From the IMG/VR virus record IMGVR_UViG_3300029337_000010, positions 1 to 58,034 of that record: a stretch of 58,034 bases of DNA. One strand, written 5' to 3'. The translations under genes were made by a program, and so were the position numbers. Numbering within the stretch: position 1 is the stretch's first letter; the number at the start of each line of letters is the position of its first letter. The notes under the pieces were generated by a model. The model searched no databases. It saw nothing but the letters and a program-made list of their open reading frames with translations, and was not told the origin of the DNA. Below, one piece after another: positions 1 through 58,034 of this stretch. The DNA comes from a virus.

Positions 1-75
1 GCTTCACAAGGTTTTCAATTTTAAAAAAATAGTAGCGGAAGGGAGATTTGAACTCGGTATCAAGCCCCGCAAACC
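1..75. repeat. 75-bp terminal direct repeat, left copy (att core or circular-assembly overlap)
   Basis: Bases 1-75 are identical to 57960-58034. The repeat lies about 50 bp from the 3' end of a tyrosine integrase gene. On the minus strand it contains a T-loop-like GAGTTCAAATCTC, but I cannot fold a full tRNA. Confidence 0.95.
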
Positions 76-107
76 CGCATAAATACTAGGTTTCTTTATA
101 CCTAAAG

Positions 108-126
108 GTGTTACCTCGTGTTACCT
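108..126. promoter_or_regulatory. Two direct GTGTTACCT copies, candidate integrase arm-type sites (P' arm)
   Basis: GTGTTACCT occurs at 108-116 and 118-126. The same 9-mer occurs twice in tandem at 57879-57902 on the other side of the 75-bp core. Confidence 0.55.
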
Positions 127-127
127 T

Positions 128-1330
128 TTACATCGATAGTGCTTTCGCAATGTATTCTTGCATCTCACTCTCTGTTTTATTATTAAAATAATAATGGTCA
201 AGCGTTGTTCTAATATCAGTATGACCCATTTGTGTTTTTATTACAGATTCTGGAACATTTCCATCTATAAGCTTTGTAGCATATGTCTTTCTCGCCTTAT
301 GAATTGATCGCTCACCAATTTTAACTTTATCGCAGATCACATATAAACGTCTTGTAAATGCTTGTCCTTTTATCCTTTTACCGTTTTTCATAAAAATATA
401 TTCTCCAAAAGGGTTAAGCATTTTTATTTTTCTCATAAGTTCATTGGTATCTTCGGTAATTATAACATCTCTAAATCCGGCATCGCTCTTTGGAAAATTC
501 TGAACATCAAACACATATTTGCCACTATCATCTCGGTATCGTATTTCTGTCTTTGATATATGTATCTTATTTTCTGCAATATCTGACCATGAAAGCGTGG
601 ATATTTCTCCAACCCTTAGTCCGGTTTTAAATGCCAAAATAATTCCAAGTTCAATCAATGTAGGCTGGTCTTCCATTATGAATTGTTCAATCAAAAGCTC
701 TTCATCCTTAGAAAAAACTAATTCGTTGTCAGACTTATGATTCCTTTTAAATGACTTCTCCGAAATTTCTAAATCACCCATGAAATTGGTTATGCTCAAG
801 CTAGTATAATGTTTTTTCTTTGCATATTTGAAAATTCCGTTAATCAATATCCGCATATCGGAGTACGCTTTCTGCGTAAGTTCCAGCTTTGAAATAGCTG
901 TTTTTATGAATGATTCCAATATTTCTTCGTCAATATACCGGATTTTTCTATTTGCAATCGGCAAATACTCATTTTCAAAAAATCTTTTAAAATTCGTTTC
1001 GTACTTGTCCTTTGTCTGCCTTGTTATTTCACCATATTCCAATTTTTCAGAAATCCAGCTAGAATATACTTGGCTGACTGTCGGTTCATCTTCCATGGCT
1101 TTATAAAACTTCACTATCTCGTTTTCTATCGCCTTTTCAGATGTTCTTTTTACAAGTTTTTTCCCTCTCTGGCTTTCTTCATCGGGCAAATATGTGTAAA
1201 ACTTACCGTCTTTTCCTTCCCAAATGCTATAATTGTGTTTTTCAATAAATTTCTTCCTTTCGTTCATCTCAATTTTTTTCTGAATGGTGTCTATGTCGAT
1301 AATACCATTTTCAATGGCAAAATTCAACAA
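128..1330 (-). CDS. int: Tyrosine recombinase / phage integrase
   Basis: 400-aa ORF. The C-terminal catalytic pattern is present: RVGEISTLSWSDI, HKARKTYATKL, GHTDIRTTLDHYY (R...HxxR...H...Y). It is adjacent to the att repeat. Confidence 0.92.
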   Translation of the reverse strand: MLNFAIENGIIDIDTIQKKIEMNERKKFIEKHNYSIWEGKDGKFYTYLPDEESQRGKKLVKRTSEKAIENEIVKFYKAMEDEPTVSQVYSSWISEKLEYGEITRQTKDKYETNFKRFFENEYLPIANRKIRYIDEEILESFIKTAISKLELTQKAYSDMRILINGIFKYAKKKHYTSLSITNFMGDLEISEKSFKRNHKSDNELVFSKDEELLIEQFIMEDQPTLIELGIILAFKTGLRVGEISTLSWSDIAENKIHISKTEIRYRDDSGKYVFDVQNFPKSDAGFRDVIITEDTNELMRKIKMLNPFGEYIFMKNGKRIKGQAFTRRLYVICDKVKIGERSIHKARKTYATKLIDGNVPESVIKTQMGHTDIRTTLDHYYFNNKTESEMQEYIAKALSM

Positions 1331-1337
1331 TTCACTT

Positions 1338-1562
1338 TTAGAAAGATTTTCCGTTTAAATCACCTTCCAATCTCTTGACTTTTTGCTTTATATCAAAGAT
1401 ACGCCTTTCTACTGTTCTTAGCGGAATACAAATTTTCATTGATATTTCTTTTGGTATAAATCCACGGGCAAGAAGAGAAAATATTTCCTCTTCCTGCTCC
1501 GTAAAATTGGCGTTTTCAATAATTACTTCAAGCTCTGGCTTAGTCAGTTTTGAAAACTTCAT
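1338..1562 (-). CDS. Small sigma-70 region-4 / LuxR-type HTH regulator
   Basis: 74 aa. FTEQEEEIFSLLARGFIPKEISMKICIPLRTVERRIFDIKQKV resembles a region-4 HTH. Confidence 0.6.
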   Translation of the reverse strand: MKFSKLTKPELEVIIENANFTEQEEEIFSLLARGFIPKEISMKICIPLRTVERRIFDIKQKVKRLEGDLNGKSF

Positions 1563-1583
1563 AAGCCAATATCCTCCAATATT

Positions 1584-1832
1584 TTATTTTTCTTTCTGCC
1601 AAATATTCGGTGTACCGTCTGCATTAAGCATGACTGTAAGACCGCCACCACTCCCACTCCCAATATACAGATACATGACACCTGTGTCCTTGTCCGCGTA
1701 GATACTGTAATTCAGCTCACTTTCTACCAAGACCATCGTATTATCCTGTCTCGCGCTGACATTTGCTGTGTCACTACATCCGGCAATCGTAAGTGTTGTT
1801 ACTAAGATTGCTGCTAAAATTTTCTTTTTCAC
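1584..1832 (-). CDS. Small lipoprotein
   Basis: 82 aa with a signal peptide and lipobox: MKKKILAAILVTTLTIAGC. Confidence 0.7.
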   Translation of the reverse strand: MKKKILAAILVTTLTIAGCSDTANVSARQDNTMVLVESELNYSIYADKDTGVMYLYIGSGSGGGLTVMLNADGTPNIWQKEK

Positions 1833-2065
1833 TTACATTTTTCTCCTTTCTCCATTTCATTCTTAATAATCCGCTGTCCCTCTTCTGTTTTATAAAATCT
1901 TGTGATAGACGGGAAAGTGAACCTAACTTCGCTCGGGACCGGCATATATGTCAAAATCCTGCCGTTTTCAAGTCTGATTTCGCATGACTTAAACCCCATA
2001 ATTTTTGCTTTACAGCTAATAAAAAATGGATATTTACAGTCGGTTTCATATTTAATTTTTCCCAT
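1829..2065 (-). CDS. Hypothetical protein
   Basis: 78-aa ORF with a 4-nt overlap to the downstream gene, in an operon context. Confidence 0.5.
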   Translation of the reverse strand: MGKIKYETDCKYPFFISCKAKIMGFKSCEIRLENGRILTYMPVPSEVRFTFPSITRFYKTEEGQRIIKNEMEKGEKCK

Positions 2066-2083
2066 AAGTTACCTCCATCAAAT

Positions 2084-2302
2084 TCAGTCCAATGCTTCGT
2101 ATATTGCATGAGGAATAAAGCATATTCCCATGACAATGTATTTCAGTAACGTCAGTGGAACTTCTACAGTTAAACATAAGAACAGCCACATTGTTGCTGG
2201 CTTACTCTTCTTCCACATAATTTTCGGATTTGCCGGTATTCTGCCGCTTGGCTCCTCCTTAAGTGCTTCATATGCCATTGTTGAAAATCCTATCATTCTC
2301 AT
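2084..2302 (-). CDS. Small membrane protein
   Basis: 72 aa with one or two hydrophobic segments (TMWLFLCLTVEVPLTLLKYIVMGICFI). Confidence 0.5.
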   Translation of the reverse strand: MRMIGFSTMAYEALKEEPSGRIPANPKIMWKKSKPATMWLFLCLTVEVPLTLLKYIVMGICFIPHAIYEALD

Positions 2303-2325
2303 TGTCCTCCCTCTCTTTCTTGAGT

Positions 2326-2538
2326 TTAAATACTATATAATCCCTGGTACTCATAAAAATAATCTTTGCTATAAAATTCCTTATTTCCCAAGTCATTTTT
2401 TACAAGAATATCCCCATCATAGCCGAGCACTGTATATTGCCGTCCCTCAGTAAGGTTAAACTCCTCTGCGCGCTCATTTGCAGTTACAGGCTGTCCTATT
2501 TTAACTACCACAATGGTATCTTTTATTACGCCATTCAT
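2326..2538 (-). CDS. Hypothetical protein
   Basis: 70-aa ORF in the same operon, non-repetitive composition. Confidence 0.5.
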   Translation of the reverse strand: MNGVIKDTIVVVKIGQPVTANERAEEFNLTEGRQYTVLGYDGDILVKNDLGNKEFYSKDYFYEYQGLYSI

Positions 2539-2601
2539 ATTTTGTATCCTCTCTTTCCGCCCCGCCGCATTACTGCTGGCGGGGACTATAGCTGTTTGAT
2601 C

Positions 2602-4317
2602 TCATGCGAACCGGAGCTGTCCGGTCTGCTCTGCTTCTATCTGCATGTTTGGCATACGTTCCGCTACGCACAGTTCCGAAAGATTTGCTCTGACCAGCGC
2701 TGCCGGTATCGGCGGACACACTGCATTGCCGCAGCGGCGCACCTGTTCGCTCCGCGGATACGTCTTGCCGGTATAATCATGGTCGATTATGTAATCCTCT
2801 GGAAAACCCTGGCATCCATACAACTCCCGTGGCTCCAACATCCGCAGTCCGATGTCCGCTATCTGATAATCTACGCCATTGATGGTTACCAGTCCGAATC
2901 TGTCCTGCGCCGTCACGGTGTCCAACGGTGCCTTTATATCCTGTCCAGTTCCCTGTCCATAATATTTGATTAAAAAAGCTCTCACCTCTCCGAAATGACC
3001 GTCTCCTGCTGTGATTGTCGGAATTGGCTCTTTTACATCCCTTCCATCACAATGATTATTCATCTGAATAAGGTTTACTGCACACATAGCGTTTCTTTCA
3101 AGTGTCGTAATGGTGTGCAATGGCTCTTTAATGTCAGAGCCGTTTCCCTGATAATTTCCGCCATAATACTTTTGGATGAATGACGTGACCAGTCCATATC
3201 TGTTCGATCCGTCCACCGTCATTATAGGGTCTTCAATCGTCTGCCCCCGAACTTCTCCCTGCGCCGTTTCAGAATGGTACTGGATAAGTGTCGGTGTCAT
3301 AAGCATATGCTGATTATTTGCCGTTATGGTGTGTACCGGCTCGCGCATATCACTTCCAAAATGGTTTTCTCTGTTTACTGATAGGTATGGTGCCAATTTA
3401 GGCTCACACAGATAATGCTTTCCGCTCCCCACAATAGTCGGCAATGGCTTTTCGATGTCGTGAACTCTAGGCGCCTGTCCTTTCCTCTCCCCGTACCCAA
3501 TAGGAACAATAAACGGTTCCGGGTTGTCCAGCACAAACTTTTTCAGTCCTCGTGCTATTCTCTCCATCGTCTTCGGTGCCAGCGGACGTACTGCCCGGAT
3601 CCCGTATTTCTCTTTGATTTCCTCGGACGTATCAAAAATGGACGGACATGGAAGAGAAAAGTCAAGCTGCGTGTATGCTCCCACATACGGTTTCAGCAGC
3701 CCAGCCTTGACCTCGTCACTGTCTGCCGGTGCGTGTGTCGGCTCTGGCCAGACTATCGGCTTACCATCACACCGCGCGATCATGAAGAATCGTTTGCGCA
3801 TGGTCGGCGCTCCATAATCAGCCGCAACCAACTCCCGGAACTCTACCTCATAGCCTAAATCTGTGAGTTGCTGAACAAACTTCCGAAATGTTTCGCCCTG
3901 TTTGCTCTTGATCGGATGGTGCCGCCGCCCAAGAGGTCCCCAAGTTTTAAATTCCTCCACATTCTCCAGCATGATGACTCTCGGTCGTACCAGTCCCGCC
4001 CATCGGCAGGCTACCCACGCAAGACCACGGATATTCTTATCTTTTGGCTTGCCACCCTTTGCTTTGCTAAAATGTTTGCAGTCCGGTGAGAACCAGGCAA
4101 GTCCGACCGGATGCCCGTTGCACGCTTTTACCGGATCGACCGCCCACACGTTTTCACAGTAATGCTTCGTATTCGGATGGTTCGCCTTGTGCATCTTGAT
4201 AGCTTCTGGATCATGGTTGATGGCTATATCAACACTGTATCCGGTTGCCATTTCTATACCAGTGGAAGCGCCGCCCCCACCGGCAAAGTTATCTACTATC
4301 AATTCTCCGTTTATCAT
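2602..4317 (-). CDS. DNA (cytosine-5) methyltransferase with multiple tandem target-recognition modules
   Basis: Motif I is DNFAGGGG, motif IV is SPDCKHFS, motif VI is MLENVEEF, and the C-terminal motifs are CQGFPEDY and GNAVCPP. About 380 aa between motif VI and the CQGFPEDY motif hold 6 repeats of P-x-x-T-(I/V)-(T/V)...(Y/H)... Confidence 0.9.
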   Translation of the reverse strand: MINGELIVDNFAGGGGASTGIEMATGYSVDIAINHDPEAIKMHKANHPNTKHYCENVWAVDPVKACNGHPVGLAWFSPDCKHFSKAKGGKPKDKNIRGLAWVACRWAGLVRPRVIMLENVEEFKTWGPLGRRHHPIKSKQGETFRKFVQQLTDLGYEVEFRELVAADYGAPTMRKRFFMIARCDGKPIVWPEPTHAPADSDEVKAGLLKPYVGAYTQLDFSLPCPSIFDTSEEIKEKYGIRAVRPLAPKTMERIARGLKKFVLDNPEPFIVPIGYGERKGQAPRVHDIEKPLPTIVGSGKHYLCEPKLAPYLSVNRENHFGSDMREPVHTITANNQHMLMTPTLIQYHSETAQGEVRGQTIEDPIMTVDGSNRYGLVTSFIQKYYGGNYQGNGSDIKEPLHTITTLERNAMCAVNLIQMNNHCDGRDVKEPIPTITAGDGHFGEVRAFLIKYYGQGTGQDIKAPLDTVTAQDRFGLVTINGVDYQIADIGLRMLEPRELYGCQGFPEDYIIDHDYTGKTYPRSEQVRRCGNAVCPPIPAALVRANLSELCVAERMPNMQIEAEQTGQLRFA

Positions 4318-4586
4318 GGCAGCACCTCCGGAAAGTCTGTGATCTCCATCTGACCTTCCAAATCATCCGCATTGCGTTCACTTTCTTCACAGGCTGCAAT
4401 TTCTTCTGCATCCATATCAACTTCTTTTCCAACCTCAATACAGAATACTGGTTGTCCAAGATCTTTAACACAAAATGTTCCCGTTATTTCATATCTCTTT
4501 CTTTTTCTCGGATTTGCCAAAATAACACTTATTGGTGCATCATCCGAGAATGTATTCAAATATTCTTTTAATTCACTATTTTTCAT
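4314..4586 (-). CDS. Hypothetical acidic protein
   Basis: 90-aa ORF with an ATGA overlap to the methyltransferase gene. Confidence 0.55.
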   Translation of the reverse strand: MKNSELKEYLNTFSDDAPISVILANPRKRKRYEITGTFCVKDLGQPVFCIEVGKEVDMDAEEIAACEESERNADDLEGQMEITDFPEVLP

Positions 4587-4639
4587 TTTTTCACAGGAAC
4601 CTGGTACCCTTTATGCGCGCTGGTTCGGCTCCTTTCTTC

Positions 4640-4668
4640 TTGACTAAATTATATTTTTAATATATACT
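4640..4668 (+). promoter_or_regulatory. Sigma-70-type promoter (TTGACT-N17-TATACT) driving the plus-strand tRNA-like gene
   Basis: TTGACT at 4640-4645, TATACT at 4663-4668, 17-nt spacer. The predicted start is around 4675-4676. Confidence 0.6.
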
Positions 4669-4672
4669 TTTA

Positions 4673-4745
4673 CTTGGCATAGCTCAGTGGATAGAGCGCG
4701 CCTCCTATAAAGGCATGGTCGTGGGTTCGAGTCCCACTGCCCCTG
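4673..4745 (+). tRNA. tRNA-like gene with anticodon loop CCUAUAA (UAU, Ile-type) and a defective acceptor stem
   Basis: The D arm (GCTCAGTGGATAGAGC) and T arm (GTGGGTTCGAGTCCCAC) are canonical. Only 4 of 7 acceptor pairs form (GGCA/TGCC). Position 33 is C. It is opposite in strand to all its neighbours. Confidence 0.6.
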
Positions 4746-4749
4746 TTAA

Positions 4750-4775
4750 AGGCACCTTCGGGTGTCTTTTCTTGT
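4750..4775 (+). terminator. Rho-independent terminator after the tRNA-like gene
   Basis: AGGCACC-TTCG-GGTGTCT hairpin followed by TTTCTTGTT. Confidence 0.7.
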
Positions 4776-4777
4776 TG

Positions 4778-5995
4778 TCACATTTCATCTAATGGAAGTG
4801 AAATCTGCCCCTTACAGTTACCACCGATTGCGGACGGATCCCATCCAACTCCAATGTAATCAAGTACTTTCGCCCATCCATAATCATTCCCGTCTTTATC
4901 CCTGCACATGTGGAACATAAGATAATCCCACTCTTTTGGGTTGCTCTCATGCAACAGATCAAACCGATGCGGTCTCTTTTCCATGTGGATTCCAAACCCG
5001 CACATACTGCATCCGGTACGCTGAGCCTTAGTTGTGTAAAGCGTCCCATCTGGCTTTTTCTCAATCGTTCCGTAGATCTCCGGGATAATGCTGTCTGGCA
5101 TTTCAAAACTTTGAGATAATCTTCCTTCTTTCAAAAGCTTCTCATGATATTTTTCTTTCAGTTCTCCTTTCCACAACTCATCCATTTCCAGTGCAAGCTT
5201 TAAAATGTCCTGCCTATGAAAGATTGCGAATGGTGCTGATCTGATCGTGGATGCTCCAAAGTAATTACATCCGTTCATCCGTAGGCTCTTGGCACGTCTG
5301 CCGCCTTCAGATGCCATCAGTCCCAGATATGGCACGCTGTTGTGTTCTTTTCCCCAATTATCACAGTTCTTTTCTTTGAGGTAATAGCAGCATTTAGCAG
5401 ATACAAGGAAGTCTGGCTTCTGGAAATCACACCCTTCATTTTCGTTCTCATATCCACCGAACAGCTTTAACCATCGTTGATTCAACTGCATTTTGGAGTT
5501 TTTCTGCCATCCGCCATATTCTCCGGTTTCTCCGGTTATGATCGCATGACGGACAGTTTTATTCTTCTCGCTCGGATTTTGCAAAAGTTCTATCTTCCCG
5601 GCAACCTCTTTTGAAATGACCGGAAACCCAAATTCCTGTATAACTCTTGCTTTTGTCCAATAAGTACCATCATCTCTTTTCAGTGGTGGCACATTGATGA
5701 TTCCAAGTGCTTTATGCACTCTCTGAATACTCTTGTCTTCCAGTGTAGATGCACTGACTCCTGGTGCGTCAATTCCGCATACCTCATGCAAAAAGAGGTA
5801 CAAGACTATACTGTCAAGTCCACCGACCGAAACATGGTAATTGAGCAATCTTCCGCCACATTCATTTGCGAACTCTTCTGCTCGTATTTGAGCATATTTT
5901 CTTTTAAATTCATATGGCTGCTTCTCTTTCTGCATAAAAGATGCTATCTTTTCGTATGCTCCGATTCGCTCCATACGTTCTTTTACTGATTCCAT
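4778..5995 (-). CDS. PAPS-reductase-family (DndC/IbrA-like) protein
   Basis: 405 aa. The N-terminal segment HVSVGGLDSIVLYLFL is a PP-loop-like SGGxDS. The C-terminal half is cysteine-rich (CSMCGFGIH). Confidence 0.7.
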   Translation of the reverse strand: MESVKERMERIGAYEKIASFMQKEKQPYEFKRKYAQIRAEEFANECGGRLLNYHVSVGGLDSIVLYLFLHEVCGIDAPGVSASTLEDKSIQRVHKALGIINVPPLKRDDGTYWTKARVIQEFGFPVISKEVAGKIELLQNPSEKNKTVRHAIITGETGEYGGWQKNSKMQLNQRWLKLFGGYENENEGCDFQKPDFLVSAKCCYYLKEKNCDNWGKEHNSVPYLGLMASEGGRRAKSLRMNGCNYFGASTIRSAPFAIFHRQDILKLALEMDELWKGELKEKYHEKLLKEGRLSQSFEMPDSIIPEIYGTIEKKPDGTLYTTKAQRTGCSMCGFGIHMEKRPHRFDLLHESNPKEWDYLMFHMCRDKDGNDYGWAKVLDYIGVGWDPSAIGGNCKGQISLPLDEM

Positions 5996-6054
5996 TTTTT
6001 CTCGGAGTAAAGAGCTCTTTCACGCTGGCCAGCAAACCTCTCACTCCTTTCAAT

Positions 6055-6327
6055 TTACTTTAAAATTTCATCTAAGCAGGCATTCCAACCCACCCGACGT
6101 ATTGATGTGCTGAGATCTTCATAACCAGATTTCAACTCTGGTATCTTCTCCGGCAGTTCCCGGAGCGGACACCAGTCTGGTCTATCTTCGTAGTGACCGC
6201 CATTTATCGGAATTGTTTTCCCTGTAATAGCACAGTCGTAAAGAGCATCGTCTTTATAACTGGGATATTTGCAAGTGCAATTTTCACAGGTATCCGGCAT
6301 ATCCATTACCAATACTGCTTTAGGCAT
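6055..6327 (-). CDS. Hypothetical Cys-rich phage protein
   Basis: 90 aa with the pattern MDMPDTCENCTC...RPDWCPL. Confidence 0.55.
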   Translation of the reverse strand: MPKAVLVMDMPDTCENCTCKYPSYKDDALYDCAITGKTIPINGGHYEDRPDWCPLRELPEKIPELKSGYEDLSTSIRRVGWNACLDEILK

Positions 6328-6359
6328 CTTTGCACCTCCTAGTATCTCAACTTAATCAA

Positions 6360-6518
6360 TTATTTATATTTTTTGTAGTTACATTTACCATTTCTGCAAC
6401 GGCATTTCCACTCAAGATCGTTGTCTTTGGTCTTATACGCATGTTTACAGGTCAAGCATTTCTTTAGCCAATCCGGCATATATTCACTGCTACAGGTTTC
6501 CTCTGTTCCTTTCGGCAT
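6360..6518 (-). CDS. Small Cys-rich protein
   Basis: The internal start MPKGTEE has an AAGGAG RBS about 10 nt upstream. It contains CxxC motifs. Confidence 0.5.
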   Translation of the reverse strand: MPKGTEETCSSEYMPDWLKKCLTCKHAYKTKDNDLEWKCRCRNGKCNYKKYK

Positions 6519-6523
6519 ATCAT

Positions 6524-7162
6524 TCACACTCCTTCCGGCTTCTCGCACCGTTCAAATTCGATAACCCAAACCCACGGTGATGCATCCCAACCGTAGCGGT
6601 CAAGGTCTGATTTCTTGATGGTGGAATTCCACAATGCTTGCATAGCTCCTATTGGAGTTGTGTAGCAATTATGCATATCTGTTTCTTGTTTCCAAGTAAA
6701 TCCTGTTGGACATTCATCATACTGTATGCCTTCACGTTTTGCTTGCTCATCGGTTATCTCCTGCAACCGCTCCACCCTAACATCCGTAACCTTTAACCAG
6801 ATACGTGCGGCTTCTTTCGGCATGTGGATGGATGGTTTCCACTTTGTAACATCGGCAATATCATCTTTCTGCCAATCTTCGTAGTAATAGTATCCTTTCG
6901 GTGCCTCTTTCCATGTTTCACGAACATACAGGATATCGCCCGTACAGATAGGACAGGTTCTCTCCGCCGTACTTAACTGTTCCATCTGCTCCTTATCAGC
7001 AAAGTTATGTACTGCATAAGTTCTCTTGTCGGCATTGTAAAATTCCATATCCGGTACGGTATACTCATTTGCATCTTTGCATATCCGCCTTGTACAACTC
7101 TTTCTTCCGGCCAGAATTGCCCGAACCATCTCGGTATTGAATAAAATCGGTTTAATTGCCAT
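6524..7162 (-). CDS. ASCH-domain-like phage protein
   Basis: 212 aa. ILFNTEMVRAILAGRKSCTRR and YVRETW are typical of ASCH-type phage proteins. Confidence 0.6.
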   Translation of the reverse strand: MAIKPILFNTEMVRAILAGRKSCTRRICKDANEYTVPDMEFYNADKRTYAVHNFADKEQMEQLSTAERTCPICTGDILYVRETWKEAPKGYYYYEDWQKDDIADVTKWKPSIHMPKEAARIWLKVTDVRVERLQEITDEQAKREGIQYDECPTGFTWKQETDMHNCYTTPIGAMQALWNSTIKKSDLDRYGWDASPWVWVIEFERCEKPEGV

Positions 7163-7415
7163 CTACTCCACCGCCTTCCACAATCTCGATTGCGTGCTCA
7201 TAACTTCTTGCTTTCTCTTTTCCCAAATTCCTGTTGTATGCATTCTCCCAAAACTTTCTCTCATTTTCCAACTGCTCCACAACCTTGTCTACATCATAAG
7301 CCGTCGGATATTCTTCTAGTAAATACAATACTGCATTTGTATTTACTAAAGTTCCATTGCTTAAAGTAACCGATTTTAAATCTTTCTTCAGCGCATCCGC
7401 ATCAATCAGTCTCAT
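7152..7415 (-). CDS. Hypothetical protein
   Basis: Start at MRLIDADALKK with an AGGAGG RBS. The longer 119-aa frame upstream looks non-coding. Confidence 0.5.
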   Translation of the reverse strand: MRLIDADALKKDLKSVTLSNGTLVNTNAVLYLLEEYPTAYDVDKVVEQLENERKFWENAYNRNLGKEKARSYEHAIEIVEGGGVDGN

Positions 7416-7653
7416 CGTTCGCCCTCCTGTTCCAATCTGTAGTTGCTTTCGTTCGCTCGTCTTTCCCTGTTCTGATGCCTCCGTCCTGATCCATGTACAT
7501 CTCACATTCATAGCTTTTTGGAAGTTCTGTTCCGCATTTCATACATTTGATTTTGAACATTACCCCAACAGCCGAATGTGATGACTTATTTGTAATGGTT
7601 AAGAAAATTGCGTTTCCACCGCAGAACGGACATGGCTTCAATCTTTCACTCAT
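7402..7653 (-). CDS. Lar-family restriction-alleviation-like zinc-ribbon protein
   Basis: 83 aa. LKPCPFCGG...KCMKCG...DWNRRA matches the Lar-family pattern. Confidence 0.65.
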   Translation of the reverse strand: MSERLKPCPFCGGNAIFLTITNKSSHSAVGVMFKIKCMKCGTELPKSYECEMYMDQDGGIRTGKDERTKATTDWNRRANDETD

Positions 7654-8261
7654 TCTTCATCACCCCAATCAATTTTTCTTAAACAATTTGGACATCCATA
7701 AGGTTCTTCTACTTGATGCCCACAATCTGGACAATAACCAACATGTTCTTTATGTTTCTGGTATCCAAAATAACTATTCGTTACATGCATTGGTTTCTTC
7801 GCTGTCTGTTTCTCCACAGCCGCCCGGCATTCTTCTAAAGTTCCAACCTTACGATATTGCCGCCAGTCGCTTAACGCTTCAGCAAAATCTTTCTTCATCT
7901 CCTGCAATTCTTCCGGCGTGCCGATTGCTCGGTACTCTTCCACTTCTGCTTCCAGTTCCTCGATGTATTCATCTTTGTGGTCGCAGTTGTGGCAGATCTG
8001 TGTAGAAGTGTTTGCAAATTCGTTTTTAATATTAGGGTTGATTACTGATGTGTGCCAGCGCTGCACCTCTTCCAGTGCCTTGATTGCTACTTCACATGAC
8101 TGAATTTCTTTTTTGCAGTTCTCCAAATTGCTGTAATACTCACCCAGGTTCTTTTTTCTAACTGCAAACACTTTTGGAGAAATCAATAATAATTCAGCTA
8201 AAGCTTTTTTTGACTGCTCCATAGCGTTTTGAATAAAAATTTTTGCTTCATTCTCCGTCAT
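7650..8261 (-). CDS. Coiled-coil protein with a C-terminal zinc ribbon
   Basis: 203 aa with CHNCDH and CPDCGHQVEEPYGCPNC motifs. Confidence 0.55.
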   Translation of the reverse strand: MTENEAKIFIQNAMEQSKKALAELLLISPKVFAVRKKNLGEYYSNLENCKKEIQSCEVAIKALEEVQRWHTSVINPNIKNEFANTSTQICHNCDHKDEYIEELEAEVEEYRAIGTPEELQEMKKDFAEALSDWRQYRKVGTLEECRAAVEKQTAKKPMHVTNSYFGYQKHKEHVGYCPDCGHQVEEPYGCPNCLRKIDWGDEE

Positions 8262-8264
8262 AGC

Positions 8265-8498
8265 TTAATATCCTCCCTCGTTTTCCAACAACCACTCTTT
8301 CAACTGCACCTGCGCTCTGGCAAAGCACAGCTCCATGTCACAATCCGATACATTTACGATCACAAGATCTTTTCCGTTCTCCCCGCGCCCGCTTCTGTAA
8401 ATATAAATTCCCCAATCAGCAACCTTGTTGTATGCAATGCTTAGATGTAACTTATATTTGTATGAAACCTTGTCAAAAAATTTCAGAAAATCATTCAT
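8265..8498 (-). CDS. Hypothetical protein
   Basis: Start at MNDFLKFF with a GGAGG RBS and an ATGA-type overlap with the upstream gene. Confidence 0.5.
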   Translation of the reverse strand: MNDFLKFFDKVSYKYKLHLSIAYNKVADWGIYIYRSGRGENGKDLVIVNVSDCDMELCFARAQVQLKEWLLENEGGY

Positions 8499-8952
8499 CG
8501 TCGTCCTCCAACCGATCCAGATTGTCAAATATGTTTCCGATAACCTCACAATCCTCTGAACTGTAAGCATCCCCGTAAATATGGCGGTAGAACCATCCTC
8601 TTTTGGGTAGACGCCAACTTGCAAAATTTTGATCCCAACCAACAAGCTCTGTTTTATTCCCGCACTTAACAATATCATTCTCCCAAATCAGCTTGCCATT
8701 CTTATCGTATTGCCCTGTACATTGGCAAACGGTATCTTTCAGCACTTCGACAGCTGTTTTCAGCAAGTTATCTGCGTGTATTGGTTGCCCTGTGTTGTGA
8801 TGTGGCAAGATGTATGGGACATCATTTACCACAAACAAAAATCCTTCCACCCATTCCCTGTCATCTCTCCGCTCCCCGCGGAATAAATATTCCTTCAAAA
8901 TCCACTCCTCAGGCTCCGGCTTCTTTGCATCCGTTCTCATGCATTCAATCAT
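8491..8952 (-). CDS. YopX-family phage protein
   Basis: 153 aa. TVCQCTGQYDKNGKLIWENDIV and EVIGNIFDN are the characteristic YopX pattern. Confidence 0.7.
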   Translation of the reverse strand: MIECMRTDAKKPEPEEWILKEYLFRGERRDDREWVEGFLFVVNDVPYILPHHNTGQPIHADNLLKTAVEVLKDTVCQCTGQYDKNGKLIWENDIVKCGNKTELVGWDQNFASWRLPKRGWFYRHIYGDAYSSEDCEVIGNIFDNLDRLEDDDE

Positions 8953-9048
8953 TTCCCCTGCTCCTTCCCGTACCGCAACTGATACGGCACCTCTCTGAAT
9001 CTCTTAAGCGCGTCGCCGCTATCGTTGCGCATTTTTTCTTTCATACCT

Positions 9049-9444
9049 TTATCTCACTTTCACATCAGTGTCATTTCTGCGAATTTTAAAATCCAACCCA
9101 CACTCTTCTTTCAAGATCTGTATCTGATCTTCCCATGTAGCATAATCATCCATGATGCATTCTGCCTTTTTATTGAATCGATCAACAAATCTCTGTATGC
9201 GGCTTTTACCAAAGTCAAACTCATCGTGCAAAACCATTGCAGACAAAATCGTTACCGTGTCTATGGTATTTAATTTAATCTTGCTAACGCATTCATCTAT
9301 TGCATTCTTGGGTAGCGCAAGTGGTAATTTTGTTGCGCCGCGAAAGCGGCACTCTTCTTCCAGAGAGTCAATTCCATTCTCCTTTGCAATTCGCAGAGCA
9401 TATGCCATTCCCTCTCGCCTAAGTTCTTCATCTTTATTTCTCAT
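9049..9444 (-). CDS. Hypothetical protein
   Basis: 131-aa ORF in the early operon. Confidence 0.5.
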   Translation of the reverse strand: MRNKDEELRREGMAYALRIAKENGIDSLEEECRFRGATKLPLALPKNAIDECVSKIKLNTIDTVTILSAMVLHDEFDFGKSRIQRFVDRFNKKAECIMDDYATWEDQIQILKEECGLDFKIRRNDTDVKVR

Positions 9445-9469
9445 GAATCAGTTCTCCTTTCTTTTCATC

Positions 9470-9781
9470 TCAATCGAATCGAGTTCCAAAAAGGACTGTG
9501 CATATATCTTTGAATTCATTTTCACGATCAGAAATTTGAACATCCAATTCATCGAGCCTATTAAGTAATGCTTTCTGGTATTCTTTTTCTGTAAAATCCG
9601 TATTGCGTTTTCTTCCCCTTGTTCTTATTGGAAGTTTTACATTTTCTCCGTTTTCCAATAAAATCCCAATAATTTTGCGCCTTGGGACGTCGTTTAGCTC
9701 CGCAAGGATCTCCAACTGTTCACCTTTATGCTTTGCATGTCGGTACCTGTTGCAAATTTCGCATTCGCCCATTTCCATCAT
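9470..9781 (-). CDS. Hypothetical protein (possible small DNA-binding protein)
   Basis: 103-aa ORF with a 4-nt overlap to the upstream gene. Confidence 0.5.
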   Translation of the reverse strand: MMEMGECEICNRYRHAKHKGEQLEILAELNDVPRRKIIGILLENGENVKLPIRTRGRKRNTDFTEKEYQKALLNRLDELDVQISDRENEFKDICTVLFGTRFD

Positions 9782-10479
9782 TTCTTATCACGCCTTTCCC
9801 TAACATTTGTTTCCAACAAAGTTTTTTCTAATTCATCATAGTCATAAGATCTCTGATAAAAGTTATTAAATTTGTTTTTTGATCTTGGGTTACTCTCTTT
9901 CTCCTGCTTCTCCCAACTCCTTAATGCGGCTTTCCAGTCGGTTATTATTTCTCCATTACGTTTCCAACCTATTGATTTGTAGTAATCAATAAATGATTCC
10001 GCGCTCACACCATTCTTCCTCTTACGGCAATAATCAGCCACTTCCGCCAATGACGGTATGCACGCTTCCACTTCTTTCGCCGGCGAGCTTCCTGCGCTCC
10101 TTATTGCATTCACTCCGAAAAAATTTTTTGAAGCATCAAATGTGTATGCGCCATTTCTTTTCGTATAAAGCATTGATTTTTCTTCTGCATAATTGGTTGG
10201 CTTATAACGGTCTTTTTGAATGCAGTTATGTAATTTCCAATGTTTTATGACAATAACATTAGATCCTGGAAAAGTAAGAACATAATGTTTGTCAATGAGA
10301 ATTTGCAAGTCTTCCTTTGAAGCCTGGCACTCTCTTACTGTTTTATTGGCGCAGTCAACAAAACCGTCGTCATCTGCCCGTATGCATAAATGAAAAAACA
10401 AACCCTGCGCTGTGAGCGGCATGTCAAGAAAAGCATCTGACGTCACTAAATCTATACGAAACATCCGCTTACTTGCCAT
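9778..10479 (-). CDS. Phage replisome organizer (DnaD-like) protein
   Basis: 233 aa. The N-terminal MFRIDLVTSDAFLDMPLTAQGLFFHLCIRADDDGF is typical of the replisome-organizer N domain. Confidence 0.75.
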   Translation of the reverse strand: MASKRMFRIDLVTSDAFLDMPLTAQGLFFHLCIRADDDGFVDCANKTVRECQASKEDLQILIDKHYVLTFPGSNVIVIKHWKLHNCIQKDRYKPTNYAEEKSMLYTKRNGAYTFDASKNFFGVNAIRSAGSSPAKEVEACIPSLAEVADYCRKRKNGVSAESFIDYYKSIGWKRNGEIITDWKAALRSWEKQEKESNPRSKNKFNNFYQRSYDYDELEKTLLETNVRERRDKK

Positions 10480-10507
10480 AATATCTCCTTCAAGTTCCCA
10501 AAAATTA

Positions 10508-11101
10508 TCACTTTTCTACTTCCAAAAGCTCAATGACACGCGATCCTGCATCTTCCGGTCTGCAAAAAACAAATTCCACTCCGTACTTAAGCTGCATTGT
10601 CAGCATTGCTTTTCCAAGGACTTCCCCGCTTGTTGGCGGTGCCTTTGGAAGCGGTACATTCAACCACTTTCCAATACCATGCATGTACTTTATCTTGTTG
10701 TATCTCTCAAGCCTTGGATTGTGCCAATGAAAAACGTCTTCAATAGTTTTTATTCCATCCATGTTCTCAACCAAAACATACAGTGCTATATTGTTGTTCT
10801 GCGCAAAAATACACTCGTCTCGGAACCTTAAATGCTGTTTTCCGCAGACGTTTCCCGTAATCTCCTGCATGTCCTTCTTAGTATCTACAGCAACCTTGTA
10901 GCTTCCAATAAAGTCCATCTTCTTAACTTCCATCTTTCTTGCTGACTTTCGTCTTATAACGTCAAGAACGGTTTCTTCCGCGATAACATAATCTCCAACT
11001 GGAAGAGGTGCTCGTAGCACCTCTATGTCATTACTATCAAAATAGCGATTCTTAAGTATGTGCTGACCCTCTTTCTGGCCTTTGTCCTCGATCAATAACA
11101 T
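10508..11101 (-). CDS. PD-(D/E)xK / ERCC4-type nuclease (possible junction resolvase)
   Basis: 197 aa. PVGDYVI ... VAVDTKKD has D...(D/E)xK spacing. Confidence 0.5.
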   Translation of the reverse strand: MLLIEDKGQKEGQHILKNRYFDSNDIEVLRAPLPVGDYVIAEETVLDVIRRKSARKMEVKKMDFIGSYKVAVDTKKDMQEITGNVCGKQHLRFRDECIFAQNNNIALYVLVENMDGIKTIEDVFHWHNPRLERYNKIKYMHGIGKWLNVPLPKAPPTSGEVLGKAMLTMQLKYGVEFVFCRPEDAGSRVIELLEVEK

Positions 11102-11137
11102 ACATATCTCCCTTCCATTGATTTATCCAAGTCATTT

Positions 11138-11560
11138 TTAAGTAAAAGGTAACTCTTCATCAATTCCATCCGGAATATTCATAAAACCATCCGAATCTGT
11201 CATAGGCTGCGGTTTGTAACTTCCGTTGTCCTGCGAAGCCTGTTTGCTCTCTGCAAATTCACAGCTTTCGATCAAACACTCATTGGTGTACACCTTATTA
11301 CCGTCTTTGTTGGTGTAACTTCCGGTCTGCCAGCTTCCTTCAATTACAAGCTTTGTTCCCTTTTTGCAATATTTTTCAAGAAACTCTGCTCTTTTACCAA
11401 ACGCAAGACAATTGATAAAATCTGCCATTGGCTGTCCATCCTGCTTAAATTTCCGGTCAACCGCCAGAGTAATTCTACCGATAGCTGTTGACTTCTCGCC
11501 CTGCGACCATCTTACTTCCGGGTCTTTGGTGCATCTTCCCATTAAAATCACTTTATTCAT
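11138..11560 (-). CDS. ssb: Single-stranded DNA-binding protein
   Basis: 140 aa. OB-fold start MNKVILMGRCTKDPEVR and an acidic C-terminal tip DEELPF. Confidence 0.9.
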   Translation of the reverse strand: MNKVILMGRCTKDPEVRWSQGEKSTAIGRITLAVDRKFKQDGQPMADFINCLAFGKRAEFLEKYCKKGTKLVIEGSWQTGSYTNKDGNKVYTNECLIESCEFAESKQASQDNGSYKPQPMTDSDGFMNIPDGIDEELPFT

Positions 11561-11579
11561 TCACTTATTCCTCGCTTCC

Positions 11580-12302
11580 TTAAAACGGGTAAAGGTTCAT
11601 ATCGACCTCTAATCCACGTTCCGCCACGTAAACATCTGATCCATATTTAACTGTTTCTTCTGTCTTTTGTTTGAATAATGCCGAATCTGCTGATTTATCT
11701 GATAAGTGAATTAGAACGACATTTCGCAATGCCGGATTATCGTTAGTAGAAATAAAGTCAAGTGCCGTTGGTAAACTCATATGACCTCTTAATCTGTGCT
11801 TGTAATTTGGCTCTTCTCGGTTCACAAACTGCATATCGTAGTTGGCTTCCACCATGATGTGATTAACGTCCTTAAATCGCCATTTGACGTATTCTGTGTC
11901 TGTTGCATACACAAGGCTTCCCATCTCTGGATGCGTAATGTAAAACCCAACGCACGGGCACTCTGAACCATCTCCGTTGTTATGTAGCCATCTGCCGGAC
12001 TTATCCCGGTTTTCAAATGCTCGTATGCTAAAACTTTCTTTCCCAAACTGTAGGATATTTCCATCTATCAATTTGAACGGCTCCCACACTGGAATACCGG
12101 CTCTAACATACTGAAAGAAGTGCTGATGATGGTCTGAATGTATGTGGGTCGTGATTACCGCTTTAATCTTTCGCACATTGAAATCCAGTGCTTTCTTGAC
12201 TTCCATGAATGGCAAACCAGCTTCGATTATCAAGGCTTCGTTGTCATTCTCCAATATGTAACAGTTACCGGACGAACCGGAACCTAAGACTTTTAATTTC
12301 AT
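11580..12302 (-). CDS. Metallo-beta-lactamase-fold hydrolase/nuclease
   Basis: 240 aa with the HxHxDH motif (THIHSDHHQH). Confidence 0.8.
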   Translation of the reverse strand: MKLKVLGSGSSGNCYILENDNEALIIEAGLPFMEVKKALDFNVRKIKAVITTHIHSDHHQHFFQYVRAGIPVWEPFKLIDGNILQFGKESFSIRAFENRDKSGRWLHNNGDGSECPCVGFYITHPEMGSLVYATDTEYVKWRFKDVNHIMVEANYDMQFVNREEPNYKHRLRGHMSLPTALDFISTNDNPALRNVVLIHLSDKSADSALFKQKTEETVKYGSDVYVAERGLEVDMNLYPF

Positions 12303-12305
12303 AGG

Positions 12306-12671
12306 CTACTCCAATTCTTCCTCTGCCGGAAACTGAAAATATCCATTCATATTGTTAAATTCTACCCGGTCACAAGAATCTTTTACGATTACAGTTCCAA
12401 AACCGCCTTTCATTGCGGTCTTTATTGTTTCATCAAAATCTTTCGGAATATCTGCATTTGTGATAAACTTGCCAGCATACGCAATTCTAAGCATTTCCAT
12501 AGCTTTCTTTGCTTTTTCTTTTGCGGAATAATCTGCAACATCTACTGAATCATCATATCCACATATCTGCATTCTCACATAAACGCGCCCATTTATACAT
12601 CCTGCATATAAAGAAACCGAACTGCTATCATACGGAAAATCCTTTGTTCCGTCCTGCGATATAATTCTCAT
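12306..12671 (-). CDS. Hypothetical protein
   Basis: 121-aa ORF between the annealing protein and the MBL nuclease. Confidence 0.5.
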   Translation of the reverse strand: MRIISQDGTKDFPYDSSSVSLYAGCINGRVYVRMQICGYDDSVDVADYSAKEKAKKAMEMLRIAYAGKFITNADIPKDFDETIKTAMKGGFGTVIVKDSCDRVEFNNMNGYFQFPAEEELE

Positions 12672-12679
12672 ATAACCTC

Positions 12680-13729
12680 CTACTTTAAGAAATCCGGCAC
12701 GTCATCATCATCTGCAACTTCTGTCTCTGCCATCTTTGGCTCTTCCACAGTTTCGGCAACTTCCGGCTCAACAGGGAAATCCTCGGAATTGGCGTTCTCG
12801 GCAATTTCTTCCTGTGTCTGAACATATGTTTCATCAAGCTGATTGAATGACTGCTTTGCCATACTGTTAAAGTCCTTGCGGTACTTCTTGATTGCATTGT
12901 TTCGCATCTTACGAACAATCATAGATTCCGGCGTATCAAGCCATGCCGCGCTGATATACGGCTTTGCAACCTCACATTCCAGCATTTCATCAACTGTTGA
13001 ACATTTTCTCAAAGCATCGAAAATTTCTTCTTTCTTTGACTTGATTTTGCTTAACTGCTCCGCAGATGCCTTGTAACGATTCTGGCAAATACCGAAAGTC
13101 TCATTCATCAGATTGTTACGCACATGAGCAAACAGATTAACCTTTACGCCGTCTCTCTCTGCGATCAGATACTGGAACGTGCCGTCCTTTAATTTCAGTG
13201 GATAAACAATGCGGATCACTTTCTGTGAAAGTCCTTTCTCTTCCCATTCCGGCGGTGTCATTTCGATTCCCTTATGCTTTGGATACGAAAACTCATCCCC
13301 CTCTTTGACAAGCCAGCAAGGATATACGGTATCTACATTCTCCCCATAGTTACGAAGCAATGCATCGTTGCCGTCTCCCTCGATTCCCATTTCTACGACC
13401 TGTACATAGTTTTCTCCGGATTTCTTTGTGCGCAACTGAAAATAGCACTCTCTCGGCACTGCATTCGCATTAAGCTTAAGACTTGCGCACTGACCAACAA
13501 CCTCACGCAGATTTGATGTATCAAGTCCGTTTAAGTCCTTGATTTTATCGCTATCCTTAACAAGCTGATAGATGCTTGTCATAGCTGACATAGCGCATTG
13601 CTTTGAATAATCATCATACGGAACGCCGCATAACTCAAAATCCTTTGTAACAAGGTTTGTGATTGAATTAGTCCACTGACTGACCGCAGTGTTGACTTTC
13701 TGCACCTCTAAATTATTGTTCTGTGCCAT
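12680..13729 (-). CDS. RecT-like single-strand annealing protein
   Basis: 349 aa. Its size, its position beside SSB and a nuclease, and an acidic C-terminal tail (DDDDVPDF) support the call. The family assignment is by resemblance only. Confidence 0.55.
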   Translation of the reverse strand: MAQNNNLEVQKVNTAVSQWTNSITNLVTKDFELCGVPYDDYSKQCAMSAMTSIYQLVKDSDKIKDLNGLDTSNLREVVGQCASLKLNANAVPRECYFQLRTKKSGENYVQVVEMGIEGDGNDALLRNYGENVDTVYPCWLVKEGDEFSYPKHKGIEMTPPEWEEKGLSQKVIRIVYPLKLKDGTFQYLIAERDGVKVNLFAHVRNNLMNETFGICQNRYKASAEQLSKIKSKKEEIFDALRKCSTVDEMLECEVAKPYISAAWLDTPESMIVRKMRNNAIKKYRKDFNSMAKQSFNQLDETYVQTQEEIAENANSEDFPVEPEVAETVEEPKMAETEVADDDDVPDFLK

Positions 13730-13764
13730 AATTAACCGACCTTTCCTTAAATTGAATTAAATGC

Positions 13765-13902
13765 CTAAACTGCATACAGTTCATTCGATGTCTTTTTGTA
13801 CAACTCTCCATCAATCAAAACGGTATATTCGCAGCGATCTTTTTTAAGATCTACCTTGTGAAATTTCTTTCCGCCCCAAAATGTTTTTGTTTTAACAACC
13901 AT
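13765..13902 (-). CDS. Small hypothetical protein (45 aa, below the ORF-track cutoff)
   Basis: The ATG is preceded by GAGGAA. Translation is MVVKTKTFWGGKKFHKVDLKKDRCEYTVLIDGELYKKTSNELYAV. Confidence 0.45.
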   Translation of the reverse strand: MVVKTKTFWGGKKFHKVDLKKDRCEYTVLIDGELYKKTSNELYAV

Positions 13903-13904
13903 AT

Positions 13905-14636
13905 CTATTCCTCGCTTTCTTCAAATTCTTTTAACTGCCCTGCTAACTTCTTGCACTCATCCGCAACATATTCTTCTGTACGAATAACATCATCAATCAG
14001 ATATTTGCTTTCTACCATTTTCCGTAGTTGATACCATTTTCTATTGCTCGGAAACTTCTGTATCGCATAATCCAAATCTGACTTATCTCCTGCATGACCG
14101 CAATCAAATCCAAACCACCACAAATCACTTTCAATCGGATAATCTGAATGTTCTCCACCACCTGCGTATGTAATACCGCCGTGGCACTGAAAATATGCTT
14201 CGATGCGGATTCTCTCGTCCTCGTCAAGGCAAGCACCGATCAAAGGGAAAATTCCACTTACCGCTCTGTCTACAACATCAGATTTCTTGATTTCAAGGTG
14301 ATCGCCGTAATCTTTTCCGTATAACGGATGATTCTTTGGAATACCGACATAACCGCATCTGTGCCCGACATTTCCAAATATGACAACACATTTGTAGCCT
14401 GCATGTTCAAACTCACGCTCGACAATATACCGTTTCTCCGGTTCTTCATACTTCTTCACAATCGCCACCTTATCAGCACCGTAAGTCTCTACCCACTTCA
14501 TATCCACGGTTTCATCCGTAACTGTCAGCTTTGCGCCCTTGGCATTTACAACCATGTCTCCGGCTTTTACATCGTCTGATGTAGCAAATATATATGACCG
14601 GCTCTGGTTTGGATATTTTGCTTTTATGTAATTCAT
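13905..14636 (-). CDS. Conserved-looking hypothetical protein (HGGITY / WWFGFDCGHAGD motifs)
   Basis: 243-aa ORF with His/Asp/Cys-rich motifs that suggest a metal site. No family is recognised. Confidence 0.55.
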   Translation of the reverse strand: MNYIKAKYPNQSRSYIFATSDDVKAGDMVVNAKGAKLTVTDETVDMKWVETYGADKVAIVKKYEEPEKRYIVEREFEHAGYKCVVIFGNVGHRCGYVGIPKNHPLYGKDYGDHLEIKKSDVVDRAVSGIFPLIGACLDEDERIRIEAYFQCHGGITYAGGGEHSDYPIESDLWWFGFDCGHAGDKSDLDYAIQKFPSNRKWYQLRKMVESKYLIDDVIRTEEYVADECKKLAGQLKEFEESEE

Positions 14637-14647
14637 TTTGAGGCCTC

Positions 14648-15283
14648 CTACTCAATCAATTCCTTGTCAATAATCTGGAAATTTGCTCTATGGATATACA
14701 AAGCCTTTCCATCAATCATGAGTTTCGTTGTTTTCGGCAAATCGTTTCTGACCTCCCAATACACATCGTCGCCGGAGTATGCGCAAATCGGGACACCTAA
14801 CTGGCTTTGGATTACAACTACCTGCCCTTTTCCAAAAAAGTTTTTGTACTCGTTTACAATTCCAGAAATAGCCGTATTTTCCGAAAAACTTCCTCCTGTT
14901 TTGCTCTGAATATCTGATAACTGAAACTCCGCATCAGGCATCAAGCCACTTTCAGAAAATATAATGGTGTCTCCGCAACTCTGTATCTGTTTTCCATCAA
15001 TATTGATTGTCACAACAGATGATAAACTGTACTCAATTGTTGAAGAACCGTCGGTAGAATCGATTTTGCTTTCTTCAATAACATTACCTGTCATTCCGAT
15101 TTTTGTTCCGCTTGCCGTCAAAAATCTTTCTCCGTAGTTGTCATAAAACTGGCACTCAAACGAATTGCCAACAAGCTGTCCCTTAATGTCGTTTATTCCA
15201 CTCTCCCAAGAAGCAATATCGCATCCTGCAAAGCTTAATGTCAGCAGAATAATTGCTAAAACACTTGCAATCCTTTTTCTCAT
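14648..15283 (-). CDS. Lipoprotein
   Basis: 211 aa with signal peptide and lipobox: MRKRIASVLAIILLTLSFAGC. Confidence 0.75.
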   Translation of the reverse strand: MRKRIASVLAIILLTLSFAGCDIASWESGINDIKGQLVGNSFECQFYDNYGERFLTASGTKIGMTGNVIEESKIDSTDGSSTIEYSLSSVVTINIDGKQIQSCGDTIIFSESGLMPDAEFQLSDIQSKTGGSFSENTAISGIVNEYKNFFGKGQVVVIQSQLGVPICAYSGDDVYWEVRNDLPKTTKLMIDGKALYIHRANFQIIDKELIE

Positions 15284-16131
15284 TCCGATACCTCCGTAAT
15301 TTCACCATTTTCAATCGTATACCAAGTATCCGGCTTGATATCGTCACCGTTTACCTGCACCATCTTTGCACCGTTAAGAACCCATGCACTCTGGTTATTT
15401 CTGTCATATTCCGGATTATCTTTTGAGCCAGTGTATTCCCAGTCTGCAAAAACAAGAAATGCCCCAAGAACGCCCTTGGCTTTTGATTTGTAACCCCAAG
15501 CAACAGCTACTACATCCTTGTCTTCTGCCGAGGATGCTCCTTTGTATCCGGTTGCAGAGGATGCTCCACAGGTGCCGGTTGCAGAGGATGCTCCGTAGTC
15601 TCCGGTTGCCGAGGATGCTCCTTTGTATCCGGTTGCAGAGGATGCTCCGTAGTCTCCGGTTGCCGAGGATGCTCCATAGTCTCCGGTTGCCGAGGATGCT
15701 CCCTTGTATCCGGTTGCCGAGGATGCTCCACAGTCTCCGGTTGCCGAGGATGCTCCATAGTCTCCGGTTGCAGAGGATGCTCCATGCTTTTCATCGCTTT
15801 CAGCGTCCTTTTTTACACGTTTTACTGTATATTTGATTGCAGCTTTAACAAGACCCGCAATGCTAATTTCTGCTCCGATCTTAATTTTTGTAGATGCTAC
15901 CTTAGTATCATCATTATGTTTCTGGATTTCTCCGCTCTGCTCTACCTCGTGGTATACGCTTTCATTTGGATAATAATAATTCAAGCAATCAAGCGGATAC
16001 TCGCAAGCGTGAAATCCATGATCGCAAACTTCTACGCTTTCTTCCTCATACTCTTTTCCCTCTTCGTACTGAAAGCCACGACAAGTCATATTTTTGTTAA
16101 ATCCTTTGTAAGATTTGATAACTTCTCCCAT
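15280..16131 (-). CDS. Phage protein with a KGFNK..CRGFQYE..HACE N-domain and about 10 tandem GASSATGxx nonapeptide repeats
   Basis: 283 aa. The repeats are visible in both the protein and the DNA. Confidence 0.7.
   Translation of the reverse strand: MGEVIKSYKGFNKNMTCRGFQYEEGKEYEEESVEVCDHGFHACEYPLDCLNYYYPNESVYHEVEQSGEIQKHNDDTKVASTKIKIGAEISIAGLVKAAIKYTVKRVKKDAESDEKHGASSATGDYGASSATGDCGASSATGYKGASSATGDYGASSATGDYGASSATGYKGASSATGDYGASSATGTCGASSATGYKGASSAEDKDVVAVAWGYKSKAKGVLGAFLVFADWEYTGSKDNPEYDRNNQSAWVLNGAKMVQVNGDDIKPDTWYTIENGEITEVSE
15521..15790. repeat. 27-bp tandem repeat array (about 10 units) inside CDS 15280..16131
   Basis: GGATGCTCC...CCGGTTGC(C/A)GA units recur every 27 bp. Confidence 0.9.
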
Positions 16132-18168
16132 TTAAACACCCTCCACTTTCAACTGCTTGTCCGCTGATACACTCAAAAGGATTAACTGTGCATCCATATC
16201 CGGCACATTGAAATCATTTAAGCTCTCTGCGTTATCCACAAAAATCGGCACGCTAACGCCGTATAACTCGCTAAGAGAACGGATAATATCAAGTCCGGCT
16301 ACAATTCTATGACCGCTATTCAAAGTCGAATACGGCACTCCATTTACGGTGCACTCACAGCAATCTTTCATACCGCCATTTAACTGCATTTCAAAGAGTT
16401 TGAAATTAACTGTCTTGAAATGGCTGTTGATGGTTTCAGAAACCTTATCCAGTTTGAAACGAATAAATTCTTCCAACAGGTAAAGAATCTGTTCCTGGTC
16501 GGAAACCTTCTGCCCGATTTCTTTCTGTTCTTCCTGCAACTGCCCGATACGCTCATCAATCTCAACATTCATAGATGCTTTTGCAATGATTTTGTTTACA
16601 TCATAAAGACGTGCCTGAAGCTCTTCTTTTTCAGATTTTAAGGATTCAACTGATGCATTCTCTCCATTGGCGTTCATCTTTTCAATTTCTTCCAGAACTT
16701 CGTCATGCCTTGCTTTCAACTCCACGTACTCTTCATTCTGCGAATAATCGGCAATTTCCGGAATCGATGATAACTGCTGGCAGAGCTTTTCTTTTTTTGC
16801 AATATCTTCCTGCTCCTGTTCCTTTAAGGACTTTATTTCTTCCTTTACTTTGGCATTTTCATCCCTTAATTTTGTGATAAGATTTTTTCTCTCTGTGCCA
16901 ATATCAACCAATCTGTTCAGTGCTGTTCTCTTTTCTGTGTCAAATCTGATCTTTTCTGACTTTAACTTTTCTTCTGCATCCGACTTGGCTTTTCGCTTTC
17001 TGCTTTCAAAATCAGACTTTAACTGCTCGATTTTATCTTCCGGCAACTTCTGACCACACAATGAGCAAACGGTGCTGTTTTCATCAAATACCCACTTTGA
17101 TTCATCAAACAGATATGGGAATTCATCAAAAGCCTTTGCTTTTTCTGCGTTGTACTCCTCTCCAAGCCTTTTCCGCTCTGAATCAGCATTGGAAATAACC
17201 GTCTCGTTTTCTGAAACCCGTCTCTCTTTCAAAGCAATAGTATCTGCAAATCGCTTTATCTCGTTTTGCAAATCGCGTAATTCTGCTTCGATCTCGCTTC
17301 TTCTGTTTGTCAGATCCCGGTTCATGATCTGCATAATGCCAGACATATCAAACTGCAGCTGCATTTCTTCACGCCCTAACTCCATCATTACTCCGTCAGA
17401 ATCTTTGATCTTCGCATCAATATCTGCAATTTTGGTTTCCAAGTCTGTTTTCGCAAGTTCCTGTTCTGCAACATCGATGTCAACCTTGGATTTCATGGCT
17501 TCGTCAATTCGGACTGGAATCTCTGCCTGCTTCTTCTTCCACTCGGTAAGAGTTTTGGAAAATTTTGCTCTAATATCATCCGTAGACGGTGCTTTCTCCA
17601 ATTCTGAAAGCAATGGTGCATACTTCGCGTCCGTCTGTGCCAGCTCTACATCTGAAACATCTGAAACAAGTTTCATCAGAATATCTCTCTGGTCTTTCCA
17701 TTTCAAAGAAGAAAAATACTGCGGATTAGTCAGCATTTTGAACATTTCCTCACTCTGCGCAATACCAGATACATACTCCTTAAATTCAGCTTCACTTTTT
17801 GGATAGCCGTCAATCTCGTATGAATTTGGATTTCCCTGCAATGACACTGTATTTGTGCCACGCTTCTTGACCCAATTCTGCTTCTGAACCTTGGAAAGCT
17901 CTACTTCCTTGCCATCAACGTCCATAATTGCTACAACCTTGATTTCCACGTTATCAATGCGGTTTCCGTCCTTATCCAACGGTCGAACATTGAATTTTTC
18001 CTCTCCGGCGCTGTTCTTATTAAACAGAAGCCATGTGAATGCATCAAAGATCGTTGTCTTTCCTACGGCATTCTGCCCGCTGATCTTCGTTTTCACAGAG
18101 AAATTCACGTCAAGCATATTGATGCCCTTGAAATTCTCGATGTGAATACTCTTAATTGTTATTTTCAT
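16132..18168 (-). CDS. Rad50/SbcC-like AAA ATPase with a long coiled coil and a CxxC hook
   Basis: Walker A is GQNAVGKTT. About 400 aa are coiled coil with a central CSLCGQ. The start MKITIKS has a GAGGAGG RBS. Confidence 0.75.
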   Translation of the reverse strand: MKITIKSIHIENFKGINMLDVNFSVKTKISGQNAVGKTTIFDAFTWLLFNKNSAGEEKFNVRPLDKDGNRIDNVEIKVVAIMDVDGKEVELSKVQKQNWVKKRGTNTVSLQGNPNSYEIDGYPKSEAEFKEYVSGIAQSEEMFKMLTNPQYFSSLKWKDQRDILMKLVSDVSDVELAQTDAKYAPLLSELEKAPSTDDIRAKFSKTLTEWKKKQAEIPVRIDEAMKSKVDIDVAEQELAKTDLETKIADIDAKIKDSDGVMMELGREEMQLQFDMSGIMQIMNRDLTNRRSEIEAELRDLQNEIKRFADTIALKERRVSENETVISNADSERKRLGEEYNAEKAKAFDEFPYLFDESKWVFDENSTVCSLCGQKLPEDKIEQLKSDFESRKRKAKSDAEEKLKSEKIRFDTEKRTALNRLVDIGTERKNLITKLRDENAKVKEEIKSLKEQEQEDIAKKEKLCQQLSSIPEIADYSQNEEYVELKARHDEVLEEIEKMNANGENASVESLKSEKEELQARLYDVNKIIAKASMNVEIDERIGQLQEEQKEIGQKVSDQEQILYLLEEFIRFKLDKVSETINSHFKTVNFKLFEMQLNGGMKDCCECTVNGVPYSTLNSGHRIVAGLDIIRSLSELYGVSVPIFVDNAESLNDFNVPDMDAQLILLSVSADKQLKVEGV

Positions 18169-24810: not shown

Positions 24811-27057
24811 TCATCCTACTTTCTTTTTTAATTCTTCTAGTGCCTCTTGCTGTAACTGTACTGCAGCGATCAGATCAGCGATCAGTTCCGTTTTGTCAAG
24901 CGCATAATAGGTATTGCCATCCGGATCTGGATTTTCGGAGCAGATCGCCCAGTCTTCATCTCCAATCGCCGCCAGCACTTCCTGCGCAATCAGACCATGC
25001 CGGTAATGCCCATCCTGGTCATAGTTATAAACAAATCTGCAAGGACGTAAAGACTGTATAAGCGCGGCGCTCTTTTCTCTGTCAAGGGATTCTATCCCGT
25101 GCTTTAGTCGCTTGTCAGAATAAGATTCCCATCCATAGGACGATATTCCTTTTCCGCTTGAGAGCATTTGTGCTATGGTGTTTGCCGACGTGTCGCGCAC
25201 CGTCACATCAGAGTAACTTGCCGTGAGTTCACGCGTATCTGCCGCCGACCGCAAACCATCCGTTCCCATCTGCACAAGAGTTCCTTCCCGTTTCAGTTCA
25301 ACCAAGTTGTCCGTACTCTCTGTCGCGTCAATATGCACATACCCACCGGTCATCTCCACAGATCCCCTGAGTTCCAACAAATCAGCTCTAATCTTTAATC
25401 CCTCTGCTGACTGATTGATCTCCGATACTACACTGTCGCGTGACACTTTTGACGTTATCCCCTCGGCGTTTATCTGGATTGCAGCCGCAAGTTCTCCCTC
25501 TTTATTTGTCGCCCGGTTTACCTCTGCAGTAATGCTTTCTGCTGTCTGGGTTATCTTTGAAGACAATGTTTCCTCTGCATTTGTTGCCCGGTTGACCTCC
25601 GCTGTGATGCTCTCTGCAGTCTGGCTGATCTTACTGGATAGCGTACCCTCGGCGCTCGTTGCCCGGTTTACCTCTGCAGTAATGCTCTCCGATGTCTGGG
25701 TTATCCGCGATGATAACCCGTCAGTGGTATTCTTTACTTCTGACCGGATTTCTGTGGCTGTCTGTGTGATCTGTGACTGCAAACCCTTTTCCACGTCAAC
25801 GATTGTCGATTTTGTCTCATCAATTGAGCGTTCCAGAGTGTTGCTCTTGCCTTTCAGCTGCAATATGCTCCGCTGAATTCCGTTGACCTTACTTGTACGG
25901 TACTCTTCCCCGTCCGCTTCCAGATCGTCGCGCAAAGCCTGTATGCCTTTCAGCGTGCGCTTTAGGATGTAAGTCTCGATCAGTTCATATTTTGTAGTCA
26001 TCCGTACCGCATCTCCAACCTCAAGGCATGGATTTCCTTTGCAGTCAGCACTAAATGGTCTGTATATAATTCCTTTTATCTTTGATAACGTTTTTTCTCC
26101 AATTTCATTTAATTCCTTTGTTCCCTTCCCATAAACAAGGAAATTTCCCTCGATCACATAAGTGTTTTTGCCATCACCTACAATCACTCCTATATCATTC
26201 TCTTTTTCACGAATTTGCAGTTTGTCAATCGTTCTGACAATATAATCTTCATATTGTGCTGAAATGTACTGACTTTTACTTATGCTGGTGCTCTTTGGAT
26301 TTCTAGGATAAAGATCATCCGCCGGGTAAAGATCATTCGCCGGATAAAGCCCCTGCATCTCTTGCGTTAAGTACACATAGCGAAACTTTCCAACGCGCCC
26401 GATATTTCCCATACAACCGTTAATTTCAAGTATACAAGACAAAACCTCTTTTCCGCTTATGGCTTCGCCTATCGTGTTTGTCTCTGCGGTATCTGAACTT
26501 CCGCTACTTGATGCTTTCACTTCTACAGTTTTTTCAATAATCATTTCATCATTTACAAGAGATACTTCTTCCTGTTCCACTCCAAAATGATTAAAAAAGC
26601 TATCTCTGAATTGTTTGAGAGTTACCCTGCTATCTTTTTGTGGAAGTATCTGATTGTACCAATCAGTAACATCAGATGATAAAATATCATACAAAGCATC
26701 GTAAGCTACCACATCCCGGCACGTCCGATCTGCCGTAGGTGTGTCAGAATAAACCTTGTATCTTCCTATTTGGAATGGTTTATCTTCGTGACCATCAAGA
26801 GTCATCTTTGCAGTCAACCACTTGCCTTTCATTGGCAAGAATACATTGGACACCGTGAATTTAATCATCCCGGCTTCACATGCCCCGAATGTTAATTCAG
26901 ATTCCGAACACAAACTTTCTGTCAATTCAAATTTTTCTTGGTGCAGTTCGGTGTTTGTGATATTGATTTTCCCATCATCAGATACGATGTTTAACTGTTT
27001 GTCTACGCTGTCCTTTAAAAACAGGATTGAATATTGGTAATCAACCATCGTATACAC
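24811..27057 (-). CDS. Tail-tip / baseplate protein with 25-aa repeats and a C-terminal S74-type intramolecular chaperone domain
   Basis: 748 aa. SDKRLKHGIESL...GLIAQEV resembles the autoproteolytic chaperone of fibre and spike proteins. Confidence 0.7.
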   Translation of the reverse strand: MYTMVDYQYSILFLKDSVDKQLNIVSDDGKINITNTELHQEKFELTESLCSESELTFGACEAGMIKFTVSNVFLPMKGKWLTAKMTLDGHEDKPFQIGRYKVYSDTPTADRTCRDVVAYDALYDILSSDVTDWYNQILPQKDSRVTLKQFRDSFFNHFGVEQEEVSLVNDEMIIEKTVEVKASSSGSSDTAETNTIGEAISGKEVLSCILEINGCMGNIGRVGKFRYVYLTQEMQGLYPANDLYPADDLYPRNPKSTSISKSQYISAQYEDYIVRTIDKLQIREKENDIGVIVGDGKNTYVIEGNFLVYGKGTKELNEIGEKTLSKIKGIIYRPFSADCKGNPCLEVGDAVRMTTKYELIETYILKRTLKGIQALRDDLEADGEEYRTSKVNGIQRSILQLKGKSNTLERSIDETKSTIVDVEKGLQSQITQTATEIRSEVKNTTDGLSSRITQTSESITAEVNRATSAEGTLSSKISQTAESITAEVNRATNAEETLSSKITQTAESITAEVNRATNKEGELAAAIQINAEGITSKVSRDSVVSEINQSAEGLKIRADLLELRGSVEMTGGYVHIDATESTDNLVELKREGTLVQMGTDGLRSAADTRELTASYSDVTVRDTSANTIAQMLSSGKGISSYGWESYSDKRLKHGIESLDREKSAALIQSLRPCRFVYNYDQDGHYRHGLIAQEVLAAIGDEDWAICSENPDPDGNTYYALDKTELIADLIAAVQLQQEALEELKKKVG
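25505..25730. repeat. Three 75-bp tandem repeats (25-aa units I(T/S)QT(A/S)ESITAEVNRAT...)
   Basis: Units start near 25507, 25582 and 25657. Confidence 0.85.
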
Positions 27058-27457
27058 CCCCTATAAATGCCAGTCTTACAGAGTTGTAATGGATTTGACC
27101 GCCATAAGTCCCGTATATTGTAGGTTGAAAATCTGCCATGTAACCATACTGTGTTACATAATCGTCATACTCCGGTATGTACGCCGTGATATAGCAATCT
27201 CTTCCGGTTGCATTGGTAAACTGCTGACGGATTTTACTTATAATGGCATTAAATTCCGTGTTTGTAAGCATAGCCCGTGTTTCAAACTCAACTTTTAACG
27301 CCTTTAATTCCACGGCATTTCTATGTAGATAGCCGTTAGCGTCCGTATAATCATCCAAGTCCTGCATATTCACATATGGGCTATATGTTTCCGGTTTCAT
27401 GAAAGACATTGGAACTGTATAATTTCCAATCTTTAACAACCATCCGCTGTACGCCAT
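27041..27457 (-). CDS. Small tail component in the distal-tail-protein position
   Basis: 138 aa. The call rests on position only: it follows the tape measure region and precedes the tail-tip protein. Confidence 0.45.
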   Translation of the reverse strand: MAYSGWLLKIGNYTVPMSFMKPETYSPYVNMQDLDDYTDANGYLHRNAVELKALKVEFETRAMLTNTEFNAIISKIRQQFTNATGRDCYITAYIPEYDDYVTQYGYMADFQPTIYGTYGGQIHYNSVRLAFIGGVYDG

Positions 27458-27567
27458 GTTTTCACCACCTAACTGTTTTGGTTTGCGGCTGTCTCAAATG
27501 ACAGTCGGTAAAATGGGTATAAAAATAGCACCTACCAGTTTGATAGATGCCACTTCTTTTTCTTTAT

Positions 27568-27672
27568 CTATTTTGTGATTACTTCGATATTGGGCGCTTT
27601 AATCACAATTTTCTCCGGCGTGTGAATTACTTCCGTGTTCCCATATGTAATCTTGATTTCCTGTTTTTCCAT
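27568..27672 (-). CDS. Very small ORF (34 aa)
   Basis: AGGAGG RBS 7 nt upstream of the ATG. A G·U-rich hairpin with a T-run lies downstream. Confidence 0.35.
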   Translation of the reverse strand: MEKQEIKITYGNTEVIHTPEKIVIKAPNIEVITK

Positions 27673-27691
27673 ATATACCTCCTATTGAATT

Positions 27692-27722
27692 TAAAAATGA
27701 AAAGAAGCGCATCTCTGCGCTC
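27692..27722 (-). terminator. Rho-independent terminator closing the moron cassette
   Basis: On the minus strand: AGCGCA-GAGA-TGCGCT, then TCTTTTCATTTTT. Confidence 0.7.
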
Positions 27723-27726
27723 CCTC

Positions 27727-28095
27727 TTATATACCCGCTTTCCCCAGCCTTTCCCAATCTGCATCCCTAGTACATTCATCCTTTTTCTTCAATAAGTTTT
27801 CGTTCTCTTTTTCCAGTTTTTCTATTTTTATTTCCAATTTCTTTTTCTCTTTTTTCAATGCAATATTCTCTTTTTCCAAATCGTCCGAACGAATAAGCGC
27901 GTTTGACTCCCGATTAAAAAGATCAGTATTGTGCGCCTTTAATGCATCTTTTTCTTTATTTAACTATCTTATTTCCCATTTGTAATTCTTTTTATCTTGC
28001 GTCATCTTAATTTTCAATTCTTCTATCGTTTGATGTGCTTTATTCAACTTCTTTTTGCACTCATTTAGTTCTGATTCAGACTCCCTATTCTCCAT
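27727..28095 (-). pseudogene. Coiled-coil ORF with one in-frame TAG (43 codons, TAG, 78 codons)
   Basis: MENRES... (RBS GGAGA) ends at the TAG at 27964-27966. The same frame stays open for 78 more Lys/Glu-rich codons with no ATG or RBS, up to the TAA at 27727-27729. Confidence 0.5.
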
Positions 28096-28123
28096 CGTAA
28101 TTCTCCACATATTAAATCCAAAT

Positions 28124-28627
28124 TTATATGAAAGTGTAGCCACAATCATTACATATAATTTTATTTATTTCATATGTTTGATCTTTTCTCAAAATCTTTT
28201 CCTTTTTATTTACTAAAGTAAACGGTTTAAATGGATTTAGATTTGCAGTGTATCTTGTCTTTGTTTTGCCTGGTACAAATTTCTGCTCCGTATAATGAGA
28301 ACAATTTTCGCTCCCACATCTTGGACAGTAAACCTCTTTTTTTTCTCCGAATAAAGTATATTTATATATACCATTAAATCCCGTGTTTTGAGATCTTTCA
28401 ACAGAATTTTTTAAGAATAATTTTCCAACACCTGTAATCTCTGGCTCTTTTGGGCGTTCCCACCCTCTATCATTTTTGTTTTCTTGTTCGTATGATTTAT
28501 AAAATTCACTTTTCCCCGCAGACATTTCATTGTTTTCGTGTTGTTTCAACGGAAATCCGCAATTGATACACATTTCTGCTTTGTCTGAAATTTCTTTTCC
28601 ACATTCAGGACATTTAATCAACGCCAT
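28124..28627 (-). CDS. Double zinc-ribbon protein (moron gene)
   Basis: 167 aa. CPECGKE..CINCG at the N terminus, and CPRCGSENC...CNDCG at the C terminus. Confidence 0.7.
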   Translation of the reverse strand: MALIKCPECGKEISDKAEMCINCGFPLKQHENNEMSAGKSEFYKSYEQENKNDRGWERPKEPEITGVGKLFLKNSVERSQNTGFNGIYKYTLFGEKKEVYCPRCGSENCSHYTEQKFVPGKTKTRYTANLNPFKPFTLVNKKEKILRKDQTYEINKIICNDCGYTFI

Positions 28628-28638
28628 GTGTTACCCTC

Positions 28639-28687
28639 CCGCCACTTGTAATAAAATGATTCTACCACAAGTGGCGGTATTTGTCAT
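28639..28687 (-). promoter_or_regulatory. 11-bp-stem hairpin containing a promoter-like (A)TGACA(A)-N16/17-TAGAAT
   Basis: The arms are CCGCCACTTGT (28639-28649) and ACAAGTGGCGG (28667-28677). On the minus strand the -10 is at 28659-28664 and the -35 at about 28681-28687. Confidence 0.5.
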
Positions 28688-31600
28688 TAGAAAATATATG
28701 CTTCTCTTCCAGTTCTGTTAAAATAATCTTTTGCATAATTGCGAGCACTTTTTCCGATCTGCTCTGATGTAATCCCAAATTCTTTTTCCAAAATTCCTTG
28801 AAGCAACTGATTTTGCTGTCTTAGCAATTCCATTTCCTGTTGCGCCGTACTGTACACGGCATCTCGAATACCGGTAATTTCCTGTCCACCTGCTACCGCT
28901 GTTTTCCCTCCGACAGTTCCCAGCATTTCTGCCCGTCCATTTTCTCCTGCCATAAACATACTGTATTGGCTCGGGAATCCTCCGGCGGCAAAAGTAGGAA
29001 TTTTCCCAAGATTTATACTTCCGGCTCCAACAATCTGCTTTCCAGCAATGTTTACAGCGTCCCACGAAAAAGAAAGCTTTGAGTTCATCCAGTTTGCAAA
29101 TCCGTTCCATATGTGCTTTACAGCGGCTATAGCATTATTCCATGCATTTTTTAATCCATCTGAAATACCACTAAATGTCCACTTGTCTGTTGTAAACTTT
29201 GGAGCAACATCTTGATTCCACCACTTATAGAATCCGGTGTTTTCCCACCATCCAGTAAATTCCTCCCACTTTTTAGATAGACCTTTTCTTATATTTTCTC
29301 CAAGGCTTTTCCATGTATTTACTGTAAACCATGGAGAAACTTTTTCGTTCCACCAAACGGCTATACCTGTGTCACTCCACCATGTAGAGAATTCCTCCCA
29401 TTTAGTGGAAAGACCTTCTTTTATTCCGTTTCCTATTTCAAGCCAATGATCTTTAGTAAACCAAGGCAAAATATTTTCTTGAATGTATTCAGATGCTTCA
29501 TTCCACTTTTCTTCTATTTTACCTTTTATTTCTCCTATTTCTGTCTGTATTGAGAGCTTTTTTTCTCCCCAATATTCCTTTACATCTTCCCACCATGAAG
29601 AAACATCCTCTAAAGTTGTTGTTAATTTATTGCGAACGGGTAGTTCAACATCTAATCCCCACCATTCTTTTACGTCGTCTTTAAACCCAGATATTTTTTC
29701 TCTCAAGTTTGGAAGAACAACTTCTGCTCTTAAGTCCACATTATCTAGACCATTTATTTGTTTCCACTCATCTATCCATGCTTTTAAATCAAAGCTACTT
29801 GGAACTTTTAGGCTGTCTGGTACATTATTGTTAAAATCGTTTAGTGCCTTTTGGTATTCATCTAAAGATGCATAATCTTCTTTTTTCGGCATCTTAATGT
29901 TTAAGTCAACTCCGTCTGAATAACGATCAAGTATTCCTTTTTGACTCAAAATGCCCCCACCATATGCATTTATCCACTCAAACGGATTTATAAGCTGCTT
30001 TAAGCTTTCTTGCAAATATTGTAAAAATCCACCATCCTTATATGCTTTTACTAGATTTTCTGCATCTTTTTTTATACTGTCTTTTCCAATAGTAAAAGTT
30101 AACGCCCCAACTGCAACGGAAAGTGAAATCGGAACTACATAAGAAAGAATTGACTTTACTGACTCTTGTCCAAACGCCGCCACAAACTTCTCACTAATCA
30201 GTTTTCCTATCGTTTCCTTAAGAATTTTACCTGTAAGAATTTTACCTGCATACTTAAGTGCAAATGCTCCAATAATAAGAGATATTGTCTCAAGATCAAT
30301 TTCACTCAAAAAATCCGTTACACCATCCCATACTTCTGACCACTTGATATTTCCAATTGCTGTTGTAATAGTGTCATATATTCCATGAACCCATGTATTG
30401 ATTGTTCTACCAAGTGCCGAAAAATCAAACGTTTCAAAGAAGCGATTCACTCCTGCGGCAATGGAATCTCCCAGATTTGTCCAGTCAAATTCTTCTCCAA
30501 ATGACAAGGCTGCATAAATTGCTGTGTTAAGCGCACTTGCAATCGTCATGCCGACATCTCCGAACAATCTTGGTGTAATAAGCCCATTAAGGAAATCTGC
30601 CAGCCCTTTTCCAAAATTTCTAGCCTTGGAATAAATTCTATCCCAGTCAATAGATTCCATGGCATCTGATAGCGCATCGCTGATATATGCCCCAAGTTCC
30701 CGCAAACTTCTGATCTGGCTTTCATAGTCTTTGAAAATGGTATCTACCTGTACCAGCCCACCGGACGCACCACCGCCGGATGCGCCACCACCGCCGGAAC
30801 CACCAGAACCAGATCCGCTTGAATTATCTGGAGTGGTAATCAGATTCAGTTCGTCAAAGGCTCTTAATCCTTTATTCATTTTTTCAACGTTCTTCGCTGC
30901 CTGTCCAGTGCTGTCTGCTATATCAGCCGCGCTCCCTGCTGCATCAGACCAATCGTCTGCCAAACCACCGGCAGAAATCTCAAATTTCCATCCGAAGATT
31001 GATCCTAACGCATTGGTTACTGTCGTTGCAAAAGCAATAACTTTCTGCATGACTGCATTAAGAGTTCTTACAAACGGTTTAAAAGCGTTAATCAGTGCTC
31101 CACCGATAATAGCCGCAAGCTGTTCAAATGACTGCTTAAGTATTCTTACCTGGTTTGCCCATGTGTCTGATGTTCTCGCAAAGTCTCCCTGCGCCGCGGC
31201 TGTATTTGCCATGACATACTGATAACGAAGCATAGTTTTTTCTGCCTGCGTCATAGACGAAATGTCAGCATCCAATCCCTGCTTCATAGCCCACTCTTTA
31301 AGGGTAGCCTGTGTGAGGTCAAGACCATATTTTCTTAACGGCTCTGTCTCTCCGGTAAATACTGCCTGCAAGTTTCTAGCAACGTCAGACTGCTCCATAT
31401 CATAGAAAGAAGCCATATCAGCAGTCAGCTTTGTAAGCTGTAGCGACATGTCAGCCATCTTTCCTTGTGAAAATCCCATGGCTGTACCCATAGCTTGGAA
31501 TCGGCTTGCCACCTGTTTAGCGGTCAACTCTGACATGCCAAAATCCTGTATGGATGTTTTTGAAAAGTCCTGTATCAGCTTCTCATAATTGCCGAATGTG

Positions 31601-32619
31601 GTACGTACAACGTTTTCAACCTCTGTCAAAGAAGATGAAATGTCGATTGCATCCTTAATCTTTGAAAAAGCACGGAACAACAGCCAGTATGATGCGTACA
31701 GCTTTCCGAAAGCTGCAGCAAGGCTAAAGCTGCTACTTTTCGCCTTGTTCGCAGATCCACTAAAAATGTTCAAACTTTTCCCGAGTGATGTTGCTGCTCT
31801 ACCGGATGATGCGCCTGTTTTTGCCAAATTTGCAAGTGCTTCTGTCATTCTGATGATGTTTGCGCTTACGTTTGGTGCTTTTGAAAGCGTCTCAAACAGG
31901 TATTTAAGGTTATCTGCAAGCAAAGGTATGTTGTTTACTGCCCTGCCGCTCGCAACGCTTCCTAACCTTGATATAGACGTCACAAGGCTACTCATGTTTG
32001 CCATATCAAATTTCAGTTCGCCGATTTTATTCATCTGGCGCACAAAATTCTGTAGTTGCGCTGATATTTGCGGCAAATTGGCTGTCGCCTGTGTAGAAAT
32101 TTTACCACCAAGTCTGCTGATACTTCCTATCAGATTGGTCAAACCTGTTGTATCAAAGTTAAGTGCCCCTACGCTGTTCATTCCTTTGACAAAGTAAGCA
32201 AGGTCATCCTTAATTTTAACTAGATTGCTTGTTCCTACAGTAGCCAACGTTCCGCCCATTTTAGACAGTGCCGCCGCCGTATTCATAATTCCACTTGCAT
32301 CAATCGTTTTTGTATCTTTCATTCCTGCCGCAAGATTTTTCATTGCCGCAGATATACCATAAAAAGATGATGTGTCTACATTTGAGAATTTGCTTAATGC
32401 GGTGGCAAGTGATGTAATCTCTTTTGATTTTGCACCCTTAAACCCTGTTGCCGCGTCAGACATGCTTCTAATTCCAGATGCTATGTTTGAAAGTTTACTG
32501 GTATCAAATGATAGACTTTTTCCAAGACTATCCAAACTTGATGCAAGTTTATCAATGGAATCGCTCGCTTTTGCAGAATCAGCCTTAATTTTTATCTGTA
32601 ATTCATCAATATCTGCCAT
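28687..32619 (-). CDS. Tail tape measure protein
   Basis: 1310 aa. It is the largest gene and sits after the chaperone pair. It has a Gly tract (GSGSGGSGGGGASGGGASGG) and Trp-rich C-terminal repeats. Confidence 0.9.
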   Translation of the reverse strand: MADIDELQIKIKADSAKASDSIDKLASSLDSLGKSLSFDTSKLSNIASGIRSMSDAATGFKGAKSKEITSLATALSKFSNVDTSSFYGISAAMKNLAAGMKDTKTIDASGIMNTAAALSKMGGTLATVGTSNLVKIKDDLAYFVKGMNSVGALNFDTTGLTNLIGSISRLGGKISTQATANLPQISAQLQNFVRQMNKIGELKFDMANMSSLVTSISRLGSVASGRAVNNIPLLADNLKYLFETLSKAPNVSANIIRMTEALANLAKTGASSGRAATSLGKSLNIFSGSANKAKSSSFSLAAAFGKLYASYWLLFRAFSKIKDAIDISSSLTEVENVVRTTFGNYEKLIQDFSKTSIQDFGMSELTAKQVASRFQAMGTAMGFSQGKMADMSLQLTKLTADMASFYDMEQSDVARNLQAVFTGETEPLRKYGLDLTQATLKEWAMKQGLDADISSMTQAEKTMLRYQYVMANTAAAQGDFARTSDTWANQVRILKQSFEQLAAIIGGALINAFKPFVRTLNAVMQKVIAFATTVTNALGSIFGWKFEISAGGLADDWSDAAGSAADIADSTGQAAKNVEKMNKGLRAFDELNLITTPDNSSGSGSGGSGGGGASGGGASGGLVQVDTIFKDYESQIRSLRELGAYISDALSDAMESIDWDRIYSKARNFGKGLADFLNGLITPRLFGDVGMTIASALNTAIYAALSFGEEFDWTNLGDSIAAGVNRFFETFDFSALGRTINTWVHGIYDTITTAIGNIKWSEVWDGVTDFLSEIDLETISLIIGAFALKYAGKILTGKILKETIGKLISEKFVAAFGQESVKSILSYVVPISLSVAVGALTFTIGKDSIKKDAENLVKAYKDGGFLQYLQESLKQLINPFEWINAYGGGILSQKGILDRYSDGVDLNIKMPKKEDYASLDEYQKALNDFNNNVPDSLKVPSSFDLKAWIDEWKQINGLDNVDLRAEVVLPNLREKISGFKDDVKEWWGLDVELPVRNKLTTTLEDVSSWWEDVKEYWGEKKLSIQTEIGEIKGKIEEKWNEASEYIQENILPWFTKDHWLEIGNGIKEGLSTKWEEFSTWWSDTGIAVWWNEKVSPWFTVNTWKSLGENIRKGLSKKWEEFTGWWENTGFYKWWNQDVAPKFTTDKWTFSGISDGLKNAWNNAIAAVKHIWNGFANWMNSKLSFSWDAVNIAGKQIVGAGSINLGKIPTFAAGGFPSQYSMFMAGENGRAEMLGTVGGKTAVAGGQEITGIRDAVYSTAQQEMELLRQQNQLLQGILEKEFGITSEQIGKSARNYAKDYFNRTGREAYIF

Positions 32620-32642
32620 GACCGCACCAACTTTCTACGCAT

Positions 32643-32677
32643 AATAAAAAGACGGTAGGCTGTGACACCTTACCGTC
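32643..32677 (-). terminator. Hairpin terminator between the lysin gene and the tape measure gene
   Basis: GACGGTA-N13-TACCGTC with T-runs on both sides. Confidence 0.6.
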
Positions 32678-32686
32678 CTTGATTTT

Positions 32687-33697
32687 TTACTGAATCAAAA
32701 TTTTCTGCCCTACATAAATTTTGTTTGGGTTCTTGATCCCGTTGTCTTTCTGCAATTTTGCAACCGTTACATTGTTTTCTTTTGCGATCTTTGAAAGCGT
32801 ATCGCCGCGTCGTACCGTATACGTTGTCTTTTTATCTGTAGACTGCACAGAAGCATCCGTTGATCGAATATCTCCATCGTTGCACCAGCCTACTGCAACT
32901 CCATTTTTTGAAAAGCAATATGGATTATGCGTACCCGCCTTGATTCGTGTAATCGTTCCGGAAGCATACTTGATGATCGAATCTCCAATACCAGCCGTGG
33001 AAGATTTGTAGTAAGAAGAAACCGTGATTTCCTCTCCAACCTTATGAAGCGTGTTCTCTGGCTCTGGCATTACATTTACCGTGTCTACCGCTACATACAG
33101 TTCATTGAGATCGACGCATCCGGAAACACCGGCTACAAATCCCTTTGAACTGTATTGCCATCCGTAAAGTTCATGAAGAATATCAGGCTTCTTATCTTCC
33201 GGTGCGTCCGCCGTAATCATCATAGGCGTACTGGACGGGTATCTTGCGACCCAAAACGGGCAATCAATATGCTCAAGATATGGCTTGATATAGCTGTTGT
33301 AAAAAGACAGACCCGTGTATACACCAAATTTGCACCCTGCGTCTTCAATGATCTTCTGATATTCATTGATAATAGAAACAATCTTATCGCCAATATTCTG
33401 CTGGCACTTATCCTCTACATCCAGCCACACCATCAAATTTTTTCCGTCAAGAACTTCAATCACTCTTTGTGCATCAGTCCGTGCCTTTTCTGCGTTTGTT
33501 GCGTAGCTGTAATTATATACGCCCTGCACCGGAACGCCCGCTTCCGTTGCTCCTGCCCAGTTTGCTTCAAAATACTTGTCCGGCTGCAAATCTTTTCGGA
33601 TTACTTTCAAAATGGCAAATTCAACGCCGTTCTCTGCTACTTTTGACCAGTTAATATTTCCATTGTACCCGGAAACATCAATACCTTTAATTTTCAT
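32687..33697 (-). CDS. GH25 muramidase with a C-terminal LysM domain (endolysin or virion-associated lysin)
   Basis: 336 aa. KGIDVSGYNGNINW...FAILK...WLDVE is GH25-like. The C-terminal YTVRRGDTLSKIAKENNVTVAKLQKDNGIKNPNKIYVGQKILI is LysM. Confidence 0.85.
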   Translation of the reverse strand: MKIKGIDVSGYNGNINWSKVAENGVEFAILKVIRKDLQPDKYFEANWAGATEAGVPVQGVYNYSYATNAEKARTDAQRVIEVLDGKNLMVWLDVEDKCQQNIGDKIVSIINEYQKIIEDAGCKFGVYTGLSFYNSYIKPYLEHIDCPFWVARYPSSTPMMITADAPEDKKPDILHELYGWQYSSKGFVAGVSGCVDLNELYVAVDTVNVMPEPENTLHKVGEEITVSSYYKSSTAGIGDSIIKYASGTITRIKAGTHNPYCFSKNGVAVGWCNDGDIRSTDASVQSTDKKTTYTVRRGDTLSKIAKENNVTVAKLQKDNGIKNPNKIYVGQKILIQ

Positions 33698-34510
33698 GTG
33701 GCACCTCTTCTTTCTTTGGGTGGCTCAACTCATAATTTGATTGCTTAATTTTGAGTTTTGCCACAAATAATTCTCTTTGTTTCTGAATTTCCTCTTCTGT
33801 CATTTCAGAATCGTTTAACAAACTATGCTTTGTGATAGGATTGTCTATATACTTTGATTTAGCTTTTTTACCGGCAAGGCAATGTTCTACTGCCACCGAT
33901 ACCGCTGACAATCCATATGTTCCAAACCACATCCACATATCATTGTCTTTTTGCTTTTTCTCTAAGTTGTAAACGTCTGCATATGGCTTTAAATCAGCCG
34001 GGCAGGACGCGTCTATATCATGCACAGTAAATCCGTACCCCTTTGTAACTAAAAGCCAAAACGGGCGGATTTCCGTGCAATACGTTTCCCATGTAAGCTC
34101 TCTCTGTTCTTCTACTTTTTCCTCGGAGTTTTCTTCTCCGCTTCTTTCTGCTCTGCTTTGAGCAGTTTTGATAAAAAACCGTTTTCAAGTAACTCTGCTA
34201 AAAGTGCATTGTAAAGTGCATGAACATCTGCATCTTCTCCGTCAAAGTAGTCATCCAGCATGGCATATACTTTTCCAAGCTGCTGTTCCTTTTCTTCTTC
34301 AGTTTCCAAGTTGTATCCAAGCTCCTCTTTGTGAAACTTCTGCGCGCCTACAAGGATTAACTCCGGAATGAATAAAAGGATTTCGTCAACCGCTTCAATA
34401 TTTTTCATCTGGTCTAATTTTGCTACTTTCTTGATAATTCCGCTTTTTACTGTTGCTTCATATCCGAATTTGATCTGTAACTCTTTCTCTCCAAGCTTTA
34501 ATTTTGTCAT
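33687..34510 (-). CDS. Tail assembly chaperone G-T fusion made by a -1 programmed frameshift
   Basis: The -1 frame is open from the slippery G-AAA-AAG (34115-34121) through to ORF 33687..34025 with no stop. The downstream part (DMWMWFGTYGLSAVSVAVEHCLAGKKAKSKY) looks gp15/T-like. Confidence 0.65.
34112..34510 (-). CDS. Tail assembly chaperone (G-like)
   Basis: 132 aa, located between the major tail and tape measure genes. It ends AGG AAA AAG TAG. Confidence 0.75.
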   Translation of the reverse strand: MTKLKLGEKELQIKFGYEATVKSGIIKKVAKLDQMKNIEAVDEILLFIPELILVGAQKFHKEELGYNLETEEEKEQQLGKVYAMLDDYFDGEDADVHALYNALLAELLENGFLSKLLKAEQKEAEKKTPRKK

Positions 34511-34646
34511 ATTCTTTCCCTTTCTCCCTTTTTATAGGGAAAGGGCAGTCCGAAGACCGCCCTATTCTTTTACACTGTTTCCTCAAGTTCCGATTCGGTT
34601 GTCTGATTATCGTCAGCCGATTCAACCGAACTATTCGACTGACGTG

Positions 34647-35147
34647 TTATTCCCCCGGTGTAAACGCCACAGCCGTGTCCATTCCCTTGTATTCCTCAAT
34701 GGTAAGGTTCATTTCAACCGTCAAAAGCTCATTCTGACCAATCTCCGGCTGCGGTATCTGCTCCGGTGGCTGCGCAACCACAAAAAATGCGTCGGTAAAT
34801 CCAGGAATAATAGTTTCAAACCACATTCTTTTTCCGCCGGAAAGCGCCTTATACGCCGTGATAAGCGTTTCCCACTCTTCCTTTGTGGCATCCGTAAGGT
34901 TTACCGTGATAGGGAAAGATCCACCTGTATCTGCGCGCCCCTTTACATATCTGGTAATTGGATCCTCTAAAGCGGATGCGTCGATCTGTTCCGGCTCAAT
35001 GTTAATACCGCCAATCGAGTTAATTCTTGTGAGTTGTTTAAACGATGTAGGCTTTGTTCCGGCTGTCGCTTCTGTGCCATAGCCAAACGTAATTCCTAAC
35101 GTAGACAATCCTGCTGCTGCCATTTTTACCTCTCTTTCTACCGCCAA
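34647..35147 (-). CDS. Major tail protein
   Basis: 166 aa, positioned before the chaperone pair. A hairpin lies downstream at 34543-34562. Confidence 0.7.
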   Translation of the reverse strand: MAVEREVKMAAAGLSTLGITFGYGTEATAGTKPTSFKQLTRINSIGGINIEPEQIDASALEDPITRYVKGRADTGGSFPITVNLTDATKEEWETLITAYKALSGGKRMWFETIIPGFTDAFFVVAQPPEQIPQPEIGQNELLTVEMNLTIEEYKGMDTAVAFTPGE

Positions 35148-35188
35148 ATAATGCGGTTATCAGACGCATATCTTTGCGCCCGGTGCAT

Positions 35189-35211
35189 AAAAAATAGAGC
35201 CTTTCGGCTCT
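35189..35211 (-). terminator. Hairpin terminator upstream of the major tail gene
   Basis: AGAGCC-GAAA-GGCTCT followed by ATTTTTT on the minus strand. Confidence 0.55.
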
Positions 35212-35212
35212 T

Positions 35213-35644
35213 TTACATCAATCTGTCGTTGGCTCCGATTATCCTCCGGAACCTTGCAACGCTTCTAAATTTTTTTTCGCTGTCGTTTTTAAACTCCGGC
35301 ATTGCTGTAATTTGAAATCGCATCTGCTTAAAGGCATCGGCTAAAATAGCCATGATCCCTTTTGCATCGCTCTGCTTTGTGTTTGTAATGACGTCAACCT
35401 GTATTGTTTCCTGCACTGCATTTACGGATGTGCCCTCTAAATCTGCCCCACGTTCAAGCCCCGGCATCTCATGGATGTAAATAGTCGGGAAAACAGGGTC
35501 TTTATCTAGGTTCTTTTCAACCGTTGTAAATGCAGTGTCAAAATTCATGCTTTTGTATTTCTTCTGGAGTTTTGGTTTTGCTATCGTTACAACATTGGAA
35601 AAAATGTTTGTTTCAAGGTCAAATACCCACTGGTTGCCTGCCAT
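35213..35644 (-). CDS. Tail terminator / completion protein (by position)
   Basis: 143 aa with a 1-nt overlap to the upstream gene. Confidence 0.5.
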   Translation of the reverse strand: MAGNQWVFDLETNIFSNVVTIAKPKLQKKYKSMNFDTAFTTVEKNLDKDPVFPTIYIHEMPGLERGADLEGTSVNAVQETIQVDVITNTKQSDAKGIMAILADAFKQMRFQITAMPEFKNDSEKKFRSVARFRRIIGANDRLM

Positions 35645-36171
35645 TATCCAAACACCTCCTTCGCTGTCTGTGTAACAATCTGACGCAACTCATTTGCGGT
35701 CAGATACATAAATGGTCGGCTTGGCATTCCCTCTGTAAACCACCAATCGCCATTGTCGTCCTGATAAAACCATCCATATCTTCCATCTGAAATCTGATGT
35801 ATAGTTTTTCCACTTGCGTACTGCCACGAAACACCCTCTGGCAGTTTCCCAGGATAAGGACTTTGCTGTCCCACAATTCCGGTTCCAAACTCAACAAATG
35901 CGGCATGGTCTGTACCGGCTATTACCGCCCATATACCGCCGCCCTTAGTGCTTCCTTCATATTCCGCATGAACACTTGAAATCAGTTCCGATGTAAATAT
36001 TGCGTCAAGGTCAGCAATTTGCACTCTGGCAATCTCTACGCCCTTTTCCGCGAGTTTTTCTGCCAATAGCTGACATTTGTATGTCAATCTGTTTTGATAG
36101 GCTCTAAGCTCTCGTATGGCGTTCTGAATAGACTTTTCAGACAGGCTCATTGTGATTACTTTCTTCCCCAT
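35644..36171 (-). CDS. HK97 gp10-like head-tail joining protein
   Basis: 175 aa. AAFVEFGTG is typical of the gp10 family. Confidence 0.65.
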   Translation of the reverse strand: MGKKVITMSLSEKSIQNAIRELRAYQNRLTYKCQLLAEKLAEKGVEIARVQIADLDAIFTSELISSVHAEYEGSTKGGGIWAVIAGTDHAAFVEFGTGIVGQQSPYPGKLPEGVSWQYASGKTIHQISDGRYGWFYQDDNGDWWFTEGMPSRPFMYLTANELRQIVTQTAKEVFG

Positions 36172-36178
36172 GCCGCAC

Positions 36179-36649
36179 CTACTTCACATTTTTTTGCAAT
36201 AAGAACAAATCAACCGTCAATCCCTCGTCTGCGACACCTTTTACGATGTAATCAGCCGAATTTTCGTCAACGATTGTATTCTCTTCATCTTTGTACCTTA
36301 CATCTGACCGTTTCCATACCAAAGAGCCGACGCTCAATGGAAGTTTCCCTTTGTCCTCGACAATCTGAACAAAGTTTGTTGAATTGTCAACGCCAAACTC
36401 TTTTATAAGTGCTTCACTCAACTTATTGCTGATTGAAGAATAAAAAACCACAGGCTTCTCATAACCTGTGGTATATTCTCCGGTTGTTTTCGGTATTTTG
36501 TTTCCATCTTCATCGAGGTAATAAATTACATTTCCATCTGAATCAGTATATGAAGAATATTCGATGTTTCCATCCTCGTCCGTCACATACACCGGAACCT
36601 TTCCGCTCTGTAGCGAATAACTCATTTTTTGCTTATTGATCTCAAGCAT
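36179..36649 (-). CDS. Head-tail adaptor-region protein, unknown family
   Basis: 156-aa ORF in the connector block. Confidence 0.45.
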   Translation of the reverse strand: MLEINKQKMSYSLQSGKVPVYVTDEDGNIEYSSYTDSDGNVIYYLDEDGNKIPKTTGEYTTGYEKPVVFYSSISNKLSEALIKEFGVDNSTNFVQIVEDKGKLPLSVGSLVWKRSDVRYKDEENTIVDENSADYIVKGVADEGLTVDLFLLQKNVK

Positions 36650-36650
36650 T

Positions 36651-36977
36651 TCACTTCACATCCTTGCCGAACCGCTTCCACAGCTCAGAAAGCTTTTCCC
36701 ATCCATACATCGCGACAAACGCAACAATAAATCCTGCAATAATAGCCGCCAAGATCATATACCATAAAATTGATGTCTGGATGTACTGCATGTATGCCAC
36801 AAACGCAGCGACCGTGATACCGATGGAAAGGGCAAATACCAAGATGTCCGTCGGAACCTTAGAAAATACGCCTACGCCTTTGATTACCTGTGTTACCACA
36901 GACACAACAAATGCCAGCGCACCAATAATCGCCAGAATAATTGTCATGTTAGCAATTACCGCCTGTATAATATCCAT
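36651..36977 (-). CDS. Holin-like multi-pass membrane protein
   Basis: 108 aa with 3-4 hydrophobic helices and a charged C terminus (WKRFGKDVK). It lies directly downstream of the XhlA-like gene. Confidence 0.7.
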   Translation of the reverse strand: MDIIQAVIANMTIILAIIGALAFVVSVVTQVIKGVGVFSKVPTDILVFALSIGITVAAFVAYMQYIQTSILWYMILAAIIAGFIVAFVAMYGWEKLSELWKRFGKDVK

Positions 36978-36979
36978 GA

Positions 36980-37294
36980 TTAAGCCTCCTTGTCATCATT
37001 AAGACGGGTTTCTATTCCGTCAATTCTGTGATGAGCCGATTTCACACTTTCCTCGACCTTTATGATCCTGTTGTCATGAGAATTTATTTCTTTTCGCATC
37101 TCAGATACTTCATTTTTGATCTCGGTCGTGTTGTTTGAAATGGCATCCAACTTCATGTTAATGCGTGTGTTCTCCCTCACGCGCTCTTCAAGATCCGTGT
37201 TGTCTGTCCTTTTGTTGCTCTTCAAGCCCATAAAGACGGAAAAACCAAGCGACAGCACGCTTATAATGATTGCTGTTGATATTTCAATCGTCAA
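36980..37294 (-). CDS. XhlA-like membrane-anchored coiled-coil lysis accessory protein
   Basis: 104 aa with a TTG start, an N-terminal TM helix and then a coiled coil. It resembles the XhlA partners of PBSX-type holins. Confidence 0.55.
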   Translation of the reverse strand: MTIEISTAIIISVLSLGFSVFMGLKSNKRTDNTDLEERVRENTRINMKLDAISNNTTEIKNEVSEMRKEINSHDNRIIKVEESVKSAHHRIDGIETRLNDDKEA

Positions 37295-37424
37295 ATCATA
37301 TACCGCCTTTCATTTTTTATGGCACACCGCCCACCACCGCTCAATGTGTGCCGCCTGCTACGTTTTGTCGACGCCGGCAAAACGTAACGCACAATCTTCT
37401 TTTATTAATGCCCTATAGGCGATG

Positions 37425-37805
37425 TTAAATTGCTTTTACAAACGGAAATACACCGACAAACAGGCTTTCCCGGTCTTTCCAGCTACGGCTTACGCCGTTC
37501 TCTGAATAGCTTGCCATATAGGCTTCTCCTGCCTGTGAATGGTCGTACACGACTAAATTGACGATTACATCCTCAAACTTTTTCAAGTCCTCGGATATTT
37601 TTTCATCTGTGTAGCTTTCCGGGTAATTCCGCTTGCTTACCAATTCATTTCTTGCCTGCTTGATAATCTGTTCGATGTAAGGGTTATCTTCTTTTTGGTC
37701 GAACACGACAACATCAGAAGTAACACCATCTTCATCCGTGACTGTTTCGATATGAAATTGTTTCAGTCTGATTTTGACCTGCTCTAATGTTGTGTATTCG
37801 CTCAT
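37425..37805 (-). CDS. gp6-like head-tail connector protein
   Basis: Start at MSEYTTLEQVKIRLKQ. This N-terminal pattern is typical of connector / DNA-packaging proteins. Confidence 0.65.
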   Translation of the reverse strand: MSEYTTLEQVKIRLKQFHIETVTDEDGVTSDVVVFDQKEDNPYIEQIIKQARNELVSKRNYPESYTDEKISEDLKKFEDVIVNLVVYDHSQAGEAYMASYSENGVSRSWKDRESLFVGVFPFVKAI

Positions 37806-37815
37806 TCTTCCCCAC

Positions 37816-38046
37816 CTATAATCCGAACTGCTCAATCAAAATACGTTTCAGTTCCGCTCCGCTGATTTCTTCTGCACCCTCAATCCCATGTTCAGCGGCA
37901 AGTGCCTGTAAATCAGCAGTGCTCATTCTGTTAATCTCTGTCTTGGTGTACCCGCCGGAAGATTTCTCTCCCGGAACAATGTCCGGGATTTCATCTCCTG
38001 CTTTATACCATCTTCCATTGCGTTTTACCGTGTATTCAGCAATCAT
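37816..38046 (-). CDS. Small protein with a C-terminal HeH/SAP-like motif
   Basis: Start at MIAEYTV with RBS TAGGAGGTG. MSTADLQALAAEHGIEGAEEISGAELKRILIEQ. Confidence 0.5.
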   Translation of the reverse strand: MIAEYTVKRNGRWYKAGDEIPDIVPGEKSSGGYTKTEINRMSTADLQALAAEHGIEGAEEISGAELKRILIEQFGL

Positions 38047-38056
38047 ACCGCACCTC

Positions 38057-39151
38057 CTACGCAACTTTCATGACAACAACGCTGTCCATGCCCTCAAAAG
38101 TAGGCAATCCGATCATTGACACAACGCAATGAGTGTTGATCGGATGATTTGTTGCGTATGTATATACCGAAATACCGGTTTCTACAATAGAAAGGTTTCC
38201 GTCTGTCAAACTTCCGCTTCTCTCTTCCGGTGTCTTTCCAAAGACATAATCTCCAAGGTACACGCCGGATGCCTGCGCTGAAATAACTCCTGTAGGAATA
38301 AAATATTTGGTGGCACCGTCTGCAGGGTCGATGTAAAGTTTGTCGTAAACTTCAATCTCGATGCCGTATCCTCTAAGATACTCTGTAACCTGCCCCTGCT
38401 GTAAGCGAATGCCGCCATTGTAAGCAGTAATTCCAAGCACCTGTTTCTTTGTGTCCTCCGCCTTAAGGACCATTTCCCATGTTTCTGTATTCATGCTAAA
38501 GCGTGCAAGGGAATATCCGGTTTTCTTTGCAAACTCACGTTTAATCTCGATAAGGTCATCAAGTGGAGTTGCTGTTTCGGATGCAGACCATTTATCGGTA
38601 TCGCTTCCGGATATATCCTTGTAATGATCTCTCTTGTGCGCCACTCCATTGTCCGAAGTATAATCCACATAGTAGCTCTTTCCGCCAATTGTTACCTGTA
38701 CTCTTGGAATACCATCAGATGGTGCTAATAACTGCCAAATCTGGCGTTCCGGCACCACTCTTGCCCCCTCAATAAGCATCATCGGTTTTTTGCTGATTTC
38801 TCTAAGCACCTGGTTTGCCATGTTGGAATTTTCTGCCGACTGGTAATTTGCATACTCCTGCTCTTCACGCTCTGTTACCATGTAAGATTCACGGTAGAAA
38901 GGCATCTCGTTCTGAATGTCCGAAAATCCACCAACGTCTCTTAACTCTGCCTGCGCATCAAAATTGGATGCCTTTAAGGATACTGGAAGACCGTTTTTTC
39001 CTTTGATAAATCTAAGCTCAAGGCTGTCCTGTTTTCTGGTTCCAAATTTCTGTCTACCTAAGTAAGGCGCAGAACCAAGCGTTTTTTCATAATTATTCCA
39101 CATAACCCCAAGGCTTCTTGCGGTAAATGCTTCTGATAATGGTAATGCCAT
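38057..39151 (-). CDS. Major capsid protein (gpE-like family)
   Basis: 364 aa. Its position after the scaffold and decoration genes supports the call, and the N-terminal region resembles E-type capsid proteins. Confidence 0.8.
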   Translation of the reverse strand: MALPLSEAFTARSLGVMWNNYEKTLGSAPYLGRQKFGTRKQDSLELRFIKGKNGLPVSLKASNFDAQAELRDVGGFSDIQNEMPFYRESYMVTEREEQEYANYQSAENSNMANQVLREISKKPMMLIEGARVVPERQIWQLLAPSDGIPRVQVTIGGKSYYVDYTSDNGVAHKRDHYKDISGSDTDKWSASETATPLDDLIEIKREFAKKTGYSLARFSMNTETWEMVLKAEDTKKQVLGITAYNGGIRLQQGQVTEYLRGYGIEIEVYDKLYIDPADGATKYFIPTGVISAQASGVYLGDYVFGKTPEERSGSLTDGNLSIVETGISVYTYATNHPINTHCVVSMIGLPTFEGMDSVVVMKVA

Positions 39152-39170
39152 TCTCTAATACCTCCATTTC

Positions 39171-39500
39171 TTAATCAAAAAAAGTGACACGCGGTGTTGC
39201 TGCTTTTGCAGTTGCTTCCACGGTCACTCCGTTCGCTGTTACCTTTGCGTTGTCAATAGAACCCTGATATACATAAGTTCCAGGCGCATCTCCCATTGTT
39301 ACGTCAACATCTTCCAGAAGATACCCTTTGCAAGATTCGTCATTGCTTGGGAACGGTGTCCCTGCCTTTGCAATCTTCTTTCCGTTTGCATCGGCACTTG
39401 GCACCATTGTCTGCGGAACGATGCACGCCGCACCCTCATAAGGAAAGAATTTTAAAATTCCTTTACTCTGTGTAAAGTCTCTTTCAATCGGTTTTCCCAT
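39171..39500 (-). CDS. Head decoration / accessory capsid protein (by position)
   Basis: 109 aa, between the scaffold and capsid genes. Confidence 0.45.
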   Translation of the reverse strand: MGKPIERDFTQSKGILKFFPYEGAACIVPQTMVPSADANGKKIAKAGTPFPSNDESCKGYLLEDVDVTMGDAPGTYVYQGSIDNAKVTANGVTVEATAKAATPRVTFFD

Positions 39501-39510
39501 AATTTACCTC

Positions 39511-40059
39511 CTATAAAACATAATGGTCTTTGGCTTCTGCATTTTTTGCCGGTTCGCCAAAGCTGATACTTTCGGCATTTTCAACATCTGCCGTTTTTTT
39601 ATTCTCTCCACCTGCAGTACCGCCGCCCGGATTTTCAGAATTATTCGCAATCTCCTGTTCCTTTGCCTGCGCTGCTGCGGTTTCCTTTTCGGATGTAATC
39701 TTTCCAAGAGCGTCATAATCAAGGCTTCCATCATCTTTGACGACCGTTTTTGCCTGCTCTGCATTGATTTTTAACTTTTCCATCAATGCTTCGCGCTGAT
39801 CTCTGATAGCATTTTTTTTCTGCATATCTGCAATCTGCTGATTTGCTGTCTCTAACGCCTTGTTTGCTTTTTCAAGTTCCGTGAGGTTTCCTGCTTCCAT
39901 TTCATCCAGCTTTTTCTGCAACTCATCTGCGCTGTCTGCCTTTGCCTTAAGCTCTGCTGCTTTTGCCTGTTCTCTCTGTACGGCACTGCCGTAATCAGCA
40001 ATGATTTTCTCAACATTTTCCTCACTGATACCCATTGCAATTAACTCTTCTCTTTTCAT
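39511..40059 (-). CDS. Scaffolding protein (GP20-like)
   Basis: 182 aa, coiled-coil and Ala/Glu/Lys-rich, located after the portal. Confidence 0.75.
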   Translation of the reverse strand: MKREELIAMGISEENVEKIIADYGSAVQREQAKAAELKAKADSADELQKKLDEMEAGNLTELEKANKALETANQQIADMQKKNAIRDQREALMEKLKINAEQAKTVVKDDGSLDYDALGKITSEKETAAAQAKEQEIANNSENPGGGTAGGENKKTADVENAESISFGEPAKNAEAKDHYVL

Positions 40060-40173
40060 TGATTACCTCCGATATGTCTTTACGAATTTTTGCGGTGCAA
40101 CGACACCGAATGACACTGTTGTTTTTTACGCTCACAACTTTGCGAATTTTTATAAAATAAAAACAGCCGCCGA

Positions 40174-41607
40174 TTACTCGGTAGCTGTCTTATTTTGCTG
40201 TTTATTTAATTGATTTACAATTTCCTGCGCTTTTTGTTCCTGCTCTTCTGCATCATCAATAGTTTTCCATAAAGCACCCATGTATGGCTTAGACTGCAAA
40301 AATGTTTTTTCCGAATCGCCCCAGAGTCCGACCGTTTTAATTGCAATAAGAGGATGTATGCCGCACTCTAATAGCTGATATAGCGTTTGCGACTTTGTAT
40401 ACATATTGTCCTGTGGGCTATGATTGATTTGCACATCAAAATCTCTAACTGACAAGTCCAAATCATGATCTTTAACTCGTATTGCATTTAAGACAACTTT
40501 TGCAAGCTTTTTTTCTGCTGATTTCACAATTGGATCTTTTAACTTTGCACGGGTTTTTGAAAAATCCCATCCATTTCTCAACTCTACTGCGCCCTGTGTA
40601 TCTCCGCCAGTGTTTCCCTGTTTGTTTGGTATGGCAAGAATTGATAAAGCATTGTCCCAAAGATCATCTTTCGCCACCTGGCACTGACTCTGGTTAAGTT
40701 CCTGCGTCATGATTTCAACATCGGCTTTGTTGTCCTTGTTGTTGGACTTTACCGTCAAAGCATGGCTCATTTTCATTTGTTCAAATGTCGCTGTGTCAAT
40801 CTCACAGTTTACAAATTTTACCCAGTACTGAACAAACTGCTCAATTCCATCCATTCTGTTCGACTGCATATTGTTGATGGCATCTAGAAGACCTATGACA
40901 AGTTCAATGTCTGATATTCTTTCGTGGTTGTTTGGAAACTCAACAATAGGAATGCTTCCAAATGCGTGCAATTTCCATTCAGAAACTACTCCATTTTGAA
41001 TTTTGCATGAATGACTGTCTGTATAGCACAGTTTGTACCATCTTCCATCCTCGTCCTTAAGTTCTTGTACTGCAAGAACCGGTTCTTCCGTGCTCCGATT
41101 ATAAATAACACACGTATTCATCGGAGTAGGAGCAACAATTTGAAATGGTATTTCTCCATTTGAAAATCTCACCGCCTTGAAAGATGTTCCGGTTGCTGAC
41201 TGCCATTCACCAGCTTTAATGTCCTTTTCCTGTTTATTTGCATCAACAAGATAGTCGTTCAGCGCATCCACTGCCTTGTTAATCGCATCATCATCTTTTC
41301 TACTGATAAACTGGATTGGCTCACCGTATGTCTGACCTACTTTGAACTGAACAATCTCATACGCATGATTTTCTACTATTTTGTTTGTAATATCAGCATT
41401 TTGTACCTTTAATCGATATAAAATCGGCTGATCTCCTTTATAATACCGCCATAGGTATTCTATGATGGTTTTGTTGTAATAATAATTACCGATGCAGTCT
41501 CCCACCACCTTGACAATATTGTCTGCTGTGATGGTTTCAACATCAGTATATAAAATTTTTCGCCCATAACAGCCCTTAACAAGATCTTGGAGAGATTTAT
41601 TATTCAT
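40174..41607 (-). CDS. Portal protein (SPP1 gp6-like)
   Basis: 477 aa. Its size and its position after terL support the call. The N-terminal EYLWRYYKGDQPILYR is portal-like. Confidence 0.85.
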   Translation of the reverse strand: MNNKSLQDLVKGCYGRKILYTDVETITADNIVKVVGDCIGNYYYNKTIIEYLWRYYKGDQPILYRLKVQNADITNKIVENHAYEIVQFKVGQTYGEPIQFISRKDDDAINKAVDALNDYLVDANKQEKDIKAGEWQSATGTSFKAVRFSNGEIPFQIVAPTPMNTCVIYNRSTEEPVLAVQELKDEDGRWYKLCYTDSHSCKIQNGVVSEWKLHAFGSIPIVEFPNNHERISDIELVIGLLDAINNMQSNRMDGIEQFVQYWVKFVNCEIDTATFEQMKMSHALTVKSNNKDNKADVEIMTQELNQSQCQVAKDDLWDNALSILAIPNKQGNTGGDTQGAVELRNGWDFSKTRAKLKDPIVKSAEKKLAKVVLNAIRVKDHDLDLSVRDFDVQINHSPQDNMYTKSQTLYQLLECGIHPLIAIKTVGLWGDSEKTFLQSKPYMGALWKTIDDAEEQEQKAQEIVNQLNKQQNKTATE

Positions 41608-41616
41608 AATTGGCTC

Positions 41617-41814
41617 CTAAATAAACGTCATCCCACTGGATGTTGACCGGATTGGAAGAGATTTTAATTCTGTTTTTCCATTTTCCGGATAAAATACCAC
41701 TTTTTTGTGACATTTCCTACATTCTACAGAAATGTTCATTGTTGAACGCCCGTCGTGTGTGGCAACTTTTCTTCCGCAACGCGGGCAATATATTGTTTTT
41801 GGTGTATATCCCAT
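41617..41814 (-). CDS. Small zinc-ribbon protein
   Basis: Start at MGYTPK with RBS AGAGGA. Contains CPRCGRK...CRKCHKK. Confidence 0.55.
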   Translation of the reverse strand: MGYTPKTIYCPRCGRKVATHDGRSTMNISVECRKCHKKVVFYPENGKTELKSLPIRSTSSGMTFI

Positions 41815-41959
41815 AAAATCCTCTTTTCTTTGTAAAAGAAAAAGCACCGGAGATTTCTCTACGATGCTTTTCCAGATTGGGGGAGGTGAAGTATTCAACT
41901 TTTGTTGTTTTCTTCGATTATAACTATATCATTTTTTCAATATGACATTCTATGACATT

Positions 41960-42382
41960 TTACAAATAAGTTGCTCCATATTTTTGCTCAAATTTTTTTA
42001 ATGCAATTCCATGAAGCCTTATTGTCTGTCTCCAAGAGTAATTCATTTCGGTTGCAATAACCTCAAATGTCTTTTTTTCTATGTACTTTGAAAACAACAC
42101 ATTATAGACATTTTCATCTTCCATGCTATCTATCTGGCTGACAATCTGATCTCTTTTGATGATATATTCATCAACCAGTGCATCTATATTCCGTTCCATT
42201 TCATCTATTTTTGCCTGCTTTGTTCCTATTTTATCAAAATTTGGCGTTGCCATTACTCTTTCTTCATTTGTAATTGACGATATGCTGCATGACAGCTCTT
42301 TAAGTTGTGCAAGCTCTACGAGCTTATTATTTATCATCCGGTTAAGCCTGCTTATCTGGTTTAGATAGTCCTTTGTTGTCAT
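41960..42382 (-). CDS. Sigma-70 region-4-like regulator (DUF1492/ArpU-like)
   Basis: 140 aa. The C-terminal FEVIATEMNYSWRQTIRLHGIALKKF is an HTH. It lies unusually downstream of terL. Confidence 0.55.
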   Translation of the reverse strand: MTTKDYLNQISRLNRMINNKLVELAQLKELSCSISSITNEERVMATPNFDKIGTKQAKIDEMERNIDALVDEYIIKRDQIVSQIDSMEDENVYNVLFSKYIEKKTFEVIATEMNYSWRQTIRLHGIALKKFEQKYGATYL

Positions 42383-42383
42383 A

Positions 42384-50442: not shown

Positions 50443-50845
50443 TTTTGTGCCTTGTATGTCAATAGTTTTTTGTGCCTTATCTCAGAATTTTTTCATCGTG
50501 TTCCAGTTTCTCCGCTACCGCTAACTTGATAAAATCGTTTGCGCTCTTATACCCCAGCCTTTCAATGCGTTCTTTGGTGCCTTTGGAAAACCTGCAATTA
50601 ACTCGCTCAAACTTATCGTCATACTTATATATTGCACGCCTTTTTGCTTCGCTTGTTTTATGTTCCATTTAACTTACCACCTTCCTATATTCTTTTTGTA
50701 TATTATATCCTTTTGTGCCTTGTATGTCAATATTGATTCGTTCTCTTGTTATGGTTTTTGTGCCTTGTATGTTTTTCACAATGTATTGCTATTTTTGTGC
50801 CTTGTATTTCGTGTATTATTACTATTGTTTTTGTGCCTTGCATAT
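50443..50845 (+). repeat. Six same-orientation iterons TTTTGTGCCTT(G/A)(T/C)AT.. flanking the RHH gene
   Basis: Copies start at 50443, 50468, 50711, 50756, 50793 and 50829. Copies 1 and 3 are identical over 22 bp. Confidence 0.9.
50477..50668 (-). CDS. Ribbon-helix-helix (Arc/CopG-type) regulator
   Basis: 63 aa. ERVNCRFSKGTKERIERLGYKSANDFIKLAV fits a beta strand followed by two helices. Confidence 0.6.
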   Translation of the reverse strand: MEHKTSEAKRRAIYKYDDKFERVNCRFSKGTKERIERLGYKSANDFIKLAVAEKLEHDEKILR

Positions 50846-50890
50846 ACTATAATACAACTATCAAATGAAGCACGAAAGAGAGGAACGAAC

Positions 50891-51226
50891 ATGAAAGATT
50901 ATACAAAGTTTATGAAATGGGCAGTTGTTTACATAACCGACAGAAAAGGACAGGACGACAGGAAGAGCAAAGTTAAAGTTGAAGCTCTTTTCAGTTCTCC
51001 AGTACAGGCAGAGGATAATTACATCATCCGCAACCAAGAAATTAAGCGATATATCCTCCATGTGGATGATTTAGAAGAGTTTGAAACAGTGTACAATCAG
51101 TTGCAAGATTTAAGGGAAAAATATGGAGAATATGCAATCTTCCACGTTAAAGACCTTAATCTTAGTTGTGATAAGGAAAACAAATGGCGCGAGATATTAA
51201 AAGTATATACAAGCATTGACTTTTAG
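50891..51226 (+). CDS. Hypothetical protein, first gene of the plus-strand operon
   Basis: ATG at 50891 preceded by GAAAGAGAGGAA. 111 aa. Confidence 0.55.
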   Translation: MKDYTKFMKWAVVYITDRKGQDDRKSKVKVEALFSSPVQAEDNYIIRNQEIKRYILHVDDLEEFETVYNQLQDLREKYGEYAIFHVKDLNLSCDKENKWREILKVYTSIDF

Positions 51227-51303
51227 CCGAAACGCTCCTATCTGGAGCGTCAGCCGCGGGATGGTCTCCCGGCTCTGATGATGGCAGACCAGAAAGGAAA
51301 TAC

Positions 51304-51540
51304 ATGCGGAAAGAATTTATAAAAAATGTTTTAGATGTTGAAGTAAATGGATTTGCTTGCAAAGTAAGGTACATTGTTAGAGCAATGTATAACGTTATCG
51401 ATGATGACGGTTTCGCAACGATTGAGCAAAAAGTCATTGAGGATGTGACGCTATCTGATCAGGAGATCGAAAAAGAGGGCGGAGCATCTAAGGTATTGGA
51501 AGATCTTAAAGAGTGCTATGCACCGTTGTGTTGCAATTAG
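51304..51540 (+). CDS. Hypothetical protein
   Basis: 78-aa ORF with RBS AGAAAGGAAA. Confidence 0.5.
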   Translation: MRKEFIKNVLDVEVNGFACKVRYIVRAMYNVIDDDGFATIEQKVIEDVTLSDQEIEKEGGASKVLEDLKECYAPLCCN

Positions 51541-51586
51541 TCAAAAGCAGCCCGCCCCGGAGGTTACGAGGGCAGAAAGGGAAAAT

Positions 51587-51748
51587 ATGAAGAACTGGAC
51601 AATAGAACAATTATATGATCTTTGGAGAGGTCGCGGATATACAAAAAAAGAAGCGCAGGCGAAAGCTGAAAAGGATTACAAAGAAATGCACCGGAAGAAA
51701 TCAGAAACAGAATGCCACCAGACCATGCAAGAAATGCTTTACAACTAA
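51587..51748 (+). CDS. Small hypothetical protein (53 aa)
   Basis: ATG preceded by GAAAGGGAAAA. Confidence 0.45.
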   Translation: MKNWTIEQLYDLWRGRGYTKKEAQAKAEKDYKEMHRKKSETECHQTMQEMLYN

Positions 51749-51834
51749 GTCGAAACCGCCCGCGCGGCGGTCTGCAGGAACTGCCCCACCTGCACCGATG
51801 AGACAGGGCGCACAATGAAAGGATGGTTGAGCAT

Positions 51835-52005
51835 ATGAACAAATTAGAAGAAGCCCAAAAAGCATTTTTGAAAGTTAGGAATTATTTATTGAAAAATCAA
51901 GAAGATTTTGCACTCGCAAGGGCATATAAAAAGCCTTGGAAGTGGTACATGGAACACACTGAGAAAGAAGCTATTGAGATTTTGAGAAAAGAAGTTAACG
52001 CATAG
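51835..52005 (+). CDS. Small hypothetical protein (56 aa)
   Basis: ATG preceded by AAAGGATGG. Confidence 0.45.
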   Translation: MNKLEEAQKAFLKVRNYLLKNQEDFALARAYKKPWKWYMEHTEKEAIEILRKEVNA

Positions 52006-52021
52006 AAAGGATGGTTAAATT

Positions 52022-52198
52022 ATGGAATTTACGGGAAACTTACAAACAAAAAAAGACGACGCAAAAAGCGCGTACATTAAAGCGCGGAGCGAATGGGCAG
52101 ACACCAGAACCGCCGAAAACATCAAAGGTGATCCCGAAAAGTGGCGCGCCCTTTGTGATCGGAAAATGGATTGTATGAGATTGGGTGTTATCATTTAA
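52022..52198 (+). CDS. Small hypothetical protein (58 aa, below the ORF-track cutoff)
   Basis: ATG preceded by AAAGGATGG. Translation begins MEFTGNLQTKKDDAKSAYIKARSEW... Confidence 0.45.
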   Translation: MEFTGNLQTKKDDAKSAYIKARSEWADTRTAENIKGDPEKWRALCDRKMDCMRLGVII

Positions 52199-52221
52199 GC
52201 AAAGTGCAGGCGGTGCAATGT

Positions 52222-52250
52222 TCCGGGGGAATTGCCCCCGGATTGCTTTT
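52222..52250 (+). terminator. Rho-independent terminator of the plus-strand operon
   Basis: TCCGGGGG-AATTG-CCCCCGGA followed by TTGCTTTTA. Confidence 0.8.
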
Positions 52251-52384
52251 ATCAATATGCCGTGGAGTACAGCACGCAAAAAAGCGTGCAAATATGCGTG
52301 TTATCATTAGCACTCTAGGGGATTTCCTGGCGTGCTGTGGATTTTCTGGTTGTACTTGTTGCCACAGAGCAGCCGCGGTGCACA

Positions 52385-52414
52385 TTGACATTTTGGCGAG
52401 TTTGTGCATATAAT
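52385..52414 (+). promoter_or_regulatory. Strong plus-strand promoter TTGACA-N18-TATAAT with a TTTGTGC motif over its -10
   Basis: TTGACA at 52385-52390 and TATAAT at 52409-52414. No credible ORF lies downstream. Confidence 0.65.
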
Positions 52415-52589
52415 GACTTGCAGGCATGTGCGCGCCTGTATAATTGCAATGTCATGTAGACGTTTGCTTTATTTGTTGTACTCATTTTGCGCATTTGTGC
52501 GGATGTTTCCGCGCCTGCATTATTTCAGCGCTTCCAAACGGGCGACGGCACATAGCAAGATCAAGTACGACCAGATCATGGATGAGTGC

Positions 52590-52830
52590 AATCTGAACTT
52601 GCACTTACAAAAAAGTTTTAAAAAAATTTTGCAAAAATCTGAACAAAATTCTCAAAATCTCAAAAACGGTTTTTTGTGCCGAAATCTGAACCTAGGGGGG
52701 TATCAAATTTTTTCCGAATATCTGGGCGAAAATTTCAAAAATTTTTTAAAAATTAAAAACCGAAAATCTTTTTCCAAATCTTAAGGTAGGGGGGATCGAA
52801 AATTTTTCTGAAAGTTTTCCGAAGTAAAAA
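52590..52830. repeat. AT-rich repeat region: AATCTGAAC x3 and TAGGGGGG(T)ATC..TTTTT(C)CxGAA x2
   Basis: AATCTGAAC occurs near 52592, 52637 and 52681. TAGGGGGG occurs near 52694 and 52787. TTTTTTGTGCC occurs at about 52664. Confidence 0.7.
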
Positions 52831-52941
52831 GCAAAGCTTTTGCAGTATAATCGCTTTTGTTTAATTCATCTATCAATTTCTCTCTTGTCATCCCAGGGTT
52901 TGTCTTCTGAACGTAATGAAGTAAATCGTCTATTTTGTCCA

Positions 52942-53262
52942 CTATGCCGCCCTCCAATCAATGTTTGCCATCAAATCATCCAGCAAATAAATCAAATCTG
53001 CCCCATACAGGCTTATCCAGTCCGCGAGATACTCTTCCTGCTCAATCGGCATATGAATGTTATAGGAAAAACAAAAACAATGGCAAAGCTCATGAGCCAG
53101 TATTTTGCGCAAATAACCATTTTTCGGTTTATCTGAAACATATATAGCCCTGTCGTTCCAATCTGTCACGGCAAGGCTGGTAGAGCTATCAGAGCGCATC
53201 AGCTTGCTGCTTGCACTGTGAACAAATTCTATTTTCCATTCAATACCATTTATCAAAAACAT
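52942..53262 (-). CDS. HExxH zinc metalloprotease (ImmA/IrrE- or SprT-like)
   Basis: 106 aa with the motif ILAHELCHCF. Confidence 0.65.
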   Translation of the reverse strand: MFLINGIEWKIEFVHSASSKLMRSDSSTSLAVTDWNDRAIYVSDKPKNGYLRKILAHELCHCFCFSYNIHMPIEQEEYLADWISLYGADLIYLLDDLMANIDWRAA

Positions 53263-53271
53263 ATTTTACCT

Positions 53272-53314
53272 CCAAAAAAAAGAAACCACCAGCCAAATAT
53301 CAGCTAGTGGTTTC
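53272..53314 (-). terminator. Hairpin terminator between the Rha and protease genes
   Basis: GAAACCAC-N17-GTGGTTTC followed by T8 on the minus strand, then immediately the GGAGG of the next gene. Confidence 0.65.
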
Positions 53315-53337
53315 TAAATTCATGCTTATTTTACCTT

Positions 53338-53976
53338 TTATTCTTCAATAAGTAGGTAATTAATGTATCTTGTCGCCGTATCGTTGAGGTCTCTATTGAA
53401 ATCAAGCAGATCAAGAGCGTATTCCGGTGGATATCCATAACTGGCGTAATATGCCTTTTCGATTGCGCGTAAGTTGTGCAGATCCGATAATTCCACTAGA
53501 ATCTTGTGATATAAAAATTTTCGAGTCCAACCAAACCGTTCTAGGATTATACTTAACTTCCAGTTGTTCTTTGAAAACCATGTTTCCGTTTCATGTTTCC
53601 ATCGAATCTCCCAGTGCTCAAACGGGTCTTTCTCCGTAATTGCAGGCTGCGGTTTTTTCAGCGCTTGTTCCATGTCGTGAAAGCGATTGATGTATTGAGC
53701 TGTGAAAGCCGTTCCCTTTGCTCCGGTCAGCTTGTGGGCGATAAATTCGCAACCTTTCTTGGTAATGTCGTAGCATGGACAACTTTTTTTCTGCTCTGTA
53801 CAATATGTGCTTTCTATGAAGAAATCGGAAAAGTCAATATTTACTTCTCCTAATTGCTTACAGTATCGCCGGATATCTTTTAATAAATTGGCGTGTGTCT
53901 TTCCAACCATTTCCGCGACTTCCATACTGGTTAGAGTTTGTTCTAATTGCTTCATCTGAATATCATTCATCAGCAA
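53338..53976 (-). CDS. Rha-family phage regulatory protein
   Basis: 212 aa. TSMEVAEMVGKTHANLLKDIRRY...ITKKGCEFIAHKLTGAKGTAFTAQYINRFHDME matches the Rha N-domain pattern. Confidence 0.8.
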   Translation of the reverse strand: MLMNDIQMKQLEQTLTSMEVAEMVGKTHANLLKDIRRYCKQLGEVNIDFSDFFIESTYCTEQKKSCPCYDITKKGCEFIAHKLTGAKGTAFTAQYINRFHDMEQALKKPQPAITEKDPFEHWEIRWKHETETWFSKNNWKLSIILERFGWTRKFLYHKILVELSDLHNLRAIEKAYYASYGYPPEYALDLLDFNRDLNDTATRYINYLLIEE

Positions 53977-53987
53977 ATCCCCCTCTC

Positions 53988-54230
53988 TTATACTTTCGGA
54001 ACATAAGTTCCGTCCATAATGCCGATAGCAAGTTTCATGCCCTCTACGGCATAGAATCGGTTGCTGTCAGTAGTACAGTCAATAAGAAGTTCGAGCAATT
54101 CATCATAAACACTTTCGCTTACAATGCCCTTAAGTCTCTCCATGAGCGGTTCAAAAAATTCACGCCATTTCCCACCCTGTTCCTCATCTGCAATTTGACT
54201 TGCGTATACTATTTCCAAAAATTTGTTCAT
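53988..54230 (-). CDS. Hypothetical protein (80 aa)
   Basis: Start at MNKFLEIVY. Confidence 0.45.
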   Translation of the reverse strand: MNKFLEIVYASQIADEEQGGKWREFFEPLMERLKGIVSESVYDELLELLIDCTTDSNRFYAVEGMKLAIGIMDGTYVPKV

Positions 54231-54361
54231 TATCTTGCACCGCCTTTCTCTTCCTGCGGTTCGGAAATGTTCTTTGCGGCTTTGTATATTGCTTCGCATA
54301 CATAGATGCTCTGCGTGCTCAAAAGTTCTGCTATTTTCTCAATTGTTTCGGTTCTGGTCAT
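54230..54361 (-). CDS. Small hypothetical protein (43 aa)
   Basis: Start at MTRTETIEK with RBS AAGGAAGG. Confidence 0.35.
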   Translation of the reverse strand: MTRTETIEKIAELLSTQSIYVCEAIYKAAKNISEPQEEKGGAR

Positions 54362-54478
54362 AGATTTTTCCTTCCTTTCAATTTTTTCTTGAAAAGAGAT
54401 ACTCTCTATGATAAAATATTTCACAGAGAGTTATCTCGGTTGATAAGAAGTTGTTTTCGTTGGTAGCGTGGCAACTTC

Positions 54479-54652
54479 TTATTTTTTTTGACCTTTTAGC
54501 TTTTCAATCCCCGCCCTTATAAGTTCTAATATGGAATATCCACTTTCTGATGAAAATTTCATAATTTCATCTTTTTCTTGCTTCGATACTCGAACATAAA
54601 GTCTTTCATTCATAGGATTGTCAACTTTAGGTCTGCCTGTGCGTGGAGACAT
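54479..54652 (-). CDS. Ribbon-helix-helix (CopG-type) regulator
   Basis: Start at MSPRTGRPKVDNPMNERLYVRVSKQEKDEI... The pattern GRPK...R.YVRVS..E is typical of RHH N termini. Confidence 0.65.
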   Translation of the reverse strand: MSPRTGRPKVDNPMNERLYVRVSKQEKDEIMKFSSESGYSILELIRAGIEKLKGQKK

Positions 54653-54670
54653 TCTCAGCACCTTCTTTCT

Positions 54671-54711
54671 GTACGCACATTTAATATATAATAGTACGCA
54701 CAAAAAGTCAA
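54671..54711 (-). promoter_or_regulatory. Promoter TTGACT-N17-TATATT bracketed by two TGTGCGTAC repeats
   Basis: The -35 is at 54706-54711 and the -10 at 54683-54688. The 9-mers are at 54671-54679 and 54694-54702, read on the minus strand. Confidence 0.65.
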
Positions 54712-54770
54712 TACTTTTTTTAAAAATTTCCAAATCCACAAATCACTAGCTGATATTCAGTTGTCAATGT

Positions 54771-54798
54771 TCAAACAAACAGGGGCATTCCTGCCCCT
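54771..54798 (-). terminator. Rho-independent terminator after the five-gene cassette
   Basis: AGGGGCA-GGAA-TGCCCCT followed by GTTTGTTTG on the minus strand. Confidence 0.7.
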
Positions 54799-54802
54799 GC
54801 CA

Positions 54803-55450
54803 TTACATTTTGGAAACAAGCGTTGACAGCTTGCTTTTTGTCATTGTGCGCTCTTCCGGCGTCATATCGGAGATAAGTTCCGCCATATCCTCCGAAAGCT
54901 CTTTCATGTACTTTTCAAGGTCACGCATTTTTGCATCCTTGTCTTCTGGCGTATTTCCTCTATGGAGTTCTTTGCTTTCCATGTAGGATTTACGGCTCAT
55001 TCCGCTTTTACCCTCTCTGCGGTCACGCATACCGCCATCTGCCGCAATTGTAGGCTCTGTGTAATACATTCGCCCATGTGGTCGATCAATGTCGCGGTCA
55101 TGCTCCATATCGTGATACATTTCCGGTGTCATGTGCCAGTAAGGCGGCTCGTCATATCCTCTCCGCGTTCCTCTTCCCTTTGGAGCAAACCTCCCGTTTT
55201 CATAACGATAACGGTCATAATACCGTCTGCCGTCTCCGTAACGCTCAAACATATCAAGAACCTGCTCTGGGTCTGATTCGTCCATTGATTTTGTAAGCGT
55301 CCGGTAATACATGGCTTCCGCAAGGTCTTTAAGCATGTCCGTGACTTTTCCCATCTCTTCTGTATCTACACATTCGATACCTTTTGCAAACTCACACTCT
55401 GCGCTTTCAGACAGTTTTTCGATCATTTCGTGCATTCTCTTAATATCCAT
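54803..55450 (-). CDS. Arg/Tyr/Asp/Met-rich low-complexity protein
   Basis: Start at MDIKRMHEM with RBS AAGGAGGG. The centre reads RRYYDRYRYENGRFAPKGRGTRRGYDEPPYWHM. Confidence 0.6.
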   Translation of the reverse strand: MDIKRMHEMIEKLSESAECEFAKGIECVDTEEMGKVTDMLKDLAEAMYYRTLTKSMDESDPEQVLDMFERYGDGRRYYDRYRYENGRFAPKGRGTRRGYDEPPYWHMTPEMYHDMEHDRDIDRPHGRMYYTEPTIAADGGMRDRREGKSGMSRKSYMESKELHRGNTPEDKDAKMRDLEKYMKELSEDMAELISDMTPEERTMTKSKLSTLVSKM

Positions 55451-55463
55451 AAAACCGCCCTCC

Positions 55464-55886
55464 TTACGCTTCCCGGACTGCAATTAAATTGCTGTTCTGA
55501 ACCTCGATTGCCTGCGCAGAAGTATTCTGTACCGCTACCGTAACACAACAACCGCGAGGAACGTCCACATATGCCTGCGCCGAAACGTTAAAGAAGTTTT
55601 CAACTGCCGCCGGTGTAACAATCATTCGAGTTGACTGCAACGGTTCTCCGTCAATTGCAATAGACAGTGAAATAGCTTCAACTGTTCCACCTGTAGGAAT
55701 TTGAATGTTTCCGGAATAAGATACCAAAAATCTTGCCCGGCACTGATTTGTAAGTCCTCTTAATTTAACAATGCCACTTCCCTGTCTATGAACAATGCAT
55801 TTTGTTGCACATACCGGAGTTTCTTTAAATGCCACATCTTCTCCCTGCGCGACAGTTTGAATTGCAATTCCTGTAAATTCTGCCAT
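55464..55886 (-). CDS. Small beta-rich protein resembling C1q/TNF-like (BclA C-terminal type) jelly-roll domains
   Basis: 140 aa. ARFLVSYSGNIQ...ISLSIAIDGEPLQST...VAVQNTS..IEVQNSNL has this pattern. The resemblance is by pattern only. Confidence 0.55.
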   Translation of the reverse strand: MAEFTGIAIQTVAQGEDVAFKETPVCATKCIVHRQGSGIVKLRGLTNQCRARFLVSYSGNIQIPTGGTVEAISLSIAIDGEPLQSTRMIVTPAAVENFFNVSAQAYVDVPRGCCVTVAVQNTSAQAIEVQNSNLIAVREA

Positions 55887-56026
55887 AATAATACCTCTCT
55901 TTCATAGAAATAAGGGCAAACATTATAGTCTGCCCTTTGTGTTTATAAGCAATACTGCACAGCAGACATAATCGAGTTAAACTCAATTAAGATACTCAAT
56001 TATTCAATTTTGTGTAGCAGCTACTT

Positions 56027-56818
56027 TTAGCAGCTACATCCTGTGTTACATCCACAACCATACGCATAAGCGTTAGGATTTGGCACAACATATGCCGGGA
56101 TTGCAGCCGGATTTACAGCGTTGATGATCTGCTGGGTCTGCGCTGACATTGCAGTAGTGAGCAATGCAGACTGGCGATCCTGTGAAGCGGCTCTTCTTAA
56201 GTCGTTATTTTCTGCCTGTAAGGAAGAAATCTTTTCCTGGCACAGGTAATCAAGGATTGCCCTTGTTCCTGCCTGCTGACTGTCAATAATGTCTCTCGTG
56301 TTGCTGTTCATGGTGTTCTGCAGCGCACAGGTGTTCTGCGCCATATTGTAGTTCACGCCCTGGATAGCTTCTCTGGTCTCACAGCAGCAATTAGCCAGCT
56401 GGGACTGCAAAGCATTCTGTGCCTGCATAAGTGTTACATTTGTGGTATTAAATCCCTGCTGCGTCTGATATCCAAGGTTGCAGATTGCATTGTCTACACC
56501 ATGGAAACCGTTCATAACGGCGGTATTCTGTGCGTAAAATCCATCACAGAGACCATTTGCAATACCATCTAACTTCCCGATGATAGCCTGCGTGTCAAAT
56601 CCACGCTGAATTGCAGAGTCGGTGTATGCAGATGCTGTCGCTCCCATGCCTCCGTTTCCTCCCAAGCCATTGCCGCCAAAGCCGCCCCAGCCAAAAATCA
56701 TAGCGAAGATAATGATAGCCCACCAGCCATCGCCGCCCCACATGCCATCATTGTTTCTTCCGTTTCCTGTCACTGCTGCAATATCAGCAAGACTAGGAGA
56801 TGCGTTTCCATTAAACAT
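56027..56818 (-). CDS. Gly-rich single-pass membrane protein with Cys clusters (CCCET, YGCGCNTGCSC)
   Basis: Start at MFNGN with RBS GGAGGT. WWAIIIFAMIFGWGGFGGNGLGGNGG is followed by a Gln/Asn-rich helical region. Confidence 0.65.
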   Translation of the reverse strand: MFNGNASPSLADIAAVTGNGRNNDGMWGGDGWWAIIIFAMIFGWGGFGGNGLGGNGGMGATASAYTDSAIQRGFDTQAIIGKLDGIANGLCDGFYAQNTAVMNGFHGVDNAICNLGYQTQQGFNTTNVTLMQAQNALQSQLANCCCETREAIQGVNYNMAQNTCALQNTMNSNTRDIIDSQQAGTRAILDYLCQEKISSLQAENNDLRRAASQDRQSALLTTAMSAQTQQIINAVNPAAIPAYVVPNPNAYAYGCGCNTGCSC

Positions 56819-56887
56819 TTTGTTTACCTCCATCTGATTTATTTACAAATGGGATAACCGGTTATTGTGCGCGCAACCCAAAATGTA

Positions 56888-57088
56888 CTAATGATTAAAC
56901 ATACTCATAACCTTTTGCTTTGCTTCATCTACTGTAATTCCTCTTTCTTTGCAGAGATTCTCCGCCATTGTCTTAAGTCCGACCGTATCTCCGCTTTGAT
57001 ACATCTGCATGGCATTTTTAGCCATTGGATTGTTTTGCATCTGCGGAGAATTTATCATTTGGTTCAAAATCATTTGCATCAGATTCAT
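56888..57088 (-). CDS. Small Met/Gln/Asn-rich protein
   Basis: 66 aa: MNLMQMILNQMINSPQMQNNPMAKNAMQMYQ... Confidence 0.5.
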   Translation of the reverse strand: MNLMQMILNQMINSPQMQNNPMAKNAMQMYQSGDTVGLKTMAENLCKERGITVDEAKQKVMSMFNH

Positions 57089-57612
57089 TCGGATTCACTC
57101 TCCTTTTTAATTTGAGAAGTTTTTTTCTGTGGAACCGGAATTTTACCAATACGTTCCTCTAACTGTTCAATTTTCCCAAACAGTTCGTCAAACTTTCCCA
57201 TAAATGCCCCTGTGCACTCGTCTGATAGGTCAAATTTCATTTTTTCCGTCTCATGCGATAAATTGTTAGTCATATCATTTAAAACAGGCTTAAAAACGAT
57301 TGTGCGGATTGTACCATCTGAGTTCCAGCTTTTGGCGTATATTTCCGACATATCCTGCTTTGGGAAAAACGCCACGCTTCCATCCATCGGCACATCGTTT
57401 GCAGTAATATTTTCAACAGAAGGCACAATTTTCCCATTTATTCCAATAGGCGTCATTTGTGTCTGCTGAATTTGCTGTGTTTGCGCCGGTTGAAAATAAT
57501 TTTGCGGCTGTTCAATTCTTTGCTGATTACCATATGGATTATACCCATATGATGCCTGATAAGGAATTTGCTGACTATATCCCGGTGCCGGATAAACTCC
57601 GTTCATGTTCAT
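57085..57612 (-). CDS. Protein with a Gln/Pro/Tyr-rich N terminus and a C-terminal coiled coil
   Basis: Start at MNMNGVYPAPGYSQQ with a GGAGG RBS. About 175 aa. Confidence 0.6.
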   Translation of the reverse strand: MNMNGVYPAPGYSQQIPYQASYGYNPYGNQQRIEQPQNYFQPAQTQQIQQTQMTPIGINGKIVPSVENITANDVPMDGSVAFFPKQDMSEIYAKSWNSDGTIRTIVFKPVLNDMTNNLSHETEKMKFDLSDECTGAFMGKFDELFGKIEQLEERIGKIPVPQKKTSQIKKESESE

Positions 57613-57776
57613 TTTCTTCAACCTCCTCCAAAACATCCTCGATTGCGTGAATGATAGATGACTGCGTTGACAAATCTAATGATTGCAATTCTTTTCTGGC
57701 AAAAATTTTCTCAAGAACATCGTCAGAAAACATTATCATCCCTCCCTTTGCTTATATTGTGGCATAAAAAAAGACG

Positions 57777-57811
57777 GTAAAACCGCCAGAATACCGTCTA
57801 AATAACGCCTG
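57777..57811 (-). terminator. Rho-independent terminator (first of two near att)
   Basis: AGACGGTA-N12-TACCGTCT followed by T7 on the minus strand. Confidence 0.7.
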
Positions 57812-57841
57812 TTTCCCGCCGTATCACCGCCAAAATTGCAA

Positions 57842-57866
57842 TAAAAAAAGAACGCCTTAAGCGTTC
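57842..57866 (-). terminator. Rho-independent terminator (second of two near att)
   Basis: GAACGC-TTAAG-GCGTTC followed by T7 on the minus strand. Confidence 0.7.
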
Positions 57867-57878
57867 GTACGTTTGTTC

Positions 57879-57902
57879 GTGTTACCTTTGGTGTTACCTT
57901 TG
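57879..57902. promoter_or_regulatory. Tandem GTGTTACCTTTG x2, candidate integrase arm-type sites (P arm)
   Basis: A perfect 12-mer duplicated head to tail. It has the same 9-mer core as 108-126. Confidence 0.55.

Positions 57903-58034: not shown

Follow-up and report, generated by a model that had tools for sequence, protein, structure and literature searches.

Six co-oriented repeats as putative operators of a ribbon-helix-helix repressor in temperate phages of Lachnospiraceae

Arc and Mnt, which are encoded in the immI region of phage P22, are small phage repressors of the ribbon-helix-helix (RHH) fold that act at divergent promoters, with Arc shutting off a strong early promoter, its own included. 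Other RHH proteins, namely, omega of pSM19035, ParG and CopG, bind as dimers, in a cooperative manner, to arrays of short non-palindromic repeats within promoters. Regulators of the Aca type (anti-CRISPR-associated) are the main handle for the discovery of anti-defence genes. To our knowledge, every Aca described before mid-2026 was a helix-turn-helix protein, the RHH examples, Aca14 and AcrIE10, are recent and all come from Proteobacteria, and only a few anti-defence genes are known in the clade of Lachnospiraceae phages that is considered here. Aca14 of Pasteurella multocida is an RHH anti-CRISPR-associated repressor that was reported in July 2026 (bioRxiv 10.64898/2026.07.27.740549) whereas AcrIE10 is a bifunctional Acr-Aca protein in which the N-terminal RHH domain represses the acr promoter, that is, its own (PMC13530269). 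An RHH repressor of a different kind of genes is Reg576 (Reg_p576), which controls the establishment genes of the Bacillus plasmid p576 and of other clade II plasmids of the pLS20 family (PMC8708921).

The DNA analysed here, hereinafter the window, is a stretch of 58,034 nt (positions 1 to 58,034 of IMGVR_UViG_3300029337_000010). It is the genome of a temperate siphophage, or a prophage, of Lachnospiraceae, in which genes for the integrase, terminase, portal, major head protein, tape measure and tail fibre were found, nearly all of them on the minus strand. The locus of interest consists of a small gene (50477..50668, minus strand), the product of which we denote RHH1, and six repeats on both sides of this gene. 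In our assessment, the repeats probably are the operators of the RHH1 repressor that is encoded between them. The circuit is of a known kind and its regulatory logic is classical, namely, a small autorepressor that shuts off strong early promoters; what is new is the RHH1 family itself and the layout of the sites, and such regulators were previously undescribed in this phage group.

When compared by description rather than by sequence, the closest match in logic is Reg576. It controls several strong promoters (four in the case of Reg576), its own included, via direct-repeat operators that contain no palindromes, and the logic that we propose for RHH1, a transient burst of entry-gene expression followed by shut-off, would be the same. 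However, the operators of Reg576 are dual heptamers, TTATCCCnnTTATCCC, located upstream of the -35 element and downstream of the start site whereas RHH1 sites are found in the promoter spacer, and Reg576 is carried by a conjugative plasmid rather than by a phage. Aca14, in turn, resembles RHH1 in size (66 vs 63 aa), in the combination of an N-terminal helix with the RHH domain and in the role proposed for RHH1, given that Aca14 represses its own operon and a neighbouring one, operons that harbour acr or anti-defence genes. By contrast, the operator recognised by Aca14 is an inverted repeat of 20 bp, TGTATATGTAAGCATATACA, over the -10 element, as opposed to the six asymmetric, co-oriented sites of 15-17 bp at the RHH1 locus; no inverted-repeat operator of the Aca14 type lies over a -10 element at this locus, where the sites either fall within the spacer or precede the -35 element. 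The gene order differs as well, with aca14 following acr in one operon whereas the RHH1 gene comes first, under its own promoter, and the cargo is placed on duplicate or divergent promoters, and so do the hosts, which are Proteobacteria for Aca14 and Lachnospiraceae for RHH1.

Arc and Mnt are the classical phage analogue, being small phage RHH repressors at divergent promoters, but they lack the N-terminal helix of RHH1, bind as tetramers to palindromic operators of 21 bp and 17 bp, one per promoter, which are unlike the RHH1 sites, and control a fixed cargo, the antirepressor Ant, rather than variable cassettes. AcrIE10 is similar to RHH1 in that an RHH domain acts at an acr promoter, as is predicted for RHH1, but in this case the RHH is fused to the Acr domain, the operator is an inverted repeat and the gene resides on Klebsiella plasmids. 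Finally, the heptads bound by omega, ParG and CopG are contiguous, and these proteins function with ParA in partition or in copy-number control whereas no such partner is present at the RHH1 locus.

RHH1 is a predicted repressor of 63 aa that consists of an N-terminal helix followed by the ribbon-helix-helix. The AlphaFold2 monomer model obtained with a deep alignment (pLDDT 88, compared to 66 with a shallow alignment) contains helices at residues 7-19, 31-37 and 43-62, with an extended segment (20-30) between the first two. The RHH topology (strand-helix-helix) is present in the model, with the strand unpaired, as expected of a monomer; judging from the model, RHH1 is an RHH protein with an extra N-terminal helix. 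The characteristic turn of the RHH at the start of helix B, G-x-S/T/N, is found in RHH1 as L-G-Y-K-S-A-N-D-F, with G39, S42 and N44 invariant or nearly so among the close homologues; in the alignment with Arc, the counterpart of this segment is GRSVNSEI. RHH1 itself showed no match to Pfam at E <= 0.01; among 57 of its relatives, 10 match Arc and others match RHH_1, RHH_5, NikA-like, TacA1, HicB and ParG, with E-values down to 2.5e-5, the ParG match being a weak one from a single relative (E 0.06). PHROGs 31631 and 13890 also match RHH1. In hhalign comparisons, the RHH1 family aligned with Arc in the expected register (probability 47%, E 2e-4) and with Aca14 (HDR1349883.1 / WP_005725436.1) over the helix, the strand and both helices of the RHH1 family (probability 76%, E 2e-5, 28% identity); the direct BLASTP comparison of RHH1 with Aca14 was not significant (E 2.4). 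Foldseek searches of the PDB with either RHH1 model returned nothing, a result that probably stems from the use of a lone 63-aa subunit as the query when the protein is an obligate dimer, and phmmer and hmmsearch comparisons of RHH1 with the PDB sequences produced chance matches only.

The relatives of RHH1 are numerous. Hundreds of close homologues were identified, one of which occurs on at least about 1,000 contigs, and the family comprises 392 clusters at 50% identity. Prophage copies of the RHH1 gene are present in genomes of Lachnospiraceae and other Clostridia, as determined by a profile search with the shallower of the two RHH1 alignments, and the close relatives of the window are human-gut metagenome contigs of about 50-65 kb. 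A megablast search with the 49-55 kb region against the INPHARED phages and the PLSDB plasmids gave no match, and a tblastn search with RHH1 against INPHARED and PLSDB (72,556 plasmids) gave no homologue, so the comparisons below do not involve any cultured or annotated relative from these collections.

The repeats, TTTGTGCCTT(G/A), are located at 50444, 50469, 50712, 50757, 50794 and 50830, with start-to-start spacings of 25, 243, 45, 37 and 36 bp, and all six are on the plus strand. With at most one mismatch allowed, this motif occurs 7 times in the window vs 1.8 times expected, and none of 100 shuffles reached 7. Read on the minus strand, that is, the strand of the RHH1 gene, each repeat is a 15-17-bp asymmetric sequence, AnATAyAAGGCACAAAA, unlike the characterised RHH operators, which mostly are symmetric or consist of contiguous repeats. 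A position weight matrix derived from the sites of related loci (132 distinct instances) assigns 22-27 bits to the six repeats, compared to 13.5 bits for the next best sequence anywhere in the window; thus, the six same-orientation repeats that were reported in the initial annotation of this DNA are real and are the sole strong matches to the motif. The reported identity of copies 1 and 3 over 22 bp is confirmed as well, the common 22-mer being TTTTGTGCCTTGTATGTCAATA, and is accounted for by duplication of a promoter together with its operator. The division of each site into two tandem heptads (ATACAAG and GCACAAA, with ACAA in common), by analogy with omega and Reg576, was considered and dropped because the distant operator variants, ATAATGCACTTAT, do not retain the heptad pattern.

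Three predicted promoters accommodate the six sites. The RHH1 gene is preceded by its own promoter, P_RHH (50702..50730, minus strand; TTGACA-17-TATAAT, 12/12 consensus positions in the promoter scan), which is followed by the ribosome-binding site GGAAGGTGG and the ATG. Site D (copy 3; 50711..50727, minus strand; 27.2 bits) is located in the spacer of this promoter, where the family consensus reads TTGACatAtAAGGCACAAaa...tataat, and most likely is the autoregulatory operator of RHH1. An auxiliary site, C (copy 4; 50756..50772, minus strand; 27.2 bits), lies 45 bp upstream of site D and is kept in relatives whereas its flanks diverge. Directly after the RHH1 stop codon, there is a near-duplicate of P_RHH, P_down (50434..50462, minus strand; TTGACA-17-TATTAT, 11/12 consensus positions in the promoter scan, with the -35 element at 50462-50457 and the -10 element at 50439-50434), which contains the identical 22-mer. 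The spacer of P_down is filled by site F (copy 1, ACATACAAGGCACAAAA; 50443..50459, minus strand; 27.2 bits), which is conserved in related loci. Site E (copy 2, TGAGATAAGGCACAAAA; 50468..50484, minus strand; 22.0 bits), at a distance of 25 bp from site F, is situated just upstream of the -35 element of P_down. Of the two copies that had been placed just 3' of the RHH1 gene, copy 1 indeed lies there whereas copy 2, that is, site E, overlaps the stop codon (50477-50479).

The third promoter, P_div (50825..50853, plus strand; TTGTTT-17-TATAAT), is divergent from the other two and was read from the sequence: it has a perfect -10 element and a weak -35 element (3/6 match), the latter falling under the threshold of the promoter scan, which misses this promoter. 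The family consensus at this position retains TTgTT...TATAAT. Site A (copy 6; 50829..50845, minus strand; 23.7 bits) occupies the spacer between TTGTTT (50825-50830) and TATAAT (50848-50853), an arrangement that is seen in distant homologues too; contrary to the earlier description of the last copy as overlapping the TATAAT, it ends 2-4 bp before this element, which it abuts. Site B (copy 5; 50793..50809, minus strand; 26.8 bits), another auxiliary site, is 36 bp from site A, and the A-B spacing of 35-36 bp is constant among the close relatives. Taken together, sites D, F and A occupy exactly the 17-bp spacers of P_RHH, P_down and P_div, and sites E, C and B are on the upstream side of the -35 elements of P_down, P_RHH and P_div, respectively.

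In silico comparison of related loci shows that the repeats are conserved. The layout of four sites upstream and two downstream of the RHH1 gene, all in the same orientation, was detected in 57 of the 73 non-identical related regions and, more broadly, in the majority of some 90 related phage loci, with variable DNA between the sites and variable flanking genes. In the alignments, the sites form conserved islands within diverging DNA, and the information content calculated from the 132 distinct instances is high between positions -6 and +10 and near zero beyond. The co-orientation is strict, with no site on the opposite strand among the more than 500 found in 90 related loci. In homologues that are 40-49% identical to RHH1, the 4+2 layout, the overlap with the stop codon (in the form of TAA-TGCAC or TAA-CGCAC) and the placement in the spacers are all retained but the core of the site differs.

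This difference in the core correlates with the sequence of the predicted beta-strand of the protein. The strand R(V/I)NCR(F/L) is associated with the core AGGCAC (488 sites in 88 loci), RINVIF with ATGCAC (27 of 32 sites) and RLNIVF with ACGCAC (11 of 12 sites), so that a single base of the core changes between G, T and C along with the change of the predicted strand from NCR to NVI or NIV. Given that the protein and the site change together, RHH1 and the repeats most likely are a cognate pair, and this covariation is, among the sequence-based observations, the strongest evidence for the pairing. Together with the location in the spacers and the footprints in 57 of the 73 regions, it argues for the proposal of the initial annotation that the repeats are operators of an RHH repressor. 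A simple, re-programmable recognition code may be involved in which residues C25 and R26 of the strand would correspond to base 3 of the core AAGGCAC.

If RHH1 indeed binds these sites, the circuit can be envisaged as follows. Each of the three sigma-70-type promoters carries one site within the 17-bp spacer and another farther upstream, at a distance of 25-45 bp, the pairs being D and C at P_RHH, F and E at P_down, and A and B at P_div. The promoters are expected to fire when the phage DNA enters a cell because RHH1 is absent at that time. As RHH1 builds up, its dimers, possibly acting cooperatively across the paired sites, would fill the spacers and exclude RNA polymerase. With this presumed stoichiometry and timing, the outcome would be a self-limiting burst of accessory gene expression on entry followed by low, autoregulated expression in the lysogen. 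The co-orientation of the sites and their clustering on either side of the RHH1 gene could, furthermore, reflect directional assembly of a nucleoprotein complex or formation of a loop that encloses the gene; if so, this would be an operator grammar that is undescribed for RHH or Aca regulators.

The genes that would be controlled by this circuit are diverse. The first gene downstream of P_down (49959..50339, minus strand) encodes an acidic protein of 126 aa (pI 4.3), the C-terminal half of which is a homologue of AcrIC5 (Pfam PF22147, E 7e-20; phmmer match to PDB 7YHR, AcrIC5, E 3e-7). The relatives of this protein include proteins of 67 aa. Inhibition of type I-C systems has been validated for an AcrIC5 homologue encoded by a gut prophage (PMC10651486). 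The AcrIC5-like gene is followed by a gene for a Cys-rich protein of 172 aa (49375..49893, minus strand) with weak HNH-like similarity (PHROGs 1271, E 1e-4), which probably belongs to the same transcript, and a terminator-like hairpin that ends the transcript was found by the terminator scan at 49336-49362. Type I-C repeats have ATTGAAA(C/T) at the 3' end. The tail of another hairpin, at 49916-49940, is unlike this 3' end, and this hairpin was accordingly rejected as a candidate RNA anti-CRISPR that had been considered by analogy with RacrIC1 (PMC10651486). On the other side, P_div is followed by an operon of five small genes (50891..52198, plus strand; 50891-51226, 51304-51540, 51587-51748, 51835-52005 and 52022-52198), none of which matched a family in Pfam, PHROGs or NCBIfam, and by a terminator (52222-52242; terminator scan). 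A predicted hammerhead ribozyme is located at 51225-51293.

In the relatives, both slots are filled with different genes, the divergent slot being highly variable. About 92 loci display 85 gene architectures; the first slot downstream is filled by proteins of 24 clusters and the first divergent one by proteins of 19, and the median cargo protein is 80 aa long. Recognisable cargo in the relatives includes AcrIC5, ANT/ORF6N antirepressors, the ParE toxin, DUF4352 and LPD29. AcrIC5-domain genes are present downstream of RHH1 in three other loci (L001, L002 and L005), and a lone Cas5b homologue is found in the divergent operon of three phages (TIGR01895, E 1e-20, which is under the curated cut-off). 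By analogy, this is the pattern of anti-defence loci, in which a conserved regulator and its promoters sit beside swappable small genes. Two features of Aca systems can be recognised, namely, a regulator gene that adjoins an acr gene, as RHH1 does with the AcrIC5 homologue, and cognate sites in the acr promoter, represented by the predicted sites E and F at P_down. At the same time, a single cargo gene of the window, the AcrIC5-like one, is linked to anti-defence, and most of the cargo has no known function; the label 'anti-defence' may be too narrow because the cargo found in some relatives belongs instead to the antirepressor, toxin-antitoxin or membrane-protein type. On balance, we give about even chances to the possibility that the controlled cargo is a swappable set with, at least in part, anti-defence activity, and, to the extent that this is the case, RHH1 would therefore be an Aca-like regulator.

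The same autorepression mechanism could also serve another purpose, that of an immI-like or general early-gene switch that would govern antirepressors, the lysis-lysogeny choice or host takeover, similarly to Arc and Mnt in P22. The ANT/ORF6N antirepressor encoded directly downstream of RHH1 in some relatives (locus L014) fits such a role, as do, in the window, a Rha-family gene and the gene of a second RHH repressor, both located 3-4 kb from the RHH1 locus, and the fact that the function of most of the cargo is not known. However, the 24 and 19 clusters in the adjacent slots make the cargo too varied for one dedicated function, the downstream gene of the window itself is an AcrIC5 homologue rather than an antirepressor, and the lone Cas5b homologue appears at the same operon position in relatives, all of which renders the early-gene role unlikely.

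Two further explanations depart from the proposed circuit more radically. We consider it very improbable that RHH1 functions as an antitoxin within a type II toxin-antitoxin pair, with the repeats as the autoregulatory operator of that pair: a conserved partner is lacking, the gene after RHH1 being drawn from 24 unrelated clusters, and, in the window, this gene has its own promoter, is separated from RHH1 without overlap and encodes an acidic AcrIC5-like protein. The ParE toxin is confined to one cargo cluster, where it is found beside an antitoxin-like neighbour of its own. The antitoxin interpretation draws on the name of one RHH1 homologue in a public record, 'MAG TPA: antitoxin', on the matches of some relatives to the antitoxin families TacA1 and HicB and on the general property of RHH antitoxins to autoregulate their operons. 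Slightly less probable still is the alternative that the initial annotation had raised, in which the repeats would serve as iterons of the plasmid type, as a centromere or as an origin. The protein that binds to them would then be either Rep or RHH1, the latter in the capacity of a centromere-binding protein for partition similar to ParG or omega. Several co-oriented repeats around a small RHH gene are reminiscent of such elements, omega and ParG are RHH centromere-binding proteins, and the ParG match mentioned above, weak as it is, points in the same direction; but the ORFs scanned between 49.3 and 57.7 kb include no Rep, ParA/CbiA or ParM, the neighbours of RHH1 in related loci are variable small genes, again without Rep, ParA or ParM, the irregular spacings do not make a regular array, the sites coincide with promoter spacers, the tblastn search detected no homologue on PLSDB plasmids, and the GC skew simply tracks the direction of transcription. 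Thus, this part of the initial annotation is not borne out.

Returning to the reading of the repeats as RHH1 operators, its implications reach beyond the window. The RHH1 family, an abundant one, provides an easily recognisable operator signature in the Lachnospiraceae phages of the human gut and flags at least 160 mostly unknown families of small proteins that are candidates for counter-defence or host-takeover genes. Somewhat doubtfully, we suggest that RHH1 and its six co-oriented, asymmetric sites might constitute a portable cassette of regulator, operators and promoters, the presence of which would mark a hypervariable hotspot of anti-defence genes in these phages. Were this the case, the more than 160 cargo families, among which are the AcrIC5-like proteins, the lone Cas5b and operons interspersed with hammerhead ribozymes, would represent counter-defence genes that for the most part are still undiscovered and that could be found by guilt by association. 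Apart from the nature of the cargo, the natural covariation of the core base (G, T or C) with the strand (NCR, NVI or NIV) offers a testable model of RHH specificity.

The reach of RHH1 within the phage genome appears to be limited to its own locus. It had been suggested that the related sequence TTTGTGC marks three more promoters and that the whole 49.3-54.8 kb island is one regulon. The TTTGTGC sequences do exist but are no more frequent than chance would have it, with 20 occurrences in the window vs 14.65 expected, six of the 20 being the repeats themselves. Those at 52401, 52494, 52673 and 49084 cannot be considered related sites, as they score below 0 bits (ranks 115-1166), and they show no footprint of their own because the surrounding DNA is uniformly conserved among the close relatives. 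On both strands of the 90 unique related loci (794 kb), the sites that reach 15 bits or more are, with one exception, located at the RHH1 gene, and both in the window and in the 794 kb of related loci, RHH1 sites are restricted to about 400 bp around this gene, which does not support the larger regulon.

For the second RHH gene, RHH2 (54479-54652), there is a separate promoter at 54711 (minus strand; TTGACT-17-TATATT). One copy of the repeat TGTGCGTAC is located in the spacer of this promoter, and the other immediately follows the -10 element. The two copies of this repeat had been noted at 54671-54702 and are indeed there, but the presumed kinship with the RHH1 repeats does not hold since the motif is different. 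A one-mismatch look-alike of the RHH2 operator, TGTGCATAC (49086), in the spacer of the terS promoter was rejected as a candidate site, as it is not conserved in relatives with an identical RHH2, and the one-mismatch matches as a whole (12 vs 7 expected) are within chance. Homologues of RHH2 that have diverged retain the repeat pair at the same position but with another sequence, which indicates that RHH2 is a separate autoregulated module.

Matches to the type II hammerhead ribozyme are embedded in the divergent operon, the string of small plus-strand genes controlled by RHH1, the predicted 63-aa ribbon-helix-helix (RHH) repressor. A full-length copy (RF02276, 67.6 bits, E 7e-13) occupies the gap between the first and second genes of this operon (51225-51293, plus strand), and a weaker match on the same strand, which at 28.4 bits is under the gathering score, lies between the third and fourth genes (51748-51812) and has the core CCGAUGA, as opposed to CUGAUGA. 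Hammerheads are also present in the same operon of related phages, for example, on the minus strand of loci L017 (4409-4477) and L001 (2407-2476). Given this recurrence, the mRNA of the divergent operon is probably cut into pieces.

Hairpins also occur around the AcrIC5-like gene on the minus strand. The 5' UTR downstream of P_down, the promoter that drives this gene, contains small hairpins (50378-50412, minus strand), including GGCGAAAGCC (50403-50412) and GGGCAGCGCAAAAGCCGCCC (50378-50397). In relatives with other cargo, hairpins occupy the equivalent position of the 5' UTR, with different stems that are frequently capped by a GAAA loop (CAGCCGAAAGGCTG, CAGTTGAAAGACTG); these structures may represent a conserved RNA element. 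Another minus-strand hairpin (49916-49940), whose stem measures 8-9 bp (9 pairs in the terminator scan), lies 19 nt past the AcrIC5-like gene and immediately precedes the ribosome-binding site of the next gene; its tail is unlike the end of a type I-C repeat. In a Bifidobacterium prophage, an RNA anti-CRISPR is located 11 nt past an AcrIC5 homologue (PMC10651486).

Beyond the terminator of the divergent operon lies a stretch of approximately 600 bp of conserved non-coding DNA (52200-52850), for which an Rfam match was sought and none was found. This stretch contains a perfect plus-strand promoter, TTGACA-18-TATAAT (52385-52414), that points antisense, towards the minus-strand genes. Downstream of this promoter come AT-rich repeats together with two G-rich units, AAATCTGAACCTAGGGGGGTATC and AAATCTTAAGGTAGGGGGGATCG, approximately 95 bp apart. 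Candidate readings of the stretch are an RNA gene, an antisense RNA and an origin.

A further minus-strand RHH gene, RHH2 (57 aa; PHROGs 876, 'transcriptional repressor'), and its promoter, TTGACT-17-TATATT, span positions 54479-54711. The promoter harbors two copies of TGTGCGTAC, one in the spacer and the other directly past the -10 element, and among RHH2 homologues with 27-42% identity, the position of the repeat pair is retained while its sequence is altered (GGGCTACA, GGTGTGACA, TTTGTCATAACAAA and others). RHH2 together with the repeat pair is a second RHH module, independent of RHH1; it is the first gene of an operon that contains a Rha-family gene (53338-53976).

In 32 loci, the gene directly downstream of RHH1 encodes a protein of 150 aa that contains an RHH domain of the HicB type, and in the one locus that was read (L060), six ATGATATCA(C/T) repeats form a separate array in front of this gene; these phages thus appear to stack several RHH-operator modules. 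In three related phages (L054, L049 and L055), the final called ORF of the RHH1-controlled divergent gene string encodes a lone Cas5b homologue (233 aa; 2775-3476, minus strand, in L054) that matches TIGR01895 over the full length with E 1e-20, under the curated cut-off, and Pfam Cas_Cas5d with E 6e-4; this protein may be a phage-borne Cas-subunit decoy.

Near the integrase end, the minus strand encodes a 571-aa DNA methyltransferase (2602-4317) and a PAPS-reductase-like protein (4778-5995). The matrix scan of the window detected no RHH1 sites near these genes; such genes feature in the discussion of the Aca14 preprint (bioRxiv 10.64898/2026.07.27.740549) as anti-defence genes under Aca control.

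Three tRNA genes are clustered on the minus strand upstream of the terminase region (45768-47262), and a single further tRNA gene is located on the plus strand near 4.7 kb (4676-4741). No ROOL RNA (RF03087) was found in the window, unlike the related phages L051 (9333-9912) and L058 (9859-10186), in which this RNA (366 bits) adjoins tRNA clusters.

Follow-up and report, generated by a model that had tools for sequence, protein, structure and literature searches.

A gene-free, optional promoter cassette next to a curved A/T-rich module in a temperate gut phage: most likely an accessory regulatory RNA unit

The locus and its variants among relatives

The window analysed here, a stretch of 58,034 nucleotides, is a complete phage genome, and the region under study appears to fill a slot in it, between the terminator of a plus-strand accessory island and the 3' end of a minus-strand unit that encodes Rha, a small metalloprotease and a 58-aa protein (Table 1). 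In relatives the stem of the left-hand terminator is kept while its loop varies, and the core of the 58-aa protein is conserved with third-position bias (pi 0.056/0.014/0.155), its C-terminal tail differing in type B and type C relatives. The spacer that precedes the promoter has a pi of 0.15 and carries 34-nt indels among relatives. When GTDB genomes were searched with the Rha protein, the only matches were distant prophages of Lachnospira intestinalis and of a Clostridiales bacterium, and blastn in distant mode gave no match among GenBank phages.

Table 1. Features of the slot, with positions in the window
Feature	Position	Strand	Basis
Intrinsic terminator closing the plus-strand accessory island; left border of the slot	52222..52242	+	8-bp stem, 7 GC pairs, T-run
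Variable spacer 5' of the promoter; insertion point of extra cargo in relatives	52255..52384		neutral-like diversity
SigA/sigma-70-type consensus promoter, TTGACA-N18-TATAAT	52385..52414	+	12/12 match
Conserved non-coding 5' domain (part A), with direct repeat CGCGCCTGTATAATTGCA / CGCGCCTGCATTATTTCA	52415..52530	+	low pi
Stem-loop at the predicted transcript 5' end	52418..52444	+	7-9 bp stem, constant 8-nt loop
Fast-evolving middle segment (part B, linker)	52531..52583	+	pi 0.13
Hairpin GAGUGCAA-loop-UUGCACUU, first AATCTGAAC in the loop	52584..52608	+	dG about -9.5
Six helically phased A-tracts, predicted intrinsically curved DNA	52609..52666		strand-specific chain test
Core unit 1, (C)GAAATCT-N7-GGGGGG-TATCAAATTTTTTCCGAAT-N-GGGCGAAAATTT-AAAAA	52679..52745		pi 0.03-0.04
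Core unit 2, degenerate second copy (CGAAAATCT...TAGGGGGGATCGAAAATTTTTCTGAA...TTCCGAAG)	52760..52824		direct repeats
58-aa ORF, last gene of the minus-strand Rha/small metalloprotease unit; right border of the slot	52781..52957	-	ORF

The content of the slot comes and goes among otherwise syntenic relatives, as that of a moron does. In G012, which is 100% complete with direct terminal repeats, the terminator is joined straight to about 52752; 52255-52750, and with it the left 150 bp of the A/T field, is missing and all neighbouring genes are retained, so that the cassette is dispensable. Other relatives hold something else in its place. L038 and L027 have two protein-coding morons there, equipped with a TTGACA-17-TATTAT promoter and terminators of their own and followed by the field; L017 has a moron in the same slot with an internal deletion; L020-type relatives have an extra 123-aa gene within the 52255-52384 region; and in L052-type relatives a different promoter, TTGACA-17-TATAAT, again with conserved hexamers and a variable spacer, leads into about 480 nt without a conserved frame and then an A/T-rich tail. 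L040 lacks 52577-52775. Type B relatives are entirely without the field and repeat the layout of promoter, GC-rich part and A/T-rich part in unrelated sequence; their structure shows three compensatory pairs on the plus strand, with the lower consensus energy on the minus strand. The breakpoints of the cassettes are scattered rather than site-specific, that of the L017/L038 type lying at 52594. The present cassette is thus moron-like in its presence and absence, and it has neither a protein-coding gene nor a terminator of its own.

Promoter, 5' domain and A/T field

The promoter had been described as near-consensus and among the best in the window, and this was if anything cautious, as it is one of only two perfect matches in the genome (the other is at 50730 on the minus strand) where 0.05 would be expected per Markov-1 genome. 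Among 23-29 distinct relatives its hexamers are essentially invariant (pi 0.014 and 0.0) around a variable N18 spacer (pi 0.10), with TTGACT in place of TTGACA in one variant class. Like the promoter of a moron, this predicted site would make the cassette independent of the neighbouring operons. The sequence TTGTGC beside the -10 hexamer is also invariant across relatives; TTTGTGC shows no genome-wide enrichment. The 17-mer operator of the RHH operator array at 50443-50845 has no match at the promoter within 3 mismatches.

The sole long frame downstream of the promoter, 52404..52784 (126 aa, GTG start), is on its pattern of variation not a gene, in agreement with the preliminary description, which saw no genuine ORF after the promoter. 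Stops or frameshifts interrupt it in 11 of 30 variants, one such class being present on 14 contigs, frame-breaking indels of 2 nt and 1 nt and a 9-nt deletion occur among relatives, and the variable columns are spread evenly over the codon positions (26/22/28 in the A/T field, 16/15/11 in the 5' part). A small protein gene, encoded either by this frame or by a 69-aa tail from the ATG at 52578, is very unlikely: the frame is open across the A/T-rich field and gene callers would probably call it, but transcription is predicted to begin only 3' of its start codon, and the ATG is lost in about 8 of 30 variants.

The first ~115 nt past the promoter and the A/T field evolve 2-3 times more slowly than the synonymous sites of the neighbours. 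Part A has a pi of 0.042 versus 0.11-0.18 at third codon positions of the flanking genes and evolves about 3 times more slowly than the adjacent non-coding segments, a low diversity that recent spread of the cassette could partly explain, the relatives being no more than 5-15% diverged. Part A contains a 2-nt indel; part B has an indel of 1 nt and has lost 3 nt in one relative and 9 nt in a second. The CAGGC/GCCTG hairpin noticed earlier proved to be a local stem-loop at the predicted transcript start, which folds in 25 of 29 variants with a mean dG of -8.6 for the plus and -6.5 for the minus strand; 14 variants are more stable on the plus strand through G-U pairs, and a C-G to U-A change travels with a 2-nt TG indel. 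This stem-loop contains a second TATAAT. The suggested long-range pairing of TGCAGGC (52419) with GCCTGCA (52513) did not survive the comparison, changes in one arm being uncompensated on the other, and the long-range helix GGCATGTGC/GCACATAGC was rejected since four uncompensated changes break it.

In the hairpin at 52584-52608, A-U replaces C-G in one compensatory change and U-A has become U-G several times, and four variants contain mismatches. As no U-tract lies 3' of it, it is ruled out as a canonical terminator, and it may instead be a 3' protective or processing hairpin. Intrinsic terminators on the plus strand were sought between the promoter and the convergent genes and none was found. 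Neither strand of the GC-rich part folds better than shuffles (single-sequence z-score -1.3), and in 29 variants analysed with RNAalifold and pair counts one pair changes on both sides and the covariation score, a marginal one, is reached by 20 of 500 shuffles, in an alignment whose mean column identity of 94% leaves too little divergence for a covariation test. Rfam, searched with 52150-52950 at the gathering threshold and at E<=10, matched no family, and the type B and type C loci, searched with nhmmer profiles, contained no remote homologue of the GC-rich part.

The A/T field (52607-52780) has a pi of 0.053 and is 73% A+T. Its earlier description as an AT-rich stretch of phased repeats holds for the phasing, confined to the left part (52609-52662), and less for the composition, in which it ranks only sixth among the 200-bp windows of the genome. 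Six A-tracts start at 52609, 52620, 52633, 52645, 52654 and 52662 (mean spacing 10.6 bp) and form the only chain in the genome longer than four, four being also the maximum in 200 simulated Markov-1 genomes; the array emerged from a strand-specific chain test, was missed by a metric mixing A- and T-tracts, and is conserved in relatives. Tandem Repeats Finder reports periods of 11-12 at the array and only 8-12-nt periods in the stretch overall.

The longer-range repeats were seen much as first reported. AATCTGAAC occurs exactly at 52590, 52636 and 52683, at spacings of 46 and 47 instead of about 45, with just one further exact copy in the genome, and its third copy reads AATCTGACC in most relatives. 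The units TAGGGGGG(T)ATC...TTTTT.C.GAA are found near 52693 and 52788, which puts them 95 bp apart where about 93 had been given. Iterons of a replication origin are several near-identical repeats at regular spacing beside an A/T-rich unwinding element; the field offers three 9-mers 46-47 bp apart and two ~45-nt units 95 bp apart, with flanks less than 70% alike. Core units 1 and 2 are two copies of a ~45-65-nt unit. Core unit 2 extends over the stop and the final 14 codons of the 58-aa ORF and is kept in every relative type of the lineage, including G012 and L040, and core unit 1 is missing from G012. About 120 nt (window ~52623-52742) have a homologue in a distant prophage lineage of Lachnospira type, where Rha identity drops to 53% and this core lies just upstream of a bidirectional terminator. 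The exact pattern of the field has no match among GTDB genomes.

The promoter, the GC-rich part and the A/T field had been treated as one unit. As judged from the relatives' sequences, they are two separable modules, the field being the second and older one; in the L038 type a terminator stands between the promoter-driven unit and the field, which therefore cannot depend on such a transcript. The field may serve as a curved-DNA site or one bound by a protein, or else supply plus-strand transcripts with their A-rich 3' part.

Weighing the possible roles

We propose that 52255-52750 is an accessory, swappable cassette of moron type that holds no gene and whose predicted product would be a regulatory non-coding RNA expressed by the prophage, an account to which we give about an even chance. 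A regulatory or antisense RNA, one of the roles suggested at the outset, fits best because the hexamers are conserved around a variable spacer, the 5' region is conserved and non-coding, the 5' hairpin favours the plus strand and the geometry converges on Rha and the protease; the secondary structure of such an RNA is a prediction. Transcription would begin at about 52421, and the RNA would consist of the 5' stem-loop, a constrained domain of ~110 nt, a freely evolving linker and the hairpin at 52584-52608. Without an intrinsic terminator, polymerase would run on into the unstructured, curved A/T field and then antisense into the 58-aa, protease and Rha genes, overlap with the convergent gene being allowed by the lack of a plus-strand terminator before 52781. 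The predicted RNA would measure ~190 nt if trimmed to the hairpin and at least 400 nt if untrimmed, and it might act in cis, by convergent transcription or as an antisense RNA on the antirepressor-type operon, in trans elsewhere, or both. No convincing complementary target of at least 13 nt was found elsewhere in the phage. A 15-nt complementarity between 52650-52664 and 51974-51988 stands out among the antisense matches and was judged to be possibly due to chance.

An extended form of this proposal, which we consider unlikely, takes promoter-proximal part and field together as a two-part RNA family of temperate phages of Lachnospiraceae-type hosts, in which a swappable GC-rich domain is followed by an unstructured A-rich 3' domain and which would serve as a decoy or regulator of a host or defence factor, or as the primer of an auxiliary, initiator-independent R-loop origin through its G6 runs. 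In such a family the GC-rich domain would be of type A here and of the unrelated type B in relatives, and the conserved 3' core would read AAATCT-N7-GGGGGG-N-AAATTTTTTCCGAAT-N-GCGAAAATTT. Were it true, either role would amount to a phage RNA element of a new kind.

The field may instead act chiefly as DNA, as a curved, repeat-bearing platform for a protein or as an insulator between convergent units to which the promoter cassette is merely adjacent; this is rather unlikely, though a possibility of some weight, and it is compatible with the regulatory RNA explanation of the promoter part. It is suggested by the phased array that is unique in the genome, by the clustering of CGAAAATYT and AAATCT..GGGGGG..AAATTTTT..CCGAA motifs, by folding of the field as RNA that is no better than that of shuffles (z -0.16 on the minus strand, +1.45 on the plus strand), by the terminator that precedes it in L038-type relatives and by the core kept in the distant lineage just before a bidirectional terminator. 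Against this, Pfam and PHROGs searches of the neighbouring proteins gave no DNA-binding candidate, and the presence of the field is not tracked by that of any gene, G012 having all the neighbours but not the left 150 bp. The motifs are short and occur in sequence of low complexity, CGAAAATYT shows no enrichment across the genome, and type B relatives do without the field. The promoter and what follows it could also be a decaying moron, that is, the functionless relic of a former protein-coding cassette, as morons with promoter, gene and terminator occupy the same slot in relatives, one of them internally deleted, 21 of 29 variants keep one frame open between the start site and 52612, and G012 does without the cassette. 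We regard this as distinctly improbable, since invariant hexamers around a diverging spacer and a slowly evolving 115-nt block would not be looked for in a relic, neither a ribosome-binding site nor a codon-position bias is present, and the PHROGs match is only marginal (E 0.0066).

A replication origin, either of iteron type served by a phage initiator or a transcription-primed R-loop at the promoter and the A/T unwinding region, is quite unlikely; the iteron form was among the first suggestions and has been weakened. The strong promoter upstream of an A/T-rich field with direct repeats and curved DNA, the two invariant G6 runs on the plus (non-template) strand and the recurrence of the layout in unrelated type B sequence are consistent with it. 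However, the DnaD-like gene, the sole recognisable replication organiser in the genome, is uncoupled from the element in both directions, as G006 (100% complete) and G007 (94%) have the field without that gene and G012 has the gene without 52255-52750. With the cassette absent in G012 and the field mostly deleted in L040, both presumably viable, the element does not appear to be needed for propagation, unless origins are redundant; more than 40 kb also separate the field, which is within the accessory region, from the replication genes, its A/T content is surpassed elsewhere in the genome, and its repeats are degenerate and irregularly spaced. An initiator-free R-loop origin is outside the reach of the DnaD uncoupling test. 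A phage attachment site, a cos or pac site or a type III antitoxin-like repeat RNA would share A/T-rich bent DNA with short direct repeats, and the ~46-nt spacing of AATCTGAAC recalls antitoxin repeat lengths, but these are extremely unlikely. An attP core matches the host attB, usually adjoins the integrase gene and forms the prophage ends. The att core here is found elsewhere, as a 75-bp repeat at 1-75 and 57960-58034 that contains the 3' half of a tRNA and is flanked by GTGTTACCT repeats, beside the integrase gene (128-1330) and where the contigs of many relatives end, and the HNH and terS genes, which leave 390 bp between them, are 3.4 kb away; with these positions and the scattered cassette breakpoints, the packaging or recombination role considered at first is not upheld. 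Type III antitoxin RNAs consist of near-identical tandem repeats of ~34-45 nt with a terminator and a toxin gene behind them, and phage pseudo-antitoxins mimic a host array, whereas here the ~46-nt units are less than 70% alike, tandem periods are confined to 8-12 nt, no toxin gene or other plus-strand gene follows downstream, and Rfam gave no ToxI match. In the two Lachnospiraceae-type genomes searched, no look-alike occurred outside a prophage context. The element is also absent from complete relatives.

We conclude that this temperate phage of gut bacteria carries an optional, gene-free insert, most likely a unit for an accessory regulatory RNA and not an origin, attachment or packaging site. 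Non-coding cargo in the accessory regions of gut phages is almost unstudied, and the locus offers a well-defined case, with a selected consensus promoter, no gene, a constrained 115-nt block and a curved A/T module that predates the phage lineage. Expression of the RNA in lysogens would make it a candidate regulator of the Rha/antirepressor-type unit, hence of the stability of lysogeny, or of genes of the Lachnospiraceae host. The natural variants (empty site, field only, promoter only and protein-coding replacements) provide a ready deletion series.

Comparison with known systems

The finding is of an ordinary kind, a phage accessory unit with a putative regulatory RNA. Morons are independent transcription units, from promoter to terminator, inserted between phage genes (PMC3594210). 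Like them, the cassette has an autonomous, strong predicted promoter in a slot between two operons, is present or absent in syntenic relatives, is swapped for other cassettes and is dispensable in a complete relative; unlike them, it has neither protein-coding gene nor terminator, and its cargo is constrained non-coding sequence. In phage P22, sar is an antisense RNA to the antirepressor mRNA. Other non-coding RNAs of this sort are lambda OOP, whose antisense target is the 3' end of cII, and STnc6030 of the Salmonella prophage BTP1 (PMC7067206). With these three the cassette shares a short non-coding unit with its own constitutive-looking promoter in a temperate phage, facing a regulatory operon, here the Rha/antirepressor-type unit. 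It differs from them in that the promoter is ~360 nt from the nearest convergent stop, overlap requiring read-through of the A/T field, and in that the RNA is predicted from sequence, lacks a terminator and belongs to a Lachnospiraceae-type Firmicutes host group.

Transcription-activated or R-loop origins are known from T4 (oriF and oriG), T7 (the primary origin) and ColE1 (RNA II), and runs of G on the non-template strand occur in ColE1, T4 oriF and the mitochondrial CSBII. The promoter followed by an easily unwound A/T region with G-runs on the RNA-like strand resembles the phage and plasmid origins, whereas ~190 nt separate the promoter from the field and the element is dispensable, uncoupled from replication genes and located in an accessory region. 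Curved DNA with phased A-tracts is known from origins, from pac regions and from sequences that precede promoters. The six A4-7 tracts, with their helical spacing and their conservation in relatives, are like such DNA, but here the array lies downstream of the sole strong promoter, and no promoter, origin or packaging role can be assigned to it.

The slot and its cargo

This IMG/VR virus record, complete at 58,034 bp, represents a temperate siphovirus-like phage that carries nearly all of its genes on the minus strand; in addition to the features listed below, RecT, an SbcC-like protein, SSB, an Ant-type antirepressor, the terminase large subunit, portal and an HNH protein are annotated, and the terS match is weak. 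Of the named relatives of the Rha gene, the nearest are prophage genes in Lachnospira intestinalis and a Clostridiales bacterium. As the plus-strand island ends at its terminator amid minus-strand genes, the region of the cassette (52255-52750) falls in a gap between units that converge on each other. Between two island genes sits a type II hammerhead ribozyme (Rfam RF02276, 67.6 bits vs a gathering score of 37), which is found in the same place in many relatives (blast matches to 51225-51300). Given the terminator that follows the Rha gene, expression of the protease and of the 58-aa ORF calls for read-through or a separate promoter.

Features of the phage genome, in window positions
Feature	Position	Strand	Remark
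Exact 75-bp terminal repeat	1-75 and 57960-58034		contains tRNA 3' half-like sequence
Tyrosine-integrase gene	128-1330		adjoins the 75-bp terminal repeat
DnaD-like loader gene	9778-10479
Gap without genes, 390 bp	48984-49375		between HNH gene and putative terS gene
Plus-strand island, short	about 50888-52198	+	closed by a good terminator at 52222-52242
Type II hammerhead ribozyme	51225-51293	+	between two island genes
Promoter TTGACA-N18-TATAAT	52385-52414	+
Small metalloprotease gene	52942-53262		106-aa HExxH protein
Terminator	53281-53315	-	strong 16-bp stem; between Rha and small metalloprotease genes
Rha-family protein gene	53338-53976

Comparison with related loci shows that the slot between the two convergent units is a cargo site, filled differently in relatives. 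Loci of the L020 type carry an extra 123-aa gene 5' of the promoter. L038 (5880-6560) and L027 (7440-8110) hold two genes for small proteins (each about 90 aa), of which the second comes with a TTGACA-N17-TATTAT promoter, a GGGGGG ribosome-binding site and a terminator of its own, after which the A/T field follows from 52594; L017 (7430-7960) has the same cassette as a pseudogenised moron that lacks an internal segment. The breakpoints (52251, 52339, 52594, 52576/52776, 52752 and 52824) are scattered and hence give no sign of site-specific recombination.

An unrelated cassette, which we call type B, occupies the slot in L052 (7930-8420) and about 30 related loci, with a TTGACA-N17-TATAAT promoter and a convergent DUF4417 gene. 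Its promoter has invariant hexamers and a hypervariable spacer, and 3' of it lie about 480 nt in which no frame is conserved; this stretch includes an A/T-rich tail and, as its GC-rich middle, one of three alternatives. Three compensatory pairs were found on the plus strand; the minus-strand consensus energy is lower. For tests of RNA structure, type B offers more divergence than the cassette of the window. Two cassettes of unrelated sequence have thus each gained or retained, at one slot, a strong rightward promoter that leads into non-coding sequence, and this, our main argument, suggests that the functional cargo is the transcription unit as such.

The promoter and the sequence downstream

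The preliminary description had pointed to a near-consensus promoter, and the site is indeed a 12/12 match, one of two in the genome (the second is a minus-strand site at 50730), where 0.05 are expected in Markov-1 genomes. A search with the Rha protein yielded 80 related IMG/VR loci and exact DNA patterns yielded further ones; the region is present at 84-95% identity in about 60 contigs of one phage lineage, giving 23-30 distinct sequences per analysis. Across a single alignment of 23 distinct sequences (52340-53980), pairwise diversity (pi) is 0.014 in the -35 hexamer, 0.0 in the -10 hexamer and 0.10 in the promoter spacer; a drifting spacer between conserved hexamers is the classical mark of a working promoter. 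In the same alignment pi is 0.11-0.18 at third codon positions of three neighbouring genes, 0.15 in the spacer 5' of the promoter, 0.042 at 52415-52530, 0.13 in the linker (the 55 nt after 52530) and 0.053 in the A/T field (52607-52780). The cassette region thus appears to be under nucleotide-level selection, and the alternation of free and constrained blocks on a 50-100-nt scale argues against recent spread as the sole cause. No plus-strand intrinsic terminator was found 3' of the promoter.

This promoter may be under repressor control. TTGTGC directly 5' of the -10 hexamer is invariant across relatives, the remaining spacer drifting. TTTGTGC is not enriched genome-wide (20 observed vs 14.7 expected), and the full TTTTGTGCCTTGTATGT putative operator has no match at the promoter with three or fewer mismatches. 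Elsewhere, a small RHH gene is surrounded by five to six TTTTGTGCCTTGTATGT copies (50443-50845), which overlap a pair of consensus promoters on the minus strand (50730-50702 and 50462-50434).

The absence of a coding ORF 3' of the promoter was also borne out. The 126-codon frame has a GTG start 5' of the predicted transcript start and among relatives it suffers indels of 2 nt (at 52437) and 1 nt (at 52548) as well as a deletion of 9 nt. Where the frame crosses the A/T field, its last 69 codons are broken by a stop or frameshift in 11 of 30 variants, of which one occurs on 14 contigs, and the ATG of this tail is gone in about eight. Variable columns are split evenly over codon positions (26/22/28 in the A/T field, 16/15/11 in the GC-richer part). 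By these comparisons the frame is not a gene, and a mini-protein is rejected for this phage lineage.

The 192 nt from the predicted start fold no better than shuffles (z -1.3 plus, -1.1 minus). In a 29-sequence alignment with a mean column identity of 94%, the tested helices are 97.8% paired, only one pair is changed on both sides, and the covariation score is reached by 20 of 500 shuffles. The long-range helix from RNAalifold is broken by four uncompensated changes, and the TGCAGGC/GCCTGCA pairing proposed earlier is likewise unsupported. Two local hairpins have some support. The 5'-end stem-loop at 52418-52444 has a constant loop and forms in 25 of 29 variants; a C-G to U-A change in it travels with the 2-nt indel, and G-U pairs make the plus-strand RNA more stable than its complement in 14 variants. 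The hairpin at 52584-52608 shows one compensatory change and several U-A/U-G alternations, with four variants mismatched.

The A/T field as a separate module

As RNA the A/T field is unstructured on both strands. A 15-nt perfect complementarity between 52650-52664 (TTCTCAAAATCTCAA) and 51974-51988, in the coding sequence of a 60-aa plus-island gene, may be chance in low-complexity sequence. The repeats noted earlier are present: AATCTGAAC occurs exactly three times at spacings of 46 and 47 bp, with one further copy in the genome, and two TAGGGGGG(T)ATC...TTTTT.C.GAA units lie 95 bp apart. The field, described as extremely AT-rich, does reach 73% A+T over 52607-52780 but ranks only sixth among 200-bp stretches; the joint most A/T-rich (49157-49356, 77% A+T) lies inside the HNH-terS gap. 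Six A-tracts at 52609-52662 have a mean spacing of 10.6 bp, and this stretch is predicted to be intrinsically curved; no other chain of more than four was found in the genome, and none in 200 simulated genomes.

When the field is searched as a profile, about 120 nt of it (window ~52623-52742) are matched in a second prophage lineage (E 1e-6 to 2.5e-8). This lineage consists of 18 IMG/VR contigs and the prophage of Lachnospira intestinalis, with a Rha that shares only 53% identity. A profile of the GC-rich part found no match beyond its own lineage. Common to both lineages is the core GAAA(A)TCT-N6-7-GGGGGG-N3-4-AAA(A)TTTTT(T)CCGAAT-N-G(G/A)GCGAAAAT(T/G)T, then an A-run. In the second lineage it lies outside the minus-strand operon, 3' of a plus-oriented zinc-ribbon gene and directly 5' of a clear bidirectional terminator (dG -13.4, z -2.4, compensatory CTGC/GCAG to CCGC/GCGG changes). 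In the window the core unit is present twice, and the right-hand copy, which overlaps the final codons of the 58-aa ORF, is the only part found in every lineage member. The field is a separate, older module. It may act as curved DNA or bind a protein, or it may supply the A-rich 3' portion of transcripts from the plus strand.

Alternative roles and the regulatory RNA reading

An iteron origin, one of the roles offered by the preliminary description, was assessed by whether the field travels with the DnaD-like gene, the only recognisable replication organiser. Both are present in the related genomes G001 and G002. In G006 (59,984 bp, 100% complete) and G007 (94%), the field and promoter cassette occur with no DnaD-like homologue at E<=0.01. 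G012 (59,141 bp, terminal repeats, 100% complete), the single empty site among the loci compared, has the DnaD-like gene, and its match to the query is confined to the final 78 bp, its plus-island terminator being joined straight to sequence equivalent to about 52752; L040 is without 52577-52775 and retains the promoter and GC-rich part. The field is therefore neither replication-linked nor indispensable, which speaks against that origin. An initiator-independent, transcription-primed origin strikes us as quite improbable.

The field does not serve as attP either, since the terminal repeat puts the attachment site at the genome ends. Flanked by four GTGTTACCT repeats (~108-127 and ~57880-57905), this repeat looks like attP with arm-type sites; the same end point is common to many related contigs, and the record's 'direct terminal repeats' may be prophage att copies rather than virion ends. 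A packaging or recombination site is disfavoured by this location of att, by the scattered breakpoints and by the HNH and terS genes 3.4 kb away with their own gap, itself a candidate cos region.

The reading thus narrows towards a regulatory RNA, with an iteron origin, attachment and packaging disfavoured and the field separable from the promoter cassette. We propose, giving it roughly even chances, that the cassette is an accessory unit in which a promoter drives non-coding sequence, most likely to make a regulatory RNA that would converge on the Rha/protease operon; it sits beside a separable, conserved A/T module that is predicted to be curved. Its nearest known counterparts are morons (PMC3594210) and the antisense or non-coding RNAs of prophages, for example OOP and STnc6030 (PMC7067206).

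Follow-up and report, generated by a model that had tools for sequence, protein, structure and literature searches.

A tightly linked, terminator-enclosed operon of Cys-, Gly- and Tyr/Arg-rich protein genes at the end of a prophage, shared by thousands of gut viruses

Organization of the cassette and its boundaries

At the prophage end of the window, which is the whole 58,034 nt stretch of DNA analysed here, a cassette of genes for Cys-, Gly- and Tyr/Arg-rich proteins forms a real, tightly linked operon. Six minus-strand genes, A to F, are enclosed by terminator hairpins and arranged as A-B-C-D, then E-F plus a small peptidase gene. The initial annotation had described five genes; all five ORFs are present on the minus strand where it had placed them, but the sixth, A, had been overlooked.

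The element is bounded by an exact att repeat of 75 nt, the sequence at 57960..58034 being identical to window positions 1-75. The interval 57777-57866, which had been taken for att, holds two terminators. Read by eye, the minus strand of the repeat resembles the T-arm and acceptor of a tRNA 3′ end; ARAGORN called no tRNA at 57960-58034. Two tandem CAAAGGTAACAC repeats (57879..57902, minus strand) have inverted GTGTTACC copies at 108-125 as their partners, and from their sequence both sets are candidate integrase arm-type sites. Mapped as a circle, the genome has the cassette between int/attP and the immunity region, and Dulem virus 39 has it in the same place.

The insulation of the cassette by terminators, as originally proposed, is borne out. 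All lie on the minus strand: hairpin 1 (57850..57866) has a 7 bp stem followed by T7 and a folding z-score of -3.1, hairpin 2 (57773-57793) has a z-score of -3.3, and the hairpin closing the A-F unit (54775..54798) folds at -18.9 kcal/mol with a z-score of -3.6. Hairpin 2 and a conserved leader, TTTTTTTATGCCAcAATATAAGCAAAGGGAGG, together occupy 57737..57793 on the minus strand, immediately upstream of gene A. The same arrangement of hairpin, T-run, ATGCCAAAATnTAAGCA and AGGAGG is seen in four other loci (L083, L084, L091 and L096), in a looser form in L002, and is missing from L098. No module-specific promoter is evident, the conserved leader containing only a weak -10-like TATAAG without a -35. 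Between D and E, a GC-rich hairpin with a U-rich tract (55912..55937, minus strand; -16.4 kcal/mol) divides the cassette into A-D and E-F. Equivalent hairpins with differing stem sequences are present in the D/E gap of 13 diverse loci, and from its sequence this hairpin is a candidate internal attenuator or processing site.

The encoded proteins

The ORFs are genuine rather than chance, with at least 7996 homologous clusters at 90 % identity for D, at least 6798 for E and at least 1339 for B (E ≤ 1e-3). Gene A (57575..57733, minus strand) encodes an acidic, helical protein of 52 aa and shares 38 nt with the start of B; its homologues are found upstream of B in 83 loci and in Dulem virus 39. 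Gene B (57085..57612, minus strand; 175 aa; phrog_21718) has a disordered N terminus of about 55 aa rich in Q, P, Y and N, a conserved small domain (GINGKIV...DGTIRTIVFKP) and a helical C-terminal tail, and the composition of the N terminus is kept across 35 homologues. The start of gene C (56888..57088, minus strand) overlaps the stop of B (ATGA). Its product of 66 aa is rich in Met, Gln and Asn, with 17 % Met in MxM and MxxxM spacing, and counterparts were found in Dulem virus 39, Ceridwen, XP41-N3 and prophages of MAGs. Gene F (54803..55450, minus strand; 215 aa; RRYYDRYRYENGRF) encodes helical N- and C-terminal ends flanking a disordered core rich in Arg, Tyr and Asp (also Met and His), with 10 % Met overall and a His/Met/Asp patch that short-type F proteins do not have. 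In 19 of 25 F homologues, R and Y make up 32-38 % of the best 50 aa window; thus in B and F alike the compositional bias is kept while the sequences drift. On reading the sequences, no signal peptides were found in B, C, E or F.

Gene D (56027..56818, minus strand; 263 aa; phrog_16490) encodes a single-pass membrane protein with a GWGGFGGNGLGGNGG tract. A short acidic N-tail precedes one short Trp-flanked transmembrane segment, a Gly-rich linker and two long helices with a CCCET motif; these are followed by a P-A-Y-x-V-P-N-P motif and a Cys-rich C-terminal tail (CxCxxxCxC) ending in YGCGCNTGCSC. Because the AF2 model of D is poor (pLDDT 38), the helical hairpin is a secondary-structure call only. 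In 24 of 30 homologues the C side of the transmembrane segment carries the more positive net charge, and in one the N side does; the signal is weak, since the charge difference averages about 1 and the Gly/Asn flanks are almost without charge. These flank charges favour, weakly, an N-out/C-in topology, and therefore the Cys-rich domain would be cytoplasmic. In PADLOC-DB v2, the helical region of D weakly matched the tail of ZorA (E 0.0028, 14.5 bits); apart from this, none of the module proteins matched its defence models. In a comparison with double-glycine-leader peptides exported with a C39 peptidase (leader LSxxELxxIxGG), points in favour are the LSxxD(I/V)AAV(T/S)G(N/G) of many D N termini and the invariant Cys/His/Asp set of K, the second of the two peptidases described below. 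Points against are that no ABC transporter was found, that K has no Pfam C39 match and is missing from the window, and that an alternative N terminus, TMPVxPA, is seen with either peptidase type.

Gene E (55464..55886, minus strand; 140 aa; phrog_20016) is predicted to encode a stand-alone TNF/C1q-like jelly roll. The resemblance to C1q/TNF-like BclA C-terminal domains noted at first was upheld by modelling: the AF2 model (pLDDT 79.8, pTM 0.74) has ten strands, and the best Foldseek matches in the PDB were the F-BclA C-terminal domain (CTD; 9h38), BxpB (8d02), BclA (1wck) and ExsFA (7r1m), followed by EDA and 4-1BBL, with TM scores of 0.68-0.75 and E values of 6e-7 to 1e-4 overall. Besides these, Foldseek matched E to the cyanophage A-1(L) fibre and to PRD1 P5. 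E thus models as nearest to BclA-CTD and BxpB/ExsFA. Identity in the structural alignments is 10-15 %; E had no Pfam match at E ≤ 1, the BclA_C and C1q models included, and the E profile found nothing meaningful among PDB sequences at E ≤ 10. E is always stand-alone: its relatives form 759 clusters at 50 % identity, and the best 150 of the 759 are all stand-alone proteins of 76-196 aa. E itself has no collagen-like GXX repeat region. In close relatives Cys30, Cys49 and Cys113-114 are invariant. Some E relatives carry extra poly-Cys inserts, for example CQCCCNNCCCN. Neither E nor the proteins in the E slot of L114, L115 and L116 match Pfam DUF3992 (Ena) or DUF4183 (F-ENA), and E-slot proteins of crAss-like, Bacteroides and Clostridium perfringens phages have no detectable homology to E.

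The usual last module gene in relatives is J (52942..53262, minus strand), which is predicted to encode a minigluzincin-like HExxH peptidase of 106 aa. H57-E58-x-x-H61 is invariant in J-type members, which have a downstream EE motif in common, and the profile matches MJ1213/selecase (4qhj, E 6.6e-5) and projannalysin (4jix, E 0.28). By its size, its HExxH with downstream Glu and its similarity to selecase, J can be classed as a putative minigluzincin-type metallopeptidase. Selecase and projannalysin are archaeal, whereas J is viral, linked to the B-F genes and also weakly similar in Pfam to ImmA-type lysogeny and SprT-type peptidases. J lies directly 3′ of F in about 10 diverse loci, including L107, L110 and L113, where it is not followed by an HTH repressor gene; it also comes directly after F in L119. 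In L087-L089 and L094, the J-like genes are several kb away from the module. In the window, J has been moved 1.5 kb from F by an inserted unit outside the module (53338..54739, minus strand), made up of an RHH regulator with operator-like TGTGCGTAC repeats at its promoter, an 80 aa ORF and a Rha antirepressor. This unit is missing between F and J in L002, L091, L096, L107, L110, L113 and L119. In the other module subtype, K, a papain-like protein with invariant Cys, His and Asp, is encoded immediately upstream of B.

Conservation, distribution and genome position

In 31 Clostridia species genomes, the order and strand B-(C)-D-E-(F) are constant in all complete loci, and the order is the same in Dulem virus 39 and Butyrivibrio virus Ceridwen. 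The genes overlap or are closely spaced, and E identity across these loci falls to 45-50 %. Because the order recurs in all complete loci and in cultured phages, the genes are not scattered, as a survey of co-occurrence could have found them to be. The operon is present in thousands of gut viruses, including non-lysogenic ones, and the matches fetched were all from gut-type taxa or from samples of gut, rumen or faeces.

The module is not restricted to temperate phages of spore-formers. Ceridwen, which carries it, is virulent in the judgement of its authors. C. perfringens phages carry B-C-D, and D-centred versions occur in crAss-like phages. D relatives in crAss-like and Bacteroides phages have HMM matches at E 1e-31 to 1e-37, and others are found in two viruses assigned to Methanomassiliicoccales; outside the Clostridia, it is D alone, not the whole gene set, that has been demonstrated. 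The hosts thus include Butyrivibrio, Bacteroides and, for D, gut methanogens, which are non-sporulating. Some relatives are integrated in a sigG-like sporulation sigma gene.

Genome position varies: at int/att in the window and L002, after the lysis genes in L001, in the early region in L115 and L116, inside the head genes in L088, and near holin and TerS in L114. These differing positions fit an autonomous, moron-like unit. The cassette is best explained as a single copy of an accessory operon that is self-contained and moves horizontally among gut viruses. Nothing in Pfam, NCBIfam, PADLOC, PDB sequences or the literature explains the module. The initial impression that the gene set recalls no described system still stands, none matching having been found, and no clear virion- or lysis-protein match emerged from Pfam, PHROGs or PADLOC.

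Possible role and comparison with known systems

The cassette had been proposed as lysogenic-conversion cargo, forming an exosporium-like spore-surface layer or an extracellular disulfide-cross-linked layer on the host. Its terminator-insulated place at the prophage end and the relatives in a sigG-like gene are in keeping with this, and the spore-former C. perfringens hosts phages with B-C-D. E also shares its predicted jelly roll with BxpB/ExsFA and BclA-CTD of the Bacillus exosporium (8d02, 7r1m, 1wck, 9h38, 9h3d; TM about 0.73) and, like BxpB/ExsFA, is stand-alone, about 140-170 aa long and without a signal peptide. Cys-rich D and Arg/Tyr-rich F are reminiscent of the coat proteins ExsY/CotY and CotG/ExsB, and together with the peptidase they loosely parallel a system in which BclA is attached to BxpB proteolytically. 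However, E has no sequence-level link to BclA or BxpB, the module has no collagen-like partner, and BclA nap proteins carry before the CTD an N-terminal exosporium-targeting motif and collagen-like GXX repeats, neither of which is present in the 140 aa E. The proposal is unsupported because the module occurs in a phage judged virulent and, as D, in crAss-like phages, because hosts include non-sporulating organisms, because its position varies, even to a head-gene cluster, and because signal peptides are lacking in B, C, E and F; the flank charges of D also favour C-in. Cargo for the spore surface of a lysogen is thus a highly improbable reading of the operon.

It is unlikely, but less remote, that the products are associated with the particle or released at lysis, with E as a trimeric TNF-like lectin or decoration and B, C, F and D as an adhesive coat that binds gut glycans or debris, so that virions persist in mucus or progeny do not adsorb to dead cells. 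TNF/C1q-like domains form receptor-binding tips of phage fibres, and E matched both the A-1(L) fibre and PRD1 P5. The module of L088 has a minor head protein gene on one side and the scaffold and capsid genes on the other, and D of the methanogen-assigned viruses adjoins a tail protein gene and adhesin-like repeat proteins. The conserved Cys could cross-link once released, and the gut origin of every match fetched would suit. Against this, D is membrane-anchored, E lacks an attachment domain and never occurs as a fusion to fibre proteins, no structural annotation came from PHROGs, the place within structural modules is not fixed, and the unit is common to sipho-like and crAss-like phages and archaeal tailed viruses with differing particles. 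A lysis or egress accessory, in which a holin- or spanin-like D and its partners would time or complete envelope disruption, is very unlikely. D has an N-terminal transmembrane segment and a helical coiled coil with conserved Cys, like i-spanins (lambda Rz type) and XhlA/BhlA-type proteins; the module follows the endolysin region in Ceridwen and is near holin and L,D-carboxypeptidase genes in crAss cr116_1, and in methanogen-assigned viruses D follows the tail genes, a frequent site for lysis genes. In the window, however, no holin or endolysin family was recognized in the flanking genes, and early and recombination genes surround the module in XP41-N3 and C3_41T2LP. D matches no lysis family in Pfam or PHROGs (holin, XhlA and spanin included), the module has no lipobox protein that could serve as o-spanin, the likely topology would put the helices in the cytoplasm, and five soluble partners are left unexplained. 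Most hosts are monoderm, and monoderm hosts are not known to need a spanin. Equally far-fetched as spore decoration is a metal or redox device in viruses that infect strict anaerobes. Binding of Cu, Zn or Fe-S, or sensing of oxidation, would here fall to the Met-rich proteins C and F, to D through its CCC and CxCxxxCxC motifs, and to E through its cysteines. The known hosts are all gut anaerobes, the Met content and spacing of C, the Met and His/Met/Asp patch of F and the poly-Cys inserts of some E relatives would suit metal binding, and in L119 and L121 a gene for YbjQ_1 ('putative heavy-metal-binding') is found a few genes further downstream. The argument is compositional, however; no homology to a metal-binding family was found, short-type F has no His/Met patch, and the TNF-fold protein and the peptidase are unexplained.

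The preferred explanation, which taken whole is tentative, is a mobile phage module whose products form an assembly anchored in the membrane, on its cytoplasmic face. For its topology, protein–protein contacts, assembly and role, we infer the following. D would span the cytoplasmic membrane, its short acidic N-tail facing outwards and its Gly-rich linker, long helical hairpin with the CCC motif, proline motif and Cys-rich tail inside the cell. E, the BxpB/BclA-like TNF-fold protein, which was modelled as a monomer and is probably a trimer, would dock on D, perhaps at the conserved P-A-Y-x-V-x-N-P motif or the Cys tail, much as ExsF/BxpB binds its collagen-like partners by their N-terminal peptides. 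B (Tyr/Gln/Pro), C (Met/Gln/Asn) and F (Arg/Tyr/Asp) may contribute a cohesive, coat-like or gel-like layer, and a small peptidase, HExxH J in window-type modules and Cys-His-Asp papain-like K in the other subtype, would mature one component. With an anchor at the N terminus and a long helical stretch in the cytoplasm to which soluble partners are recruited, such a plan for D recalls phi29 p16.7, in which a membrane anchor, a coiled coil and a functional domain organize phage DNA replication at the membrane. There is no homology, however; D is Cys- and Gly-rich, twice as large and has no recognized DNA-binding domain, and the module moves among viruses with unrelated replication systems.

The assembly would serve the virus within the infected or lysogenic cell rather than decorate host spores, and the role we favour is superinfection exclusion, with the assembly acting as a barrier, or modifying the membrane, against competing phages. 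In temperate phages of Gram-positive bacteria, exclusion genes such as sie2009 and ltp are located between int and the immunity region. The module shares this position in the present phage and Dulem virus 39, together with a membrane-anchored product and an insulated, moron-like unit. Sie2009 and Ltp are, however, encoded by single small membrane protein or lipoprotein genes, the module is also in virulent phages and at other genome positions, and no module protein matches a Sie-family PHROG or Pfam entry, the int-proximal position being the only feature shared at that level. Known exclusion proteins are encoded by single genes, unlike this set of six to seven with disordered proteins.

More doubtful than the membrane-anchored assembly as such is the fuller proposal that viruses of strictly anaerobic gut microbes, bacterial and perhaps archaeal, share a mobile operon for a coat- or condensate-like protein layer that forms within infected cells, tethered to the membrane and matured by a protease. 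Its anchor would be rich in Gly and Cys and its trimer of the TNF fold, alongside disordered proteins rich in Tyr/Gln, Met/Gln and Arg/Tyr that are held together by Tyr-Arg and Met/Cys cohesion, possibly redox- or metal-sensitive. If true, such a layer would be a previously unrecognized kind of viral intracellular structure.

Gene order and transcription signals of the cassette

The cassette near the right end of the window consists of six genes on the minus strand: A (57575-57733, 52 aa), B (57085-57612, 175 aa), C (56888-57088, 66 aa), D (56027-56818, 263 aa), E (55464-55886, 140 aa), and F (54803-55450, 215 aa). Gene A overlaps B, and B overlaps C. The initial annotation had described five genes for Cys-rich, Gly-rich, and low-complexity proteins; all five are present, with the compositions reported for them, and gene A is added here as a sixth. 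Two terminator hairpins (57850-57866 and 57773-57793) lie upstream of A-F and a third hairpin (54775-54798) closes the unit, all three outfolding nearly all of their shuffled controls. The window and four diverse loci share a leader before gene A, made up of a hairpin, a T-run, ATGCCAAAATnTAAGCA, and AGGAGG, which is also present, more loosely, in Dulem virus 39. No riboswitch or leader family was found in an Rfam scan of the cassette.

D and E are separated by another strong hairpin (55912-55937). In 13 loci the D-E gap holds a GC-rich hairpin and a U tract, the stem sequences being different, and the same spot also takes insertions in relatives. Locus L088 has a C5 DNA methyltransferase gene (5906-6940) precisely in this gap, at the site of the conserved hairpin, and several other Lachnospiraceae loci have inserts of 0.6-1.4 kb in this gap.

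Transcription of this tailed-phage genome is nearly all from the minus strand. It encodes an integrase (128-1330), a DNA methyltransferase, the large terminase (42384-44117), and, according to ARAGORN, two tRNA-Ser, a tRNA-Tyr, and a tRNA-Gln (45767-47263); two additional tRNA-like matches in Rfam, at 4676-4741 (+) and 46624-46712 (-), are not called by ARAGORN. An exact terminal repeat of 75 nt bounds the element, bases 1-75 being identical to the last 75. By eye, this repeat resembles the 3′ end of a tRNA, with T-arm and acceptor end; ARAGORN calls no tRNA in it. The att site is this terminal repeat and not, as previously proposed, 57777-57866, where the two terminator hairpins lie. Candidate arm-type sites for the integrase are present as two copies of CAAAGGTAACAC at 57879-57902 and two inverted copies of GTGTTACC at 108-125. 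At 51225-51293 (+), Rfam identifies a type II hammerhead ribozyme (RF02276; score 67.6 bits, gathering threshold 37), directly after a plus-strand ORF (50660-51226) in a region resembling a lysogeny switch.

Linkage and distribution of the module

Homologues form at least 7996 clusters at 90 % identity for D, at least 6798 for E, and at least 1339 for B, nearly all from phage-sized gut metagenome contigs and all lacking informative names and Pfam domains. When one genome per species was scanned by pattern, relatives of E turned up in 31 species, namely Lachnospira intestinalis (94 % identity), other Lachnospiraceae, Acutalibacteraceae, Ruminococcus, Faecousia, and unnamed Clostridia. All of the fetched material belongs to gut-type taxa or was sampled from gut, rumen, or faeces.

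When HMMs made from the window proteins were mapped onto all fetched loci, every complete locus had the identical order and strand, B-(C)-D-E-(F), with E identity as low as about 45-50 %. Where the HMMs missed the C or F slot, reading of the ORFs gave proteins of equivalent composition there. The gene set lies directly after the integrase in Dulem virus 39 and after the endolysin region in the cultured Butyrivibrio virus Ceridwen. Based on these two viruses and the constant order in complete loci, these are linked genes and not the scattered, unlinked families that would have argued against a cassette. One copy (L108:5472-8260) is decaying: its D has three Cys residues versus 9-16 and is without the Cys tail, its E is broken into two ORFs, and its B is truncated, all three changes co-occurring in this copy.

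The module is found next to int/att in the window, in Dulem virus 39, and in loci L119-L121; after the lysis genes in Ceridwen; among early and recombination genes in the Clostridium perfringens phage XP41-N3 and the Bacteroides phage C3_41T2LP; between the gene for a minor head protein and those for scaffold and capsid in L088; and near the holin and TerS genes in the crAss-like phage cr116_1. These variable positions, together with the conserved leader and the D-E hairpin, indicate that the module acts autonomously and is divided into two sub-operons. In close relatives of the window phage (L119:4398-4886; L120 and L121:3508-4869), a large serine recombinase replaces the tyrosine integrase. 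On a contig of 331 kb, the prophage borders the 3′ portion of a SigG-like sporulation sigma gene, with the module beside the junction, which suggests a skin-like intervening element.

Protein families of the module

The AlphaFold2 model of E (pLDDT 80) supports the earlier suggestion that the 140-aa protein has a C1q/TNF/BclA-type fold. Foldseek returned the F-BclA C-terminal domain, BxpB, the BclA C-terminal domain, and ExsFA first (TM about 0.7, E-values down to 6e-7), followed by TNF ligands and phage fibre tips. Membership of BclA or C1q families was not found at the sequence level in Pfam or in PDB sequence and profile searches. The best 150 of 759 representative relatives of E are all stand-alone proteins of 76-196 aa, none of them with a collagen or fibre fusion, and stand-alone look-alikes occur among other gut virome proteins. 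The BclA/BxpB-type fold is thus not confined to spore surfaces. Most of the distant members retain a CC pair around residue 113 as well as a Cys around residue 49, and additional poly-Cys inserts occur in some.

The model of D, made with 32 close homologues, had a pLDDT of 38 and was therefore left out of the fold search. Proteins of this family (phrog_16490) have a short, acidic N-tail almost without Lys or Arg, a short hydrophobic segment flanked by Trp, a Gly-rich stretch, a low-charge, Gln- and Asn-rich region of about 150 residues that is predicted to be helical and contains an invariant CCC, then a conserved P-x-P-A-Y-x-V-x-N-P motif and a Cys-rich tail. Because the net charge is more positive on the C side of the transmembrane segment in 24 of the 30 homologues, an N-out/C-in topology is favoured.

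Clear relatives of D are present in crAss-like phages, where they are annotated 'spike protein/glycoprotein', in C3_41T2LP, and in six cultured C. perfringens phages. Matches are weaker in two viruses assigned to gut Methanomassiliicoccales, the records of which themselves annotate phrog_16490; there (L117:3152-4575 and 6289-7479; L118:6349-7974) the D homologue is beside a reverse transcriptase gene (phrog_1423) and beside large, adhesin-like repeat proteins with C-terminal anchors. In XP41-N3, B-C-D precede a Cys-rich beta protein of a different kind. Four proteins come after D in cr116_1 and C3_41T2LP: a small beta protein containing Cys, a beta-plus-coiled-coil protein, an Arg/Tyr/Asp/Glu-rich mini-protein, and an HExxH protein. 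This arrangement is analogous to that of the module. Comparison of the E profile with the E-slot proteins of these three phages using hhalign showed no relationship.

In B and F the sequence drifts and the composition is kept: P, Q, Y, N, M, and G account for 40-82 % of residues 1-60 of B across homologues, and R and Y make up 32-38 % of the best 50-residue window of F in 19 of the 25 homologues. C is 17 % Met. No signal peptides could be read in the sequences of B, C, E, or F. A tblastn search with a short-type F query matched only phages already carrying the module.

A small peptidase also belongs to the gene set. In about ten diverse loci, an HExxH protein of about 106 aa (J) comes directly after F, and in L107 its start overlaps the F stop. 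What comes next in L107, L110, and L113 is not an HTH repressor gene but opposite-strand or terminase genes. The J profile matches the minimal metallopeptidase selecase MJ1213 (E-value 6.6e-5). In the window, J (52942-53262) is parted from F by an inserted unit not present at that spot in relatives. The insert comprises an RHH regulator gene, an 80-aa ORF, and a gene for a Rha antirepressor, and it brings a promoter of its own. The RHH gene promoter (TTGACT-17-TATATT; 54652-54740, minus strand) is bracketed by two TGTGCGTAC repeats, which look like an autoregulatory operator.

A second module subtype is without A and has K (about 120-147 aa, phrog_3754), a papain-like protein with invariant Cys, His, and Asp, just upstream of B. 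It occurs in Ceridwen, Oscillospirales-type MAGs, and some Lachnospiraceae. Just upstream of K or B in such modules, a small protein resembling sigma-70 region 4 or an HTH was read by eye (L088:3607-3879, L100:4952-5164, L105:4852-4995); it may be a dedicated activator. Export by a double-glycine leader and C39 system was considered but is not favoured: the motif fits partly, no transporter is present, and the motif does not correlate with K. In the 4.5 kb around D, 80 loci have J only, 17 have K only, and none has both; mutual exclusivity was nonetheless not retained, since the 80 viral loci are almost copies of the window and, over whole loci, four (L087-L089 and L094) have both. In both subtypes, a small peptidase gene abuts the module.

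Novelty and possible role

Searches of Pfam, NCBIfam, PHROGs, and PADLOC with all cassette proteins and their neighbours gave noise and PHROGs of unknown function only (21718, 16490, and 20016). Among E, D, B, K, and J, the PDB sequence and profile searches matched J alone, to selecase. The gene set is not described in the literature searched on Ceridwen, the named C. perfringens and Bacteroides phages, the crAss 'spike protein/glycoprotein', and the methanogen viruses, nor in that on BclA, prophages, and TNF-like proteins, on exosporium and prophages, or on disordered and phase-separating phage proteins. It is therefore absent from curated families, the defence catalogue, solved structures (by sequence), and this literature, and fits no known kind of system.

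The initial annotation proposed, among other readings, an extracellular or spore-surface assembly, in a position typical of lysogenic-conversion cargo. The spore-surface and lysogenic-conversion reading does not hold up against the host range, lifestyle, genome position, or export signals. The module is common to temperate phages of Lachnospiraceae, one phage judged to be virulent, and the cultured C. perfringens phages, and D, its core membrane protein, extends to crAss-like phages and viruses assigned to methanogens. A spore-surface role is now very improbable, and for cassettes at prophage ends, position alone is poor ground for a lysogenic-conversion reading.

As a mobile unit working in unrelated viruses, the module should act on something generic. 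With a membrane anchor, soluble partners synthesised on the cytoplasmic side, and low-complexity proteins that cohere, its products could form a membrane-tethered assembly inside the cell, and the role we would prefer for it is phage-phage competition, by exclusion. This intracellular architecture and exclusion role, taken together, are put forward tentatively. The analysis demonstrates the anatomy, synteny, and distribution of the module, the fold of E, and the peptidase motifs, whereas all interactions, the topology, and the role are inferred. An adhesin, particle-associated or released, is unlikely; an accessory to lysis or egress is a decidedly doubtful proposal; and metal or redox handling is hardly to be expected.

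In gut metagenomes, the sequence clusters of these families run into the thousands, yet the families are without a name, a Pfam model, or a literature. The cultured carriers, Ceridwen, C. perfringens phages CPD1, XP41-N3, and 17DYC, and Bacteroides phage C3_41T2LP, make the question of their role testable. Because the gene set is so abundant and so strictly ordered, it is likely that it encodes an important, undescribed step in the biology of gut viruses.
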